From Halarcobacter sp. (GTDB lineage Bacteria > Campylobacterota > Campylobacteria > Campylobacterales > Arcobacteraceae), in the NCBI GenBank assembly GCA_963676565.1, contig OY781089.1, positions 1,504,001-1,568,000 on the forward strand: 64,000 nt of DNA, read 5' to 3'. Position numbers and translations under genes: made by a program. The notes beneath the pieces were generated by a model. It did no database searches and was not told the DNA's origin. It worked only from the letters and a program-made list of their open reading frames with translations. Positions within the stretch are counted from its first letter, which is position 1; each line of letters opens with the position of its first letter. Below are positions 1 through 64,000 of this stretch, in pieces.

Positions 1-177
1 GTTACTAATCCAGATTATGAGCCAATGATTAAAGAGATGATAGAAATCGCTTTTGATGATGTTCCTAGAATTCCATTATATCAACCATATTTAGATGCTG
101 CAATGCAAAAAAATGTTGATGGATATTCTTCATGGTTCCATAGACAACTTGATTGTAGTACTATTACGAAATCTTAA
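1..177 (+). CDS. 3' end (partial) of peptide/nickel ABC transporter substrate-binding protein
   Basis: Frame 1 reads VTNPDYEPMIKEMIEIAFDDVPRIPLYQPYL...WFHRQLDCSTITKS*, a family-5 SBP-like C-terminus directly upstream of DppB/C-type permeases. Confidence 0.75.
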   Translation, partial: VTNPDYEPMIKEMIEIAFDDVPRIPLYQPYLDAAMQKNVDGYSSWFHRQLDCSTITKS

Positions 178-181
178 TATT

Positions 182-1204
182 ATGAAAAATCGTGTAGCTC
201 AAATAATAAATAGACTATTTCAGTCAATACCTTCAATCATAGGTATCATAATAATTTCGTTTTTATTAACAAGAGCCTTACCAGGTGACCCAGCAGTTTA
301 TTTTGCTGGGGCTATGGCTGATGAAGAATCAATTCAACAAACAAGAATTGCCCTTGGTTTAGATAAAGGTATTATTGAACAGTTTTTTATTTATGTACAA
401 AATTTATTTCAAGGTAATTTAGGGATGTCATTAAACACTGGACTTCCTGTTTTAGAAGAGTTAGGTACAAGATTGCCAGCTTCTTTGGAATTAACATTTT
501 TAGGTCTTACATTTGCCGTATTAGTTGCTATTCCATTAGGAATTTTATCTGCAACTAAACCAGGAAGTTTAATAGACCATTTAACAAGAGTTTTAGTAAC
601 AATGGGAGTTTCCCTTCCAACATTTTTTACAGGATTATTTTTAATTTATATATTTTATTTTATTTTAGGAATTGCCCCTTCACCTATTGGAAGGTTAGAT
701 ATTATCTATTTATCACCTCCTCATGTGACAGGGTTTTATACAATAGATTCATTATTAGCAAATGATATGGAAACTTTTTGGGCTAGTGTTAGACAGCTTA
801 TTTTACCATCTTTAACATTGGGAATTTTTGCTCTAGCTCCAATAGCTAGAATGACAAGAGCTTCTATGTTAAATGCCTTATCAAGTGATTATGTAAGAAC
901 CGCAAAGGCAAATGGTTTACCCCAAGGAAAAGTTTTGATAACTTATGCCTTGAGAAATTCTTTCCTTTCAATTCTTACAACACTAGGGATGGTTTTTTCA
1001 TTTTTGCTTGGTGCAAATGTGTTAGTTGAAAAAGTGTTCTCATGGCCAGGAATTGGTTCTTTTGCAATTGAAGCACTAGTTGCCTCAGATTATGCAGCAG
1101 TTCAAGGTTTTGTTTTAACAATGGCATTACTGTTTGTACTAGTAAACTTATTGATAGATATTATTCTTACTCTAATTGATCCTAGAGTTTCAATCGATAA
1201 TTAA
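182..1204 (+). CDS. peptide/nickel ABC permease (DppB/OppB type)
   Basis: LPGDPA N-terminal motif, EAA-like loop YVRTAKANGL, EKVFSWPGIG; start moved to ATG 182 because the ORF-track start overlaps the upstream gene. Confidence 0.92.
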   Translation: MKNRVAQIINRLFQSIPSIIGIIIISFLLTRALPGDPAVYFAGAMADEESIQQTRIALGLDKGIIEQFFIYVQNLFQGNLGMSLNTGLPVLEELGTRLPASLELTFLGLTFAVLVAIPLGILSATKPGSLIDHLTRVLVTMGVSLPTFFTGLFLIYIFYFILGIAPSPIGRLDIIYLSPPHVTGFYTIDSLLANDMETFWASVRQLILPSLTLGIFALAPIARMTRASMLNALSSDYVRTAKANGLPQGKVLITYALRNSFLSILTTLGMVFSFLLGANVLVEKVFSWPGIGSFAIEALVASDYAAVQGFVLTMALLFVLVNLLIDIILTLIDPRVSIDN

Positions 1205-1213
1205 GGAAAAAAG

Positions 1214-2059
1214 ATGAATCAATTTTTTAAACATTTTATTTATGTATTAAAAGAAAACCCAGTTACTGCCTTATCTTTTTTTATGTTTTTTGCAATTGTA
1301 TTTTTATCAATATTTGGTTCTGCAATTGCTCCATATGATCCACTCTTGACAGATGCAAAAGCAATACTCCAAGCTCCATCTTGGGCTCATCCATTTGGAA
1401 CTGACAATTTAGGTCGTGATATTTTAAGTAGAGTTATTGTTGCCACAAGATTGGATTTATTTATTGCATTTTCTGCTGTATTTTTATCATTTTTTATTGG
1501 TAGTGCTTTAGGAGCTATATCTGGATATTATGGTGGGTGGATAGATAAGATTATAGGAAGAGTAAGTGATTCTATCATGGCTTTTCCCTTATTTGTTTTA
1601 GCTATGGGGATTGTAGCAACTATGGGTAATTCAGTAGAAAATATCATCTATGCAACTGCAATAATCAATCTACCTTTTTATGCAAGGGTAACTAGAGCAG
1701 AAGTTTTAATTAGAAGAGATGCTGGATATGTTTTAGCGGCAAAATTAAATGGAAATTCAAACATGAGAATATTGGCTTTACAGATTTTTCCAAATTGTCT
1801 ACCACCTATGATGATTCAAGTATCTTTGAATATGGGATGGGCAATTTTAAATGCAGCTGGTCTTTCATTTATTGGTTTAGGCGTTAGGCCTCCTGATGCA
1901 GAGTGGGGGATTATGGTTGCAGAAGGTGCAACTTATATTGTTTCAGGTGAATGGTGGCTCGCACTTTTCCCAGGATTAGCATTAATGCTTGCAGTATTTT
2001 GTTTCAATCTTTTAGGTGATGGTTTAAGAGATTTGGTTGACCCCAAAAAGAGAACATAA
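1214..2059 (+). CDS. peptide/nickel ABC permease (DppC/OppC type)
   Basis: HPFGTDNLGRD, LSFIGLG, FNLLGDGLRD motifs. Confidence 0.93.
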   Translation: MNQFFKHFIYVLKENPVTALSFFMFFAIVFLSIFGSAIAPYDPLLTDAKAILQAPSWAHPFGTDNLGRDILSRVIVATRLDLFIAFSAVFLSFFIGSALGAISGYYGGWIDKIIGRVSDSIMAFPLFVLAMGIVATMGNSVENIIYATAIINLPFYARVTRAEVLIRRDAGYVLAAKLNGNSNMRILALQIFPNCLPPMMIQVSLNMGWAILNAAGLSFIGLGVRPPDAEWGIMVAEGATYIVSGEWWLALFPGLALMLAVFCFNLLGDGLRDLVDPKKRT

Positions 2060-2085
2060 AATTTAAAGAACATAAAGGATAATAA

Positions 2086-3792
2086 ATGTATTCATTTTTA
2101 AATATTGATAACCTAAGTGTCGATTTTAAAACTAGAAATGGAATTGTTCATGGGGTTAAAAATGTCTCAATGGATATAAAAAAAGGTGAAATTCTTGGTG
2201 TAATTGGTGAAAGTGGTTCAGGTAAATCTGTTACTGCTTTTACAGTATTAGGATTATTGGATTCTGCTGGATATGTTTCAAGTGGGGATATCTCTTATGA
2301 AAACTTTTCTTTAACAAAAGCAAATGAGAGTGAATTAAGATTATATAGAGGTAGAGAGATCTCTATGATTTTTCAAAATCCTAGGGCTGCATTAAATCCA
2401 ATTAGATGTGTAGGAAAGCAGATTGAAGATGTTTTAATTTGTCATAAACAAGCTTCCCCTCAAGATGCAAAAGAAAAAGCAATAAAAATGCTTGAAAAGG
2501 TAAAAATTGTAAACCCAGAACAAAGATATTATTCTTATCCTTTTGAGCTTTCTGGTGGTATGTGTCAAAGGGTTATGATTGCAATTGCAATTGCTTGTAG
2601 ACCAAGACTTTTAATAGCTGATGAACCTACAACAGGACTTGATGTAACTACTCAAAAAATTATTATGGATTTAATACAAGAACTAGCAAGAAATGAAGGT
2701 ATGTCTGTAATGTTAATTACCCATGATTTAGGTATGGCGGCATTATATTGTAATAATATTTGTGTAATGCAAAAGGGTGAAATAGTTGAAAAAAATAGTG
2801 TAATTAATTTATTTCAAAACCCAACACATCCTTATACAAAAAAACTAATAGCAGCTTCTCCCGGACCCAAATCTAAGCTTGAGGATTTAACAGCAATTCC
2901 TGAAGAGATGGAAGATTCAAATGTAGAAGTGGTAAAAATAAGTAATAAAAAACATATAAAAAGTAACAAAGTTGTTTTAGAGGTTGTTGATTTAGTAAAA
3001 AAGTTTCCAATTGGTAAAAAGTCTTTTTTTAATTTTAAAAAAGAAAAAGAGGAAATGTTTACAGCTGTAAATGGGATTTCATTTACACTAAAAAAAGGTG
3101 AAAGTTTAGGTTTAGTTGGAGAATCTGGTTGTGGTAAGTCAACAACATCAAGTATGATTACAAAATTACTAGAGCCAACTTCAGGAGATATTATTTTAGA
3201 TAAAGAAAATATAACTGCATATACAGCAACACAATTTTCATCTATGAAACAAAGAAATAAAATCCAAATGGTTTTCCAAGACCCAACTGAGAGTTTAAAT
3301 CCAAGATTTACAGCATATGATTCTATTTCAGAGCCTATAAAAAGGCTTTTAAATATGAAAAGCAAAGAAAAAATCAAAAAAAGAGTTGAAGAGTTAAGTC
3401 TAATGGTAGGACTTCCTATTCATCTTCTTTCTAGATTTCCCCACCAATTATCTGGTGGACAAAAAGCAAGAGTAGGGATAGCAAGAGCTATTTCAACTAA
3501 TCCAAAGGTTTTAATACTAGATGAGCCAACTTCTGCCCTTGATGTATCTGTTCAAGCAGTTGTTTTACAACTTTTAGAAAAATTAAAAATTGAATTACAA
3601 ATGAGTTATATTTTTGTATCTCATGATTTAAATGTAGTTAAATTATTGTGTGAAAGAGTTATTGTAATGAATAGGGGTGAAATAGTTGAACAAGGTGATG
3701 TTTATGATATTTTGGAAAATCCAAAAGAGGAGTATACAAAAAAACTTATAGAGTCAATTCCCCATTTTGAACCAAATAAATTGATATCTTGA
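2086..3792 (+). CDS. fused double-domain peptide ABC ATPase (DppD/DppF type)
   Basis: Two Walker A motifs (GESGSGKS, GESGCGKS), two LSGG signatures, two DEPT Walker B motifs. Confidence 0.95.
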   Translation: MYSFLNIDNLSVDFKTRNGIVHGVKNVSMDIKKGEILGVIGESGSGKSVTAFTVLGLLDSAGYVSSGDISYENFSLTKANESELRLYRGREISMIFQNPRAALNPIRCVGKQIEDVLICHKQASPQDAKEKAIKMLEKVKIVNPEQRYYSYPFELSGGMCQRVMIAIAIACRPRLLIADEPTTGLDVTTQKIIMDLIQELARNEGMSVMLITHDLGMAALYCNNICVMQKGEIVEKNSVINLFQNPTHPYTKKLIAASPGPKSKLEDLTAIPEEMEDSNVEVVKISNKKHIKSNKVVLEVVDLVKKFPIGKKSFFNFKKEKEEMFTAVNGISFTLKKGESLGLVGESGCGKSTTSSMITKLLEPTSGDIILDKENITAYTATQFSSMKQRNKIQMVFQDPTESLNPRFTAYDSISEPIKRLLNMKSKEKIKKRVEELSLMVGLPIHLLSRFPHQLSGGQKARVGIARAISTNPKVLILDEPTSALDVSVQAVVLQLLEKLKIELQMSYIFVSHDLNVVKLLCERVIVMNRGEIVEQGDVYDILENPKEEYTKKLIESIPHFEPNKLIS

Positions 3793-3822
3793 TAATAAGT
3801 TCAATTGGATATAATTTTAGCC

Positions 3823-4503
3823 ATGAAAAATATTTTAAAGTATCTTACTGTTTTATATGTCGAAGATGATGATGAAGTAAGAGAAAATATAACAAGTTCA
3901 ATTTCAAATATTGTTAAAAAAGTTTATTCAAGTTCTAATGCTAAAGATGCATTAGAACTTTATGACTCTATAAAACCTGACATTATTTTTACTGATATTG
4001 ATATGCCTGGAATAAATGGTTTAGAGTTAGTAAAAGAGATAAGAGAAGAAGATAGTTCTACTCCTATTGTTGTTTTAACGGCTTATAAAACTGAAAACTT
4101 TTTATTAGAAGCTGTTTCTTTACACCTTGAATCATATATAATAAAACCTATTTCTTATCAAGATTTAAAAGAAGCTTTGTTTAATTGTTCCCAAAAATTG
4201 TTAGAGCGAAATAGATTTGAAATAGTCTTTCCTAATAGTTCTAAATACAATCTTCATACAAATATTTTTACAAATGAAAATAATGAAATTGAAAAACTAC
4301 AACATAAAGAAAAACTTCTTTTAGAAATTTTAATCGAGTTTAAAAATGAACTTGTTTTGTATGATATTATTGAAGAAAATGTTTGGGAAGGTGATATCCT
4401 AAATAAAGGCACATTAAAAGTTTTGATTGGAAAACTTCGTCAAAAAATTGGAAAAAATTCAATAATAAATGAAAATGAACAAGGTTATAGGCTTCTCATT
4501 TGA
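3823..4503 (+). CDS. OmpR-family response regulator
   Basis: Receiver VEDD...TDIDMP...KP plus winged-helix C-terminus; ATG 3823 preferred over TTG 3805. Confidence 0.9.
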   Translation: MKNILKYLTVLYVEDDDEVRENITSSISNIVKKVYSSSNAKDALELYDSIKPDIIFTDIDMPGINGLELVKEIREEDSSTPIVVLTAYKTENFLLEAVSLHLESYIIKPISYQDLKEALFNCSQKLLERNRFEIVFPNSSKYNLHTNIFTNENNEIEKLQHKEKLLLEILIEFKNELVLYDIIEENVWEGDILNKGTLKVLIGKLRQKIGKNSIINENEQGYRLLI

Positions 4504-6200
4504 TAAAAAATAAATACAAACTGCATGTTTCATCTATAATTATTATAGGTTTTTTACTCTCCTTGACTATTAGTTATTTTATAAATAATATTGAAGAAAA
4601 AGCTATAAAAAATAGATTTGAAAATGTTGTTGATAACAAGATGAAATCTTTTTATCGAGGTATCTTAGTAAATCTAGAAACTCTATATACTTTATCTATT
4701 TTATTTAATGAAGATAAAGTTCCTTCGAGAGAATTATTTGATAAAGAAGCAAAAAAAATCATAAAAAGACACAATGCCTTACAAGCTTTAGAATGGATTC
4801 CAAAGGTTCAAAATGAACAAAGATCATTGTATGAAAAAGATTTCTTTTTTACAAAACAAAATTCAAATAAACAAATGGTAAAAATAGAGACAAAAGATGT
4901 TTATTTTCCAGTTTTCTATGTGACTCCTTTGAAAAATAATGAAGCAGCTCTTGGTTTTGATCTTTCAAGTAATCCAAATAGAAATATAACAATTCAAGAA
5001 TCACTTTCAACTAAAAAACCTCAAATTACAAAGGCAATTGAACTTGTACAAAACCAAAATAAAAAAGGTTTTCTAGCTTTTTTACCAATATATGAAGAAG
5101 ACAATCAAAATATAAAAGGGTTTGTTTTAGGAGTATTTGTGATTGAAGATATTTTTATGAAAACTATTTTAGATGATAAAATCTCTAAACAAATAAACTT
5201 TAATATTTTCGATACAGATAATAATGAATTAATATTTAACCATAGTGCAGAAAATAAACCATATAAATATCTAAATTATAGAATCAAGTTTCCTAGTATT
5301 TGGGGAAAACAATGGGAAGTTGAAGCAATACCAAATATAGAATATATAAATGAAAGAAAAAGTTTGGCTTTTGAATTAAGTTTGATAATTGGAATTTTGT
5401 TAACAATAATTGTTTCATATAAAATAAATAAATTTCAAAATCAAAAATTTGAGTCTCAACAAGAACTAAAAAATAAAGATGATATTTTATATATACAATC
5501 AAGGTATGCAACTATTGGTGAAACCTTATCCAATATTGAACATCAATGGAGAACTCCTTTATCAAAACTATCTTCAAATATTATCTCAATTCAAAGTGAA
5601 ATAGAATTTAAAGGGATGCCCCAAAAAGAGAACTTGCAAACCAAGTTAGAAAATATGCAAAAGACTTTGGATTATATGAGTAATATTGTTGATGAATTCA
5701 AAAATTTTCATATTCAAGATAAACATAAAACAGATTTTTCTTTTGATGATACATTAAATGTTGCACTTAAACTTTTAGAACATGATTTTACAAAACTTAG
5801 TATCAAAGTTGTAAAACAAAAAAAATTCAATCAAACTTTATATGGATATCAAAATGAATTTTCGCAAGTACTAGTAAATATACTCTCAAATTCTAAAGAT
5901 GCATTTATAGAAAGAAAAGTTCACAATCCTTTAATACAAATACAAACATACGATAAAGAAGGTAAGGTCTATATAAAAATTAGAGACAATGCAGGTGGTA
6001 TTGAAGAAAAACATATAAAAAACATATTTGAACAATTTTATAGTACAAAAGAAAGTTCAGGAATAGGGTTACATTTGAGTAAAATGATTGTTACAAAACA
6101 TATGGATGGAAAAATTGAAGTTAAAAACTCTAATTTTAGTGTTCATTCTGTAAACTATTATGGTGCAACTTTTATTATCGAACTCCCAAAAAAAGTTTAG
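4500..6200 (+). CDS. CHASE-domain sensor histidine kinase
   Basis: TM-CHASE (YFPVFYVTP, ALGFDL)-TM, H-box EHQWRTPL, N box, DNAGG, GIGL; overlaps the RR stop. Confidence 0.9.
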   Translation: MIKNKYKLHVSSIIIIGFLLSLTISYFINNIEEKAIKNRFENVVDNKMKSFYRGILVNLETLYTLSILFNEDKVPSRELFDKEAKKIIKRHNALQALEWIPKVQNEQRSLYEKDFFFTKQNSNKQMVKIETKDVYFPVFYVTPLKNNEAALGFDLSSNPNRNITIQESLSTKKPQITKAIELVQNQNKKGFLAFLPIYEEDNQNIKGFVLGVFVIEDIFMKTILDDKISKQINFNIFDTDNNELIFNHSAENKPYKYLNYRIKFPSIWGKQWEVEAIPNIEYINERKSLAFELSLIIGILLTIIVSYKINKFQNQKFESQQELKNKDDILYIQSRYATIGETLSNIEHQWRTPLSKLSSNIISIQSEIEFKGMPQKENLQTKLENMQKTLDYMSNIVDEFKNFHIQDKHKTDFSFDDTLNVALKLLEHDFTKLSIKVVKQKKFNQTLYGYQNEFSQVLVNILSNSKDAFIERKVHNPLIQIQTYDKEGKVYIKIRDNAGGIEEKHIKNIFEQFYSTKESSGIGLHLSKMIVTKHMDGKIEVKNSNFSVHSVNYYGATFIIELPKKV

Positions 6201-6245
6201 TGGTGTGAAGAAAGGGATTTGAACCCTCTCATCAGTTGTGGCATT
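6201..6245 (-). repeat. degenerate direct repeat of the tRNA-Leu 3' half (att-like scar)
   Basis: tggtgtgaagaaagggatttgaaccctctcatcagttgtggcatt matches 7999-8043 at 37/45 positions, same orientation. Confidence 0.85.
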
Positions 6246-7869
6246 TATCAAGATTTTTTAAGATATTTTCTAACTTGTCTTTTTTTATTAAAGAGTTTTC
6301 ATCAAATTGTATATTCATTCTTTTAAACTTTTTAGAAATTCTTTCACTTACCCCAACAATAATTAATTTTTTATTATTTTGCTTGAAATTATCTATTATA
6401 GATTTAAATGCTACTAAAGCTGTCATATCCATTATCGAAACATTTTCTAAATTTATAATAACAGTTTCTATGTCTTTTTTTGTATCAAGTAAAGTTTTTA
6501 AAGCTCTTTGTGCTGCCCCAAAGAACATAGGACCATTTATATCGTAAATTGCTACATTATCTGGAATTTCAAAATGAGCTAATGAGTGTTTATTATTAAT
6601 CAACTTTATTGAATATAAATCTATTGTTCTTTTTATAAATAAAATAGATGCTAATCCCATTCCTACACCAACTGCAATTTGCATATCAAGTAAAACTGTT
6701 AAAATAAAACAAGTTAATAGTACATATATATCATGTTTTGGAGCAACTTTTATAATATTTATAAAGTGTTTAATTTCCGACATATTATAAGCAACTATAA
6801 GTAATAAAGCTGATAATGAAGCCATTGGTAAATATGATAAATATGGAGCCAAAATAATGATACACAAAAATATAAATATCGCATGAATAACTGAAGAAAG
6901 TTTAGAATTAGCTCCTGCTTTTACATTGGCAGCACTTCTTGCAATTGCTGCTGTTGCTGGTATTCCTCCAAAAAAAGGCACAAAAATATTTGCTAATCCT
7001 TGACCTATTAACTCTTTATTTGGGTCAGTTCTATATCCAGTCATACCATCAGTTATTACTGCGCAAAGTAATGATTCTAATCCTCCTAATATTGCAATAG
7101 CAACTGCATGGGGTAAAATCTTATAAAACATAGCTAATGATAAATCATCGACAGTATAAGCACTCCAAGGAGCTGAAAATTGCAGAGGAATAGAAGGAAT
7201 ACCATTACCAACTATTCCATTTATATCATATTGAAAAGTTGAATAAATAGTTGAAATCTGATTTTGAGGAAATGTTAAATTATATAATACAACACTAATA
7301 GTTACTATTGATAAAGCAATTAATGCAGCAGGAATTTTACTTTTTGTTTTACCCCATAAAATTAATATTGCTAAAGTTGATATACCTACAATTAATTCTT
7401 GAATTTTAAATGTTGGCAAACTCGTTAACAATAGGTATACTTTTTGATGAAAATGTCCAGAAAAGTTCTCAATAGTAAGCCCAAAAAAATCTTTAACTTG
7501 AAATGTTGCAATTACCACTGCAATCCCTGTTGTAAATCCTACTGTTACTGGGTAAGGTATAAGTTCAATTAATGTTCCTAGTTTAAAAAGACCCATTAAT
7601 AAAAGAAAAAATCCTGACATTAATCCACAAATTAATAATCCTTTTAATCCAAAATCTTGAACAATTGGTATCAATATTACTACAAAAGCAGCTGTTGGTC
7701 CTGATATGCTAAATTTACTACTTCCAAATATTGCTGCTACAATTCCAGCAACAATTGCAGTATATAAACCGTTTTGAGGAGGAACCCCAATGGCTATTGC
7801 TAATGCCATTGACAAAGGTAATGCAATTATTCCAACTGTGAGGCCTGAAAAAATATTATTTTTAATCAT
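6232..7869 (-). CDS. dauA: SulP family transporter with STAS domain, C4-dicarboxylate transporter DauA-like
   Basis: GLTVGIIALPLSMALAIA, GLYTAIVAG, SGPTAAFVVIL, C-terminal STAS (INGPMFFGAA). Confidence 0.85.
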   Translation of the reverse strand: MIKNNIFSGLTVGIIALPLSMALAIAIGVPPQNGLYTAIVAGIVAAIFGSSKFSISGPTAAFVVILIPIVQDFGLKGLLICGLMSGFFLLLMGLFKLGTLIELIPYPVTVGFTTGIAVVIATFQVKDFFGLTIENFSGHFHQKVYLLLTSLPTFKIQELIVGISTLAILILWGKTKSKIPAALIALSIVTISVVLYNLTFPQNQISTIYSTFQYDINGIVGNGIPSIPLQFSAPWSAYTVDDLSLAMFYKILPHAVAIAILGGLESLLCAVITDGMTGYRTDPNKELIGQGLANIFVPFFGGIPATAAIARSAANVKAGANSKLSSVIHAIFIFLCIIILAPYLSYLPMASLSALLLIVAYNMSEIKHFINIIKVAPKHDIYVLLTCFILTVLLDMQIAVGVGMGLASILFIKRTIDLYSIKLINNKHSLAHFEIPDNVAIYDINGPMFFGAAQRALKTLLDTKKDIETVIINLENVSIMDMTALVAFKSIIDNFKQNNKKLIIVGVSERISKKFKRMNIQFDENSLIKKDKLENILKNLDKCHN

Positions 7870-7998
7870 TTACTTTTCCCCTAATTTTAGATTTTCATGT
7901 ATAGAAATAAACTGATCGGGTATTTATAAATCTCGGTCTTTAATAGTAGATTCTATTTCAAGAAATATGTTGTTGATTAACTTAGAATACTTATTAAA

Positions 7999-8084
7999 TG
8001 GTGCGAATGGAGGGATTTGAACCCTCACACCAGTACTGGCATTAGCCCCTCAAGCTAACGTGTCTACCGTTCCACCACATTCGC
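7999..8084 (-). tRNA. tRNA-Leu (anticodon GAG)
   Basis: Reverse complement GCGAATG...CATTCGC-A-CCA acceptor stem, TTAGC-TTGAGGG-GCTAA anticodon arm, long variable arm, GGTTCAAATCC T-arm. Confidence 0.97.
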
Positions 8085-8221
8085 ACATAACAATTTCAAT
8101 AAGTCTTTATACTATTGAAAATAAGGGTGAAATTATACATCAAAAGAGCTAAAATATTTAATAAATATCTTTAACTTTCTAATTAATATAAAAATTTTGA
8201 TATATACATTAAGTATCAGAT

Positions 8222-8773
8222 TTAAAATAAAGTATGCTCAATCAAAATTTTTAAGCCTATAATAATAAGTATCACACCACCTAATTTTTCGGCCTTATCT
8301 TCTAGATATGAACCCCCTTTGGTTCCCATATATACGCCAAAGTAGCTAAATAAAAATGTTGTAACACCTATGATTATCATTGATACAAAAGGATTAAGTG
8401 CCATAAGATTTAAGGTAAATCCTGCTGCCATAGCATCAATACTTGTAGCAATAGCTAAAAGTAAAAGAATTTTATTTGATGTTGATATTATCTCTTCTTC
8501 TGTATTTTCACCAAAACTGTCATATAGCATTTTACCACCAATTAAACTTAATAGAATAAATGCAAGCCAATGATCAATTGCCTCAATAAAATTTCCCATA
8601 CCTATACTTGCTAAATATCCAAATAAGGGCATTATTCCTTGAAATAATCCAAAAAGAATAGATGCTTTTAAAGCTAGTCTTTTATCAAATTTAATTGATT
8701 TAACTCCCAAGCCAACTGAAACTGCAAAAGCATCCATAGAAAGTGCAAATGCTAATAGTAAAACCTCAATCAT
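8222..8773 (-). CDS. mntP: manganese efflux pump MntP
   Basis: ALSMDAFAVS and AIATSIDA repeats, 6 TM. Confidence 0.9.
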   Translation of the reverse strand: MIEVLLLAFALSMDAFAVSVGLGVKSIKFDKRLALKASILFGLFQGIMPLFGYLASIGMGNFIEAIDHWLAFILLSLIGGKMLYDSFGENTEEEIISTSNKILLLLAIATSIDAMAAGFTLNLMALNPFVSMIIIGVTTFLFSYFGVYMGTKGGSYLEDKAEKLGGVILIIIGLKILIEHTLF

Positions 8774-8782
8774 TATATATTC

Positions 8783-9055
8783 CTATTTCAAATAAGTTTT
8801 TAATAAATTTGTTACGTTTTCAATCTCTTGGGTTCTTTGTTCTTCACTCACGTGGTTTCCTAAATGTTCTTTTATATGATCGTTAAGTAGTTCATTCATT
8901 AAAGATTGTATAGCTCCCCTAGAAGCAGAAATTTGCTGTAAAACTTTAAAGCAGTCTTTTTCATCTTCTACTGCTTTTTCAATACCACTAAGCTGCCCTT
9001 TTATTTTTTTTATTCTCATAAGTATTTTATCTTTATTTGCAATTACATGAGCCAT
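8783..9055 (-). CDS. RcnR/FrmR/CsoR-family metal-sensing repressor (DmeR-like)
   Basis: MAH N-terminus, RIKKIKGQ, C-x-x-VLQQ, conserved His (DHIKEH); divergent from a CDF exporter. Confidence 0.9.
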   Translation of the reverse strand: MAHVIANKDKILMRIKKIKGQLSGIEKAVEDEKDCFKVLQQISASRGAIQSLMNELLNDHIKEHLGNHVSEEQRTQEIENVTNLLKTYLK

Positions 9056-9079
9056 ATTAATCCTTTAACGCAATTTTTA

Positions 9080-9099
9080 ACTATACTGAGGTATAGTAT
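9080..9099. promoter_or_regulatory. probable RcnR-family operator overlapping divergent -10 boxes
   Basis: ACTATAC-TGAG-GTATAGT perfect inverted repeat and overlapping ATACT-N7-AGTAT (RcnR-like TACT-N7-AGTA). Confidence 0.7.
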
Positions 9100-9125
9100 C
9101 AAAATATTATTAATAAGAGAATAAA

Positions 9126-10073
9126 ATGAATACATTAAAAACATTAAAAACTAATTCCCCGTCACATAATTTTGATAGTTCAAATCCAATTGCCAAAAAA
9201 AATGTATTTTATGCAACACTTTTAACATTTGTAACAATGTTAGTTGAGATATTTGGAGGATTATATTATAACTCTATGGCACTGTTAGCAGATGGTTGGC
9301 ATATGAGCTCCCATGTACTTGCTCTAGGAATGGCATATTTAGCTTATGTGATGGCAAATAAATATGCAAATGATTTTAGATTTAATTTTGGAACATATAA
9401 GATAGAAGTATTGGGTGGATATACAAGTGCAATATCACTTTTAGCAGTTGCTTTTTTTATGGCTTATCATTCAGTTGAAAGGATATTTAATCCAGTAGAA
9501 ATAAGATATAAAGAAGCAATTGCTATTGCAATATTAGGTTTAATAGTTAATTTAATTTGTGCTTGGTTATTAAAAGATGATCATCATCACCATAATCATG
9601 AACATCATGAAGAACATCACCATCACGACCATCATCATGACCATGATATGAATTTAAAAGCAGCATATCTACATGTATTAGCAGATGCCTTAACCTCAAT
9701 TTTAGCAATTGTTGCTTTAGTAGGTGCAATGTTATGGGAAGTTACATGGCTTGATCCTGTTATGGGTATTGTTGGTTCTATTTTAGTATTTATTTGGGCA
9801 ATAGGACTTATCAAACAATCTGCAAAAATTCTTTTAGATGCAGAGATGGATAATCCTATAGTTGAAGAAGTAATAGAATCTATAAACAACATAAATAAAA
9901 ATATTCAAATAAATGATTTACATATATGGAAAGTTGGAAAAGGAAAGTATTCTTGTATTTTATCTATATCTGTTGAAGAAAATGAGATTAATATAAACGA
10001 AATAAAAAAACATCTTGCAAAAGATCAAAAATTAGTTCATATAACTATTGAACAATCTATCAAAGGAGTGTAA
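9126..10073 (+). CDS. dmeF: CDF family Co/Ni efflux transporter DmeF
   Basis: SMALLADGWHM, His-rich loop, AAYLHVLADA. Confidence 0.9.
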   Translation: MNTLKTLKTNSPSHNFDSSNPIAKKNVFYATLLTFVTMLVEIFGGLYYNSMALLADGWHMSSHVLALGMAYLAYVMANKYANDFRFNFGTYKIEVLGGYTSAISLLAVAFFMAYHSVERIFNPVEIRYKEAIAIAILGLIVNLICAWLLKDDHHHHNHEHHEEHHHHDHHHDHDMNLKAAYLHVLADALTSILAIVALVGAMLWEVTWLDPVMGIVGSILVFIWAIGLIKQSAKILLDAEMDNPIVEEVIESINNINKNIQINDLHIWKVGKGKYSCILSISVEENEININEIKKHLAKDQKLVHITIEQSIKGV

Positions 10074-10180
10074 AACAGATTGTTTAATATTTTCCTTAAT
10101 TAAAATAACTTGAATTAGATAACTTTTAGTTCATTTTGAAAATATATATTTAAAGAAAAGTTTTTTTAAGAGGAAATAAG

Positions 10181-12301
10181 ATGAAAACAAAGAGTATCAA
10201 AACAAAATTAACAGTGCTTGTTATGTTAAGTATTGCCTGTTCATTTATTTTTTTAGGTCTAAAAAATACTCAAAATGCCTATGAATTAGAGCATAAACTT
10301 ATAAAAGAGGAAGAATTAAATTTAGCAAAAAATATTTCTGCTTATTTGGGAAACTATTTTAAGCTAAAACTATTGGTTATGGAGGCAACTGCAAAAGGCT
10401 TAATAGTTGAACCTCAAAATCTGTCAAATAAAAATATAACTGAAAAATTAAAAATTGGACTTGAAGCTAGTGCTTCTGCTTTACTTTTTTATGGCTTTGA
10501 AAAAGATGGTTACTCTATGTTATCTACTGGCAACTATTTAACTCCACAAAGGGATAATTATGATTCTAGAAAAAGAAGTTGGTATAAAGAAGCTATTGCT
10601 AAAGATGGTTCTGGTGTTACTCTTCCTTATCTTTCTAAATCTTTACAGAAACTTGTTGTATCTTTATACACTCCTGTAAAAAGTGCTGGTCAAACAATTG
10701 GAGTTTTAGGAAGTGATATTCTCCTTGATAGTGTTGTAGAGATTGTTACAAGTGCAAAAATTGGTAAAACAGGATATGCCTATATAGTAAATGAAGATGG
10801 ACAAATACTAATTCATAAAGATAAAAAGTTCTTGATGAAAAAAAGCAAATATTTTACTGATATTAAAACAAAAGAAAAAGTTAAATTTGCAGAAGTAAAA
10901 TATGATAAAGAAGAATATCTTGTTTCTTATAGTAAGATTCCCAATACCTCTTGGTATATATGTGTCAAAGTTGATAAAAAAGAGGTTTTTGAAGATGTGA
11001 ATAAAAATATCAAAAATGAAATTCTACTTTATACTATTTTACTTATTTTAGTACTTCTTGTAGTTTATTTTTCTCTTAAAAAAGTGTTGTCTCCTTTGCA
11101 AACTGTTGAAAAGGGTTTATCAAACTTTTTTAAATATTTGAAAGGTGAAGAGAAAAATATCAATAAACTAAATATAAAAACCAATGATGAGTTTGGTTTA
11201 ATGGGAAAACTTATTGATGAACAAATGCATTTGGTCTCACAACAAATAGAAAAAGATAAACTATTAATTGATGAGGTAAAAAGTGTTGTAAATAGGGTAA
11301 AAGAAGGGCATTTAGATATTTGTGTAGAAAAAGATTCAAGTAGTAAATCTTTGGAAGAGTTAAAACAAAGCATAAATGAAATGATAGAATTTATAAGTTC
11401 AGATGTAAACAAAGATATAAATACAATTTTATCTACTTTAGAAAAGTATTCAAGCCTTGATTTTACAACACATGTTGAAAAAGCTAATGGTAAAATTGCT
11501 TTAGGGTTAAATAATTTATGTGAAATTATTACAAAAATGCTAAAAGAAAATAAGTTAAATGGCTATCAATTAAATGAAAGTTCAAAAAATCTTCTTGCAA
11601 ATGTGGATATTTTAAATAGGGCATCAAATGAAACAGCTGTATCTTTAGAAGAAACAGCTTCTGCATTAGAAGAGATTACAAGTACAGTGATTAGCAATAC
11701 AAGTAAAATAAAAACTATGCAAGATTATTCAGACGAATTAACAAGTTCAATAGATCAAGGAAAAGAATTAGCTAGTTTAACAGTAGAGTCTATGGAAAAA
11801 ATAAATGAAGAAGCCTTAAGTATTTCAGAAGCAATTACAGTAATTGATCAAATAGCCTTTCAAACAAATATTCTTTCACTAAATGCAGCAGTAGAAGCAG
11901 CAACAGCAGGGGAATCTGGTAAAGGTTTTGCAGTTGTAGCTCAAGAAGTTAGAAACTTAGCTGCAAGAAGTGCCCAGGCAGCAAAAGAGATTAAAGATTT
12001 AGTTGAAAAAGCAAAATTAAGAGCTGTTGAGGGGAAAGAAATTTCAGGTAAGATGATTAATGGTTATATTAAAATAAATGAGAATATAAATAAAACTAAT
12101 GAGATTATAAAAGATATCTCAGATTCTTCTTCTGAACAAAAATTTAGTATAGAACAAATTAATGGTGTAGTTAATACCTTAGATTCCCAAACACAAAATA
12201 ATGCATCAATTGCTAATCAAACACAAGAAATAGCAAAACAAACATCTAGCATTGCAAAGAAAATCTTAGATTCTGCAAGTGAGAAAAAGTTTATTGAATA
12301 G
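10181..12301 (+). CDS. methyl-accepting chemotaxis protein with dCache sensor
   Basis: YDSRKRSWY Cache motif; [17 protein letters not shown] signalling hairpin. Confidence 0.95.
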
Positions 12302-12305
12302 ATAA

Positions 12306-12338
12306 AAAAAGATTAGAAGTTTTACTTCTAATCTTTTT
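12306..12338 (+). terminator. intrinsic terminator after MCP
   Basis: GATTAGAAGT-TTT-ACTTCTAATC stem flanked by A and T tracts. Confidence 0.8.
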
Positions 12339-12442
12339 CATTACATAAAAATAACTTAATAGTTTTCATTTACTAGTAGGTCTAATATAAAATATAAGTA
12401 TTAGTGTTATAATAATCTATCAAAGATGGTGGGATTATTACA

Positions 12443-13567
12443 ATGGAAAAAGATGAAAAAAAGTTTATTCAGTTAATTAGCGAAATTCCAAATATTGCAG
12501 TTCAAGGTTATAACAAAAATAGAGAAGTGATTTTTTGGAATAAAGCAAGTGAAACTATATATGGTTATTCCATAGATGAAGCAATTGGAAATAAACTTGA
12601 AGATTTGATTATTCCTGACTTTATGAGAGATGATGTTATTGCTGGAATAAATAATTGGTATAAAAATAAAGTTCCAATATTAGCAGAGAAATTACCACTA
12701 CGTAGAAAAAATGGAACTACAGCATATGTATATTCTTCCCATGTAATGTTAAATGAAAACACTAAAAATCCTGAGATGTTTTGTATAGATATAGATTTAA
12801 CTGAACAAGTAAAAAAAGATGAAGAGTTAAAACAAAAAGATAAAATTTTAGCCTTTCAATCTAAAATGGCTTCACTTGGAGAGATGCTTGAAAATATAGC
12901 ACATCAATGGAGACAGCCATTATCTAGTATCTCTGCTTCTGCATCTAGTTTAAAACTTAGAAACACGCTTAATTGTTTAGATGAAGAGAGTTTAAATGAT
13001 TCAATAGATTCAATAATTAAAGCAACTGCATATATGTCAAATACTATTGAAGATTTTAGAAACTTTGTTAAAGGAACCCATGAAAAAAAGAGTTTCAATT
13101 TATATGATATTATAAAATATGCTTTAGAACTTCTTGATGGAACTATAAGAAAAAATGACATTAATATAGTTTTATCTACTACTTACAGTGAAATAAAACT
13201 AACAAATTTCCCAAATGAACTTGTGCAGGTCTTGATTAATATTATTGGAAATGCAAAAGATGCTTTGATTTTAAATGAGATTGAAAAAAGGTATCTTTTT
13301 ATTACTATTAAAGAAGAAAATAAAAAAATCTATATAGAATTAAAAGACAATGCAGGTGGTATAAAAGAGGATATTTTACCAAAAGTATTTGAACCATATT
13401 TTACAACTAAACATAAATCAAGAGGTACAGGAATTGGTTTATATATGGCATATAAACTTATAACTGAAAGTATGAATGGTGATATCGATGTTGAAAATAG
13501 TTCTTATATATACGAAGATATAAAGTATACTGGGGCTTTATTTAAAATAGTACTTAATTTGGAATAG
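12443..13567 (+). CDS. soluble PAS-domain histidine kinase (orphan)
   Basis: PAS (WNKASETIYGYS), IAHQWRQPL, DNAGG, GTGIGL; no TM segment. Confidence 0.9.
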   Translation: MEKDEKKFIQLISEIPNIAVQGYNKNREVIFWNKASETIYGYSIDEAIGNKLEDLIIPDFMRDDVIAGINNWYKNKVPILAEKLPLRRKNGTTAYVYSSHVMLNENTKNPEMFCIDIDLTEQVKKDEELKQKDKILAFQSKMASLGEMLENIAHQWRQPLSSISASASSLKLRNTLNCLDEESLNDSIDSIIKATAYMSNTIEDFRNFVKGTHEKKSFNLYDIIKYALELLDGTIRKNDINIVLSTTYSEIKLTNFPNELVQVLINIIGNAKDALILNEIEKRYLFITIKEENKKIYIELKDNAGGIKEDILPKVFEPYFTTKHKSRGTGIGLYMAYKLITESMNGDIDVENSSYIYEDIKYTGALFKIVLNLE

Positions 13568-13587
13568 GTTTAGTTAATTTTAGGCAT

Positions 13588-13619
13588 AAAAAAAGGTTAG
13601 AAGAAAACTTCTAACCTTT
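13588..13619 (-). terminator. intrinsic terminator of atpE (possibly bidirectional)
   Basis: AAAGGTTAGAAG-AAAA-CTTCTAACCTTT with an A7 tract (U-tract on the minus strand). Confidence 0.8.
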
Positions 13620-13653
13620 CGCAGTTTATATAAAAAATCTGTTAAAAAAGATC

Positions 13654-13962
13654 TTACATAAATGGGTTTGCATATAATGCGATCATCGCAATAACTAATG
13701 CATAAATAACTTGAGCTTCGATCATCGCTAATGCAATGAACATAGTAGTCATTAATTTTCCACCTAATCCTGGGTTTCTAGCAGTTCCAGCGATTGTTGC
13801 AGCAGCAGTGTTACCCATACCAATAGCACCACCAAGTGCAGCTAAACCAAGACCAATACCTGCAGCAACTACAGAGTAAGCTTTTAACATTTCACCCGCA
13901 GCAGCGTCAGCAGCGAATGCAAAACCAGCGAAAGCTAGCATTAAAAGAACGATTTTTTTCAT
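13654..13962 (-). CDS. atpE: F0F1 ATP synthase subunit c
   Basis: GxGxGxA helix, ARNP loop, ALAMIEAQVIY with the ion-binding Glu. Confidence 0.97.
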   Translation of the reverse strand: MKKIVLLMLAFAGFAFAADAAAGEMLKAYSVVAAGIGLGLAALGGAIGMGNTAAATIAGTARNPGLGGKLMTTMFIALAMIEAQVIYALVIAMIALYANPFM

Positions 13963-14182
13963 TCTAGTATCCTTAATAAATATTTTCTACAAAGTCTGTT
14001 CGGCTTGCGTATCCCTACTTAACACCTCGTATTGGGCAGAATTATACACAACTATTATTTAAATTTCCATTAGATTAACAATAATTTACACAATGATTAC
14101 TAAATGTAACAACTTAAAAAAGATAATCAGCTTTTTAATTTTCTTTATGTATAATCACTAGACTTTGATAAGAGAGGACTTT

Positions 14183-16315
14183 ATGAAAAAACTATTTTTT
14201 GGACTTACGGCATTTATATTAATAGTAATTGGTGGGATTTATGGAATCCTTTTTACAAGTGCAGGTAATTCTTATGTTGCTTCAATAATTGAAAACAAGG
14301 TTAATGAAGGGCAAAAAGATGTTAGTATGAAAGTAGATAACTTCAAACTAACTATGAATGATATACTTTTTAAAGCTACTATTGATGATAACTCTACAAT
14401 AAATGTAGAAGGAGCATTAAATATTTTTGCTCAAACAGTTGATTTAAAATATGATGTAAATGTAGCAGACTTAGCAAAATTAGAAAATTTAACAAAACAA
14501 AAACTAAATGGTTCTTTTTCTACAAACGGTATTGTAAAAGGTGATTCAAAACAAGCTGTTGTAAAAGGGCTTAGTAAAGTTGCTTCAAGTAATACAAGTT
14601 ATGATATAGAATTAAAAGATTTTAATCCAAGCAATATTTTATTTACTATGAAAGATGCAAAAATTGAAGAGTTACTTTATATGGTAAATCAACCAATTTA
14701 TGCAAAAGGGATGCTTAATATTGATGCAAATATAAAAAATGCCGATATTGAAAACTTAGATGGAATTATTACTACTACTGTTTCAAAGGGTATTTTAAAT
14801 GCAAAAGCTATTAATAAAGAACTAAAAGAAGAACCAAAACTTCCTATTGTTTTTACTTCAAAAAGTGTTAGTAATCTTGTAGGAAATGAGATTAATTCAA
14901 ATATAAATTTTGATAGTACAATTGCAAAACTTGATGTTAAAAAAGCAAATGTAAATATGAAAACATCTGTAATAAAAAGTGATTACAAAGTTTTTGTTAA
15001 AGATTTAGCAAAACTAGAAACTTTGATAAATCAAAAACTTAATGGTTCATTTTCAACAAATGGTGATGTTGTAGTAGATAATGGAGTAATTACAGTAAAT
15101 GGAAACTCTGATATTTTTGCAAGTGATACTAAATATGAAGCAAAAGTTTCTAACTCTAAACCTGAATATGTAAATTTAACAGTAAACAAAGCAAAAATCG
15201 AAAACTTATTAAATCTTGTAAATCAACCAAATTATGCAAATGGATTATTAAATATTGATGCAAAAATTAAAAATGCTGATATAAATAATCTTGATGGAAA
15301 AGTTTTAACAACCATTTTAGATGGGAAAGTAAACAATACAGTAGTAAATAAATCTTTTGAGCAAAAATTAAAAGATGCAATCACTTTTAAAGGTGATATT
15401 GTTACTGATTTAGTTAAAACTCAAGCAATCTCTAAAATTAATTTAGATACTTCACTTTCAAATGTAGATATGACTAAGGCAGTATATGATATTGCAAAAG
15501 CTGAGTTTACAAGTGATTATACTGTTGATGTGCCAGACCTTTCTAAACTTAAAGATATTACACAACAAAAAATGAGAGGGGAAGCTAAGATTGAAGGGAA
15601 TATTAAACAATCTCCTGAGCTTTTAAGTGTTGATGGTAAATCTAAACTATTTGGTGGAGATATTGATTTCAATCTTTTAAATGATAATTTCAAAGCAAAA
15701 ATTGATGGCGTTGAGATTAAAGATTTAACTCATATGATGTATTATCCAGAGATTTTTACTTCAAAATCTAATATTGATATTGATTACAACCTTGCGACAA
15801 AGATAGGAAAAATAGGTGGTAACTTATTAAAAGGTCAGTTTATTAAAAATGAATATTCTGATTTAATCAATGCCTTTGCACAGTTTGATTTAACAAAAGA
15901 GATTTATGAAAAAGTAGAAATCAAAAGTGATATGAAAAAAGATATTATTAATACTGTTGTAGATATGACAAGTGAACATACAATTATAAAAGTACCAGCA
16001 AGTACAATTAATACAGCAAAAGATAGTGTTAATGCTTTAGTTCAAGCAAAAATTTTAAAATATGAGTTTGATACTAAAATTTCTGGGAACCTTTCAAATC
16101 CAAAAGTAAGTATTGATAAAAAAGCATTTTTAAATAATACTAAAGCGGGTCAGAAACTAAAGAAGAAAACTGATGAAATTAAAAATAAAATTGAAAAAAA
16201 ATTAGGAGACAAATTTAAATTAGATCAACTATTTAATGAAGCTCCAAAACAAGAAAAGAAGAAAGCTTCTAGAGAAGAGATAGCTGCAGCTTTTAAAGAG
16301 ATGTTTGGAAATTAA
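14183..16315 (+). CDS. membrane-anchored periplasmic beta-rich repeat protein (AsmA-like, tentative)
   Basis: N-terminal TM, three 178-aa repeats; ATG 14183 has a GAGAGGA SD. Confidence 0.6.
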   Translation: MKKLFFGLTAFILIVIGGIYGILFTSAGNSYVASIIENKVNEGQKDVSMKVDNFKLTMNDILFKATIDDNSTINVEGALNIFAQTVDLKYDVNVADLAKLENLTKQKLNGSFSTNGIVKGDSKQAVVKGLSKVASSNTSYDIELKDFNPSNILFTMKDAKIEELLYMVNQPIYAKGMLNIDANIKNADIENLDGIITTTVSKGILNAKAINKELKEEPKLPIVFTSKSVSNLVGNEINSNINFDSTIAKLDVKKANVNMKTSVIKSDYKVFVKDLAKLETLINQKLNGSFSTNGDVVVDNGVITVNGNSDIFASDTKYEAKVSNSKPEYVNLTVNKAKIENLLNLVNQPNYANGLLNIDAKIKNADINNLDGKVLTTILDGKVNNTVVNKSFEQKLKDAITFKGDIVTDLVKTQAISKINLDTSLSNVDMTKAVYDIAKAEFTSDYTVDVPDLSKLKDITQQKMRGEAKIEGNIKQSPELLSVDGKSKLFGGDIDFNLLNDNFKAKIDGVEIKDLTHMMYYPEIFTSKSNIDIDYNLATKIGKIGGNLLKGQFIKNEYSDLINAFAQFDLTKEIYEKVEIKSDMKKDIINTVVDMTSEHTIIKVPASTINTAKDSVNALVQAKILKYEFDTKISGNLSNPKVSIDKKAFLNNTKAGQKLKKKTDEIKNKIEKKLGDKFKLDQLFNEAPKQEKKKASREEIAAAFKEMFGN

Positions 16316-16319
16316 ATAT

Positions 16320-16342
16320 TAGAGGCTATTTTATAGCCTCTA
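16320..16342. terminator. hairpin between convergent genes
   Basis: TAGAGGCTAT-TTT-ATAGCCTCTA. Confidence 0.65.
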
Positions 16343-17027
16343 TATTCTTTGTAAGAGTTAAAGAAACTCCTACCCACGATGCAATACCACCTCTATACCA
16401 CAAAATTTTTTTCTTAGGGTAACCCAATCTAACTAAGCTATCAATTGCCCTTTGTGATTGGGCACACCATGAACCATTACAAAAAAACATTACTGTTTTT
16501 GCATTGGAAAAATCATACTTTTTATTTTTGATTTTAACTCCCAAAAGTTTATAAGCTCTTTTATATTCCTCTTTAAAATCCTCATCAAATTTAAATTCAT
16601 CATAGGGGATATTTACAGAACTTGGAATTGTTCCCATATCAAACCAATCACTTCTTCTACTATCAACTAAAATATAATCATTAGGTTTTTTCATAGTCTT
16701 TTCTTGAATAAACTCTAAGACTTCTAATTCTCCAACAGTTTTTGTCCCTTCATATAAAGTAAAAGGTTGAATAACACCTTTTGTTGTAATAAATGTTTTT
16801 TTACATTGTAGGGGTATATTTTTTGAAGCAATATTACCACTTTGAAAGTTTTCAGGTGTAATTCCAAATTGGGAACAAATAAGAGGATCTTCCCTTTCAA
16901 TTTTGATACTTTCTTTTTTGCCATTTGAGTATGTATGAACTACATCAACACCTTTTATTGGTAAAATCATAGGATTTAAGGCAAATAAAAAAGAAAAACT
17001 AAAAATCATAGAAATAAATAACTTCAT
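16326..17027 (-). CDS. exported rhodanese-like domain protein
   Basis: Signal peptide, LVDSR, GTIPSSVNIP, FFCNGSWC active loop, YRGG. Confidence 0.85.
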   Translation of the reverse strand: MKLFISMIFSFSFLFALNPMILPIKGVDVVHTYSNGKKESIKIEREDPLICSQFGITPENFQSGNIASKNIPLQCKKTFITTKGVIQPFTLYEGTKTVGELEVLEFIQEKTMKKPNDYILVDSRRSDWFDMGTIPSSVNIPYDEFKFDEDFKEEYKRAYKLLGVKIKNKKYDFSNAKTVMFFCNGSWCAQSQRAIDSLVRLGYPKKKILWYRGGIASWVGVSLTLTKNIEAIK

Positions 17028-17149
17028 GTAAAACTCCTAAATAGTTTATAATAAAACATTACTCAAAAAATCATAAATTTGTCATTTAAATTTGGTTATA
17101 ATTTTTTAAAACCATAAAAACAACTTTGTTGTATTAAAAAAGGAAAATT

Positions 17150-17860
17150 ATGTTGAATAGAGTATTAGTAACAGGTGGAAATAAAGGGATTGGTCTTGAA
17201 GTTGTAAAAAAATTCTTAGAAGTTGATTTTGAGGTAATTGCAGTTGGAAGAGATTTTTCAAATTTTCCTCAAGAATTAAAAGATAATGAAAAAGTAAAAA
17301 CTATTGAATATGATTTATCAAATTTAGATGGTCTTAAAGATTTAGCAAAAGAGGTTGGTGAAATTGATGTTTTAATCAACAATGCAGGATATATGCAACC
17401 AAAGTATACTTATGATAACTATCCTTTAGAAGCAAAAGAACATATTATGAATGTTGATTTATATGCACCAGTTGAACTTATGACTATTTTTAGTGAGGGT
17501 ATGAAAAAAAGAGGATATGGAAAAATTGTAAATACTGCTTCAATTGCTGGTCAAATTGGGCATCCTGATATTTGGTATGGTATTGCAAAAGCTGGACTTA
17601 TAAATGCTACAAAAATATTTGCAAAACTTTTAGGAACGAATGGTATTACTGTAAATTGTATAGCACCAAGTCCTGTTGAAACTGATATGCAAAAAGATAA
17701 TTCAGAAGAGAGAAAAGCAGAATTTAAAAAAGCAGTTCCTTGTGGAAGATTTGCAGAACCTGATGAAGCTGCTGAGGTTATTTTTTGGTTAGGTACTGAT
17801 TGTCCAGAGTATGTAAATGGTACAACTATGGATTTTAATAATGGTTCTTATGTAAGATAG
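17150..17860 (+). CDS. short-chain dehydrogenase/reductase
   Basis: TGGNKGIG, NNAG, YGIAK (YxxxK). Confidence 0.92.
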   Translation: MLNRVLVTGGNKGIGLEVVKKFLEVDFEVIAVGRDFSNFPQELKDNEKVKTIEYDLSNLDGLKDLAKEVGEIDVLINNAGYMQPKYTYDNYPLEAKEHIMNVDLYAPVELMTIFSEGMKKRGYGKIVNTASIAGQIGHPDIWYGIAKAGLINATKIFAKLLGTNGITVNCIAPSPVETDMQKDNSEERKAEFKKAVPCGRFAEPDEAAEVIFWLGTDCPEYVNGTTMDFNNGSYVR

Positions 17861-17919
17861 ATAATAAGTCAAGTTAGAAATTCATTTGATTTAACAAACT
17901 TTCTTAATTTTATAATAAA

Positions 17920-17979
17920 AGCAACTAAGTTGCATATAAGCGGAAATATATATAATTCCACTTCTGCAACTTTGTTGCA
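17920..17979 (+). promoter_or_regulatory. promoter flanked by two TGCAA-N5-TTGCA operators
   Basis: AGCAACTAAGTTGCA (17920), TATAAT (17951), TGCAACTTTGTTGCA (17965). Confidence 0.8.
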
Positions 17980-18031
17980 TTTTTTTAGAATCATTTATTG
18001 ATTTTAATTATTACAATTAAGAAGGATAGGT

Positions 18032-19537
18032 ATGACAATGAAATTTTTTAAAGGGGTACTTGTATTAAGTACATTGTTCGTTTTTGCATTTGCAAAAGAA
18101 TTAAAAGTTATTGGACCTTGGGAGATATCTGGAATTGAACCAAGCCAATCGGGGTATATTTTTTCAAGAATGCAAGTTGCTGAAACATTAGTTACAATTG
18201 ATGATAAAGGTGAATTAATACCATCTTTAGCAAAGAAATGGAGTGTTTCAGAGGATGGTTTAGTTTGGAAATTTGAAATAAAAGATAATGTAAAATTTCA
18301 AGATGGAACTTTATTAGATGCAAAAATAGTTGCTTTTAATTTAAATAGAGATGAAGTTCTTAAAAAAAGTGTATTAAGGTATTTACCACTTAAAAGAATT
18401 GAGGCTAAAGATAACTCTATTATAATCAACCTTGATTCACAGTTTAGTTCACTTCCAGCATATTTAGCTCACTACAGTACAATTATAATTTCAAAAAACT
18501 CTTTTAATTCAACAACTGGAAAAGTTGAAAAAATTATAGGAACAGGGGCATATAAAATAAAAGATATAACTGCGCCTTTAAGTATAAAACTTACAAGAAA
18601 TGAAAATTGGTGGAATGGAAAAGCAAATATCAAAGATATCTCTTATTTAGCAGTTGGAAAGGGTGAAACAAGATCACTTATGATGAAAAGTAAAGAGGCT
18701 GATATTGCCTATTCAATTTTACCAATTTCACTTAAATCATTAAAGAAAAATCCAAATTTTGATATTCAAATTGTTTCAATACCAAGAACTAGAATGTTAA
18801 AAATTAATTCAGGCTCAGAGTTTTTTAATACTTCAGAATTAAGAGAAGCTATCAGTTTAGCAATACAAAGAAAAGCTATTGCAAAAGCAATACTAAAAAA
18901 TGAAAACTTAGCAGCTACACAACTATTTCCACAATCATTAAACCTTTGGCATAATAAAGAGATTTCTCCTTTAAAAACAAACATTCAAAAAGCAAATGAG
19001 ATTTTAGAAAATAATGGATGGAAATTATCAGATGATGGATTTAGATATAAAGATGGTAAAAAATTCGAAATCACTTTAAATACTTATCCTTCATGGCCTG
19101 AACTTCCAGTAATCTCAACAGCAATTCAATCTCAATTAAAAAAAATAGGTATAGATGTAAAAGTTTTAGTTGGAAGCTATACTGAAATAATTAGAAAACA
19201 TAAAGATAATACTTTACATTTAGGACTTATTTCAAGAAACTTTGCATTAGTACCAAATCCCCTTGGAACTTTACTTCAAGATTATGGAAAAGGTGGTGCA
19301 AACTGGGGTGCTATGAATTGGGAAAATGAAACTATGTTTCAATATTTAAATGAATTAAAAAAATCAGAAAACCATGAACTTCAATTTAAAATAACTAAGC
19401 TTTTACAAGAAGAACTTCCCTCTATCCCTGTTGCTTGGTCTGAGATGGCAGTAGTTTCAAACAAAAAAATTAAAAATCTAAAACTTGATCCCTTTGAATT
19501 AAACTACTTTTTATCTGATGTTAAGTGGGTTAAATAA
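18032..19537 (+). CDS. NikA/DppA-family ABC substrate-binding protein
   Basis: Signal peptide, ETLV...LAKKW...VKFQDGT, IGTGAY family-5 SBP motifs. Confidence 0.9.
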   Translation: MTMKFFKGVLVLSTLFVFAFAKELKVIGPWEISGIEPSQSGYIFSRMQVAETLVTIDDKGELIPSLAKKWSVSEDGLVWKFEIKDNVKFQDGTLLDAKIVAFNLNRDEVLKKSVLRYLPLKRIEAKDNSIIINLDSQFSSLPAYLAHYSTIIISKNSFNSTTGKVEKIIGTGAYKIKDITAPLSIKLTRNENWWNGKANIKDISYLAVGKGETRSLMMKSKEADIAYSILPISLKSLKKNPNFDIQIVSIPRTRMLKINSGSEFFNTSELREAISLAIQRKAIAKAILKNENLAATQLFPQSLNLWHNKEISPLKTNIQKANEILENNGWKLSDDGFRYKDGKKFEITLNTYPSWPELPVISTAIQSQLKKIGIDVKVLVGSYTEIIRKHKDNTLHLGLISRNFALVPNPLGTLLQDYGKGGANWGAMNWENETMFQYLNELKKSENHELQFKITKLLQEELPSIPVAWSEMAVVSNKKIKNLKLDPFELNYFLSDVKWVK

Positions 19538-19541
19538 TTAG

Positions 19542-20483
19542 ATGTTGAAAATTTTATCTTCTAGAATACTACAAATTTTTACTTTGGCAGTATTTTTAAA
19601 TACTATTTGTTTTATTATGATTCATGTTTTACCAGGAGACCATGCAATGAGAATTGCAGCAGGAAGATATGGTCCTGATGGAATGACAGCTGAGATTGCT
19701 CAAAGTGTTGCAGTAGAATTAGGTCTTCATAGACCTCTTTATGAACAATATTTTGATTCACTTTTTCAGCTTTTTTCTTTTGATTTGGGTTATTCCTTGG
19801 TAAGTGGAGAAAAGATTATTCATGAATTGCAAACACAGTTAGGTTATTCTTTGTATTTAGCATTATTTGCTTTTGTATTAAGTTTAGTTATAGCCTTTCC
19901 TTTAGGTATATACTCAGGGGTTAAGAAAAATGGTTTTATAGATAAAGTAAGTTTATATTTTTCTATTTTATTTAAAGCTATTCCTCCTTTTATTTTAGCC
20001 TTATTGTTAATACTTATTTTTAGTGTACATTTAAATATTTTACCTCCAGCTGGCTTTGATGATTGGACATATTTAATTCTACCAGCTTTAACACTAGCCC
20101 TTGGATTAGCTGCTGTTTCAAATAGACTTATAAAAGAATCTATGAATGAAGTATCTAACTCTACATATTTTACCTATGGAAAATACAAAGGTCTTTCAAA
20201 TATAGTTTTAATGAGAAGGCATGGTATAAAAAATGCTTTTATTCCAGTTTTAGCCTTCCTTGGACTTCAGTCTATTTATTTAATTGAGGGTGTTGTAATT
20301 GTTGAATCAATTTTTGCTTTTCCTGGAATTGGCCATGCTTTAGTTCATGCAATTATCGCTAGAGATGTACCTATGATTCAAGGTACAGTTTTAATAATGG
20401 GAATAAGCTTTGTATTTATAAATCTATTTGCAGATATTTTATCAAGAGTATTAGACCCAAGATTAGGAGCTAAACATGAATAA
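19542..20483 (+). CDS. nickel/peptide ABC permease (NikB type)
   Basis: LPGD, ESIFAFPGIG, RDVPMIQG. Confidence 0.9.
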   Translation: MLKILSSRILQIFTLAVFLNTICFIMIHVLPGDHAMRIAAGRYGPDGMTAEIAQSVAVELGLHRPLYEQYFDSLFQLFSFDLGYSLVSGEKIIHELQTQLGYSLYLALFAFVLSLVIAFPLGIYSGVKKNGFIDKVSLYFSILFKAIPPFILALLLILIFSVHLNILPPAGFDDWTYLILPALTLALGLAAVSNRLIKESMNEVSNSTYFTYGKYKGLSNIVLMRRHGIKNAFIPVLAFLGLQSIYLIEGVVIVESIFAFPGIGHALVHAIIARDVPMIQGTVLIMGISFVFINLFADILSRVLDPRLGAKHE

Positions 20484-21261
20484 AAGTATAAACTCAAAAT
20501 ATATAGGTTACACACTTTTAAGTTTTTTATTTTTATTTGCAATATTAGTACCCTTTTTAACAGGAGTTGATCCCCATGAACAAGATTTAATGAAAAGTTT
20601 TGCACAGATTAGTTCTTCAAATCTATTAGGTGCTGATCATTATGGAAGGGATATGTTAACAAGACTTGCTTATGCAGTTCAATTATCTTTTTTCTTAAGT
20701 TTTATCACTATGTTAACATCAGCTATACCTGGTGTTTTATTAGGGATTTTAGCTGCATATAAAGGTGGTATAATTGAAAAGATTTTAGTAGTTATATCTG
20801 ATATTATTCTAGCACTGCCTGGATTACTTTTAGTTTTAGTTTTTATTGCTTTTTCACCAGGAAATTTCTTATTTTTATATTTAGGATTATCTTTATCTTT
20901 GTGGGTTGAGTTTTTTAGAGTAAGTAGAGCAAAAACAAAATCTATTTTAGTTGAACCTTATGTTGAATCAACAAGACTTTTAGGTTTTTCCTCTTTTTAT
21001 ATTTTAAAAAAGCAAATCCTTCCTAGCTTGTATCCTAGTATTTTAACCTTGAGTACTTTTGCTATGAGTACAGCAATAGTTGCAATTTCAACTCTAAGTG
21101 CTTTAAATGTAGGAATTAGACCACCAACTGCTGAACTTGGAAGTATGATTGTTGAACTTATGCCTTATTTTGATGAAGAGCCATTTTTGATATTCTTACC
21201 ATCTTTTTTTATTTTCTTATTGGTTTTGTCACTTCAATTAATATCTAGAAAGGAACACTAA
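20476..21261 (+). CDS. nickel/peptide ABC permease (NikC type)
   Basis: LLGADHYGRD, EPYVESTRLLG, PPTAELG. Confidence 0.88.
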   Translation: MNKSINSKYIGYTLLSFLFLFAILVPFLTGVDPHEQDLMKSFAQISSSNLLGADHYGRDMLTRLAYAVQLSFFLSFITMLTSAIPGVLLGILAAYKGGIIEKILVVISDIILALPGLLLVLVFIAFSPGNFLFLYLGLSLSLWVEFFRVSRAKTKSILVEPYVESTRLLGFSSFYILKKQILPSLYPSILTLSTFAMSTAIVAISTLSALNVGIRPPTAELGSMIVELMPYFDEEPFLIFLPSFFIFLLVLSLQLISRKEH

Positions 21262-22649
21262 TGTATAAAAAGCTAGAAATAAAAAATTTAACTATTTCAT
21301 CAAATGATTCTATATTAGTAAAAGATATAAATTTAAGTGTTGAACAAGGTGTTCCTTTGGTTCTTTTAGGGGAATCTGGTTCCGGAAAATCTTTAATTAT
21401 CGATTCAATTATGGGAAGTTTAAGTCCTAACTTAAAAGTTGAAGGTGAAATATTTTTAGATAAAAAAGATTTATTAAAATTAACATATAAAGATAAAAGA
21501 AAAATGTGGGGGAAAGATATATCATTACTCCCTCAAGAACCTTGGAGAGCTTTAGACCCAACTATGAGGATAGTTGAGCAAGTTAAGGAAGTTCATGAAT
21601 ATATCCACAATGATAAAAAGAATGCGAGAAAAAAAGCATTAAAAGATTTAGATGATGTTGTTTTAAAAGAGTTTAGCAATTCATACCCTTTTGAAATTTC
21701 AGGTGGTATGTGTCAAAGAACAACCATAGCAATTACACATGCTTTTAATTCACAATTACTTTTAGCTGATGAACCAACAAAAGGGCTTGATAAAGAGTTA
21801 TGTATAAATGTTGCAAATAGATTAAATAAAGAACTTGAACAAAATAGACTCCTTTTTGTAATTACCCATGATTTAGATATTGCAAAAAATATAAAAGGAA
21901 ATTTAGGGGTAATTGTTGATGGAAAGCTAATAGAGTATGGAAAAACAGAAGAACTTTTTTCAAATCCAAAGCATCAATATACAAAAAGACTTTTTAAGAG
22001 TCAAAGTTCATTATGGGATATAGAAAAATCCAATAATATAAGTGATGAAGTGATTAAGATAAAAAATCTATCTAAACAATATTCAGATAATAAGCTTTTT
22101 GAAGATTTAAACTTTACTTTGAAAAAAGGTGAGATCACTTCAATTGTTGGAAAAAGTGGAAGTGGAAAAAGTACCTTAGGGGATATAATTCTTGGTTTAA
22201 AAAATCCAACTGCTGGCGAAATAATAAAATCTAAGGGTTTAAATAATTTAAAATTTCAAAAAATCTACCAACAGCCGCCAAGTGCATTTTTACCTAATCA
22301 AATTTTAAAAGAGGGTTTTGAAGATTTAGTAAAACTCCATAATCTTTCTATGAAAAAAGTTTATGAGCTTTTTGAAAAAGTAAATTTAGAAAAAGAGTTA
22401 TTGTATAGAAAACCAGATGAGGTATCAGGTGGACAACTTCAAAGAATGGCGATTGTAAAAGTTTTACTTTTAAAACCAGCATTTATCTTTGCAGATGAAG
22501 CTACCTCAAGGCTTGATTCCATAAGTCAACAAGAAGTTATATATTTGCTAGTTAACATCGTAAAAGAAGAAAACTTATCATTGCTTTTAGTAACCCATGA
22601 TTTAGAAATGGCTCAAAAAGTTTCTAATCAAATTATTTATTTAAAGTAA
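21261..22649 (+). CDS. fused double-domain ABC ATPase (NikD/E type)
   Basis: GESGSGKS and GKSGSGKS, ISGG/VSGG, DEPT/DEAT. Confidence 0.92.
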   Translation: MYKKLEIKNLTISSNDSILVKDINLSVEQGVPLVLLGESGSGKSLIIDSIMGSLSPNLKVEGEIFLDKKDLLKLTYKDKRKMWGKDISLLPQEPWRALDPTMRIVEQVKEVHEYIHNDKKNARKKALKDLDDVVLKEFSNSYPFEISGGMCQRTTIAITHAFNSQLLLADEPTKGLDKELCINVANRLNKELEQNRLLFVITHDLDIAKNIKGNLGVIVDGKLIEYGKTEELFSNPKHQYTKRLFKSQSSLWDIEKSNNISDEVIKIKNLSKQYSDNKLFEDLNFTLKKGEITSIVGKSGSGKSTLGDIILGLKNPTAGEIIKSKGLNNLKFQKIYQQPPSAFLPNQILKEGFEDLVKLHNLSMKKVYELFEKVNLEKELLYRKPDEVSGGQLQRMAIVKVLLLKPAFIFADEATSRLDSISQQEVIYLLVNIVKEENLSLLLVTHDLEMAQKVSNQIIYLK

Positions 22650-22710
22650 AAAATTTCATTGAAGAACAAGTTTAAAAGGATATAGTATTTAAAACACTAA
22701 AAGGTTTTGA

Positions 22711-23580
22711 ATGAAAAATAAAAAAACTGTATCCCTTGTTCTTGGTAGTGGTGGAGCTAGAGGTTATGCTCATATTGGTGTTATAAAAGAACTTGAAGCT
22801 CAAGGTTATGAAATAAAATCTATTTCTGGTTCATCAATGGGCGCATTAATTGGGGGACTTTACGCAGCAGGGAAACTTGGAGAGTATGAACAGTGGGTTG
22901 AAAATTTTAATGTTTTAGATATCTTAAAACTTGTTGATTTTACCTTTTCAAAGGATGGAATGATAAATGGTGAAAAGGTATTTCTAAAAATTGAAGAGAT
23001 GATTGGTGATGTAAATATTGAAGATTTGGATATTTCATTTACAGCAACAGCAACTGATATTTTAAATAGAAAAGAGGTATGGCTTCAAAGAGGATGTTTA
23101 AAAGATGCAATACGTGCTTCAATAGCTATTCCAACCCTTTTTACACCTAAGCAATTAAATGGGAAAACTCTTTTTGACGGAGGGATTTTAAACCCTGTAC
23201 CAATTGTTCCAACTATTTCAGAGTTTACAGATTTAATAATTGCTGTAAATTTAAATGATGATATTGAGATAAAAGAGGAACATAGAAAGCTTTTGGAAAA
23301 AGAGAAAAATAAATTCCATCAAACAGTAATAGATTTTTTCCAAAAAAATATAAAGAGAAAAGAGAATTTAAGTTATTTTCAACTAATAAATAAATCTATT
23401 GAAACTATGCAAGAGGTAATAGCAAGACATCAATTAGCTTCCCATAAACCTGATATCATGGTGAATATATCTTCAAGGGCTTGTGAATTTTATGATTTCC
23501 ATAAAGCATATGAAATGATAAAATATGGACAAGCTGTCACAAAAGAAATACTAGATAAAAAAGAAGAAAAAAGGGATTAA
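22711..23580 (+). CDS. patatin-like phospholipase (RssA-like)
   Basis: GSGGARG, GSSMG, DGG. Confidence 0.92.
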   Translation: MKNKKTVSLVLGSGGARGYAHIGVIKELEAQGYEIKSISGSSMGALIGGLYAAGKLGEYEQWVENFNVLDILKLVDFTFSKDGMINGEKVFLKIEEMIGDVNIEDLDISFTATATDILNRKEVWLQRGCLKDAIRASIAIPTLFTPKQLNGKTLFDGGILNPVPIVPTISEFTDLIIAVNLNDDIEIKEEHRKLLEKEKNKFHQTVIDFFQKNIKRKENLSYFQLINKSIETMQEVIARHQLASHKPDIMVNISSRACEFYDFHKAYEMIKYGQAVTKEILDKKEEKRD

Positions 23581-23590
23581 TCCCTTTTTT
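23567..23590. terminator. palindromic bidirectional terminator within overlapping stops
   Basis: AAAAAAGGGATTAATCCCTTTTTT perfect palindrome. Confidence 0.7.
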
Positions 23591-24773
23591 TTAAATATGT
23601 GTAAATAAACAAAGCAATAATTACAGACAAAATAAAAATATTTGAGAATAGTAAAATTATAAAAAACAAGAAAGCTAATAACATAGCACTGTTTCTTAAA
23701 AATCCTTTTTCAAAAAGTATTATTGCAGTTATTAAACCAATTAAAGCATTTGAAATGAAAAATGCATCAGAAAAAGCTACTAGATTATCCAAAGTAAGAT
23801 AACCCATATAAACTAAAACTAAAGTGATAATATAAAGCACTGAAAGGGAATTTAAAGCTCCAATTGGAACTTTCTTTTTTGTTACTGTTGAAGTATATTT
23901 TGTGAAATTTAGTGAAGAGATTAGTCTAGAAACACCACCAACAAAAAGAATTAGTGTACCAATACATAAAATCACAGATATAGTTGCAAGTATAAAGTTT
24001 GAACTGCTTCCAAAAATTGGAATAATTAACCATACAAGTTTAAACTCTTCATCTTTTGGAAAGTCTCCAAAACATATAGCAAGAATTATTAAAATATAAA
24101 CTGTTGAGATAATAATTGCAGAGACTTTTACTGCATTTGTTAGTGTTTTTGTGTCATCAACATCTTGGGAATAGTTTCCAATAACTTCCCATCCAACTAT
24201 TGACCAAAACACAATTAACAAAGAATAGCCATACTCTTTTATAGAGATGTTTGGAATACTTAAACTAAAATGTTCCACATTTAAAAGGATAAAAATACTT
24301 GAAACAAAAAATATTATTGTAATAGCTGAACTAACTATTAACATCAATTTTCCTAAAAAACCTATTCTAATAAGCAAGGCTAAATAGGTAATTACATAAA
24401 TAAAAAAGCCTAAAAGTTCTATTGAAATATTTGGAAAATAGGGTAGTAGAAATTTTGCAGCAATTATTAAAACTGCAACTGGACCAAAAAAAACTGCACA
24501 TATTAGATAAAAGGAGGTTAGTATTTGGTACTTTTTACCCATAGCTTCTTTTGTCGCTAGTGAAACTCCTCCATCTCCTGGGAATAAAATTGAGAGTTTA
24601 CCAAAAGTAAGAGCAAACAAAAAGCCTAATACTAATATAGTCCCCCATGTAAATATAGAAGCATTTCCAATCATATTATATAAAAGTGCCGGAAGTAAAA
24701 TTACACCTGAACCTAAAATTGGGCCTATTATTAGACCTGAAAGAGTTAATGTATTTAATTTATTTTGATTCAA
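23577..24773 (-). CDS. APC family amino acid permease/exporter (YjeH-like)
   Basis: GPILGSGV TM1 motif, FWSIVGWE, about 12 TM. Confidence 0.8.
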   Translation of the reverse strand: MNQNKLNTLTLSGLIIGPILGSGVILLPALLYNMIGNASIFTWGTILVLGFLFALTFGKLSILFPGDGGVSLATKEAMGKKYQILTSFYLICAVFFGPVAVLIIAAKFLLPYFPNISIELLGFFIYVITYLALLIRIGFLGKLMLIVSSAITIIFFVSSIFILLNVEHFSLSIPNISIKEYGYSLLIVFWSIVGWEVIGNYSQDVDDTKTLTNAVKVSAIIISTVYILIILAICFGDFPKDEEFKLVWLIIPIFGSSSNFILATISVILCIGTLILFVGGVSRLISSLNFTKYTSTVTKKKVPIGALNSLSVLYIITLVLVYMGYLTLDNLVAFSDAFFISNALIGLITAIILFEKGFLRNSAMLLAFLFFIILLFSNIFILSVIIALFIYTYLKKRD

Positions 24774-25665
24774 TCTTTTTCTTTTTTAATATTTTTATAT
24801 TATTTAATACTTTAACGGCTATTATAGTTAAAATTGTCCCAAAAATAATTGAAAAACTAATATTTTCTTCAAGAAATATTGCACTTAATGTAATAGCTGC
24901 AAAGGGAACTAAAAATACAAAGGAACTAACTTCACTAGCTCCAAGTTTTTCAATACCTAAAAAATAAATAGTATTTGCAAAGGTTGAAGCTAAAATTGAG
25001 ATAGACAACATATTTATCCAAAATATTGAATCAAGTTTTGAGTACTCAATCGAACTTAAATCAACAAAAAATAAAAGATTTAAAACTGATGTCACAACAT
25101 ACATATGAAAAGTAAAAGTTATAGGTGATATTTTTATTGCCTTTGAACTAAGAATAGTAACAATTGGCCAAAATATAGAAGCTATAATAAAATATAGATT
25201 GTATGTTACAAAGATTTTTTCACTATCAAATGTCCAAACATGAAGTATTGTCATAACACCAACTGCTCCAAGACCTAAAGCAAAGGCATCTTTTTTTGTA
25301 ACAGTTTTTGCTTTTAATAAAGCCATCATAATAAAAGTATTTATTGGAATTAAACTAGTTACTAATGAACCACCTAATGATGCAGTCCCAAGCTTCACTC
25401 CTAAATAAAAATATTTCATATAAGCAATTAAAGCTATTGAGGTAATAGTTACTAATATAAAGTTTCTAAGACTAATTTTAAATGATTTTTTTAAAATTAT
25501 CATAAGTGGAACCATAGATATTGCTGTAATTATATATCTAAAAGTCATAGTTTCAAATTCATCCATATAAAGACCTAGAAACTTAACATTAACCCATGAA
25601 CCACCCCAACAAACCATTGCAAAAAATAGTAGGATGTAAAATATATTTTTATTTGATTCTGTCAT
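24760..25665 (-). CDS. EamA/DMT family transporter
   Basis: CWGGSW start, two EamA repeats, 10 TM. Confidence 0.85.
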   Translation of the reverse strand: MTESNKNIFYILLFFAMVCWGGSWVNVKFLGLYMDEFETMTFRYIITAISMVPLMIILKKSFKISLRNFILVTITSIALIAYMKYFYLGVKLGTASLGGSLVTSLIPINTFIMMALLKAKTVTKKDAFALGLGAVGVMTILHVWTFDSEKIFVTYNLYFIIASIFWPIVTILSSKAIKISPITFTFHMYVVTSVLNLLFFVDLSSIEYSKLDSIFWINMLSISILASTFANTIYFLGIEKLGASEVSSFVFLVPFAAITLSAIFLEENISFSIIFGTILTIIAVKVLNNIKILKKKKIESK

Positions 25666-25724
25666 AATATCTCTTTTTATTTTAGTCTAACAAAATTTTT
25701 TGGATATTGTATAGAATAAAATTG

Positions 25725-26498
25725 CTAGATAAGAAGTTTAGAGGGAGTATAACCGTAAAGCTTTTTAAAGTTTCTTGTAAAATGAGATTGGTCATTAAAA
25801 CCAACTTCTAAACTAGCTTCAGTGATATTTTTACCACTTAAGATTAAATTATGAGCTTTATTTACCCTTTGATTAATAATAAAGTTATGGGGTGTTTGCC
25901 CAAACTCTTTTTTAAACATTCTTAGAAAATGGTATTTACTTAAAGAAGAGTTTTGTGCTAGCTCATCAAGAGTAAATTTCATATCAAGGGAATCTTTTAT
26001 ATATTCATAAGTTAATTTTACAATTTTTTTGTCATCAAAAATATTGTCTATGTTTTTATGATAAGAGGTGTAATTTATAACTAAATAAGTTAAGGCTTCA
26101 TGTAGTTTTGTTTCTATATCCAATTCGTCAAATCTATTAAAATATGATATAAAAAAGTAGTGAAGTTTTAAGAAAAGTATCTCATCTTTTATAATATGAT
26201 TTAAAAAATAAGGGATTCTTTTTTCTCCATAAATGTTTTCATAAATTGAACTTAATAATTCAATAGTAGGGTAAAAGTTTGCGTGACTCCAAGATTTAGA
26301 AGCCCCACCATGAATATCACCTGGATTATTTAATCTAACTGATTTTTGATAGAAATAAAAATCTTTATTTAAACTAGTTGATTTAAAAATACCATCATAT
26401 GTTATACCCAAAGTATAAGTATCATGAAAATGTTTTGAAAAGTTTTTATTAAGTGTTTTGATATTTTCAAATGAGATATTTTTTAACATGTTGTTCAT
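25725..26498 (-). CDS. AraC family transcriptional regulator
   Basis: HFHDTY cupin; LSKYHFLRMFK...GFNDQSHFTRNFK. Confidence 0.93.
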   Translation of the reverse strand: MNNMLKNISFENIKTLNKNFSKHFHDTYTLGITYDGIFKSTSLNKDFYFYQKSVRLNNPGDIHGGASKSWSHANFYPTIELLSSIYENIYGEKRIPYFLNHIIKDEILFLKLHYFFISYFNRFDELDIETKLHEALTYLVINYTSYHKNIDNIFDDKKIVKLTYEYIKDSLDMKFTLDELAQNSSLSKYHFLRMFKKEFGQTPHNFIINQRVNKAHNLILSGKNITEASLEVGFNDQSHFTRNFKKLYGYTPSKLLI

Positions 26499-26579
26499 AA
26501 TAAATTATATCTAAATAGAAAGGGAAAAAATAGAACAAAATTGCTCTTTTTTAAATTTATAAAAAAGTATAGAAAAAGT

Positions 26580-27869
26580 CTATACTTTTTTTATAGTAAG
26601 TAGAAGTACTACACCAATAACAGCAGCGATAAATGAAGCAACAAAAACTCCTAATTTAACTGCAGCAATTATTCCTTCATCAATGAATGCTAAGTGTGTA
26701 ATGAAAATCGACATTGTAAATCCAATCCCAGCAATAAAACCAACTGCAATAATCTCTTTCCATGAAATATCATCTGGTTTTTCTACTAGTTTCAACTTTG
26801 TTGCAAGATAAGTTAATCCTACTATTCCTATAGGTTTACCTAGTATTAGACCTAATACGACTCCTAAAACAATCATTAAATTTGCATTTACTGTTGAAAA
26901 GTCAATTATTACCCCCGCATTTGAAAAAGCAAATAAAGGCATAATAAAAAAAGCAGATAAACCATGTAATCCATGCTCAAGTCTTACAAGAGGATTTTGA
27001 ACTTTCTCATAGTTATGTGCTATATGATCAAGGTTATGTATTTGTTCATCATTTAAAATGGGGAAATCTTCTTCCATATTTTCTTCAAATTTATGTATAT
27101 CTTTTTTAGTTTTCTTTACAAATTTTTTCTGATCAATTTTTGCTTTTATTGGGATAGTAAAGGCTAATAATACCCCTGCAATTGTTGCATGAATACCAAT
27201 TGCATGAACATAAATCCATAAAGCTATTCCTAAAAGAAGATAAGGGGTTAAAGCTGTAACTTTAAGTTTATTAAGGGAAACTAAAAGAGCCATAATCAAT
27301 ATAACATGTACAAAATATTCAGAGTGTATTTCACTTGTATAAACTGTTGCAACAACAAATATAGCACCTAAATCATCCACCACAGCTAAGGCAACTAAAA
27401 ATACTTTTAAAGCTGGGTTAACTTTATTTCCAAGTAACATCAAAATACCTAAGGCAAAAGCAATATCTGTTGCCATAGGAATACCAAACCCTAATGGATT
27501 AGATGGATTTAAACTCACATAAATAAGTGCAGGAATTATCATACCACCAACTGCTGCAATAATAGGAAATGTAGCTTTATTTATTGTTGAAAGTTCCCCC
27601 ACTAACATCTCTCTTTTAATTTCAAGACCAACCATTAAAAAGAATAATGCCATAAGACCATCATCAATCCAATAGGTTAGAGTCATTGAAACACTCATCT
27701 CTCCTAGATTTATTCCAAGGGGCAAATGCCATAGGTCATAATAATCTTGTCCTAAACTTGAATTTGCAATAATAACTGCCAAAACAGTTGCAACAAAAAG
27801 TAAAATACCACTTAGGGCTTCTTTATTAATAAATTTTTCAAAGTTAGTTAATATAGCAGGTTTAATCAT
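26580..27869 (-). CDS. nhaA: Na+/H+ antiporter NhaA (paralog 1)
   Basis: WIDDGLMALFF, GLEIKRE, PMATDIAF, LAVVDDLGA, GIGFTMS. Confidence 0.95.
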   Translation of the reverse strand: MIKPAILTNFEKFINKEALSGILLFVATVLAVIIANSSLGQDYYDLWHLPLGINLGEMSVSMTLTYWIDDGLMALFFLMVGLEIKREMLVGELSTINKATFPIIAAVGGMIIPALIYVSLNPSNPLGFGIPMATDIAFALGILMLLGNKVNPALKVFLVALAVVDDLGAIFVVATVYTSEIHSEYFVHVILIMALLVSLNKLKVTALTPYLLLGIALWIYVHAIGIHATIAGVLLAFTIPIKAKIDQKKFVKKTKKDIHKFEENMEEDFPILNDEQIHNLDHIAHNYEKVQNPLVRLEHGLHGLSAFFIMPLFAFSNAGVIIDFSTVNANLMIVLGVVLGLILGKPIGIVGLTYLATKLKLVEKPDDISWKEIIAVGFIAGIGFTMSIFITHLAFIDEGIIAAVKLGVFVASFIAAVIGVVLLLTIKKV

Positions 27870-28237
27870 TATAGTCCTTGATCCTTACACTTAGGGCAAA
27901 TACCTTTTATAATAATATTATCAATCTCATAATCTGGAAGATTTATTTCAAGTTTTTCATGGATACATTCAATTTTCGAACATGTATTACAAATAAAATG
28001 GGAATGTTTTTTATTTTTTATTTCATAATATCTTTTTTTATCATTTGATTCAAAAGCATTTATTATACCTTCCTCTTCAAATTTTATAATATTTCTATAG
28101 AAAGTAGCTTTATCCATTGCTAGGTTATTTTTAACCTCTTCATAACAAAGTGGTTTGTTGTATGAATAAAGCAATTCTAAAATTGCTTTTCTTGCTGTTG
28201 TAAGTTTTATGTTTTTTGATATGTTTTCTAAATTCAT
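27869..28237 (-). CDS. Fur-family regulator, probably Zur-like
   Basis: DKATFYR, HSHFIC-x2-C, C-x2-C; divergent from znuA. Confidence 0.88.
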   Translation of the reverse strand: MNLENISKNIKLTTARKAILELLYSYNKPLCYEEVKNNLAMDKATFYRNIIKFEEEGIINAFESNDKKRYYEIKNKKHSHFICNTCSKIECIHEKLEINLPDYEIDNIIIKGICPKCKDQGL

Positions 28238-28292
28238 ATTCTATTATATCAACTTGAATTTAAAATAATATTTGAAAAAGCAATTTTAGATA

Positions 28293-28352
28293 TGCAATTA
28301 AGTTGCATTTAAAAAATTGGTGGTAAAATTCCACAAATGCAACCTAATTGCA
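28293..28352 (+). promoter_or_regulatory. znuA promoter flanked by two TGCAA-N5-TTGCA operators
   Basis: TGCAATTAAGTTGCA (28293), extended -10 TGgTAAAAT (28321-28329), TGCAACCTAATTGCA (28338). Confidence 0.8.
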
Positions 28353-28377
28353 AAAAATAAAAAAAGGATTTATAGAT

Positions 28378-29298
28378 ATGATGAAAAAAATCTTAATTGC
28401 TTTAGCACTATTATCAAGTTTTGTAGTAGCAAAAGAAGTAACTGTTTCAATTTTACCTCAAAAATTTTTCGTAGAAAAAATTGCAGGGGATAAAATTGAT
28501 GTGAATGTAATGGTTAAGCCAGGAGCATCACCAGCTTCATATGAACCTAAAACATCTCAAATGAAAAAATTATCAAACTCTTTAGCATATTTTTCAATTG
28601 GAGTACCTTTTGAAAAATCTTGGTTAGAAAAATTTGAAGATGCAAATAAAAAAATGTTAGTTGTTGATACTACTAAGGGTATTAAAAAACAAGAGATGGA
28701 AGCCCATGAACATCATGATGAAGAAAAACATGATGAAGAAGATAGCCATAAAGACCATGACCATGAAAAAGAGATGCATGAAGATGAAGATCATGCTGGA
28801 CATGATCATACAGGTTTAGACCCTCATGTATGGCTAGATCCAATTTTAGTAAAAAAACAAGCAGAAAACATTTTAAATGCTTTAATAAAAGTTGATGTAC
28901 AAAATAAAGATTTTTATACTAAAAACTATCAATCATTTGTAAAAGAATTAGATGAATTAGATAAAAAGTTAGAATCAATTATTGAACCTTATAAACATAA
29001 AGCATTTATGGTTTTCCATCCATCTTGGGGATATTTTGCAAAAAGATATCATTTAGAGCAAATCTCTATTGAAATTCAAGGAAAAGAACCAAAACCATCA
29101 CAATTAATTGAACTGGTTGAAGAAGCAAAAAAACATGATATAAAAATTGTTTTTGTTGCTCCTCAATTTTCTCAAAAGGGTGCTAAAACTATCTCAAAGA
29201 GTATTAATGGTAATGTTGCAGTTATCAATCCACTATCAGAAAAATGGGATGAAAATCTATTAAAGGTAGCAACAGAAATTGCAAAATCTTATAAGTAA
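28378..29298 (+). CDS. znuA: zinc ABC-type substrate-binding protein (ZnuA/cluster A-I)
   Basis: Signal peptide, His/Asp/Glu-rich loop, DPHVWLDP, FHPSWGYF; ATG 28378 follows AAGGA. Confidence 0.88.
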   Translation: MMKKILIALALLSSFVVAKEVTVSILPQKFFVEKIAGDKIDVNVMVKPGASPASYEPKTSQMKKLSNSLAYFSIGVPFEKSWLEKFEDANKKMLVVDTTKGIKKQEMEAHEHHDEEKHDEEDSHKDHDHEKEMHEDEDHAGHDHTGLDPHVWLDPILVKKQAENILNALIKVDVQNKDFYTKNYQSFVKELDELDKKLESIIEPYKHKAFMVFHPSWGYFAKRYHLEQISIEIQGKEPKPSQLIELVEEAKKHDIKIVFVAPQFSQKGAKTISKSINGNVAVINPLSEKWDENLLKVATEIAKSYK

Positions 29299-30739
29299 AG
29301 TATTTATATTTCTTACACTTTTTACGCACACCCTTTTTGGGTGTGCCCTATGTACAATCTATTCACCTGAAACCAAAGTATCAATTAAAGTTCAAGCAGA
29401 TGAACATAAAATAAAAACAGCAGAGATAACTTGGGTTCTTTCAAAAGAATTTACTAATATGTTAAAAGAGGTTTATGATACAAATCAAAACAATTACCTC
29501 GATAAAAATGAATTGATTCCTGTAGAGCAATCATTATTGGATTATATTGTTCCTAGAAACTATTTAACCCATATTTCATACGACAAAGTTATCAACAAAG
29601 AAGAGAGTTTAAAAGCTAATGTAACTAAAATGAAAAGTTATATAAAAAATTCATTACTTCATTTTAATTATATAATAAAACTTGATTATGATTTAGATAA
29701 AGAAAAGATTTTATATCTAAATATTGATGATAAAGAAAATTACTTTATACTATTATTGGTAAAAAACTCTGTAAAAATTGATGCGCCTTTTGATGTTAAA
29801 AAAATGGTTGATAGAAAAAGTGTTGTTTTCTATCTAGATGGTGTATTAAAAGATGAAAAAATAAACGAAGATAATTTAAAAGAACAAGAAGTTATAGAAT
29901 CTAATATCGATGAAACAAAAAAATTAGAAAAATTAGATGAACCAAAACAAATAAAAGAAGAAACATATCTAGCAAAGTTTTCTAATAAGGTAAAAGAATA
30001 TCTTATCAAAATTGAAAATGGTGATGATTATGCTTTGTTTATTTTATTAGGAATATCTTTTCTTTATGGAATCATTCATGCCCTTGGGCCTGGACATGGT
30101 AAATCTTTAGCCTTTTCTTATTTTTTAGCAAATAAAAGCTCTTTTACAAAAGCATTTTTTATATCTCAAGCTAGTGCTTTTATTCATATAGTTGGAGCTT
30201 TAGTTTTAGTTGTTATTTCTGTTTTTATTCTTCAATCAGTTTTAAACAATTTTGTAAATGATTCAGTTGAAATTTTAACAAAGATAAGTGCTTTTATGAT
30301 AATAGCTTTAGCTGCTTTTATTTTATATAATAAGATTACAAAAAAAAGTTGCTCTTGTTCATCATGTTGTTCTTCTACTTCTTCTCAATCAAACTCTATG
30401 TGGAGTACAACAAAACCTAAAAATACAACAACATTAAAACCAAACTTTATGAAAAAAGATTTATATTTTGTATTAACAGCAGGACTTATTCCTTGTCCAG
30501 GTACTGTTATTCTTTTTATCTATGCTTTTATGTTAAAAACTTATTTTGCAGTTATTTTAGCTTCTATTTTTATTAGTTTAGGGATGGGATTAGTGATTTT
30601 TGCTTCTTCATTTTTAGGAGTATCAGTTCAAAAAGTTAGTGAAAGATCTCATAAGTTAACTAATTTTTTAGAATATTTATCACCAGTAGTGATGTTATTA
30701 TTAGGTATTTTACTATTTTTAAATGCTCAAATGCTCTAG
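29279..30739 (+). CDS. DUF1007-like periplasmic domain fused to RcnA/NiCoT-type metal permease
   Basis: Signal, CALC, YDTNQNNYLDKNE loop; C-terminal HALGPGHGK and GLIPCP motifs. Confidence 0.8.
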   Translation: MQNLISKVFIFLTLFTHTLFGCALCTIYSPETKVSIKVQADEHKIKTAEITWVLSKEFTNMLKEVYDTNQNNYLDKNELIPVEQSLLDYIVPRNYLTHISYDKVINKEESLKANVTKMKSYIKNSLLHFNYIIKLDYDLDKEKILYLNIDDKENYFILLLVKNSVKIDAPFDVKKMVDRKSVVFYLDGVLKDEKINEDNLKEQEVIESNIDETKKLEKLDEPKQIKEETYLAKFSNKVKEYLIKIENGDDYALFILLGISFLYGIIHALGPGHGKSLAFSYFLANKSSFTKAFFISQASAFIHIVGALVLVVISVFILQSVLNNFVNDSVEILTKISAFMIIALAAFILYNKITKKSCSCSSCCSSTSSQSNSMWSTTKPKNTTTLKPNFMKKDLYFVLTAGLIPCPGTVILFIYAFMLKTYFAVILASIFISLGMGLVIFASSFLGVSVQKVSERSHKLTNFLEYLSPVVMLLLGILLFLNAQML

Positions 30740-30765
30740 TTATAAGAAGAGTTTAAAAAATTATT

Positions 30766-32265
30766 TCATTTTTTGTCTAGTTTTTTAAACTCATTTATTA
30801 TCTCTTTTATTGGTTCAAGACCTACTGAAATTCTAATTATATTTATTGGTAAATCAATTTTTTCTAAAAAACTATTACCTTGCTTTGTTTGTATCATGTC
30901 ATAGTGGGCAAGATAGGTATAAGGCATTAAAAGAGTAAACTCAGTACCCAAACTTGGACCCTTCGCAAAATTTAGATTGTCATATATCTGTGTTAATGGC
31001 TTTTTAAAAGTAACAGATACAATCCCTGTGTATGAATTTTCATCAATAATTGTTTGTGAGTAATTTTTTTTATTCTCTTCACTTAAACAGTGATATATTT
31101 TATCAATGTAAGAACATGTTTTTAAATACTCAACTAAAGCTTTTGTGTTTGAAGAGATTTTTTTAACTCTAGTTTTATAATCTTTTATTTCAAAAGCTAA
31201 TCGTTGTTTATCTTTTATATAAACAGGCTCACAATGTTTGAAAAATTCTTCTGTCATATGAGATAGGGTATGTTTTTTATTTAAGATGATGGCACCCATT
31301 AATACATCAGCATTTCCACAAGCAAATTTTGTAAGGGATTCAACAAAAATATCTGCATAAGCAGTTAAGTCTAGATTATATGGTGTAGCAAATGTTGTAT
31401 CAATGATTAAAGGAATATTGTATTTATCACACAAAGCTCTTAATCTTTTTATATCAACGGTTTTTAATAGAGGATTTGTTGGGATTTCAGTAATTATTGC
31501 ACTTACTTGAAAGCCATTTTCTTTTAAATACTCTTCTAATAAATCTATGTTTAAAACATCAGTAAATATTTTTGATTCTTTATAATGATGATTTACTATA
31601 TTCATAGTATCTAAATATAACCATCCAAATTGAACTAAAATAGATCTTCCATTATGGGATTGAATAGAGTTTATCCCTCTTATTATTGAATATATCGCAT
31701 TCATACCTGAAGGAGTAAGATAAACATTTTTCTTTGGCTGTTTATAGGCACTAGCAAGTGTAGATATAATAATATCTTCAGCAATAGCCTCATCTTCAAT
31801 CTCTTCTTTATGAAGTTTGTTTATTAATCCAAGTTCAAAAAGATATTTTTCTGCAAGTCTAGAAGATAGATTACATCCTGAATGTTGAATATAGGTTAAA
31901 ACCTTTTGAAGTTGCGACGTTCCATTTTGAACTAATATAACTCCAAAGGGTTCATCAATCTCAATTTTATTATGGATATAATATTTATCACTCACAAGCT
32001 CAACTGCTTTTTGTGATGATAAAACTACAACTTCATATGAGTCTGGAACATTATATTTCTTTTTTAAATATGTTGCCAATTTTTTTAAATAAGGGTGTAA
32101 AATAAACCTTGGATAACCACTTTTAATCACTTCTAATATTTCAGGAGTTTGTTCCTCATAATCAATCACATCTTGAATCTTTGGCATAGATACAGATACT
32201 GCATGAATATTTTTAGGTGGAATTGTTTCCCCACAAGAGATATGATTAAAGTAATTATCTGACAT
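30766..32265 (-). CDS. PLP-dependent cystathionine gamma-synthase-like enzyme (long, Str2-type)
   Basis: HAVSVSMP, SGYPRF, EIPTNPLL, ESLTKF (PLP Lys), KGPSLGTEFTL, IRISVGLE. Confidence 0.8.
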   Translation of the reverse strand: MSDNYFNHISCGETIPPKNIHAVSVSMPKIQDVIDYEEQTPEILEVIKSGYPRFILHPYLKKLATYLKKKYNVPDSYEVVVLSSQKAVELVSDKYYIHNKIEIDEPFGVILVQNGTSQLQKVLTYIQHSGCNLSSRLAEKYLFELGLINKLHKEEIEDEAIAEDIIISTLASAYKQPKKNVYLTPSGMNAIYSIIRGINSIQSHNGRSILVQFGWLYLDTMNIVNHHYKESKIFTDVLNIDLLEEYLKENGFQVSAIITEIPTNPLLKTVDIKRLRALCDKYNIPLIIDTTFATPYNLDLTAYADIFVESLTKFACGNADVLMGAIILNKKHTLSHMTEEFFKHCEPVYIKDKQRLAFEIKDYKTRVKKISSNTKALVEYLKTCSYIDKIYHCLSEENKKNYSQTIIDENSYTGIVSVTFKKPLTQIYDNLNFAKGPSLGTEFTLLMPYTYLAHYDMIQTKQGNSFLEKIDLPINIIRISVGLEPIKEIINEFKKLDKK

Positions 32266-33426
32266 CTATTTTACAGCCTGCTTAATATCTTCAATTAAAT
32301 CTTCATAATTTTCTAATCCAATGGAAAATCTAACAGTACCTTCTGCTATTCCAATTGCTTCAAGCTCCTCTTTTGAAAATGATGCATGGGAGATCTTGGC
32401 AGGGATTTCAACCCTTGAATCTGGACTTCCAAATGAACATTTTTCACCAAAGATTTTTGTATTTTCTATAAATTTTTCTGCTAATTCCAAACTTTCAAAA
32501 TCTGCACAAAAAACACCAGGGATATAATCCATTTGCTCTTTCGCTAAATCATACTGAGGGTGTGATTTTAAAGCAGGGTGTGTAACTTTAGTAATATAAT
32601 CTTGATCTTCTAAAAATTGTGCAATTTTAATTGACACCTTTTCATGTTCACTCATTCTAACTTTTAGTGTTGGAATCCCTAAAGAGATTAAATATACATC
32701 CATTGGATTTTGACTTCTACCATGGGCATTTGCGTAGTAATGAATCTCATCAGCTAATTCAGCAGTTTTAGCAACTATTGCTCCAGCAACAACAGCTCCA
32801 TGTCCCGAGATATATTTAGTTGTTGAAAAAAGACTAAAGTCAGCTCCTAAGTCAAGTGGTCTTTGTGAGATAAAAGTAGCTAAAGAATTATCAACTGCAA
32901 ATAGTGCATGGTATTTTTTAGCTAAAAAACTTACTTGTTTTAAATCTATGATTTTAAGACCTGGATTAGTTGGAGACTCACATAAAACTAAATCAATAGG
33001 ATTTTGGCTTAATATTTCTTCTAATTTGTCAAATTCTAAAAAGTCAGCAAAATGCACTGTAATATTGTATTTTTCTTTAAATACTTTTAATAATCTAAAT
33101 GTTCCACCATAACAATCTGCTTCTACTAAAATATGAGAGTTTGCTTTTAAAACTGTTTCAAAAAGTAGAGCAACTGAAGCAATTCCTGTATGTGTACATA
33201 CACATCCTGCTCCACCTTCAACTTGGGTAAATAGATTTTCTAACATCTCTCTTGTTGGATTATCACTTCTTGTGTAGTCATAAATTTTAGAGCCGTCTGA
33301 AGAGTCTTGTTTTTTTAAATCAAAGGTTCCTGTATTGTAAATAGGGAAATGTGATGCCCCAGCTACATCCTCAAAGGGAGCATATTTTGCCAAGTGACTT
33401 AATTTTGTTTCGATTTTTTCTTGCAT
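32266..33426 (-). CDS. PLP-dependent Cys/Met metabolism enzyme (MetB/MetC family)
   Basis: YDYTRSDNPTR, YGGTFR, ESPTNP, STTKYISGH, RFSIGLE. Confidence 0.9.
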   Translation of the reverse strand: MQEKIETKLSHLAKYAPFEDVAGASHFPIYNTGTFDLKKQDSSDGSKIYDYTRSDNPTREMLENLFTQVEGGAGCVCTHTGIASVALLFETVLKANSHILVEADCYGGTFRLLKVFKEKYNITVHFADFLEFDKLEEILSQNPIDLVLCESPTNPGLKIIDLKQVSFLAKKYHALFAVDNSLATFISQRPLDLGADFSLFSTTKYISGHGAVVAGAIVAKTAELADEIHYYANAHGRSQNPMDVYLISLGIPTLKVRMSEHEKVSIKIAQFLEDQDYITKVTHPALKSHPQYDLAKEQMDYIPGVFCADFESLELAEKFIENTKIFGEKCSFGSPDSRVEIPAKISHASFSKEELEAIGIAEGTVRFSIGLENYEDLIEDIKQAVK

Positions 33427-33613
33427 ATATATCCGATTTTGTCCAATTTTTTGGAATTATAGCTTATTTTATATAAGAATTAAAATTTTCAAAAATGAAT
33501 TATTATTATTTAAGCTTACAAAATATCATTAAATGTGGATATCAAAAGTTATTTTTATGTTTGCAATGCTAAAATAATTGTTTATTGAAAGAAATTAACT
33601 CAAAGAATTTAAT

Positions 33614-35896
33614 ATGCAAAAAGATTTAGCTAACCCAAGCAAGCATTATAATAGAAATTTGTTATTGATATTACTTTCAATTGTTACTCTATTAGTTTTT
33701 TCAATATATATAGATATTAAATATAAAAAAGATGCTATTGAAAAGGAGCTAATCTCTTTAGAAAAAAGCATTATTTCAGAGCATAAAAAAAGACTCAAAG
33801 AATCAGTTTATAATACAGTTAATTATATAGATTCACTTTATAGAGTTTTTTTAAAGCAAGATGGAAAAAATTCAAACCTAGATCAATTAAGTGATGAGAA
33901 ATATAAACAATTTGAAAATGAGGTTAGAACCTATTTATACAATTCTGTATATGATAAGGTCAGATATACTTGGATTAATAAAGTTATAAATTTTGATGGT
34001 GGAAAAGATTATGCTTTAAGATTAATTCATCCGAATTTAAAACATACAGAAGGGGAACTTTTATCAACAAATACTAAAGATATAAAAGGAAATTATCCAT
34101 ATTTAGAAGAGGTAGAAGGGATAAAATCAAATGGGCAAATTTTTTACACATATTATTTTAAAGAATTTGATTCCAATAAAATTACTAGAAAAATATCATT
34201 TGCTCAACTATACAAAAAGCTAGATTGGATTATTGCAACAGGCATACCAACAAATGTTTTAGATGAAAAAATAAATAAAGAAAAAGAGTTTTTAATCAAA
34301 GAATTTAACAAAAATCAAACTATTACTTTATCTATAAAAGGTTTAGTTTTATTTATTTTAGGTTTATCTTTTTATTTATTTAGAAACCAAACAAACAATT
34401 ATATATTTGAAAATTTAAGTAAATCTAATGAGGTTTTAAATAATACAAATGAAAAATTATCTCTTGCTACAAAAACTGCGAATATAGGTATTTGGAAATG
34501 GAATATTGAAGATAACTCTTTTGATTGGGATGAGTTAATGTATAAATTATATGAAATTGACTCTGCTTGCGTAAAAATCACTTATGATTTATGGTTAAAT
34601 ACTTTACATAAAGAAGATAGAGATGTTGTTGAAAATGATTTAAAATTTTCAATAATGAAAAAGAAAAAATTTCTTTCAACTTTTAGAGTTAACACAAATA
34701 CTGGAATTAAGTTTATTCAAGCCTTTGGGGAGACAAAATATAGTTCAACAGGTAAACCTTTATACGTAATTGGAATAAATTTTGATATTACAAAAGAAAA
34801 AAATCAAGAAAAGATGATTTTAAAACAGGCTGAAACATTCAGTTCTTATGTGAATTTTTCAAGAACAGATGAAGATGGAATTATTACTGATGTTAGTGAT
34901 CTTTTTTGTAAAACCTCTGGATATACAAGAGAAGAGATAATTGGACAACCTCACAATATTGTAAGGCATGAGGATACTCCGAAAGAACTTTTCAAGGAAC
35001 TATGGGCTAATTTAAAAGCTGGAAAAAGTTGGACTGGCGAAATAAAAAATAAAAATAAAGATGGTTCATATTATTGGAGTTTATCAACAGTTTCATTGGA
35101 ATATGACAATAATGGAGATTTTATAGGTTATATTTCAATTAGAACGGATATTACATATAAAAAAGATTTAGAACTTAAACAAATTCAGTTAATGGAACAA
35201 TCAAAATTAGCTTCATTAGGTGAGATGATTGGTAATATTGCCCATCAATGGAGACAACCTTTGAGTGTGATTTCTACTGCTGCTACAGGAATAAAATTGC
35301 AACAAGAGTTAGGCACTTTAGATTCAAAACTTTTAGAGGATGAATTGGAGATGATAAATGATAATGCACAACATTTATCTCAAACAATCAATACCTTTAG
35401 GGATTTTATAAAAGAGGATAAAGAATCTACAGAAGTTGTATTACAAGAGAGAATAAAAGATACTTTTAAAATATTAAATGCAAGTTTAAACAATAATCAT
35501 ATTAAAATAATTAATAAAGTGGATGATACAGAACCTATAAAAGTAAAACTAATACTTGGAGAATTAGCACAAGTTATTATGAATATAATAAATAATTCAA
35601 AAGATGCTTTACTTGCAAATAAAATAGAAAATCCAACTATAATAATTGATATAATAAGAAAAAAGAATAAAGTTGTGTTGACAATAGAAGATAATGCAGG
35701 TGGTATAAAAGAAGATATTCTACCCCATGTTTTTGAACCATACTTTACAACCAAGCATAAATCACAAGGCACAGGTTTAGGATTATATATGAGTTTCAAT
35801 ATAGTAAAAGATAGTTTAAAGGGTAATATCTATATTGAAAATACTAAAATTGGTGCAAAAACTTTTATAGAGTTGCCAATAGAAAATAACGATTAA
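33614..35896 (+). CDS. Cache + 2x PAS sensor histidine kinase
   Basis: TM-Cache-TM, IGIWKWN PAS, PHNIVRHED PAS, IAHQWRQPL. Confidence 0.9.
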   Translation: MQKDLANPSKHYNRNLLLILLSIVTLLVFSIYIDIKYKKDAIEKELISLEKSIISEHKKRLKESVYNTVNYIDSLYRVFLKQDGKNSNLDQLSDEKYKQFENEVRTYLYNSVYDKVRYTWINKVINFDGGKDYALRLIHPNLKHTEGELLSTNTKDIKGNYPYLEEVEGIKSNGQIFYTYYFKEFDSNKITRKISFAQLYKKLDWIIATGIPTNVLDEKINKEKEFLIKEFNKNQTITLSIKGLVLFILGLSFYLFRNQTNNYIFENLSKSNEVLNNTNEKLSLATKTANIGIWKWNIEDNSFDWDELMYKLYEIDSACVKITYDLWLNTLHKEDRDVVENDLKFSIMKKKKFLSTFRVNTNTGIKFIQAFGETKYSSTGKPLYVIGINFDITKEKNQEKMILKQAETFSSYVNFSRTDEDGIITDVSDLFCKTSGYTREEIIGQPHNIVRHEDTPKELFKELWANLKAGKSWTGEIKNKNKDGSYYWSLSTVSLEYDNNGDFIGYISIRTDITYKKDLELKQIQLMEQSKLASLGEMIGNIAHQWRQPLSVISTAATGIKLQQELGTLDSKLLEDELEMINDNAQHLSQTINTFRDFIKEDKESTEVVLQERIKDTFKILNASLNNNHIKIINKVDDTEPIKVKLILGELAQVIMNIINNSKDALLANKIENPTIIIDIIRKKNKVVLTIEDNAGGIKEDILPHVFEPYFTTKHKSQGTGLGLYMSFNIVKDSLKGNIYIENTKIGAKTFIELPIENND

Positions 35897-35917
35897 AAAT
35901 AATTTGAAAGAAGGCTG

Positions 35918-38704
35918 TTGAAAGAAATATCAATAAAAACAAAAATTACAACAATCTATTTTTTATTTGGGGTGGCATGGATTTTATTATCTGATGAGAT
36001 TTTATTTTATTTTATAAAAGATGTTGAACAATTAACGAAAATCCAATCTTTTAAAGGTTGGACTTTTATTGTTGTTACTTCTATTTTATTATATTTTCTA
36101 GTTAAAGAATATGAAAATGAAAAAAATGAGAGTGAAAAAAAACTTTCTGAATCTAAAGAATATTATATTTCATTACTTGAACAAGCTCCATATGCAATAG
36201 AAGTATACAATAAAGAGGGTTTTCAAACATATTTTAATAAAGAATATACAAAGTTTTGGGATATAAAAACAACAAATAAAAATAGACTAACTGTAAATAA
36301 CAATAAAATATTTACACAATTAGGTTTATTGGAGTTTATTAACAAATCTTTTAATGGTGAAATAATTGATATCCCCATTTATTCATATAGATTAAGCTCA
36401 AATAGTACTAATTTAAATAGTCAAGAAAAATTAGTAAAAACACAAATATATCCAATTAAAAACTCAATGGGAGATATAGAAGATATAGTAATTTCCTATA
36501 TAGATGTAAGTGCTGAAAAAAATGTCAAAAAATTTGAAAATATTTTGTCATTGGTATTTGAAACATTACCTGATATTTTATTTATAATTAAAAAAGATGG
36601 GACTATTGTAGATTATCGTTCAAAAACTAATGAAGATTTATATTTACAACCTGAATTTTTTATTAACAAAAAAGTACAAGATATACTACCAAAAGATGCT
36701 GCTAAATTATTTGAAGAATATCTACCTAAGACAATTAAAAAAAGAGATATTTTAATTTATGATTATGAGTTAGAAGTAGGAAATGAAAGAAGATATTATG
36801 AGTCAAGAATGTCTCTTCTTGGTGATGATGAACATTTAATGGCACTTGTAAGAGATATAACAGAAGATGTAAAAAGTAAAGAACAATTAGAATTTCAATC
36901 CCTTCTTTTAGAACAATCAATTGCTGCAACTAGTGTATTAGACGATGATGGAAAATTTTGTTATGTAAATGAATCTTACTTAAAATTATGGGGCTATGAA
37001 AATGAAAATGAGATATTAGGAAATTTTCCTTCTAGTCATTATTATGATTCAACAATTCATGAGAAAATTATAAGTGAATTAGAAAAGGATAAAAACAATA
37101 TTTTTACTCTAGTTGCAAAGAAAAAAGATGGAAGTTTATTTAATATATTGATGGGGGCAAAATTAATAAATATCAAAAATAAAAAATTTTATATCTCATC
37201 ATCAATAGATATTAGTAAAAGAGTTGAAATATCAAAACAGTACGAAACAATTTTTAACAATGTTAGAGAAGGTGTGTTTATCACTGAAATTGATGGGACA
37301 ATAATTAATGCAAATCCATATATTGAAAGATTATTTGATAAAACAAAATCGGAGTTGGTAAATTCAAATATAAAAACTTTTTTAAAAACAAAAGATTTAA
37401 AAAAACTAAAAAGAATTTTTCATACATTAATCTCTAAAAAAGAAGCGCAGTTTGAAATAGATCTTATAAGTAATGAAGGTAATATTTTTACTGTATCAAT
37501 TAATTCACAAATTATAAATTTTGAAAATAAACAAATAATATATGGAACATTAAAAGATTTATCCCAAGAAAATGAGAATATGCTTTTATTAGAGCGTTCA
37601 AAAAGAATTTTTGAAAATCTTAAAGAGGGTGTTATTATTACAGATGCTAATGGATATATAACAGAGACTAATAAAGCATTTAGTGATATTACTGGTTATT
37701 CTTATCATGATGTTTTAGCAAAAAAGATTTCGATAATCAAGTCTGATAAGTATGATGAAGATTTTTACAATAAACTTTTTTTAGATTTAAAACAAACAGG
37801 TAAATGGTCTGGAAAGATTATTAACAAAAGAAAAAATGAAGAAGAGTTTAGCTCTTTTTTAACACTAAGTGCAATTAAAGACAATAAAGGAGAACTTCAA
37901 AATTATATTGGAATATTTGCAGATATTTCAGATATTTTAAATTATGAAAAAGAGTTGCGAAAAAAAGACTTAATGCTTTCTCAACAATCAAAAATGGCAA
38001 TGATGGGTGAGATGATTGGAAATATTGCCCATCAATGGAAGCAACCACTAAGTGCGATATCAATGTCAAATGGAATGTTTATGTTAAATCAAGAAGTAGA
38101 AGGTATGGTGACCAAAGATGAATTGGATAAGTCAATAAAGAATATTTCAAATTCAGTTGAATATATGTCACATACGATAGATGATTTTAAGAACTTTTTT
38201 AAACCAGAAAAAAATAAAAAATATTTTAAAACAAAAAAAATATTTGAAAAAACATACACTTTAATGGAAGCACAATTAAAAAATAACTCAATAGAAATAA
38301 TAAAAAACATAGAAGATATAGAGTTAAATACCTTTGAAAATGAGCTTCTTCAAGTATTGGTAAATATATTGAAAAATGCAAGGGATGCATTAGTATCACA
38401 AGATACAAAAAATAAGAAATTAATATTTGTGGATATTTACAAAAAAGATAAAAAAGTATATATACAAATAAAAGATAGTTCAGGGGGAATAGCACAAGAT
38501 ATAAAAGATAAAATATTTGATGCATATTTTACAACAAAAGATGAGAGTGATGGTACAGGAATAGGATTGTACATGACAAAACAGATAATAGAAGGTATGA
38601 ATGGAGAGATAAGTGTATCAAATGAAGAATTCACTTATGAGAATATAGACTATAAAGGTGCACTTTTTACTGTAAAATTAGCAAATGTACTTAATGATAA
38701 ATAA
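35918..38704 (+). CDS. multi-PAS sensor histidine kinase
   Basis: Two N-terminal TM, about five PAS repeats, IAHQWKQPL, GTGIGLY. Confidence 0.9.
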   Translation: MKEISIKTKITTIYFLFGVAWILLSDEILFYFIKDVEQLTKIQSFKGWTFIVVTSILLYFLVKEYENEKNESEKKLSESKEYYISLLEQAPYAIEVYNKEGFQTYFNKEYTKFWDIKTTNKNRLTVNNNKIFTQLGLLEFINKSFNGEIIDIPIYSYRLSSNSTNLNSQEKLVKTQIYPIKNSMGDIEDIVISYIDVSAEKNVKKFENILSLVFETLPDILFIIKKDGTIVDYRSKTNEDLYLQPEFFINKKVQDILPKDAAKLFEEYLPKTIKKRDILIYDYELEVGNERRYYESRMSLLGDDEHLMALVRDITEDVKSKEQLEFQSLLLEQSIAATSVLDDDGKFCYVNESYLKLWGYENENEILGNFPSSHYYDSTIHEKIISELEKDKNNIFTLVAKKKDGSLFNILMGAKLINIKNKKFYISSSIDISKRVEISKQYETIFNNVREGVFITEIDGTIINANPYIERLFDKTKSELVNSNIKTFLKTKDLKKLKRIFHTLISKKEAQFEIDLISNEGNIFTVSINSQIINFENKQIIYGTLKDLSQENENMLLLERSKRIFENLKEGVIITDANGYITETNKAFSDITGYSYHDVLAKKISIIKSDKYDEDFYNKLFLDLKQTGKWSGKIINKRKNEEEFSSFLTLSAIKDNKGELQNYIGIFADISDILNYEKELRKKDLMLSQQSKMAMMGEMIGNIAHQWKQPLSAISMSNGMFMLNQEVEGMVTKDELDKSIKNISNSVEYMSHTIDDFKNFFKPEKNKKYFKTKKIFEKTYTLMEAQLKNNSIEIIKNIEDIELNTFENELLQVLVNILKNARDALVSQDTKNKKLIFVDIYKKDKKVYIQIKDSSGGIAQDIKDKIFDAYFTTKDESDGTGIGLYMTKQIIEGMNGEISVSNEEFTYENIDYKGALFTVKLANVLNDK

Positions 38705-38723
38705 AAGTATAGATATTTATTTA

Positions 38724-40379
38724 CTACTTTTTTTGTTCAAAGTTCGTGATAATTTGTTTTTCTCTGTAAATTAAATAAGGGTCTTGGTAATAACTTTCTT
38801 TAAAAAAACTTTTCCCTATAGTTAGGATTAATCCTTTTATATCAGTTTTCTCTAACTCAAACTCTTTATAAGTAAAACCTACTTTAGCAAAAGCATTTCT
38901 TATGAGTTCATTATTTTGAGAGCAGATTAAAATACCATTTTTTTTGAGAACTTTTTTTATCAATTTTATAAAATCAAAAGAGAGTAAAGAAGGATTTAAA
39001 TTAGGTAAAAATGGATCTAAAAAAATAATATCAAATTTTTTGTCCAATTTTGTGATTGTAAATCTTGCATCACCAAGTAAAAGTTTTATATGATTGGTAT
39101 TATTTTTATATTCATAGTTTTCATATAGAGTATTTAAAATCTCTTTTTCTTCTTTGTTTTTATTTAAGATTTGTGCATCTTTTATAATCACTCTATTTTT
39201 ATCTAAGGCAGTGATATTAAGTTTGAATTTTTTTTCAAGTTTTATTGCCATAAGGGAGTTTATTCCCATTCCAAAACCAATATCTAATAAAGATATATCT
39301 TTTTCTTGAAGTTTCTCTTTTAAATTTGATTGCTCTAAAAAAAGTTTTTTTGCTTGTAGATATGCTCCATTTTTTGGATGATAATAATCTTTATATGTTT
39401 TATCCCAAATGGTAATACTTCCATCTTCAAGTTCAAAACTGTTTTGTTTTGTTAAATTTAGCTCTTTTTTTTCTATTAAGTCACCTTGTTTAAAACCTCT
39501 ATAACTCATTGATTCATTTATAAACTCTACAAACTGTCCCTTTTGCATATTCCATTTGGGAGCTATTAAATCACAAGTAGGAGTATCTGTTGAGGTTCTT
39601 ACGATTGGAATATTAGAAGGGATATTTCTAATTAAAAAGATAAGTTCTTCAGCATATTCATATTCATTAAAAGTTTTGAAAACCTCTTTTTCATACTCTT
39701 TTTCTAAAGCAGTATTTTTTATAATATGTAGATTGTGTATTTTTATTCCATCAACCTTCTCTTTACAAACTATTTTAACAGTATTTAGCCAATCTTTTCT
39801 ACTCTCATTTTTAAATCCAACTATAATATGAGCAAAGATTTTAATACCATATCTCTTTAAATCTCTTATAGCTTTTATTGTTTGTTTTGAATCATGACCT
39901 CTATTAATATCTTTCAAGGTCTTGTCATTTAATGTCTGAACTCCCAAATCCACATAAACATCAATTTGCTTATTTAGTTCTTGAAGATATTCTAATGTTG
40001 ATTTATTTAAGCAATCAGGTCTAGTTCCTATACTAATTGCTTTAAAATTATAAAGTTTTAGAAGTTTTGAATAGCTTTCTTTTTGTTTTATAACAGAGGT
40101 AAATGTTCCTGTATATGCTTGAATATAAAGCATAAACTCCTTTGCCTTATATCTTTTTTTTGAAAATTCTATGGCATTTTTTATTTGAGTTTCTACATCT
40201 TTTGCATCTAAAATCTGAGCAGCCCTAGCTCCATCTTGGGGACAAAATGAACAACCTCCATTATTGTTTTCATCTCTATTTGGACACCCTAAATCTAAAT
40301 CTACAGGAATAGTATGAAGTGTAGTATTATAGTTTTTTTTCATATAGCTTTTAAATGTGAAGTAGGGTTGGTCTATCAT
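38724..40379 (-). CDS. TIGR01212 (YhcC/YtqA) radical SAM domain fused to MnmC-type methyltransferase domain
   Basis: CPNRD...GGCSFC, GTRPDC, RGHD, GIKIHNL; C-terminal DGS.T...YH, LDIGFGMG, GDAR, FLDPF. Confidence 0.85.
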   Translation of the reverse strand: MIDQPYFTFKSYMKKNYNTTLHTIPVDLDLGCPNRDENNNGGCSFCPQDGARAAQILDAKDVETQIKNAIEFSKKRYKAKEFMLYIQAYTGTFTSVIKQKESYSKLLKLYNFKAISIGTRPDCLNKSTLEYLQELNKQIDVYVDLGVQTLNDKTLKDINRGHDSKQTIKAIRDLKRYGIKIFAHIIVGFKNESRKDWLNTVKIVCKEKVDGIKIHNLHIIKNTALEKEYEKEVFKTFNEYEYAEELIFLIRNIPSNIPIVRTSTDTPTCDLIAPKWNMQKGQFVEFINESMSYRGFKQGDLIEKKELNLTKQNSFELEDGSITIWDKTYKDYYHPKNGAYLQAKKLFLEQSNLKEKLQEKDISLLDIGFGMGINSLMAIKLEKKFKLNITALDKNRVIIKDAQILNKNKEEKEILNTLYENYEYKNNTNHIKLLLGDARFTITKLDKKFDIIFLDPFLPNLNPSLLSFDFIKLIKKVLKKNGILICSQNNELIRNAFAKVGFTYKEFELEKTDIKGLILTIGKSFFKESYYQDPYLIYREKQIITNFEQKK

Positions 40380-40492
40380 TTATTTCCTTTGGAGGAATTA
40401 TATTTGCATTTAGATTAAAAAAGTAAAGTAATCAAAGTTAAATAAGGTTTATTTAACTTAATTTGATAAATTCAAAAGAAAAAAGTATAAGT

Positions 40493-41950
40493 ATGAAATT
40501 AGATGAATTAAAACTTGAAGTAGACTATTTTCAATTTGATAAAAAGTTTTATGAAAAAGTTAATGCAACACCTTTAAATAATCCTTTCTTAATAAGTTAC
40601 AGTAAAAACGCATGTGATTTAATCAATTTAGATTACGAAGAATGTGAAACCAAAGATTTTGTAAAATTTATTAATGGTCAAAAAGTTTTAGAAGGTAGTA
40701 TCCCTTTTGCAATGGCATATGCAGGTCATCAGTTTGGATATTTTGTTCCACAGCTTGGTGATGGAAGAGCTATAAATCTTGGACATATAAATAATTGGCA
40801 TCTTCAAACAAAAGGCTCAGGGCTTACAAAGTATTCAAGACAAGGAGATGGAAGAGCAGTTTTAAGGTCATCCATTAGAGAATATATTATAAGTGAAGCA
40901 ATGAACGCTCTAGAAATCCCTACGACAAGAGCCTTAGCCTTAATTGGTTCAACTCATTTTGTTTATAGAAATTATATGGAAAAAGAAACAGGTGCAATTG
41001 TTTTAAGATTATCTCCTTCTTGGGTTAGAATAGGAACCTTTGAGTTTTTCTCAAGGGGACGTGAACCTGAAAACAATCTAAGACAATTAGCTAATTATGT
41101 TATAAATCAATCATATCCACACCTAAAAAATGATGAGAATAAATACGAGAAGATGTATTTTGAATTAGTTGATGAAAGTGCAAAACTATTGGCTCAATGG
41201 ATGGCTTATGGTTTCCAACATGGGGTTATAAACACTGATAATTTTTCAATGGCAGGACTTACTATTGATTATGGACCTTTTGCTTTTATGGATCAGTTCT
41301 CAAAACATTCTATTTGTAATCATACAGATATGGAAGGAAGATATTCATATAACAATCAGCCTGAGATTGCTAGATGGAATTTAGAAGTTTTAGCATATAA
41401 CCTTGGTAAGATTTGCAGTTTTCAAAAACTAATGTCATATTTAAAAACATTTATGTCTAAACAACAAGAAGAGTACTTAAAAATTATGAATGAAAGATTG
41501 GGTTTAGATATAAATTTAAGTGATGATGAAAACTTAGATTTAATGATTGCTTTACTTGAGGCTTTAGAAGAAGCAAAGATAGACTATAATTGTTTTTTTT
41601 ATGAGCTTACAAAACTAGAAAGTTTTGATAATATCTCATCAATTTTAGATATAGCTGTATTTAGGGCTCCTTTAGAAAGTTGGTTTGAGAAATATAAAGA
41701 AGCAATAAAAATACAAAAGCAAGATTTTTCAAAAATGAAAGAACTTATGAAAAAAACTAATCCCAAGTTTATAATTAAAAACTACATGCTCCAAGAAGCT
41801 ATAGAAAAAGCTCAAGAGGGTGATTTCTCTTTAGTAAATGATTTATTAAAAATTGCCCAAAACCCTTTTGATGAATATAAAGAGTTTGAAAGATATGCGA
41901 AACCAACACCCCTTGAATACTCAAATATAAAACTTAGTTGTTCCTCTTAA
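40493..41950 (+). CDS. selO: protein adenylyltransferase SelO (YdiU)
   Basis: YAGHQFG...QLGDGRA, KGSG, DGRAVLRSSIRE, HGVINTDN, C-terminal SCSS; start 40493 or TTG 40463. Confidence 0.95.
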   Translation: MKLDELKLEVDYFQFDKKFYEKVNATPLNNPFLISYSKNACDLINLDYEECETKDFVKFINGQKVLEGSIPFAMAYAGHQFGYFVPQLGDGRAINLGHINNWHLQTKGSGLTKYSRQGDGRAVLRSSIREYIISEAMNALEIPTTRALALIGSTHFVYRNYMEKETGAIVLRLSPSWVRIGTFEFFSRGREPENNLRQLANYVINQSYPHLKNDENKYEKMYFELVDESAKLLAQWMAYGFQHGVINTDNFSMAGLTIDYGPFAFMDQFSKHSICNHTDMEGRYSYNNQPEIARWNLEVLAYNLGKICSFQKLMSYLKTFMSKQQEEYLKIMNERLGLDINLSDDENLDLMIALLEALEEAKIDYNCFFYELTKLESFDNISSILDIAVFRAPLESWFEKYKEAIKIQKQDFSKMKELMKKTNPKFIIKNYMLQEAIEKAQEGDFSLVNDLLKIAQNPFDEYKEFERYAKPTPLEYSNIKLSCSS

Positions 41951-41977
41951 AACAGAAAATAACTTTTTATTTTTTCA

Positions 41978-42057
41978 ACTGACTAGTGGTCAGTATTAAT
42001 ATATCGTTAAGTTTTGATTGATATAATGCAAATATTAATTGACCGACGGTCAGTCAA
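41978..42057 (+). promoter_or_regulatory. promoter with two TGAC-N5-GTCA TetR operators
   Basis: ACTGAC-TAGTG-GTCAGT (41978), TGaTATAAT (42019-42027), TGACC-GAC-GGTCA (42040). Confidence 0.75.
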
Positions 42058-42101
42058 AAAGTTACAACGTTCATTATTTGTAACTAAAAGGAGGTAATAT
42101 A

Positions 42102-42704
42102 TTGAGTCCTAGAAAAATTAATAAAGAAGAAAAAAGAAGAGAAGTAGCTCTATCATGCCGTGAACTTATATATGAAGTTGGGATGAAAAATCTTACAGTT
42201 GCACAGGTGGCAAAAGCTGCTGGAATTGGAAAAGGAACAATATACGAATATTTTGAAAATAAAGATGACATTATTTTTGAAATTATAAATATTCATATTG
42301 AAGAACATCATAAAAAGTTCTTAAAAGAGGTAGAAAAGCTTAAAACAATAAGGGAAAAAATTGAATTGTTTTTTGAATTTGTTTTAAGTGAAGAGCCTGA
42401 TTTAGTAAGAAGATTTAATGGCTATAAAGAGTTTCTCTCTATAGTATTATCAGATGATAATACTTCAATGAAAGAGTTTAATTGTAATAAAAATGAATTT
42501 TTTAGAGGTGAACTTGTTAAAATTTTTGCTCAAGGAATAGCAAGTGGTGAATTAAGAGAAGAATCACTTGAATTAGCTGATGGGATTTTAACTTATCAAA
42601 AGGGTTTAACTATTAGAAAAATGAGTCAAGCCAATTTTGATGCAAGGGAAGATTTTGAAAAGTTTATCAATACAATTTTTAAATTGTTAGAGGTGAAGAA
42701 GTAA
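42102..42704 (+). CDS. TetR/AcrR family regulator
   Basis: LTVAQVAKAAGIGKGTIYEYFENK HTH; AGGAGG SD with TTG start. Confidence 0.93.
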   Translation: MSPRKINKEEKRREVALSCRELIYEVGMKNLTVAQVAKAAGIGKGTIYEYFENKDDIIFEIINIHIEEHHKKFLKEVEKLKTIREKIELFFEFVLSEEPDLVRRFNGYKEFLSIVLSDDNTSMKEFNCNKNEFFRGELVKIFAQGIASGELREESLELADGILTYQKGLTIRKMSQANFDAREDFEKFINTIFKLLEVKK

Positions 42705-42931
42705 TGATTCCTGCAAAATATCAAAGATTAGTATTCGCTTTTTTAATGTCTTTACTTATGAGCTTTTTGATGAGTGGAGTTATTACTTTCATAAATTTAG
42801 GAATTGTAGATAATTTTATCTCTTTATGGTTTGGTGCATATTGGAGAGCTTTTGTTGTAGCTTTTCCAATTATCTTTGTTGTCGCGCCATTTGTTCAAAA
42901 ACTTACAGCAAAACTAATAAAACAGAATTAA
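42704..42931 (+). CDS. DUF2798-like small membrane protein
   Basis: FLMSLLMSFLMS...W...AFP pattern; coupled to TetR. Confidence 0.75.
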   Translation: MIPAKYQRLVFAFLMSLLMSFLMSGVITFINLGIVDNFISLWFGAYWRAFVVAFPIIFVVAPFVQKLTAKLIKQN

Positions 42932-42945
42932 CACAAGGAAAGAAA

Positions 42946-44172
42946 ATGATGAAACTAAGTTTAGCTTTTTTATTAATTATTCCATTTTCACTTTTTGGTG
43001 AAAATCTTCAACAATTAATCGAATTGTCAAAAAACAATAAAATGTTAGAGTCTTCTAAAATTAGTTTAGAGAGTATAAAAGACTCTTATAAAAGTGTAAA
43101 AAGTAATTATATGCCACAGTTTAATGTGGGCGCAAGTTACAGTAATAATAGTAATGAAACAATCACTATGCCACAAAATAACACAACTGTTAAAGGAAGT
43201 GTTGATTATGTGATTTATGATGGTGGTAAAAAACAAAATACTTATAAGTATTATGATTCAACTATAAAAAGTAGTGAGAATAGTTTGGAAAATCAAAAAA
43301 ATGAAATTGCTTTAGAGGTTATTACGTATTACTATGATTATCTTTCTTATTTAGCTCAAAAAGAAGTAAAACTTCAAGAGATTGAACAGCTTCAAGCACA
43401 ATATAAAAGATTAAAAAAATTTTTAGATGTGGGAACTACAACTGAAGATGAAGTACAAAAAATTATATCAAATATAGAAATTGCAAATGTTGCTTTACAT
43501 GAAATTGAGTTAAATATTCAAACAATTAATCATAACTTAGAATATATTGTTGGAAAGTCAGTTTCAATTGAACCTGGTTCAAAAGTTTCAAAGTTTGATA
43601 AAGAGGTAAAATTAAGAGCAGATTTAAAAGCATTAGAAGATCAACTTGAAGCTTTAAAATCAAATGCAAAAGCTGAAAAAAGTGGAAAACTTCCAGTAGT
43701 TTCTTTTAATGATACATATTCATATAATAATTTAAACTATGACTCTGCTGCAAGTGATGATGATGTAGATAGAAATGTTGCTACATTAAACTTATCATGG
43801 AATATTTTTGATTTTGGCGCAACAAATAACTCATATGAGGCAGCATACAAACAATATTTAGCATTAAAATCACAGTATGAGTATGAAAAAAATAAGGCAA
43901 ATGTTGATTTAAAACTTGCAAAAAAAGCTTATGATATAGCAAAGTTAAAAATTGAATCTTCAAAAGCTGGATTAAAAGCTGCAAATAGTGCATATGAAAC
44001 TATTAAAGCAAAATATCAAAATGGTTTAGTTGATAATGTTGCATATTTACAAAGTTTAACAGAAAAATATAGTGCTCAAAGCTCATTAAAAGTTGCACTT
44101 TATGAGTTAGAGATGAGAAAAGCAAATATAATTTATTTTAGTGGTGAAAGATTAGAGGAGTATATAAAATGA
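42946..44172 (+). CDS. TolC family outer membrane efflux protein
   Basis: Signal peptide from ATG 42946 (AAGGA SD), YDGG and FDFG OEP repeats. Confidence 0.9.
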   Translation: MMKLSLAFLLIIPFSLFGENLQQLIELSKNNKMLESSKISLESIKDSYKSVKSNYMPQFNVGASYSNNSNETITMPQNNTTVKGSVDYVIYDGGKKQNTYKYYDSTIKSSENSLENQKNEIALEVITYYYDYLSYLAQKEVKLQEIEQLQAQYKRLKKFLDVGTTTEDEVQKIISNIEIANVALHEIELNIQTINHNLEYIVGKSVSIEPGSKVSKFDKEVKLRADLKALEDQLEALKSNAKAEKSGKLPVVSFNDTYSYNNLNYDSAASDDDVDRNVATLNLSWNIFDFGATNNSYEAAYKQYLALKSQYEYEKNKANVDLKLAKKAYDIAKLKIESSKAGLKAANSAYETIKAKYQNGLVDNVAYLQSLTEKYSAQSSLKVALYELEMRKANIIYFSGERLEEYIK

Positions 44173-45305
44173 AAATTGTAAAAAGACTATTAGTAAGTTC
44201 AGTAATAACTTTTGTTGCACTTTCAACAAATTTAAGTGCTGCAGGAGCACCAGTAGGAAAACAAATGCCAGCTCCAAAAGCTGATGTTTATGTTGTTCCC
44301 CAAGCAAGCGATTTTGCTATTACTTTAAAATATCCAGCATCTATTGAGCCATTTAGCCAAGCTGTTGTTTATTCTAGAGTTTTAGGTGTTTTAGAAGAAA
44401 TGCACTTTAATGAAGGTGATAAAGTAAAAAAAGGTCAAGAGTTATTTACAATTGAAGATGATATTTATCAAGCTCAAGTTGATGCTGCTCAAGCTTCTCT
44501 TAATATGGCTGAAGCAACTTTACAAAATGCAACTAGAAGTTGGGAAAGAATTAAAAAACTTTATAAAAGTAAAGCTGTTACAACAGAACAAAGAGATACA
44601 ACATTATCAACATATCAAAATGCTTTAGCATCTGTTTCAGCAGCAAAAGCTCAATTAAAACAAGCAAAAATCAATTTAAATTATACAAAAGTAAAAGCTC
44701 CAATTTCAGGAGTTACAAGTTTAAAAGCTGTTGATTTAGGGAATTTAGTTACATCAAATCCTCCAATGGCACTTGTTACTATTACTCAAAATGATAAAGT
44801 TTATTTAGATTTTTCAATGCCAATGAGTGATTATATTAATATTAAAAATGGTTTATGGTCAATGCCTGAAAATGGGAAAATTGAAATTGATGTTATCATA
44901 AATGGTAAGCCATCAGGAGTTAAAGGTTATGTTGATTTTATAGATGTAAATACTAATGAAAATACTTCAACAGTTAAAATGAGAGCTGTTGTTGATAATA
45001 GTCAACAAAAATTGATGGCTGGAAGCTTTGCAAGAGTTGCCTTAAGTGGTATTGTTCAAAAAAATGTAATAACAGTTCCTCAAAAAGCAGTTTTACAAAA
45101 TCCTATGGGAACAATTGTAATGGTTGATGAAGGTGGTAAAGTTGGAGTTAGACCAATAGTACCAGGAAAAGAAAGTGGCGATAAATATATTGTTGCTGGT
45201 GGTATGGTAAAAAGTGGAGATAGAGTCTTCGTAAATAATTTCTTTAGAATTAAGCCAGGAAATCCAGTAACTGTTGATAAAGTAATAAACGAACAAGGTA
45301 AATAA
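44169..45305 (+). CDS. RND efflux periplasmic adaptor (MFP)
   Basis: EGDKVKKGQELF lipoyl half, LNYTKVKAPISG. Confidence 0.93.
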   Translation: MKIVKRLLVSSVITFVALSTNLSAAGAPVGKQMPAPKADVYVVPQASDFAITLKYPASIEPFSQAVVYSRVLGVLEEMHFNEGDKVKKGQELFTIEDDIYQAQVDAAQASLNMAEATLQNATRSWERIKKLYKSKAVTTEQRDTTLSTYQNALASVSAAKAQLKQAKINLNYTKVKAPISGVTSLKAVDLGNLVTSNPPMALVTITQNDKVYLDFSMPMSDYINIKNGLWSMPENGKIEIDVIINGKPSGVKGYVDFIDVNTNENTSTVKMRAVVDNSQQKLMAGSFARVALSGIVQKNVITVPQKAVLQNPMGTIVMVDEGGKVGVRPIVPGKESGDKYIVAGGMVKSGDRVFVNNFFRIKPGNPVTVDKVINEQGK

Positions 45306-45307
45306 AA

Positions 45308-48300
45308 ATGTTTTCAAAGTTTTTTATTAATAGACCAATTTTCGCAACAGTTGTGTCTATTATAATTATTCTTGCAGGTTTAATATCTATTAATATTTTA
45401 CCTGTAAAAGAGTATCCAGCTGTAACTCCACCACAGATTAATGTGAGTGCAACTTACCCAGGAGCTGATGCAAGTACACTTTCAAGTACTGTTGCTCCAG
45501 TATTGGAAAATGCAATTAATGGTGTAGACAATATGACTTATATGTCTACAACTGCATCTCCAAGTGGTGTTTTAAGTATGAGTATTATATTTGCAGTTGG
45601 AACTGATGTTGACCAAGCTAAAGTTGATGTAAACAATAGAGTTCAATTAGCACTTTCTTCACTTCCAAGTGAAGTTCAAAGACAGGGTATCTCTGTTGCT
45701 GAAAGATCTCCAGATATGTTAAAAGTATTAGCATTTACATCTAAAGATAATGTTCACAATACAACATGGATTTCAAACTACTTAACTGTAAATGTACTAG
45801 ATGATATTAAAAGAATTAAAGGTATTGGTGAAGCTAGAGTATTTGGTGCAAAAGATTACGCTATTAGAGTATTAATTGACCCTGAGAAATTAAAGTTTTA
45901 TGATATCTCTCCTGTTCAAGTTAGATCAATAATTTCAGAGCAAAATAATCAATACTCAACAGGTAGTGTTGGTGCAGAACCAATTAAAAATGTTACACCA
46001 TTTACTTATTCTATCTCTACAGAGGGTAGACTTAAAAATGTTGCAGAGTTTAATAATATAATTATAAGATCAAATCCTGATGGTTCAACTTTAAGACTAA
46101 AAGATATTGCAAAAGTAGAACTAGGTTCAGATTCAACATACACAAATGCTAAATATTCTGGTGAGCCTATGATTCCAGTTGGTATTTTCTTGGCACCTGG
46201 AGCAAATGCACTTGAAGTATCTGCTGCTTTAACTGAAACTTTAGAAGAAATATCAAAAAATTTCCCAGAAGATTTAGAGTATCAAGTACCATATGATGCA
46301 ACACTTTTTGTTGATCAATCAATTAAAGAGGTTGTTAAAACATTACTTGAAGCTATTTTCTTTGTAATTATTTTAATTTATTTATTTTTAGGTAATTTTA
46401 GAGCAACTATTATTCCAGTTCTTGCTATTCCAGTTTCTGTTATTGGTACTTTTGCAGGTCTTTACGCAGCAGGTTTTTCTATCAATTTACTTACATTATT
46501 TGGTATGATTCTGGCCATTGGATTGGTTGTTGATGATGCCATTATTGTAATTGAAAATGTTGAAAGAAATTTACGTACCAAAAAAGATATATCAGTAAAA
46601 GATGCAACTATTGATGCAATGAAAGAGTTAACTACTCCACTTATTGCAATTATTCTTGTTCTTTCAGCTGTATTTATCCCAGCAGCACTTACTGGTGGTT
46701 TTAGTGGGGTTATGTATAAACAATTTGCCATAACTATTGTAATGGCAGTTGTAATTTCAGGACTTGTTGCTTTAACATTAACTCCAGCTCTTTGTGCAAT
46801 TTTCCTTAAAAAAGACGAAGGTGAACCAATTTGGCCTATTAAAAAATTTAATGAATTTTTTGATTGGTCTACAAAAATATTTATTGGGATTACAAAGCAA
46901 ACAATTAGATTATGGTTCTTTTCTCTTGCTTTATTTGGTATATTAATATACGCAACTTTTAGTATTATTCAAAAGACACCAAATGGACTTGTTCCAACTG
47001 AAGATAAAGGTGTTTTACTAGTATTTGCTTATGCTATGCCTTCAACTTCTTTAGGTGAAACTGCAAAAATTACAAGTGAAATTGAACAACAATTATTAGC
47101 TGATGATGAAATTGTTTCAACAGGTAATATTACTGGACTTGATATTGCAACTTTTGCATATAAAACAGATTCAGCTTTAATGTTTGCTATGTTAAAACCT
47201 TGGGATGAAAGACCACTTCCAAATCAAAACTCGCAAGCAATTGCAGGAAGATTGATGGGGCAATTTATGGGTACAAGTAAAGAAGCGTTTGTTTTACCAG
47301 TAAATCCACCTCCAATTATGGGTATGAGTACAACTGGTGGTTTTGAAATGTGGATTCAAGATAGAACTGGTGGTGATTTAGCAACATTAAATAAATATAC
47401 ACAAGATATTATTGCAAAAGCAAGTGCTGATCCTAGATTAACTGGTATGAGAACAACATTAAATACAAATGTTCCAAAATATATGTTAAAGGTTAATAAG
47501 GATAAAGCAAAAGCAATGAATGTTTCTTTAGATTCTATTTTTAGTGTTATTCAAAATACTTATGGACAAGGTTATATCAATGACTTTAATCTGTATGGTA
47601 GAACATTTCATGTAAATATTCAGTCTGAGTCACAATACAGAGCAACAAAAGAGCAATTTAAAAATACATTTGTTAAGTCTTCAACAAATAACTATGTTCC
47701 ATTAAGTGAATTAATTACCCTTGATAGAACAGTAAATGCAAGTGTTATTCAAAGATTTAATATGTTTAATGCTGCAAAAGTAACAGGTGCTCCTGCATTT
47801 GGATTTGCTTCAAGTGATGCAACAGCTGCTATTGAAGAGATTGCAAATGAGATTTTACCTGAAGGATATACAATTGCTTGGTCTGGTACAACATATCAAG
47901 AGAAAAAATTAGAAACTGAAGGTGATTTAACTGCAGTTTACGCAGCGGTATTTGTGTTCTTAATTCTTGCAGCTTTATATGAAAGTTGGAGTATTCCATT
48001 AGCAGTAATTATTTCTATTCCATTTGCTATTTTTGGTGCAGCACTAGCTGTATTTTTAAGAGGATTAGAAGCAGATATTTATTTCCAAGTTGGGCTTATT
48101 ACTCTGGTTGGTTTAAGTGCCAAAAATGCAATTTTAATTGTAGAGTTTGCAATGGATAAATTAAAAGGTGGAATGAACCTTTTTGATGCAACAATTGAAG
48201 CATCAAGATTAAGATTTAGACCTATTGTTATGACATCATTAGCATTTATAGTTGGTACCTTACCTTTAGCACTAAGTAGTGGGGCTGGTAGTGCAAGTAG

Positions 48301-48430
48301 ACATATCATTGGTACAACTGTTGTTGGCGGTATGGTCGCTGCAGTTGCACTTGGAGTTTTATTTATTCCATTATTCTTCTATGGAGTACTTAAAATAAAA
48401 GAGAAACTTAGTTTCAAAAAAGATAAATAG
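45308..48430 (+). CDS. RND multidrug efflux permease (AcrB/CmeB family)
   Basis: FFINRPIFA, AIGLVVDDAIIVIENV, AKNAILIVEFA, RFRPIVMTS. Confidence 0.96.
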   Translation: MFSKFFINRPIFATVVSIIIILAGLISINILPVKEYPAVTPPQINVSATYPGADASTLSSTVAPVLENAINGVDNMTYMSTTASPSGVLSMSIIFAVGTDVDQAKVDVNNRVQLALSSLPSEVQRQGISVAERSPDMLKVLAFTSKDNVHNTTWISNYLTVNVLDDIKRIKGIGEARVFGAKDYAIRVLIDPEKLKFYDISPVQVRSIISEQNNQYSTGSVGAEPIKNVTPFTYSISTEGRLKNVAEFNNIIIRSNPDGSTLRLKDIAKVELGSDSTYTNAKYSGEPMIPVGIFLAPGANALEVSAALTETLEEISKNFPEDLEYQVPYDATLFVDQSIKEVVKTLLEAIFFVIILIYLFLGNFRATIIPVLAIPVSVIGTFAGLYAAGFSINLLTLFGMILAIGLVVDDAIIVIENVERNLRTKKDISVKDATIDAMKELTTPLIAIILVLSAVFIPAALTGGFSGVMYKQFAITIVMAVVISGLVALTLTPALCAIFLKKDEGEPIWPIKKFNEFFDWSTKIFIGITKQTIRLWFFSLALFGILIYATFSIIQKTPNGLVPTEDKGVLLVFAYAMPSTSLGETAKITSEIEQQLLADDEIVSTGNITGLDIATFAYKTDSALMFAMLKPWDERPLPNQNSQAIAGRLMGQFMGTSKEAFVLPVNPPPIMGMSTTGGFEMWIQDRTGGDLATLNKYTQDIIAKASADPRLTGMRTTLNTNVPKYMLKVNKDKAKAMNVSLDSIFSVIQNTYGQGYINDFNLYGRTFHVNIQSESQYRATKEQFKNTFVKSSTNNYVPLSELITLDRTVNASVIQRFNMFNAAKVTGAPAFGFASSDATAAIEEIANEILPEGYTIAWSGTTYQEKKLETEGDLTAVYAAVFVFLILAALYESWSIPLAVIISIPFAIFGAALAVFLRGLEADIYFQVGLITLVGLSAKNAILIVEFAMDKLKGGMNLFDATIEASRLRFRPIVMTSLAFIVGTLPLALSSGAGSASRHIIGTTVVGGMVAAVALGVLFIPLFFYGVLKIKEKLSFKKDK

Positions 48431-48446
48431 GGTTTTCCCTATTTAT
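48423..48446. terminator. bidirectional hairpin spanning two convergent stops
   Basis: ATAAATAGGG-TTTT-CCCTATTTAT. Confidence 0.7.
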
Positions 48447-48753
48447 TTTGAAAACCTTGATATTTAAATCCTGTACTTCCACCACTTTCTTTCTTATTTT
48501 GTTCTTGTTTCTTTGATGGAACATTTTCTATCCCTTTAAAGGTGTCAAACCATTTTAACTCTTCTGGGGCATCAGCTTCAAATTTTGTTTTTTTAGGTGA
48601 GTTAAAATCCATTTTTCCAGATGAAAAATCAACTTTTGTAAAACCTATGTATATAAAGATAATAATTGCAACACCTACTAATAGTTTAAACAACATATCT
48701 AAAAATAGTCTTGTTTGAGTTTTTTTCTTTTGTATTTTTTCATTTTTTGCCAT
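48439..48753 (-). CDS. hypothetical single-TM protein
   Basis: 104-aa ORF with one hydrophobic helix; TATAAT just upstream. Confidence 0.6.
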   Translation of the reverse strand: MAKNEKIQKKKTQTRLFLDMLFKLLVGVAIIIFIYIGFTKVDFSSGKMDFNSPKKTKFEADAPEELKWFDTFKGIENVPSKKQEQNKKESGGSTGFKYQGFQNK

Positions 48754-48797
48754 AAAATAATTATACTTAAAAAAATTAACTTTAGGTATAATAAGGA

Positions 48798-49217
48798 ATG
48801 AAGAGTTTACAAAAAGAGTTTAATTTAAGAAAAAAGAATAGAGGGTTTCATCTAATTACAGATGAAATAATTTCAAATATTCCAGAGATAAAAGATTTTG
48901 AAATAGGAACTTTAAATCTATTTATAAAACATACAAGTGCAAGTTTGACTATAAATGAAAATTGTGACCCAACAGTTAGAACTGATATGGAAAACTTTGT
49001 TAATGATGTAGTATCAAATAAGTCATATTTTAAACATACATATGAGGGTGATGATGATATGCCTGCACATTTAAAGTCTTCACTATTTGGTGTGAGTCTT
49101 ACAATTCCTATTACAAATGGACAACTAAATCTTGGAACTTGGCAAGGTATTTATTTAGGAGAGCATAGAGATTATGGTGGTAGTAGAAAAATAGTTGCTA
49201 CAATTATGGGAAATTAA
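48798..49217 (+). CDS. yjbQ: YjbQ/UPF0047 family protein
   Basis: HTSASLTINEN.DP, HTYEGDDDMPAH, LGTWQGIYLGEHR. Confidence 0.93.
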   Translation: MKSLQKEFNLRKKNRGFHLITDEIISNIPEIKDFEIGTLNLFIKHTSASLTINENCDPTVRTDMENFVNDVVSNKSYFKHTYEGDDDMPAHLKSSLFGVSLTIPITNGQLNLGTWQGIYLGEHRDYGGSRKIVATIMGN

Positions 49218-49383
49218 AAGGTTTAATATTTTTTCTCAATATTTATTCTAGCCATTTCTCAAGATATTCAAGTGGTTTAAGAACTAGAACAGATAGTATT
49301 GAATTATAACTAAATACATACTTTAAAAGTATATACTTAGTTTAAGTGTGGTCTTTTTAAGGTCAAGATAAGACTATAAATAA

Positions 49384-49689
49384 CTATTTTAAAAAGTTCG
49401 CATTATCAATTTGTGATAAAGGAATATTAACATCAAAAATTTTTGCAGTAATATTTTCAATTCCAAATGAATTTAATCTTTGGGTATGTTTAGTTAAATA
49501 TCTATTTGCATTTTCGATATCTTCAAATAAGTAGATTCCACCAGCTTGTTTTGTATCAGCATTTTCTGTCCAGATTTTCCAAATTAACCCTTGCTCAGTT
49601 GCAATATCTTTTGCCAAATCAGAAAAAGCCTCAGTCATATTATCTCCAAATGGTCCTTCCATTGGAAAATCAATTTGTAATAATTTCAT
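49384..49689 (-). CDS. ydhR: YdhR family putative monooxygenase
   Basis: LLQIDFP..GPFG, GLIWKIWTEN, AGGIYLF. Confidence 0.88.
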   Translation of the reverse strand: MKLLQIDFPMEGPFGDNMTEAFSDLAKDIATEQGLIWKIWTENADTKQAGGIYLFEDIENANRYLTKHTQRLNSFGIENITAKIFDVNIPLSQIDNANFLK

Positions 49690-49690
49690 A

Positions 49691-50125
49691 TTAATCCTTT
49701 TTATTTAAGTTCTTATATACTTTATTTAATAAGTTAAATAGTTGCTCTTTTTCATTAGTTGAAAAAGTATCTAACATATTATTATTGTGTTGAGTTGAAT
49801 GTTCAATAATAGGTTTTGATAAATCTATTGCTTTTTTTGTTGGGAATAATTGAATTTCTCTTCTATTTTCACTATTTTGCTTTTTTATTAGAAAATCACT
49901 TTTTTCTAACTTATCAATCATTCTTGTTAAGTTACCTTGATTCTTATATGTGGAATCAGATACTGACTTTTGTGAAATACCTGGCTCTTCAATAACTTTA
50001 TAAACTACTGACCATTGTTCAGGAGATATTCCATAATCTTTAATTTCTTGATTAAAAGCATTTTTAGATGCTAAGGCAGTTCTATTTAAAATAAAACCTA
50101 ATGATTTATTCATATCAAAATTCAT
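49691..50125 (-). CDS. MarR family regulator
   Basis: ISPEQW, LTRMIDKLE, ENRRE winged helix. Confidence 0.9.
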   Translation of the reverse strand: MNFDMNKSLGFILNRTALASKNAFNQEIKDYGISPEQWSVVYKVIEEPGISQKSVSDSTYKNQGNLTRMIDKLEKSDFLIKKQNSENRREIQLFPTKKAIDLSKPIIEHSTQHNNNMLDTFSTNEKEQLFNLLNKVYKNLNKKD

Positions 50126-50145
50126 ATTAACCCTTTCAAGTTGGA

Positions 50146-50179
50146 ATTATACTTGTTTTAACAATTGTTGTCAAGACAT
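50146..50179 (-). promoter_or_regulatory. consensus sigma70 promoter of marR-ydhR with overlapping palindromes
   Basis: Minus strand TTGACA (50174-50169), 17 bp, TATAAT (50151-50146); TTGTT-TT-AACAA and TGTC-AA-GACA palindromes. Confidence 0.8.
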
Positions 50180-50249
50180 ATATTTTAGATTATTGTATTA
50201 AAAAGTTTAAAGATTATAATGATATATCTATAGCCTTTGAAAAAAGCTC

Positions 50250-50278
50250 TTGACTTTTGTACTACATTGTGCCATAAT
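50250..50278 (+). promoter_or_regulatory. sigma70 promoter of TetR with operator in the spacer
   Basis: TTGACT-17 bp-CATAAT; TTTTGTACTACATTGTGCC resembles the sites at 50904 and 50982. Confidence 0.7.
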
Positions 50279-50284
50279 TCAATT

Positions 50285-50890
50285 ATGATAAAAAAATCAA
50301 TGAAAAACAGTATCGGTAGACCAAAAACTTTTGAAAAAGAAGATGTAATTAAACTAGCTATGAATCACTTTTGGGAACATGGTTACGAAGGAACAAATCT
50401 AGATGATTTATTAGTTGCAATGGGTATTAAAAAAAGTAGCTTTTACAGAACTTTTAAATCTAAAGAAGAGGTATTTTTCCTTTCTCTTGAACTTTATAAA
50501 AAAGAAACTTTTTTACTTTTAGAGCAGTTAAAATCTGAAATAGGGGTAAAGAAAACTTTAGTATATATTATAAAGTATGATGTTGAAGAAGCAAAGAAAT
50601 TAGGCAGATTAAAAGGTTGTTTAATTATTGATTGTGGAAAAGAATCTTATAAAAAATTTGGAATTATAAGTGATTATATAAAAAAAGAGATGAATAGTTT
50701 TGTAGAGTTTTTTACAGAGTTTGTAAAAGAAGGTCAAAAAAATGGTGATATTGGAAAGAAACTTGATTCAAAATTATTAGCTGTAAGGTATCTAACTTTA
50801 TATACAGGTATTATTTCTTCATTACAAGCTGGAATAGAGTTTAATGTAGTGGATGATTTATTACTTTTTGTGGAAGAATTAATGAATTGA
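50285..50890 (+). CDS. TetR/AcrR family regulator (NemR/ComR-like)
   Basis: GRPKTF, FWEHGYEGT, GIKKSSFYRTF, GCL; start 50285 or 50300 (track TTG 50237 lies upstream of the promoter). Confidence 0.88.
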   Translation: MIKKSMKNSIGRPKTFEKEDVIKLAMNHFWEHGYEGTNLDDLLVAMGIKKSSFYRTFKSKEEVFFLSLELYKKETFLLLEQLKSEIGVKKTLVYIIKYDVEEAKKLGRLKGCLIIDCGKESYKKFGIISDYIKKEMNSFVEFFTEFVKEGQKNGDIGKKLDSKLLAVRYLTLYTGIISSLQAGIEFNVVDDLLLFVEELMN

Positions 50891-50897
50891 TTTTTTT

Positions 50898-50931
50898 GTT
50901 TAGTTTTGTACTGAAAAGTACAAAACTAAAC
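50898..50931. promoter_or_regulatory. perfect 15-bp hairpin containing a GTACT-N4-AGTAC operator
   Basis: GTTTAGTTTTGTACT-GAAA-AGTACAAAACTAAAC; second core GTACT-AAAT-AGTAC at 50986-50999. Confidence 0.7.
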
Positions 50932-51014
50932 TATGTTTTTAAATGATTTGGTGAAAACTTATTAAATAGTTTTTTGACTAATTTTGTACTAAATAGTACC
51001 ATAAAGGAAAAGTT

Positions 51015-51575
51015 ATGAAAAATATTCTAGTTATTGTTGCAAATCCAAAGAAAAATAGTTTATCATTTGCCATTGCAAATAGAGTAAAGAAAGTAAATGA
51101 AGATGTTAAAAATAATGTTGAGATTTTAGATTTATATAAAGATGAAAAAAGACAAGACTTTTTTACATATGAGAAAGATGGATTTCACTTTGAACCAACG
51201 AAAGAGATGCTTTATTATCAAGAAAAGATAAAAAATGCTGATGAGATAGCAATTGTTTTTCCCTATTGGTGGGGAAGTATGCCTGCAATATTAAAAAACT
51301 TTTTTGATTGGAATCTTTCTGCTGGCTTTGCATATACATATGAAAATGGAATGCCAAAAGGGCTTTTAAAAGGTAAAGATGTAAAAATATATACTACAAC
51401 AGGAGCTCCTAAATTTCTTTATTTTTTTAATGGAGCAAATAGAAGACTTAAAAAAATGTTCAAAAACCAAATTATAGAGTTTTGTGCTATGAATTTAAAA
51501 GAATTTAATATTTTTGGTGGAATTGATAGTGGTTTTAAAGGTGCAGAAAAAATTCTTGATAGTATAAAGGCTTAG
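51015..51575 (+). CDS. flavodoxin-fold NAD(P)H dehydrogenase (quinone)
   Basis: ANPKKNSLS, DLY, FPYWWGSMPAILKNFFD, TTTG. Confidence 0.9.
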   Translation: MKNILVIVANPKKNSLSFAIANRVKKVNEDVKNNVEILDLYKDEKRQDFFTYEKDGFHFEPTKEMLYYQEKIKNADEIAIVFPYWWGSMPAILKNFFDWNLSAGFAYTYENGMPKGLLKGKDVKIYTTTGAPKFLYFFNGANRRLKKMFKNQIIEFCAMNLKEFNIFGGIDSGFKGAEKILDSIKA

Positions 51576-51583
51576 AAATTTAA

Positions 51584-53572
51584 TTAATCTAGATAATCAA
51601 ATAGATTAGAAGGAGCCTTTTCTTTGAAAGGAGAAATTAACTTATAGGCTTCTTTTATATACCAATCATAGTTTAGATTTTTAAAATCAAAATCTTTACT
51701 ATCGTTGCAAATACTAACTAGAAAACCTACATTTATACCTATGATTCTTTCTTCAGTATCATTTTTTAAAGGAGGTAAGGTTTTCTTTAATGCTTTACCA
51801 TTTGTTGAAATATAGTATCTTATTGTATTTTGTAAACTTATGTACTCTTTTTTTGTTTTGCTATTTTCTTCTAAAACAAGTTTTATACCTCTTGTAGCTT
51901 TATAATTTAACATAAAATCAAATGGGTCTTTATGATTTAAAATAGTTTCTTCAATAGGAATATTTTTTATCAAAAATGCTTCAACTGCTTTTTGAACCAC
52001 CAAACTTGAATGGTTTTGATGCCATTCAAGGCTATCTTTATAAGCCCCAATTTTTTTAACACCACCATCTTTTTTTAGGGCAATATAATTGTTTACATCT
52101 CTAATCCAAATTTTCTCATAAAAACTTTCTTCTAAAACCATACCTGTAATATCTTCCCACTCTTTTAAGATACTAAAGAAAAGTTCTTTTTCTTTTCTAG
52201 GTACTTTTAAAGTTAGACCATCTGTATTTGCTTGGATTAGAAGAATTGAATCAATCTTAAGTTTTAGCATTTCAGATAGTAAACAAAGCATCAATTGACC
52301 ATTTAAAGTAATAGTTATAGTCATTTTATAATCATAAAATGGGCTAAACTTGTTATTTGTATCTCCATAACCTGCAGAGTTTAATGCAAGTTTTAACATC
52401 TTGTTTTGTGGCATGCTTTTATCATATGAAAATCTTAGTTTTCTAATCTCATCATAAATATCTGCAAACTCCTCTCCTAAGTGTTCTGGATAAAGTCTAT
52501 TTTTTACAACAATACTTGGATAATAACTTGCAACATCAACATCAATGATTTCAAACTCTTCATCACTTTGTAAAAAGCAACTTTCCAAGCTTCCATGTAA
52601 ACCACCCGTTCCAATATCAACTCTAAAATTATCAAAAAATACATGTAAACTTGAGGCTTTGCCATTTTTATTTATGTGAATATAGTCTGCTAATTCTCCT
52701 AAGTTCTCTTTTGGAATATTTGAAAAAACCATTGACATATCATTTGTATATTGCTTTTTTAAATATTCAAGTAAAGCTTGTAATTGAGGTGTTTGAAATT
52801 TTATATAAGAAAATATGATTTGTGAAAAATCAAGATAGTTTCTAATTGTTTGTCTAGGTTTTCCGTCTTTGTAGCAAATATCCTTTCCAAGTTTATCTTC
52901 AAGGTTTCTAATAAAGTATCTTTTACCTATTTTTGTATCACTATAGTTCATCATATTTTCATTAAATTCTAAACTTAGCTTTTCTCTAAAACCTATGGCA
53001 TCCTTTGAATGATTAAAAAATTTAGTAGTTGCTTTTACATCGTGGATATTGTAAGCTATAAGAGTATCAAAATCTTTGCTTTGAAGTTTAGTTCCAGGTG
53101 GAAAGGGCAAGTCTTCAATATTTTCCATTCGCATGTTTATCTCTAACATTTTTAAACTAACCATAGTAGCTCTATAATCAAAATTATGAACTTTCATTAG
53201 ATCTACTTGATTTAGGATTATACTTTTTTTATCTTCTATGTAGTTTTTATTTTCTTTGATTAATTTGTTCGCATAATTATAAATCTCATAAGTGATTTTT
53301 TCTTCAGCATTTTTTTCTTTCTCTAGATTTTGAAAATTTGAGCTATAAATAAATTGTAAAATAGGGTAGTCAAAATTTAAATTGTTATAACCAACTAAGG
53401 CTTTATCATTTTTATTTAGCCAAAGAAGAGTTTGCAATAGTTTATTTAAATCATTTTTCCTTGAACTTATTTCAAATACTCTTGTTTCACCACTTTGAAT
53501 ATTTTGAATAACACAGGTGAAAATATTTGGATAAGTTTCTAAATCATATGAATAATATCTATTTTCAATCAA
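51584..53572 (-). CDS. phage-type family B DNA polymerase with 3'-5' exonuclease
   Basis: ExoI YDLET, ExoII GYNNLNFD, ExoIII YNIHD; GGLHG; motif A DVASYYP, B KLALNSAGYG, C ANTDG; RDVNNY. Confidence 0.88.
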   Translation of the reverse strand: MIENRYYSYDLETYPNIFTCVIQNIQSGETRVFEISSRKNDLNKLLQTLLWLNKNDKALVGYNNLNFDYPILQFIYSSNFQNLEKEKNAEEKITYEIYNYANKLIKENKNYIEDKKSIILNQVDLMKVHNFDYRATMVSLKMLEINMRMENIEDLPFPPGTKLQSKDFDTLIAYNIHDVKATTKFFNHSKDAIGFREKLSLEFNENMMNYSDTKIGKRYFIRNLEDKLGKDICYKDGKPRQTIRNYLDFSQIIFSYIKFQTPQLQALLEYLKKQYTNDMSMVFSNIPKENLGELADYIHINKNGKASSLHVFFDNFRVDIGTGGLHGSLESCFLQSDEEFEIIDVDVASYYPSIVVKNRLYPEHLGEEFADIYDEIRKLRFSYDKSMPQNKMLKLALNSAGYGDTNNKFSPFYDYKMTITITLNGQLMLCLLSEMLKLKIDSILLIQANTDGLTLKVPRKEKELFFSILKEWEDITGMVLEESFYEKIWIRDVNNYIALKKDGGVKKIGAYKDSLEWHQNHSSLVVQKAVEAFLIKNIPIEETILNHKDPFDFMLNYKATRGIKLVLEENSKTKKEYISLQNTIRYYISTNGKALKKTLPPLKNDTEERIIGINVGFLVSICNDSKDFDFKNLNYDWYIKEAYKLISPFKEKAPSNLFDYLD

Positions 53573-54467
53573 TCTTTGATTTTCCTTTTTTTCTTTTTAT
53601 ACTACTTATTAACCCTGAAATTATAACAAGAAATAAACCTACAAAATATATTGTTAAAATTGGTTCATCAAAGAATATTATCAGAAAAAATGCTGATAAA
53701 ATAGGTGTTATAAATATAAAAGGTGCTACCTTTGAAGCATCAAAGGTTTTTAAAGCTTTTACCCAAAATAAATATGAAACACCATTTAAAAATGCACCAT
53801 TGATTAAAATACTTATCCAATCTTTAGCAGAAGGTAAAGTAAATTCTGAGAAAGATTGAACACTAATTATTGAGTAGATTATGGCAGAGAAAAAGTAAAT
53901 CATAACTGCATTAGTAGCATTAACTTTTACAATTTTACTTAATACAGAAAATAGTGCAAAAGAAATTGCCCCAAGCATCACGATTAGTAAAACATCAATT
54001 TGCCCAAAGTCTAAACTTGTAAAGTCACCTTTTGTAATTACTAAGCTAACTCCTAAAAAACCTAATACTACTGAGAGTATTTTTTTCTTTGTGAACTCTT
54101 CTTTTAATATAATTAAAGATAAAAAAACAATAAATATAGGCCACATATATTGTATAACCAAAACCTCTAAACCATTTGCATGTTTATATCCAAAGTATAA
54201 AAGTAAGTAGTAAAAGAAATCTAAGAACCCTAAAGCAAATAAAACTAAAACAATTTTTTTTGAGTAATAATATATCTCTTTTAAATTTTTTTCAAACAAA
54301 GATACTATAAGAATTGAAAGAAAAGAGATAATAGATGAATAAAAAAGGTATTGGTGATGATCTAAACCAGTTTGTGCGAATTTTGCAACAGTTGGAATTA
54401 GTGACCAAAGAAGAATACATAAAGCAATATAAATTATACCAATAGTTGATTCACTAAGATTTTTCAT
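53565..54467 (-). CDS. EamA/DMT family transporter
   Basis: LLWSL, QYMWP, two EamA repeats, 10 TM. Confidence 0.85.
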   Translation of the reverse strand: MKNLSESTIGIIYIALCILLWSLIPTVAKFAQTGLDHHQYLFYSSIISFLSILIVSLFEKNLKEIYYYSKKIVLVLFALGFLDFFYYLLLYFGYKHANGLEVLVIQYMWPIFIVFLSLIILKEEFTKKKILSVVLGFLGVSLVITKGDFTSLDFGQIDVLLIVMLGAISFALFSVLSKIVKVNATNAVMIYFFSAIIYSIISVQSFSEFTLPSAKDWISILINGAFLNGVSYLFWVKALKTFDASKVAPFIFITPILSAFFLIIFFDEPILTIYFVGLFLVIISGLISSIKRKKGKSKID

Positions 54468-54635
54468 TAACGTCCCCTAAAATAAACCGTAAGTGTATCT
54501 ATTCTTTGTTTATGTTTTAAAAATTAATATATAAGTTAAATGAAAAACTATCTAATAATTTTTATTTCTAATTAAAATAAACTTGGATAAATTAAAATTG
54601 AAGGACTAATTTGCTCATTTAAAGGGGAGATAATT

Positions 54636-55124
54636 ATGCTTTCTTTATTATATTTACATCTTATCGCTTCTTTAATAATTTTTTTAAATCTATTAATTTT
54701 TAGTAGAAATGAATCAAATGATTTAGGTACCAAATATTTTTTAATCAATTACATCTATCACAAACATAAAAATCTAAGTTGTTTTATAATCTCTTTTCCC
54801 TTTTTAATTATCTTAATTTATTTTCTTTTAGAAGATGTGATTTTAATTGGAACTTTTTTCATATCAGTTTTATATACATATTTTTTATATGAAATTATTT
54901 CTAAAAAAAATATAGATAAAAGGGAAGCATATATTGCATGGTATAAACAAAATGTACAACATAGTCTTTCTATGCATGCTTATGATGTATTGAAAAAAGA
55001 TTATACATTTTTAAATGAAAGGATAAGTAGAATATTTTTATTTAAATTTGAAATTATCTTTTTTGTTTGTTTAGTGATTGAAAGTGAAGTTGTTTATGAA
55101 GTCTTAACTTTATTTACAAAATAA
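54636..55124 (+). CDS. hypothetical membrane protein
   Basis: 162 aa, 3-4 hydrophobic segments, AGGGGAG SD. Confidence 0.6.
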   Translation: MLSLLYLHLIASLIIFLNLLIFSRNESNDLGTKYFLINYIYHKHKNLSCFIISFPFLIILIYFLLEDVILIGTFFISVLYTYFLYEIISKKNIDKREAYIAWYKQNVQHSLSMHAYDVLKKDYTFLNERISRIFLFKFEIIFFVCLVIESEVVYEVLTLFTK

Positions 55125-55196
55125 AATTAGTGAATACTTAATTGTGAAATTTTAAAACTAATTAGTATAATACTTTTTAAATATTAAGGAGTATTA

Positions 55197-55799
55197 ATGG
55201 ATTATGAAAAATATGCAGAGTTTTCACCATGTGATTATGCTGGACCTTTGAAAAGAGAAAGTTTTATGGACGCAGGAATTAAAGAATTATGGCCTAGAAT
55301 TCCAAGAATTAGTGGACCAGCTTTTACTGTAGAAATGGTTGGTGGTGAAAATTTAAGTTTACATAGAGCAATTTATGAAGCTCCTGAGGGTTCAATTATT
55401 GTTGCACAATCAAATACAATGGATTACGCAGTCATAGGTGGAAATGTAGCTTTAATTGCCAAAAAAAGAGGAATTAAAGGTTTTGTTATAGATGGTTTAG
55501 TTCGAGATATTGGTGAGATAAGAGAAAATAAAGTGTCAATATTTGGAAGAGGTGTAATACCAATGCCTGGAGGCAAAAAAAATGCTGTACCAGTAAATAT
55601 CCCTATTATTGCTGGAGGAATTTCTGTAAACCCTGGGGATATTATTGTTGCTGATGAAGAAGGAGTTGCTGTTATTCCAAAAGATAATGCTGAAGAGATT
55701 TATTATCAGACCAAAACAAATGTTGAAAAAGAAAAAGAGCTGAGTTTTGAACAATGGGCAGATAATCATAAAGAAAAAATCGATTCTTTTTATAGTTAA
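55197..55799 (+). CDS. RraA family / HMG aldolase-like protein
   Basis: GPAFTV, AVIGG, VIDGLVRD, VNPGDIIVADEEGV. Confidence 0.9.
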   Translation: MDYEKYAEFSPCDYAGPLKRESFMDAGIKELWPRIPRISGPAFTVEMVGGENLSLHRAIYEAPEGSIIVAQSNTMDYAVIGGNVALIAKKRGIKGFVIDGLVRDIGEIRENKVSIFGRGVIPMPGGKKNAVPVNIPIIAGGISVNPGDIIVADEEGVAVIPKDNAEEIYYQTKTNVEKEKELSFEQWADNHKEKIDSFYS

Positions 55800-55800
55800 C

Positions 55801-55882
55801 TGTCAAGAAAGTGTCAATAAATAATGTATGATAGTATTTACAAATATAATGTATAATTTGACATTTTAAAATAAAATTTACA
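55801..55882 (+). promoter_or_regulatory. putative response-regulator direct repeats upstream of nhaA-RR-HK
   Basis: TGTCAA-N5-TGTCAA (55801/55812, 11-bp period) plus TTTACA/TTGACA half-sites at 55837, 55858, 55877. Confidence 0.5.
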
Positions 55883-55902
55883 ATTTTTCTGGGAGATAAA
55901 AA

Positions 55903-57249
55903 ATGAAACTTTATGCACCTTGGGAAAAAGCCTTTAAAAAAGTATCTACACCTTTTGAAGAGTTTTTACATGCCCAAACAACAACAGGACTAATTTTAAT
56001 ATTAATGACCGTTGTAGCTTTAATTTTAGCTAATTCACCTTTATATGAAACATACTCGCATTTTTTTCATATGTATATTGACTTAAATGTTGGTTCGTGG
56101 AAACTATCTCATAGTTTACATCACTGGATAAATGATGGACTTATGGCGATATTCTTCTTTTTAATTGGATTAGAGATAAAAAGAGAGATAACAGCTGGTG
56201 AGTTATCAAATATAAAAGTTGCAATGCTTCCAATTTTAGCTGCAATTGGAGGAATGGTTTTCCCTGCTCTTATTTATACAAGTTTAAATTATGGAACAGC
56301 AGGTGCAGGTGGTTGGGGTATCCCAATGGCTACAGATATTGCCTTTGCAATTAGTGCTTTAGTATTACTTGGTAAAAGAGTTCCAACAGCACTTGTAACT
56401 TTTTTAGTAGCTTTAGCTATCGTAGATGATTTAGGAGCAGTTATTGTTATTGCTTTATTTTATACGGAAACGATTAATTTAATGCCACTTGGATTAGCAG
56501 GTTTAATGTTTTTAGTTATGATTACATTTAATAGATTTGGTATTCACATGATTTTACCATATTTTATTGTTGGATTATTTATGTGGTTCTTTATGCTTGA
56601 ATCAGGAGTTCATGCAACTATTGCCGGAGTTTTAGCCGCATTAGCAATTCCATCAACTCCAAAAAGAGTTCCAGCAACTCTTGCTAAAGATACAAGAAAA
56701 CTTTTAGATGAATATGAAAATTATCCAGTAAAAGATACTCTTGAATTACATGAAAAACAAAAAAAGATTTTAACAAATATTCAAGATAAAATTGATGAGG
56801 TAGGAACACCAGCATCAAGATTAGAACATGGACTTCATTTACCAGTTGCTTTATTAGTTATACCTATTTTTGCCCTTGCAAATGCTGGAATTAAAATCGA
56901 CTTCTCATCAATTGGTGAAACAATTTTAGAGCCTGTTTCATTAGGAATAATTGGTGGTCTTATACTTGGAAAAGTTATAGGGATTTTTGGAGTTTCATGG
57001 CTTGCTGTTAAAATGAAAATTGCACAGCTTCCAAAAGGAAGTAGTTTTAGTCAAGTATTTGGAGTAGCCTTTTTAGGTGGTATTGGATTTACAATGTCGA
57101 TATTTGTTGCTGATTTAGCATTTGTTGGAAATGAAGATTTTATTTTCCAAGCTAAGATTGGAATTTTAAGTGCTTCATTATTTTCAGGGCTATTTGGATA
57201 TTTTTGGTTAAAATCAGTTTCTAAAATTAAGGAAACTAGTGAAAAATAA
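55903..57249 (+). CDS. nhaA: Na+/H+ antiporter NhaA (paralog 2)
   Basis: WINDGLMAIFF, PMATDIAF, LAIVDDLGA, GIGFTMS. Confidence 0.95.
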   Translation: MKLYAPWEKAFKKVSTPFEEFLHAQTTTGLILILMTVVALILANSPLYETYSHFFHMYIDLNVGSWKLSHSLHHWINDGLMAIFFFLIGLEIKREITAGELSNIKVAMLPILAAIGGMVFPALIYTSLNYGTAGAGGWGIPMATDIAFAISALVLLGKRVPTALVTFLVALAIVDDLGAVIVIALFYTETINLMPLGLAGLMFLVMITFNRFGIHMILPYFIVGLFMWFFMLESGVHATIAGVLAALAIPSTPKRVPATLAKDTRKLLDEYENYPVKDTLELHEKQKKILTNIQDKIDEVGTPASRLEHGLHLPVALLVIPIFALANAGIKIDFSSIGETILEPVSLGIIGGLILGKVIGIFGVSWLAVKMKIAQLPKGSSFSQVFGVAFLGGIGFTMSIFVADLAFVGNEDFIFQAKIGILSASLFSGLFGYFWLKSVSKIKETSEK

Positions 57250-57919
57250 AAATGTCTTACTAATCGAAGATAATATTGAGTTACAAAATCTTATAAGTAC
57301 TTTTTTAAAGTCTTATAATTACGATTGTTTTGTATATTCACAACCTTTGGAAGCATTAGAAGAGTTTAGAAATGAAAGTTCAAAATATGCTATTGTTATT
57401 TTAGATTTAGGTCTTCCTGGAATGGATGGCTTTGATCTATTTAAAAAATTAAAAGAGATAAAAAATATACCAATTATCATCTCAACAGCTAGGGATGATA
57501 TTGGTAATAAAATTCATGGTTTTGAACTTGGAGCTGATGACTATTTATCTAAACCTTACGAACCTAGAGAATTAGTTCTTAGAATTGATGCAACTTTAAA
57601 AAGATATACAGATGATGATAAAATAAAAATCAATGAGTTATTTATTGATTTAGATAAAAAAACAGTTTTTTTAGATGAACATCAAATTGAGTTTACAAAA
57701 ATAGAATCTGAAATATTTTTTATGTTTTTAAATAATATCAATAAAGTTGTATCAAGGGAAGATATTTTAAATCAAACCAGTCTAAAAAAAGATACAAAAA
57801 ATAGAACAATAGATATGCATGTGAGTAATATTAGATTTAAAATAAATGATGACTCAAAGGATGCAAAATATATAAAATCAGTTTGGGGAATTGGGTATAA
57901 ATTTATAAATGACAATTAG
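57239..57919 (+). CDS. OmpR-family response regulator
   Basis: IEDN, LDLGLPGMDG, GADDYLSKPY, RTIDMHVSNIR, VWGIGY. Confidence 0.95.
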   Translation: MKNKNVLLIEDNIELQNLISTFLKSYNYDCFVYSQPLEALEEFRNESSKYAIVILDLGLPGMDGFDLFKKLKEIKNIPIIISTARDDIGNKIHGFELGADDYLSKPYEPRELVLRIDATLKRYTDDDKIKINELFIDLDKKTVFLDEHQIEFTKIESEIFFMFLNNINKVVSREDILNQTSLKKDTKNRTIDMHVSNIRFKINDDSKDAKYIKSVWGIGYKFINDN

Positions 57920-59291
57920 ACAAAAACTTATTATCTCTTTTTCTTTAATCTTACTTATTACAATATTTATTATTGGCGTATTTTTTTATTCAATTTACAA
58001 TTTAAACGAAGTTCATATGGCTCAAAAACATAGATACGATCAAATTAGACGGGTAGAGCGTTTGAAAGAGTATAATCACTCTTTTTCATGGATTGTTCTT
58101 GATATTGTTACAGATTATGAAAAAATAAATATTGTAAAAAAAAGACTTAATAAGGCAAATGAACTTTTTGAAAGTTTGTTGTTGAAAAAAGAGATAACAA
58201 TTGAGAATTCAGAGTCTATATCGGAAAAAGAAAATTTAAAGTTATTGTTTTTACATTTTGAAAATTTATATAAATCAATAAGAGACGAACTTCATGCAAT
58301 TGTTTTAACCACAAAAGATAAAGAGGATTTAAAAAACTTTAGTGATAAGTTTGATGTTTTAAGTACCAAAGCAGAAAAACTTTTAATTGATGAAATTAGT
58401 TATTTACAAAATGAATTAGATAAAACAGAAATACAAAGAAATGAATTTATAAATACAATTAAAATAGAAGTTGTAGCTTTATTATGTATAGCTTTTTTAT
58501 TCTCTTTTCTAATCTCAACAAAAATTATGAATGAGATTAAAGTGATGCTTAATAAATTGAATAATGGGGTTCTTCAGCTTTTTAGGGATGATGAAAACTC
58601 TATTAAAATTGATATTGGGAAAAATAATGAACTAAGTGAAATTACAGATAACCTAAATTCGTACCTTGAAAAACAAGATGATATTATTCACTCTAGAGAA
58701 GAGCTTTTAAGAAATATTAGTCATGAATTAAAAACTCCAATAACAAAGGGTAAATTTTTATTAGAAAATTTTAAAAATAAACTTGATAAAGATGAATTAA
58801 CTGATGTAAATAGTGTCTTTGTTGATATTGAGGAGCTTACAAGTAAACTTCTTCAAAGGGAAAAACTCAACTTTGTTACATTAAATCTTGAAGAGTTTAA
58901 AGTAACAAGTTTAATTCTAGAATCTTTATCAAAACTCTCAATTGATGATGAATCTAAAATCTTTTTGGATGTGGAAAATGATTTTAAAATAAAAGGTGAT
59001 AAATACTACTTAACAATAGTTTTAAAGAATTTAATTGATAATGCAATGAAATATGCAACTAGTTATCCTATTAAAATTGAAACTTCAAGTAATAAAATTG
59101 TTGTGGAAAATATTGGTAAAAAGTTAGCTAATGACTTGATTTATTATACTAAACCTTTTACAAGAGACCCAAATCAACAAATTGGTCATGGACTTGGTTT
59201 AAATATTGTAAATAAAATTATAAAAATGCATGATTTTAAATTAGAATATACACATAAAAACTTTTCAAATATTTTTTCAATTCACTTTTAA
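57909..59291 (+). CDS. HAMP-containing sensor histidine kinase
   Basis: Two TM, ISHELKTP, NLIDNAMKY, GHGLGL. Confidence 0.92.
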   Translation: MTIRQKLIISFSLILLITIFIIGVFFYSIYNLNEVHMAQKHRYDQIRRVERLKEYNHSFSWIVLDIVTDYEKINIVKKRLNKANELFESLLLKKEITIENSESISEKENLKLLFLHFENLYKSIRDELHAIVLTTKDKEDLKNFSDKFDVLSTKAEKLLIDEISYLQNELDKTEIQRNEFINTIKIEVVALLCIAFLFSFLISTKIMNEIKVMLNKLNNGVLQLFRDDENSIKIDIGKNNELSEITDNLNSYLEKQDDIIHSREELLRNISHELKTPITKGKFLLENFKNKLDKDELTDVNSVFVDIEELTSKLLQREKLNFVTLNLEEFKVTSLILESLSKLSIDDESKIFLDVENDFKIKGDKYYLTIVLKNLIDNAMKYATSYPIKIETSSNKIVVENIGKKLANDLIYYTKPFTRDPNQQIGHGLGLNIVNKIIKMHDFKLEYTHKNFSNIFSIHF

Positions 59292-59380
59292 ATTTTGTCA
59301 ATAAAATGTAAAGAGTTATTACATTTTGAAATTGACATAAAACTTATATAATTATTTAAACAATTATAAAAGGATAAATT

Positions 59381-59458
59381 ATGGAAATGGTAAGAAATTT
59401 AATTTTATTTGTTGTAATCTCTTTTGCAGCAATCGGATTTATTAGTACAAGTTTTTAG
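59381..59458 (+). CDS. unannotated 25-aa single-TM small protein
   Basis: MEMVRNLILFVVISFAAIGFISTSF*; AAGGA SD 6 nt upstream; TATAAT at 59347. Confidence 0.65.
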   Translation: MEMVRNLILFVVISFAAIGFISTSF

Positions 59459-59480
59459 ACTCTTTTATAGAGGAAAAAGT

Positions 59481-60950
59481 TTATATCTTTTTCCCTCTTA
59501 AATTTATCATATTCTCATTTAGTTCATTAGTTTTCATTCTGTAAGTCCAGTTCCCTTTTGCAACACCTGGTATATTCATTCTATAATTTTCATCAAGTAA
59601 CAAAATATCTTGAATTGATATAACAGAAATTTTTGATTTTGTTTCTATTAAAGTTTCAATTAGGGCATTTTCAAACTCATCCATAGAGTTTATATTTAAA
59701 GCTGATAATATTCTATTTATTTCCTCTTTATCATCTCTATGTAAAAGCTCATTTTTCCAACCAATCAAAGTATTATTATCATGGGTTCCAATATATGAAA
59801 TAGAGTTTTCTTCACAGTTTTCAGGTAAATAAGGATTGTCTTCATTTCCATCATAGGCAAAGGCTAAGATTTTCATTCCAGGTAGTTTATACTTTTCTCT
59901 TAAGGCATTTACTTCTGGCGTTATTTCCCCTAAGTCTTCCGCTATAATTGGCAGGTTTTCTCCTAATTCCTCTTTTAGTCTTTGAAATAGTTCATCCCCA
60001 TAACATTTTTCCCACCAGCCATTTATTGCTGTTTCATCTTCTCTAGGAATTACCCAAAAACTTTCAAGTCCTCTAAAGTGGTCAATTCTAACTAAGTCAA
60101 AAAGTTCTAAACTATATTTTACCCTTTGTGTCCACCAAGAGAGAACATTTTCTTTGTTGTTCTCCCAATCATAAACAGGATTACCCCATGATTGTCCATC
60201 TTCACTAAAATAATCAGGTGGAACACCAGCTTTTAGTTTTGGCTGCATATCTGTATCTAATAGAAAAATCTCTTGGTCTCCCCAAACATCAGAACTATTT
60301 TTTGATACATAAATAGGAAGATCACCAAATATTTTTACACCTTTGCTATTTGCGTAGTTTTTTAGTTTCATATATTGTTTGAAAAATACATATTGGGTAA
60401 ACTTATGATAGTTTAATTCATTTTTTTCTTCTATGATATCTTGTATTATAGGATTAGTAAGCTCTTTTTTTGCAATATCTATTGGCCAGTTGTAAAAAAG
60501 TTTTTCATCAAGTTTTTCTTGTAGTGTTAAAAATAAAGCATAGTCATCTAGCCAAAATCTATTTTGTTCTGTAAAGTTTTGAAAATCTTCATCTAAATTT
60601 GTTTTTGAAAATATTTTTCTTAAAAGTGTTTTTTTATACCCTAAGGTCTCTTCGCTTTCAAAACTATCATCTTCTTTTCTTTTTAGATTATCTAGTTCCT
60701 CTTTTGAAATAAATTTATTTTCAAGGAACTCTTCAAAATCGATAAATGATAAGTTTCCTGCAAAGGAGCAAACTGATGAGTAGGGTGAATGATCATTTTC
60801 AGTTGGATTAATTGGCAAAATTTGCCATATAGTAATATCGTTTTTTGAAAGAATATCAATAAATTGATAACTTTCACGTCCTAATGTTCCGATAACATAA
60901 TCATTTGGTAATGATGAGATGTGTGCTAAAATTCCAATTTCTTTTTTCAT
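59481..60950 (-). CDS. malQ: 4-alpha-glucanotransferase (GH77)
   Basis: WQILPINP, SPYSS, GDLPIYV, GVPPDYFS, RIDHFRG, AEDLG, GTHDN. Confidence 0.95.
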   Translation of the reverse strand: MKKEIGILAHISSLPNDYVIGTLGRESYQFIDILSKNDITIWQILPINPTENDHSPYSSVCSFAGNLSFIDFEEFLENKFISKEELDNLKRKEDDSFESEETLGYKKTLLRKIFSKTNLDEDFQNFTEQNRFWLDDYALFLTLQEKLDEKLFYNWPIDIAKKELTNPIIQDIIEEKNELNYHKFTQYVFFKQYMKLKNYANSKGVKIFGDLPIYVSKNSSDVWGDQEIFLLDTDMQPKLKAGVPPDYFSEDGQSWGNPVYDWENNKENVLSWWTQRVKYSLELFDLVRIDHFRGLESFWVIPREDETAINGWWEKCYGDELFQRLKEELGENLPIIAEDLGEITPEVNALREKYKLPGMKILAFAYDGNEDNPYLPENCEENSISYIGTHDNNTLIGWKNELLHRDDKEEINRILSALNINSMDEFENALIETLIETKSKISVISIQDILLLDENYRMNIPGVAKGNWTYRMKTNELNENMINLRGKKI

Positions 60951-60986
60951 ATAATACCTTTGATGGTATTATATGATTTTTTTGTT

Positions 60987-61628
60987 TTATAATTCTGATT
61001 CAATTAGTTTTTTTAGAGGTTCAAAGCCAAATTTTTGTAAAGGTTTACCATTTACTATATAGCCAGGTGTCTTTGTAACCCCCAATTTTTCAGCATCTGC
61101 TAGATCTTGTTTTACTATTTCATCACCTTTTGAACTATTCATAAATTCTCCAAGTTTTTCCATATCTAAACCTTTAACATTTGGAAGTAAATTCCAAAGC
61201 ATATTAGCTTGAACTTCATGATGTTTAATCCATTGTCTTTGCGTTGCAAACATAAATTCTAATGTTTCTATAAATTTACCTTGCTCTCTTGCTCCTTCAA
61301 GCATTTTTACTGCGTAATGAGAATTTTTGTGAAAAGGTGCATATCTAAGTACTATTTTAACATCACCATTATATTTTGTTAACAAAGTTTTTGTTAGATG
61401 ATGAAATTGGGCACAAGTTCCACAAGCTGGGTCAAAGAATTCAACTAATTGAACCTTTGCATCTTTATTACCAATTACATATGAGTAAGGCCTTTGAAAC
61501 AATAAAGCTTGCTCTTTTGCTAAAGCAACACTTTGTTCTGACTGGGCATTTTTATAAAAGTATGCTCCTCCAAAAAAAGCAATTATTAAAACTGCTATTG
61601 AAATAAAAACTAAATTCTTATTTTGCAT
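60987..61628 (-). CDS. dsbA: DsbA-family thiol:disulfide oxidoreductase
   Basis: N-terminal anchor, EFFDPACGTC, GVTKTP cis-Pro. Confidence 0.85.
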   Translation of the reverse strand: MQNKNLVFISIAVLIIAFFGGAYFYKNAQSEQSVALAKEQALLFQRPYSYVIGNKDAKVQLVEFFDPACGTCAQFHHLTKTLLTKYNGDVKIVLRYAPFHKNSHYAVKMLEGAREQGKFIETLEFMFATQRQWIKHHEVQANMLWNLLPNVKGLDMEKLGEFMNSSKGDEIVKQDLADAEKLGVTKTPGYIVNGKPLQKFGFEPLKKLIESEL

Positions 61629-61652
61629 ATATTCTCCAAGTTTTTTTTATTT

Positions 61653-62069
61653 TTATTTTTTCATTGATATTAATAATATAAAAATTGCTAAGTATGATAC
61701 CATAGATAAAAGTGGAATTGTAACAAATCCAAACCAGTTTATATATTCAGTTGAACAAGGTACTCCGCTAGCACAAGGAACAGCTGATTCTGGAATGATA
61801 CCAAACATCAAAAGGTTATGATAAATTGATATAAGTAAGCCTATAAAAACTAAAGTAAAAGCATATTTAAATACTTTGTCATCAGGGTATAATAGATTAA
61901 CTAAAAATATAAAAACAAGTGGGTACATAAAAATTCTTTGATACCAACACATATTGCATGGAATAAATTGCATTATCTCACTAAAAAATAAACTTCCTAA
62001 TGTAGCAGTTGTTGCAATCAAAAAACATAAAAAAATGATTTTTGAATTTACCTTTGTATTAACGTCCAT
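61653..62069 (-). CDS. dsbB: disulfide bond formation protein DsbB/BdbC
   Basis: GSLFFSE, PCNMCWYQR, second Cys pair. Confidence 0.9.
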   Translation of the reverse strand: MDVNTKVNSKIIFLCFLIATTATLGSLFFSEIMQFIPCNMCWYQRIFMYPLVFIFLVNLLYPDDKVFKYAFTLVFIGLLISIYHNLLMFGIIPESAVPCASGVPCSTEYINWFGFVTIPLLSMVSYLAIFILLISMKK

Positions 62070-62400
62070 ATCTAACCTCTTTAAAATAAATGAATGCTCA
62101 TAATACTGAAAAAATCTAAATAAAAAGTTAATGTAAAATTAAAAAAATATGTTAAAATATTATATATAATCTAGTTGTCAAACTAACAATTAACGAAGAA
62201 TATAATTTGTTCTTATAATTTTAAAATCATATTTATTTTAAAAGATAAAAAGAAAAACAGATTTTAAACTCTTTGAAATATAGTTTTAGAAGTTAAAGTT
62301 ATATTAAATCTTTTTACATAGCTAAAATCAAATATAAAATATATATTATTTAAAAGCTATTTTTTTAATAAAAATAATTTTCTATTTATTTAGATATTTT

Positions 62401-63546
62401 TTAGTTAAATGCTTTAAATCTATTTCTATTAAAGAAGACAAATAAAAATGCAAAAACTAATAATCCTAAAAACATATAAATTGTAAAATCCCATCCTAGT
62501 TTTGCATAAACAATTGAAGGTATGATAGAACCAACTGCCCCACCTAAATAGTAAAAGCTTAGATACATTCCTGATGTTAAAGCTTTTTGTGAAGCTTTTA
62601 AGGAGTTTGCAATTCTAGTTGAGAGAGTATGAATAGTGAACATCCCAATACAAAATAAGAAAACTAGTGAAAATAAAAATAAAGGTTTAGTTGAAAGAAA
62701 CATACTTGTTGAGATTATAAATAAAAGTATACCAGCCATAATTGCTCTCAACTCTTTTTTAAAAAAGTTTACAATTTTATGTATAAATAAAGATATTAAT
62801 ATACCCATTCCATACCCTAAATATAAAAGCCCAACTTGTGTTTCACTAACATTTGGATCAAGTTCTTTTACCCTAAAAGGAAGGATGTTTAAAAGCCCTG
62901 CAAAAACAAAAAAGATAATAAACATTTGTAAATAGATTATTACAAATCTTTTGTCTTTTAAGATATTTACAATATCTTGAAGTTTTGGTTTAACTAAATT
63001 TGCATCATCTTCAAAATTTAGTGATTTTATAAAATAAAGACTAAATAATAAAGCCAATGATAATGAAAAGAAAACTATTCTCCAACCAAACTCTTCTGCA
63101 ATAAATCCTGAAAAGACTCTTCCAACTAAGCCACCAAAAACAGTTGCAGCAACATAAATTGACATGTTTAATTTTGTATTTTCTTTATCTTTTGCAAGTA
63201 TTGCCATACATCCAGTTAAAATTGCTGGAATTACAATGGCTTCAATGGTTCTTATAGTTAAAAAAAGTTCATAGTTATTTACAAAACCTAAAATTAAATT
63301 TGTAATTAGTAGTATTGAAGAGGCAATTAGAAGTACAGTTTTTATTTTGACTGACTCAAGAATATATCCATAAAAAATTGGTGAAATTGCTAAAAAAAGC
63401 ATTATTACAGCAGTAAAAGATGACGCTTTTACAATAGATACATCAAACTCATTTGATAAAAGTGGTTGTAAAGGTTGTGTTGCATACATAACTGATAGGA
63501 GGATTGTTATAGTATATATAATTATAAAAAGTTCTTTTTTCTTCAT
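62401..63546 (-). CDS. MFS transporter (YnfM-like)
   Basis: YATQPLQP, GGLVGR, YLSFYYLGG; 12 TM. Confidence 0.85.
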   Translation of the reverse strand: MKKKELFIIIYTITILLSVMYATQPLQPLLSNEFDVSIVKASSFTAVIMLFLAISPIFYGYILESVKIKTVLLIASSILLITNLILGFVNNYELFLTIRTIEAIVIPAILTGCMAILAKDKENTKLNMSIYVAATVFGGLVGRVFSGFIAEEFGWRIVFFSLSLALLFSLYFIKSLNFEDDANLVKPKLQDIVNILKDKRFVIIYLQMFIIFFVFAGLLNILPFRVKELDPNVSETQVGLLYLGYGMGILISLFIHKIVNFFKKELRAIMAGILLFIISTSMFLSTKPLFLFSLVFLFCIGMFTIHTLSTRIANSLKASQKALTSGMYLSFYYLGGAVGSIIPSIVYAKLGWDFTIYMFLGLLVFAFLFVFFNRNRFKAFN

Positions 63547-63603
63547 TATGGAACTATAACAATATTTTCCTAAAAGTGTATATTAAGTTTTTAACTAGTT
63601 ATT

Positions 63604-63951
63604 TTAAAAAACTGCTGCTCCACTTGCCCCCATAACTTCTTTTGCATCATCACTCATCATACTAGGATCCCAAGGTGGATCAAAAGTAAGTTTTACATAG
63701 GCTTCATCAATTTCAGGAACTCCAGAAGTAGCATATTGTACTTGTTCAACAAGTGATTCTGCAACTGGACATGCAGGTGAAGTTAATGTCATCTCTACAT
63801 TTGCATATAGATAGTTTCCATTTTCTTCAAATGTAACACTATATATCAATCCCAAATCATAAATATTTGCAGGAATCTCTGGGTCATAAATATTTCTATA
63901 TCTTTTTTCTAATTCTTCTTTTAATTTTTTTTCTAATTCTTCATTTAACAT
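63604..63951 (-). CDS. DUF59/SufT-like Fe-S cluster assembly protein
   Basis: DPEIPANIYDLGLIY, MTLTSPACP, FDPPW. Confidence 0.9.
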   Translation of the reverse strand: MLNEELEKKLKEELEKRYRNIYDPEIPANIYDLGLIYSVTFEENGNYLYANVEMTLTSPACPVAESLVEQVQYATSGVPEIDEAYVKLTFDPPWDPSMMSDDAKEVMGASGAAVF

Positions 63952-63968
63952 CTTAAGTCCTCTTATAT

Positions 63969-64000
63969 TTAAGAGTTTGCATACTCTTTTATCTTTTTTA
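63969..64000 (-). CDS. 3' end of an upstream gene (partial, ...KKIKEYANS*); SufE-like by context only
   Basis: Short open frame running off the window edge, ending before the DUF59 SD. Confidence 0.3.
   Translation of the reverse strand, partial: KKIKEYANS

Follow-up and report, generated by a model that had tools for sequence, protein, structure and literature searches.

A tailed-phage-type family-B DNA polymerase kept as a host gene in Arcobacteraceae, with a candidate clamp-binding tail

The DNA polymerase II of Escherichia coli carries a clamp-binding pentapeptide at its C-terminus, and Shamoo and Steitz reportedly described in 1999 how a short, flexible stretch at the C-terminus tethers the gp43 polymerase of phages T4 and RB69 to its clamp. 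Family-B polymerases of bacteria are regarded as acquisitions from viruses (PMC7544198). The groups described to date are old, and it is obscure which viruses donated them. Pol II, which represents group G1, is a bacterial accessory polymerase of family B with proofreading and is itself considered virus-derived, as we propose for the enzyme described here; the PolII-like clade is defined in the same source by an Exo II signature, GWN, with a conserved Trp (PMC7544198). Group G3, for which a viral origin has also been proposed, is related to the PolB of crAss-like phages and to Pol epsilon N and is defined by a conserved Glu in motif C (PMC7544198). Among phages, the polymerases of the family phrog_1252 occur in Sashavirus, Nonanavirus, Barbavirus and some Klebsiella, Proteus and Acinetobacter phages, where the gene belongs to a replication module that also includes a primase, a helicase, an exonuclease and a Gp2.5-like SSB, and PolB of this type has been discussed as a swappable PolB (PMC11348598).

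The gene studied here lies on contig OY781089.1 (assembly GCA_963676565.1) of Halarcobacter sp., and all coordinates refer to the window, that is, the whole stretch of 64,000 nucleotides that was analysed (contig positions 1,504,001 to 1,568,000). The polB-like gene occupies 51584..53572 on the minus strand as an intact open reading frame of 662 residues with a TTG start, and is present as one copy in the 3.34-Mb genome. Directly upstream on the same strand is the gene of an EamA-family (DMT) transporter (53565..54467, 300 residues), whose TGA stop overlaps the TTG by 8 bp (53565..53572, minus strand), and our reading of the frame and the junction agrees with the original prediction on length, start codon and overlap. 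An AGGA is located ~12 nt upstream of the TTG, and the polB frame contains no other canonical start upstream of the Exo I motif.

Profile and fold confirm that the protein is a family-B DNA polymerase. It matches the phrog_1252 profile (E 3.7e-170, 568.7 bits) over its full length, residues 4-652 aligning with positions 52-654 of the 663 in the profile, and against PDB sequences the family profile finds archaeal family-B polymerases (2.3e-08) as well as Pol alpha, RB69 and E. coli Pol II. The AF2 model has a pLDDT of 93.3 and its top Foldseek match is 4k8x_A (E 3.4e-15), with TM values of 0.40-0.49 and 391 matches at E <=0.001; the closest structural and profile matches are the RNA/DNA-primed PolBs (archaeal B, Pol alpha, RB69). 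Protein-primed and primer-independent PolBs (pPolB, piPolB) are recognized by TPR1/TPR2 insertions and by grouping with phi29-, PRD1- or pipolin-type polymerases. As a single sequence the polymerase falls below Pfam PF00136, a label that is precomputed for two proteins of its clade (P0051 and P0072). Of the clade proteins that a source names at all, most bear the name "hypothetical protein," and neither Pfam nor NCBIfam gives a match at threshold.

The family-B criteria comprise the 3'-5' exonuclease motifs Exo I (DxE), Exo II (Nx2-3[FY]D) and Exo III (Yx3D) and the polymerase motifs A (DxxSLYPS-like), B (KxxxNSxYG) and C (DTD) in addition to fold and profile similarity, and the translation bears out the prediction that all of these motifs are retained. 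In the alignments the listed residues are either invariant or show a conservation of 90% or more. Exo I is D10-L-E12 (53537..53545, minus strand, counted from the TTG at 53572), with a conservation of 90% or more at both D10 and E12, Exo II is N63..F67-D68 (N63-N64 being present) and Exo III is Y174..D178. The GGLHG sequence (residues 323-327) is followed by the motif A region D344..S353, DVDVASYYPS (52514..52543, minus strand), which includes DVASYYPS at 346-353 and in which D344, D346, Y351 and P352 are invariant or nearly so, by motif B, KLALNSAGYG (K394-G403; 52364..52393, minus strand), and by RDVNNY (491-496). Between these last two lies the motif C variant N449-T-D-G452 (52217..52228, minus strand), in which Asn replaces the first Asp of the canonical DTD; this variant is invariant across 71 family members, phage replicases included.

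The comparison with E. coli Pol II sets the two enzymes apart: the Exo II of the Arcobacteraceae polymerase reads GYNNLNFD, lacking the Trp of GWN, it has no PF00136 match, which leaves it outside G1, and at 662 residues it is ~120 shorter than Pol II chains of 783-786 residues; Pol II matches the family profile at only E 0.02. It also appears to differ from G3 with its conserved motif C Glu, as its own NTDG is followed by Leu. With the phrog_1252 phage enzymes it belongs to the same family and has the motif set in common, NTDG included, at about 35-47% identity, but it stands alone amid host genes, forms its own clade and has an extra LFD[FY] tail.

Of 932 phage records that match the polymerase, the best, from Sashavirus-type phages, reach 42% identity. 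About 50 close relatives make up one clade inside the phage radiation; in the tree, its 23 rows are monophyletic (SH-aLRT 100) on a stem of 0.54 and nested among 60 phage and metagenome rows. A PolB phylogeny had been proposed as a check, and it places the protein within the radiation of phage-type polymerases and away from Pol II. Just one of 4813 representatives of 50% clusters is more than 50% identical to it, and a clade-type copy was not found in IMG/VR. All seven non-clade loci that were examined contain phage replication, lysis or tail genes. A monophyletic clade within the phage radiation, found in host-gene contexts, supports the suggestion that the polymerase was captured from a phage: it has a single origin, best explained by one capture from a tailed phage of the phrog_1252 lineage, whose known carriers include Sashavirus and Nonanavirus. 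Its later history was not purely vertical, or else one contig is mis-binned, as genome G016 has a DnaN 90% identical to that of the Halarcobacter genome and a polymerase that shares 63% identity with the one studied here and 88-95% with the polymerases of genus g21. Citrate synthase, considered as a marker of the origin of the G016 contig, was 61-63% identical to all genomes compared and was uninformative.

The clade-type polymerase, a gene of marine Arcobacter-like bacteria, was detected in 24 of 184 Arcobacteraceae genomes (species), namely 5/6 in genus g5, 8/11 in g21, 5/28 in g13, 1/2 in g10, 4/24 in g1 and the window's own genome, and in 2/32 genomes of a second Campylobacterales family. 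Its absence from the remaining 160 Arcobacteraceae genomes, a patchy distribution, indicates that its function is dispensable. Homologs are not confined to prophages, as clade-type copies lie amid host genes at 21 loci plus two more, in at least five different arrangements. In the window, a Pfam search of the open reading frames from 40463 to 63546 found host functions only (SelO, TetR, RND efflux, MarR, a flavodoxin-like reductase, an RraA-like protein, NhaA, a two-component system, MalQ, DsbA/B and MFS), with no integrase, structural, lysis or replication-module gene of phage type in these ~10 kb either side, and a search for flanking direct repeats returned imperfect AT-rich matches and no convincing att-like pair, just as the original prediction had it. 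Species of the genus compared at the RraA-like gene had no synteny, so that an empty-site comparison gave no insertion borders. The loci of the relatives likewise lack prophage genes, except L009, where an IS110 transposase is three genes from the polymerase, and L008, where an ORF6N/anti-repressor-like gene and a HipA gene are near it; neighbors at clade loci are mostly housekeeping genes (MsrA, SelO, TesA-YbbA-YbbP-like, Hsp20, a Cys/Met PLP enzyme). The gene is not strain-specific either. The frame is intact in all full-length clade loci, dN/dS within subclades is 0.03-0.11, and the window copy compared with two sister species gives 0.073 and 0.079 (flanking genes, 0.05-0.22). The G+C of the gene is that of its surroundings. 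The polymerase is thus kept as a host gene under strong purifying selection.

What the enzyme does for its hosts may be indicated by its C-terminus. Residues 652-662 (...APSNLFDYLD; 51587..51619, minus strand) form a disordered tail (pLDDT <50) that is a candidate beta-clamp-binding peptide. Among 35 aligned clade sequences L657 and F658 are invariant and D659 is at least 90% conserved, and LF[DN] occurs within the last 25 residues of 49/49 clade proteins vs. 0/218 non-clade homologues. The clade tail is mostly Q-x-S/D/N-L-F followed by D-[FY] (consensus K-Q-x-S/D/N-L-F-D-F), the D-F/Y being two extra residues after the motif, and QL(S/D)LF is the consensus given for the C-termini of bacterial beta-clamp binders (PMC9690074). 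Q-x-x-L-F is present in 34 of the 49 clade proteins; the Gln is absent from the other 15, including the protein of this genome, whose tail is P-S-N-L-F, and its closest relatives (P0003-P0009). The suggestion that this terminus resembles a clamp-binding motif gains support, in that no clade protein is without the tail and none of the 218 non-clade homologues has it, although the copy that prompted it has lost the Gln. Three phage-type relatives end in QLKLF, QLELF and QLSMF, independently, which suggests that clamp hooks originated repeatedly in the family. Complex prediction with the genome's own DnaN dimer and residues 615-662 scored 0.48 vs. 0.01 for the best control, with runs sharing at least 49% of contacts and a partner pLDDT of at least 40, a result that we grade as weak support: the mark it passes is reached by 116/157 solved complexes and 2/215 mismatches, but passing scores of 0.60 or lower comprise only 18 of the 157 solved complexes plus both of the passing mismatches. 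As solved clamp-peptide complexes exist, a passing score may also reflect likeness to them. The C-terminus of the genome's own Y-family polymerase has no clear comparable motif.

On balance we think it slightly more probable than not, from the sequences and the structural model, that this is a domesticated phage polymerase recruited by the host clamp through its C-terminal tail as a putative accessory repair or restart polymerase. A proofreading, replicative-type PolB would have been captured once from a tailed phage and then kept as a host gene by a subset of the Arcobacteraceae and one neighboring Campylobacterales family, and the flexible peptide would have been gained on the stem of the clade. 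The beta sliding clamp of the host (DnaN) has a hydrophobic cleft in which the tail could dock, and docking there could bring the polymerase to primer ends; as an accessory enzyme of high fidelity it may then fill gaps, restart replication or help the cell to tolerate damage. The likeness to gp43 of T4/RB69 is that of a family-B polymerase with a C-terminal clamp peptide, with the difference that gp43 binds the phage's own gp45, whereas the enzyme studied here would bind the bacterial beta clamp of its host and its phage relatives lack this tail. The niche proposed for the enzyme is that of E. coli Pol II, which these genomes lack: a PF00136 search gave no match in this genome and matches in 3/184 of the family. 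This genome also encodes a single DnaE, a single PolA and a single Y-family polymerase, as well as DnaN. Y-family polymerases occur in 157/184 genomes, polB carriers among them, so that a complementary distribution with other polymerases, which we considered, is not seen across the 184 family genomes.

It is feasible, if unlikely, that the domesticated polymerase is active and its tail binds something other than the clamp, such as SSB, a helicase or a further protein of the replisome or of DNA repair, or regulates the enzyme itself. An acidic and aromatic end (LFDF, LFDY) could equally bind such a partner, and the missing Gln of 15/49 members and the low score with DnaN are both consistent with this, although the 34 tails with Q-x-[SDN]-L-F fit the published clamp consensus and the QLKLF, QLELF and QLSMF ends of the phage-type relatives argue for the clamp. 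A helicase partner is suggested by an SF2 helicase gene directly downstream of the polymerase in one subclade. That helicase is found in 26/184 genomes, however, 11 of which have both genes, while 13 of the 24 genomes that keep the tailed polymerase are without it and 15 have the helicase alone; it is only 22-25% identical to phage-module helicases, and we therefore rejected it as an obligate or co-captured partner. No close copy of it is present in the window's own genome.

The same helicase weakly matches the helicase domains of PbeA and of type IV restriction models, which together with the phage origin, the patchy, accessory nature of the gene and the HipA and anti-repressor-like genes at L008 could point to anti-phage defense or phage interference, by the polymerase alone or with the helicase, instead of host DNA repair. 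We regard this as improbable, as PADLOC-DB 2.0 assigns no family to the polymerase, EamA or both direct neighbors, the contexts are mostly housekeeping and not typical of defense islands, and the proofreading and polymerase motifs are all kept under strong constraint. No defense system based on this kind of PolB is known to us. A third alternative takes the gene for the remnant of a degraded prophage or other mobile element that does nothing for the host, or for a piece of a self-replicating element that has escaped recognition. Its phage family, the varied insertion contexts and the IS110 transposase at L009 would accord with this, but it is very improbable and largely refuted by the intact frames, the low dN/dS, the ameliorated composition, the lack of any other phage gene, integrase or att-like repeat nearby, and a clade-specific tail that was gained and then conserved.

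The enzyme may, tentatively and with somewhat less confidence than we place in clamp recruitment of a domesticated polymerase, represent a separate and comparatively recent capture of a phage replicase beyond the three described bacterial PolB groups, with a beta-clamp hook that evolved de novo at its C-terminus. If so, the change by which a viral polymerase becomes connected to the host replisome would still be visible, as a natural replay of Pol II-like origins, and the phage and domesticated enzymes would be a tractable pair for learning what a viral polymerase needs on a cellular chromosome. Here the donor family is identifiable, and this, together with a single capture on a long stem, a derived tail and strong constraint, makes the domestication of a replicase directly accessible to bench experiments. 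The enzyme would also be an addition, so far unannotated, to the polymerases that Arcobacteraceae have for repair. A literature search found no paper on a family B DNA polymerase in Arcobacter and no relevant one on a domesticated phage-derived PolB, with the qualification that the supplementary tables of PMC7544198 and PMC11348598 may list clade members.

With regard to expression, in this genome and two sister species polB is probably transcribed from the promoter of the upstream EamA gene, a local arrangement. Only the intergenic stretch that separates EamA from the divergent gene at 54636 (54468..54635) would, from the gene layout, offer a site for a shared EamA-polB promoter, though a promoter scan was at chance level in this AT-rich DNA (20 sites vs. 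22.8 expected), as was a terminator scan. One metatranscriptome supplied the sole signal from an RNA library, a 680-nt contig that has 95% identity, comes from a relative and may be DNA; three RNA runs of a label-matched organism contained no reads whatever and carry no weight either way. The coupling to EamA in the original prediction stands for this genome and its two sister species, in which the TTG is kept 3 nt past the EamA stop, the 8-bp overlap being particular to this genome, but it does not extend across the Arcobacteraceae: the pair occurs in these three species only, and says nothing general about function. EamA orthologues that are 77-81% identical adjoin unrelated genes in two other genomes. 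We therefore rejected EamA as a general partner, and the linkage is probably incidental. The EamA gene itself has a Pfam EamA match of 2.6e-34, and its YddG-like NCBIfam matches are weak and far below the cut-off.

The polymerase gene (51584..53572, minus strand) is an ORF of 662 residues with a TTG start, present as one copy in the 3.34-Mb genome. As a single sequence it did not match Pfam DNA_pol_B (the one Pfam hit, PF10108, scored 17.4 bits, short of the cut-off of 24), and neither NCBIfam nor a phmmer search of PDB sequences returned a match. Residues 4-652, however, match PHROG 1252 "DNA polymerase" at 3.7e-170, and 932 phage records match the protein, 674 of them over at least 80% of its length, all at less than 60% identity. 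Identity is highest, at 42.3%, in Sashavirus-type phages of Escherichia and Salmonella; PMC11348598 discusses PolB in Sashavirus and Nonanavirus as a gene that moves from phage to phage. A profile built from 71 relatives found archaeal family-B polymerases (2.3e-08), then Pol alpha and RB69, and matched E. coli Pol II weakly (0.02). AlphaFold predicted the structure with high confidence (pLDDT 93.3, pTM 0.89), and Foldseek retrieved family-B polymerases exclusively (top hit 4k8x_A, 3.4e-15; 391 hits at E ≤0.001). Based on the PHROG, profile and fold matches, the polymerase is a family-B enzyme of phage lineage and not Pol II, as the original prediction had it. In agreement with this, PF00136 had no match in the genome in a search that does detect E. 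coli, and Exo II lacks the Trp signature that, according to section 16 of PMC7544198, marks the PolII-like clade. The proofreading and polymerase motifs that had been claimed were all readable in the translation, and vary little or not at all across alignments of 71 family members and of 35 members of the clade formed by the closest cellular relatives.

The polymerase was matched in 5 of 25 genomes of the genus (three, if its own type is strictly required) and in 25 of 184 genomes of the family (E ≤1e-20). One of the latter, G143, has only copies of 33-34% identity, phage-type in look as judged by identity alone, and was set aside. The 24 clade-type carriers, which show that the copy is not strain-specific, belong to genera g5 (5/6 genomes), g21 (8/11), g13 (5/28), g10 (1/2) and g1 (4/24), together with the genome of the window itself; the remaining 16 genera in this sample had none. 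In an even sample of the order (401 genomes), two of the 32 genomes from a second family also had clade-type copies, and none turned up in the 24 other families. Large protein searches returned about 50 proteins at 59-97% identity, where named from Poseidonibacter, Arcobacter or Campylobacterota, before identity fell to 46%, and the close loci of the genome scan were likewise from Halarcobacter, Poseidonibacter, Arcobacter and Arcobacteraceae. Only 1 of 4813 representatives of 50%-clusters (E ≤0.001) exceeded 50% identity, and IMG/VR held no clade-type copy, its three loci being at 37-39%. A clade-type fragment (65% identity) on a 2474-base contig in a Draconibacterium-labelled bin (locus L079) most likely reflects mis-binning of a contig from Arcobacteraceae.

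For phylogeny, 83 sequences (21 from loci, two clade proteins and 60 other homologues picked for near-full length) were analyzed with IQ-TREE in quick mode (LG+G4, SH-aLRT support only, midpoint root). A branch of length 0.54 with support of 100 separated all 23 clade sequences from the rest; they are nested in a radiation of phage and metagenome sequences and not with cellular Pol II, although this tree did not resolve the sister group of the clade. The clade loci, clustered along with their neighbors and then annotated, place the polymerase in at least five contexts: after EamA (three genomes); between MsrA or an M32 peptidase and an SF2 helicase; ahead of a GDSL-lipase/ABC/FtsX trio; between Fic and Hsp20; and after a Cys/Met PLP enzyme, besides others. 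None of the annotated arrangements contained a phage module, so that homologs are not confined to prophages; the exceptions to these host surroundings were an IS110 transposase three genes away in L009, and an ORF6N/anti-repressor-like ORF, HipA and a PIF1-like helicase near the polymerase in L008. In contrast, at all seven non-clade loci annotated (of 80 returned, chosen for long contigs) a phage exonuclease, Gp2.5-like SSB, helicase or primase, endolysin or tail genes adjoin the polymerase.

The flanks in the window had been described as free of phage genes, integrase and att repeats, and this was borne out. Pfam analysis of all sizeable ORFs from 40463 to 63546 found no phage gene or integrase, only host functions: SelO, TetR, an RND efflux operon, UPF0047, YdhR, MarR, TetR and a flavodoxin-like reductase, and, past the EamA-polymerase pair, a familyless membrane protein, an RraA-like protein, NhaA, a two-component pair, MalQ, DsbA, DsbB and MFS. 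Around the pair, the only direct repeats are imperfect, AT-rich and attributable to chance, and the G+C at the locus (0.25-0.28) is that of the remainder of the window. The upstream efflux operon (42102-48430) is complete and TetR-regulated, with outer-membrane factor, membrane-fusion protein and AcrB-type pump, and is syntenic in one sister species. The familyless protein (54636-55124, plus strand; 162 residues, multi-pass) is divergent from EamA and 92-94% identical in two sister species, and had no match in Pfam, PHROG or PADLOC.

The EamA/DMT transporter gene (53565..54467, minus strand; 300 residues, Pfam EamA 2.6e-34) shares 8 bp with the polymerase, its stop overlapping the TTG as predicted. 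This TTG, with AGGA about 12 nt 5' of it, is the sole canonical start ahead of the Exo I aspartate (residue 10). The proposed coupling of the two genes stands as an adjacency here and in two sister species, which keep the same TTG 3 nt past the EamA stop without overlap; it does not extend further, as EamA orthologs in other genomes stand alone. Co-transcription is plausible, because no terminator-like site was seen on the coding strand between the two. One orthologous match (L059; G016:C1:58715-59599) has an in-frame TAA and may be a pseudogene or have a shorter end. A metatranscriptomic run, X1, has contigs of 680 and 151 nt over 52615-53421; their identity to the polymerase gene (~95-97%) indicates a related strain, and they may be DNA carry-over.

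Pairwise dN/dS (Nei-Gojobori, own script; pairs with dS <1.5 listed) was 0.073 and 0.079 against the two sister species (dS 0.43 and 0.59) and 0.03-0.11 inside subclades, indicating constraint and not neutrality. Between subclades the few listed pairs gave 0.17-0.23 at dS 1.4-1.5, near saturation. Flanking genes of the same genomes gave 0.05-0.22, EamA 0.07-0.15 and the helicase 0.08-0.12, and polymerase identity between genomes keeps pace with or surpasses that of adjoining housekeeping genes. Its history is nevertheless not purely vertical. The DnaN (beta sliding clamp) of G016 is 90% identical to that of the window's genome and ~80% to those of g21, whereas its polymerase is 63% identical to the window's and 88-95% to those of g21; the DnaN of G014 and G016 is no nearer to that of g21 than the window's own (79-80%). 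In both genomes (L008 in G014, L009 in G016) the polymerase, the helicase and the genes flanking them share 88-96% identity with their g21 counterparts, suggesting that a block was transferred recently or, as these assemblies are fragmented, that contigs were mis-binned.

The nesting in a phage radiation, the host contexts and the constraint together indicate that the polymerase was almost certainly captured from a phage in one event and then domesticated as a host gene; the originally predicted finding is real and its interpretation largely right. Three bacterial PolB groups, each a proposed viral import, are described in PMC7544198. The clade adds a new lineage, captured separately, to this known kind of enzyme, the bacterial family-B polymerases that stem from viruses, and no paper on it was found in the literature searched. 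The clade has one clear derived feature, which opens domestication to test.

That feature is the C-terminus. Non-clade homologs stop soon after a conserved "...EAxKL[VI]xP" helix, whereas clade members add a short extension (residues 652-662 in the window, disordered in the AlphaFold model). Among the listed proteins, with the truncated P0051 excluded, LF[DN] occurs in the last 25 residues of 49/49 clade members and 0/218 others, and Q-x-x-L-F in 34/49 and 2/218; a 35-sequence clade alignment shows no change at L657 or F658 and at least 90% conservation of D659. The commonest tails (KQESLFDF, KQKDLFDF, KQQNLFDFI) agree with the bacterial clamp-binding consensus QL(S/D)LF, described in the relevant part of PMC9690074 as C-terminal and tolerant of much variation. 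The resemblance to a clamp motif that was originally proposed is fuller in these tails than in the polymerase of this genome, whose own tail, APSNLFDYLD, retains L-F-D-aromatic but, like those of its closest relatives, no longer has the Gln. Prediction of a complex of two copies of the genome's own DnaN (6-row alignment) with residues 615-662 (34-row alignment) scored 0.48 in three runs, against 0.01 for the best of three controls, with at least 49% of contacts agreeing and partner pLDDT of at least 40. We take this as weak support: in the calibration of the method, 116 of 157 solved complexes reached the mark and so did 2 of 215 mismatches, of which only 18 of the solved complexes and both mismatches lay at ≤0.60, and the pass may stem from likeness to clamp-peptide complexes already solved. 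Overall, we judge the chances that the tail interacts with the clamp to be balanced or to lean slightly in its favor. Separately, three non-clade phage-type homologs of the 218 (P0198, P0242 and P0251) end in QLKLF, QLELF or QLSMF, near-perfect clamp pentapeptides at the very C-terminus, and form with P0260 one small well-supported group in the tree; from these sequences, some phages of this polymerase family may recruit the host clamp.

The genome encodes single copies of DnaE, PolA and a Y-family polymerase, and no Pol II; across the family, Pfam DNA_pol_B was found in 3 of 184 genomes and Y-family polymerases in 157, polymerase carriers included. The phage-type enzyme therefore supplements these polymerases instead of replacing them. 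As to its physiological role, we infer that the flexible, clade-specific tail could act as a hook recruiting the polymerase to the host clamp, where it would serve as an accessory polymerase of high accuracy, comparable to Pol II. The intact active sites, strong constraint, hook-like tail and absence of a PADLOC defense signature for the polymerase make this the most likely role, one we favor by a modest degree.

The SF2/ResIII helicase (~446 residues) lies directly downstream of the polymerase in L009 (11053-12408, plus strand), as in L008, L041, L043, L046 and L050, and follows it in several g21-type loci. Of the 26 genomes (out of 184 in the family) that have it, 11 have the polymerase too and 15 do not, which rules it out as an obligate partner. 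It belongs to the broad phage family phrog_16 (1e-62), with only 22-29% identity to phage helicases; the phage proteins that it matches are UvsW-like (25-29%), and it is under purifying selection (dN/dS ~0.1).
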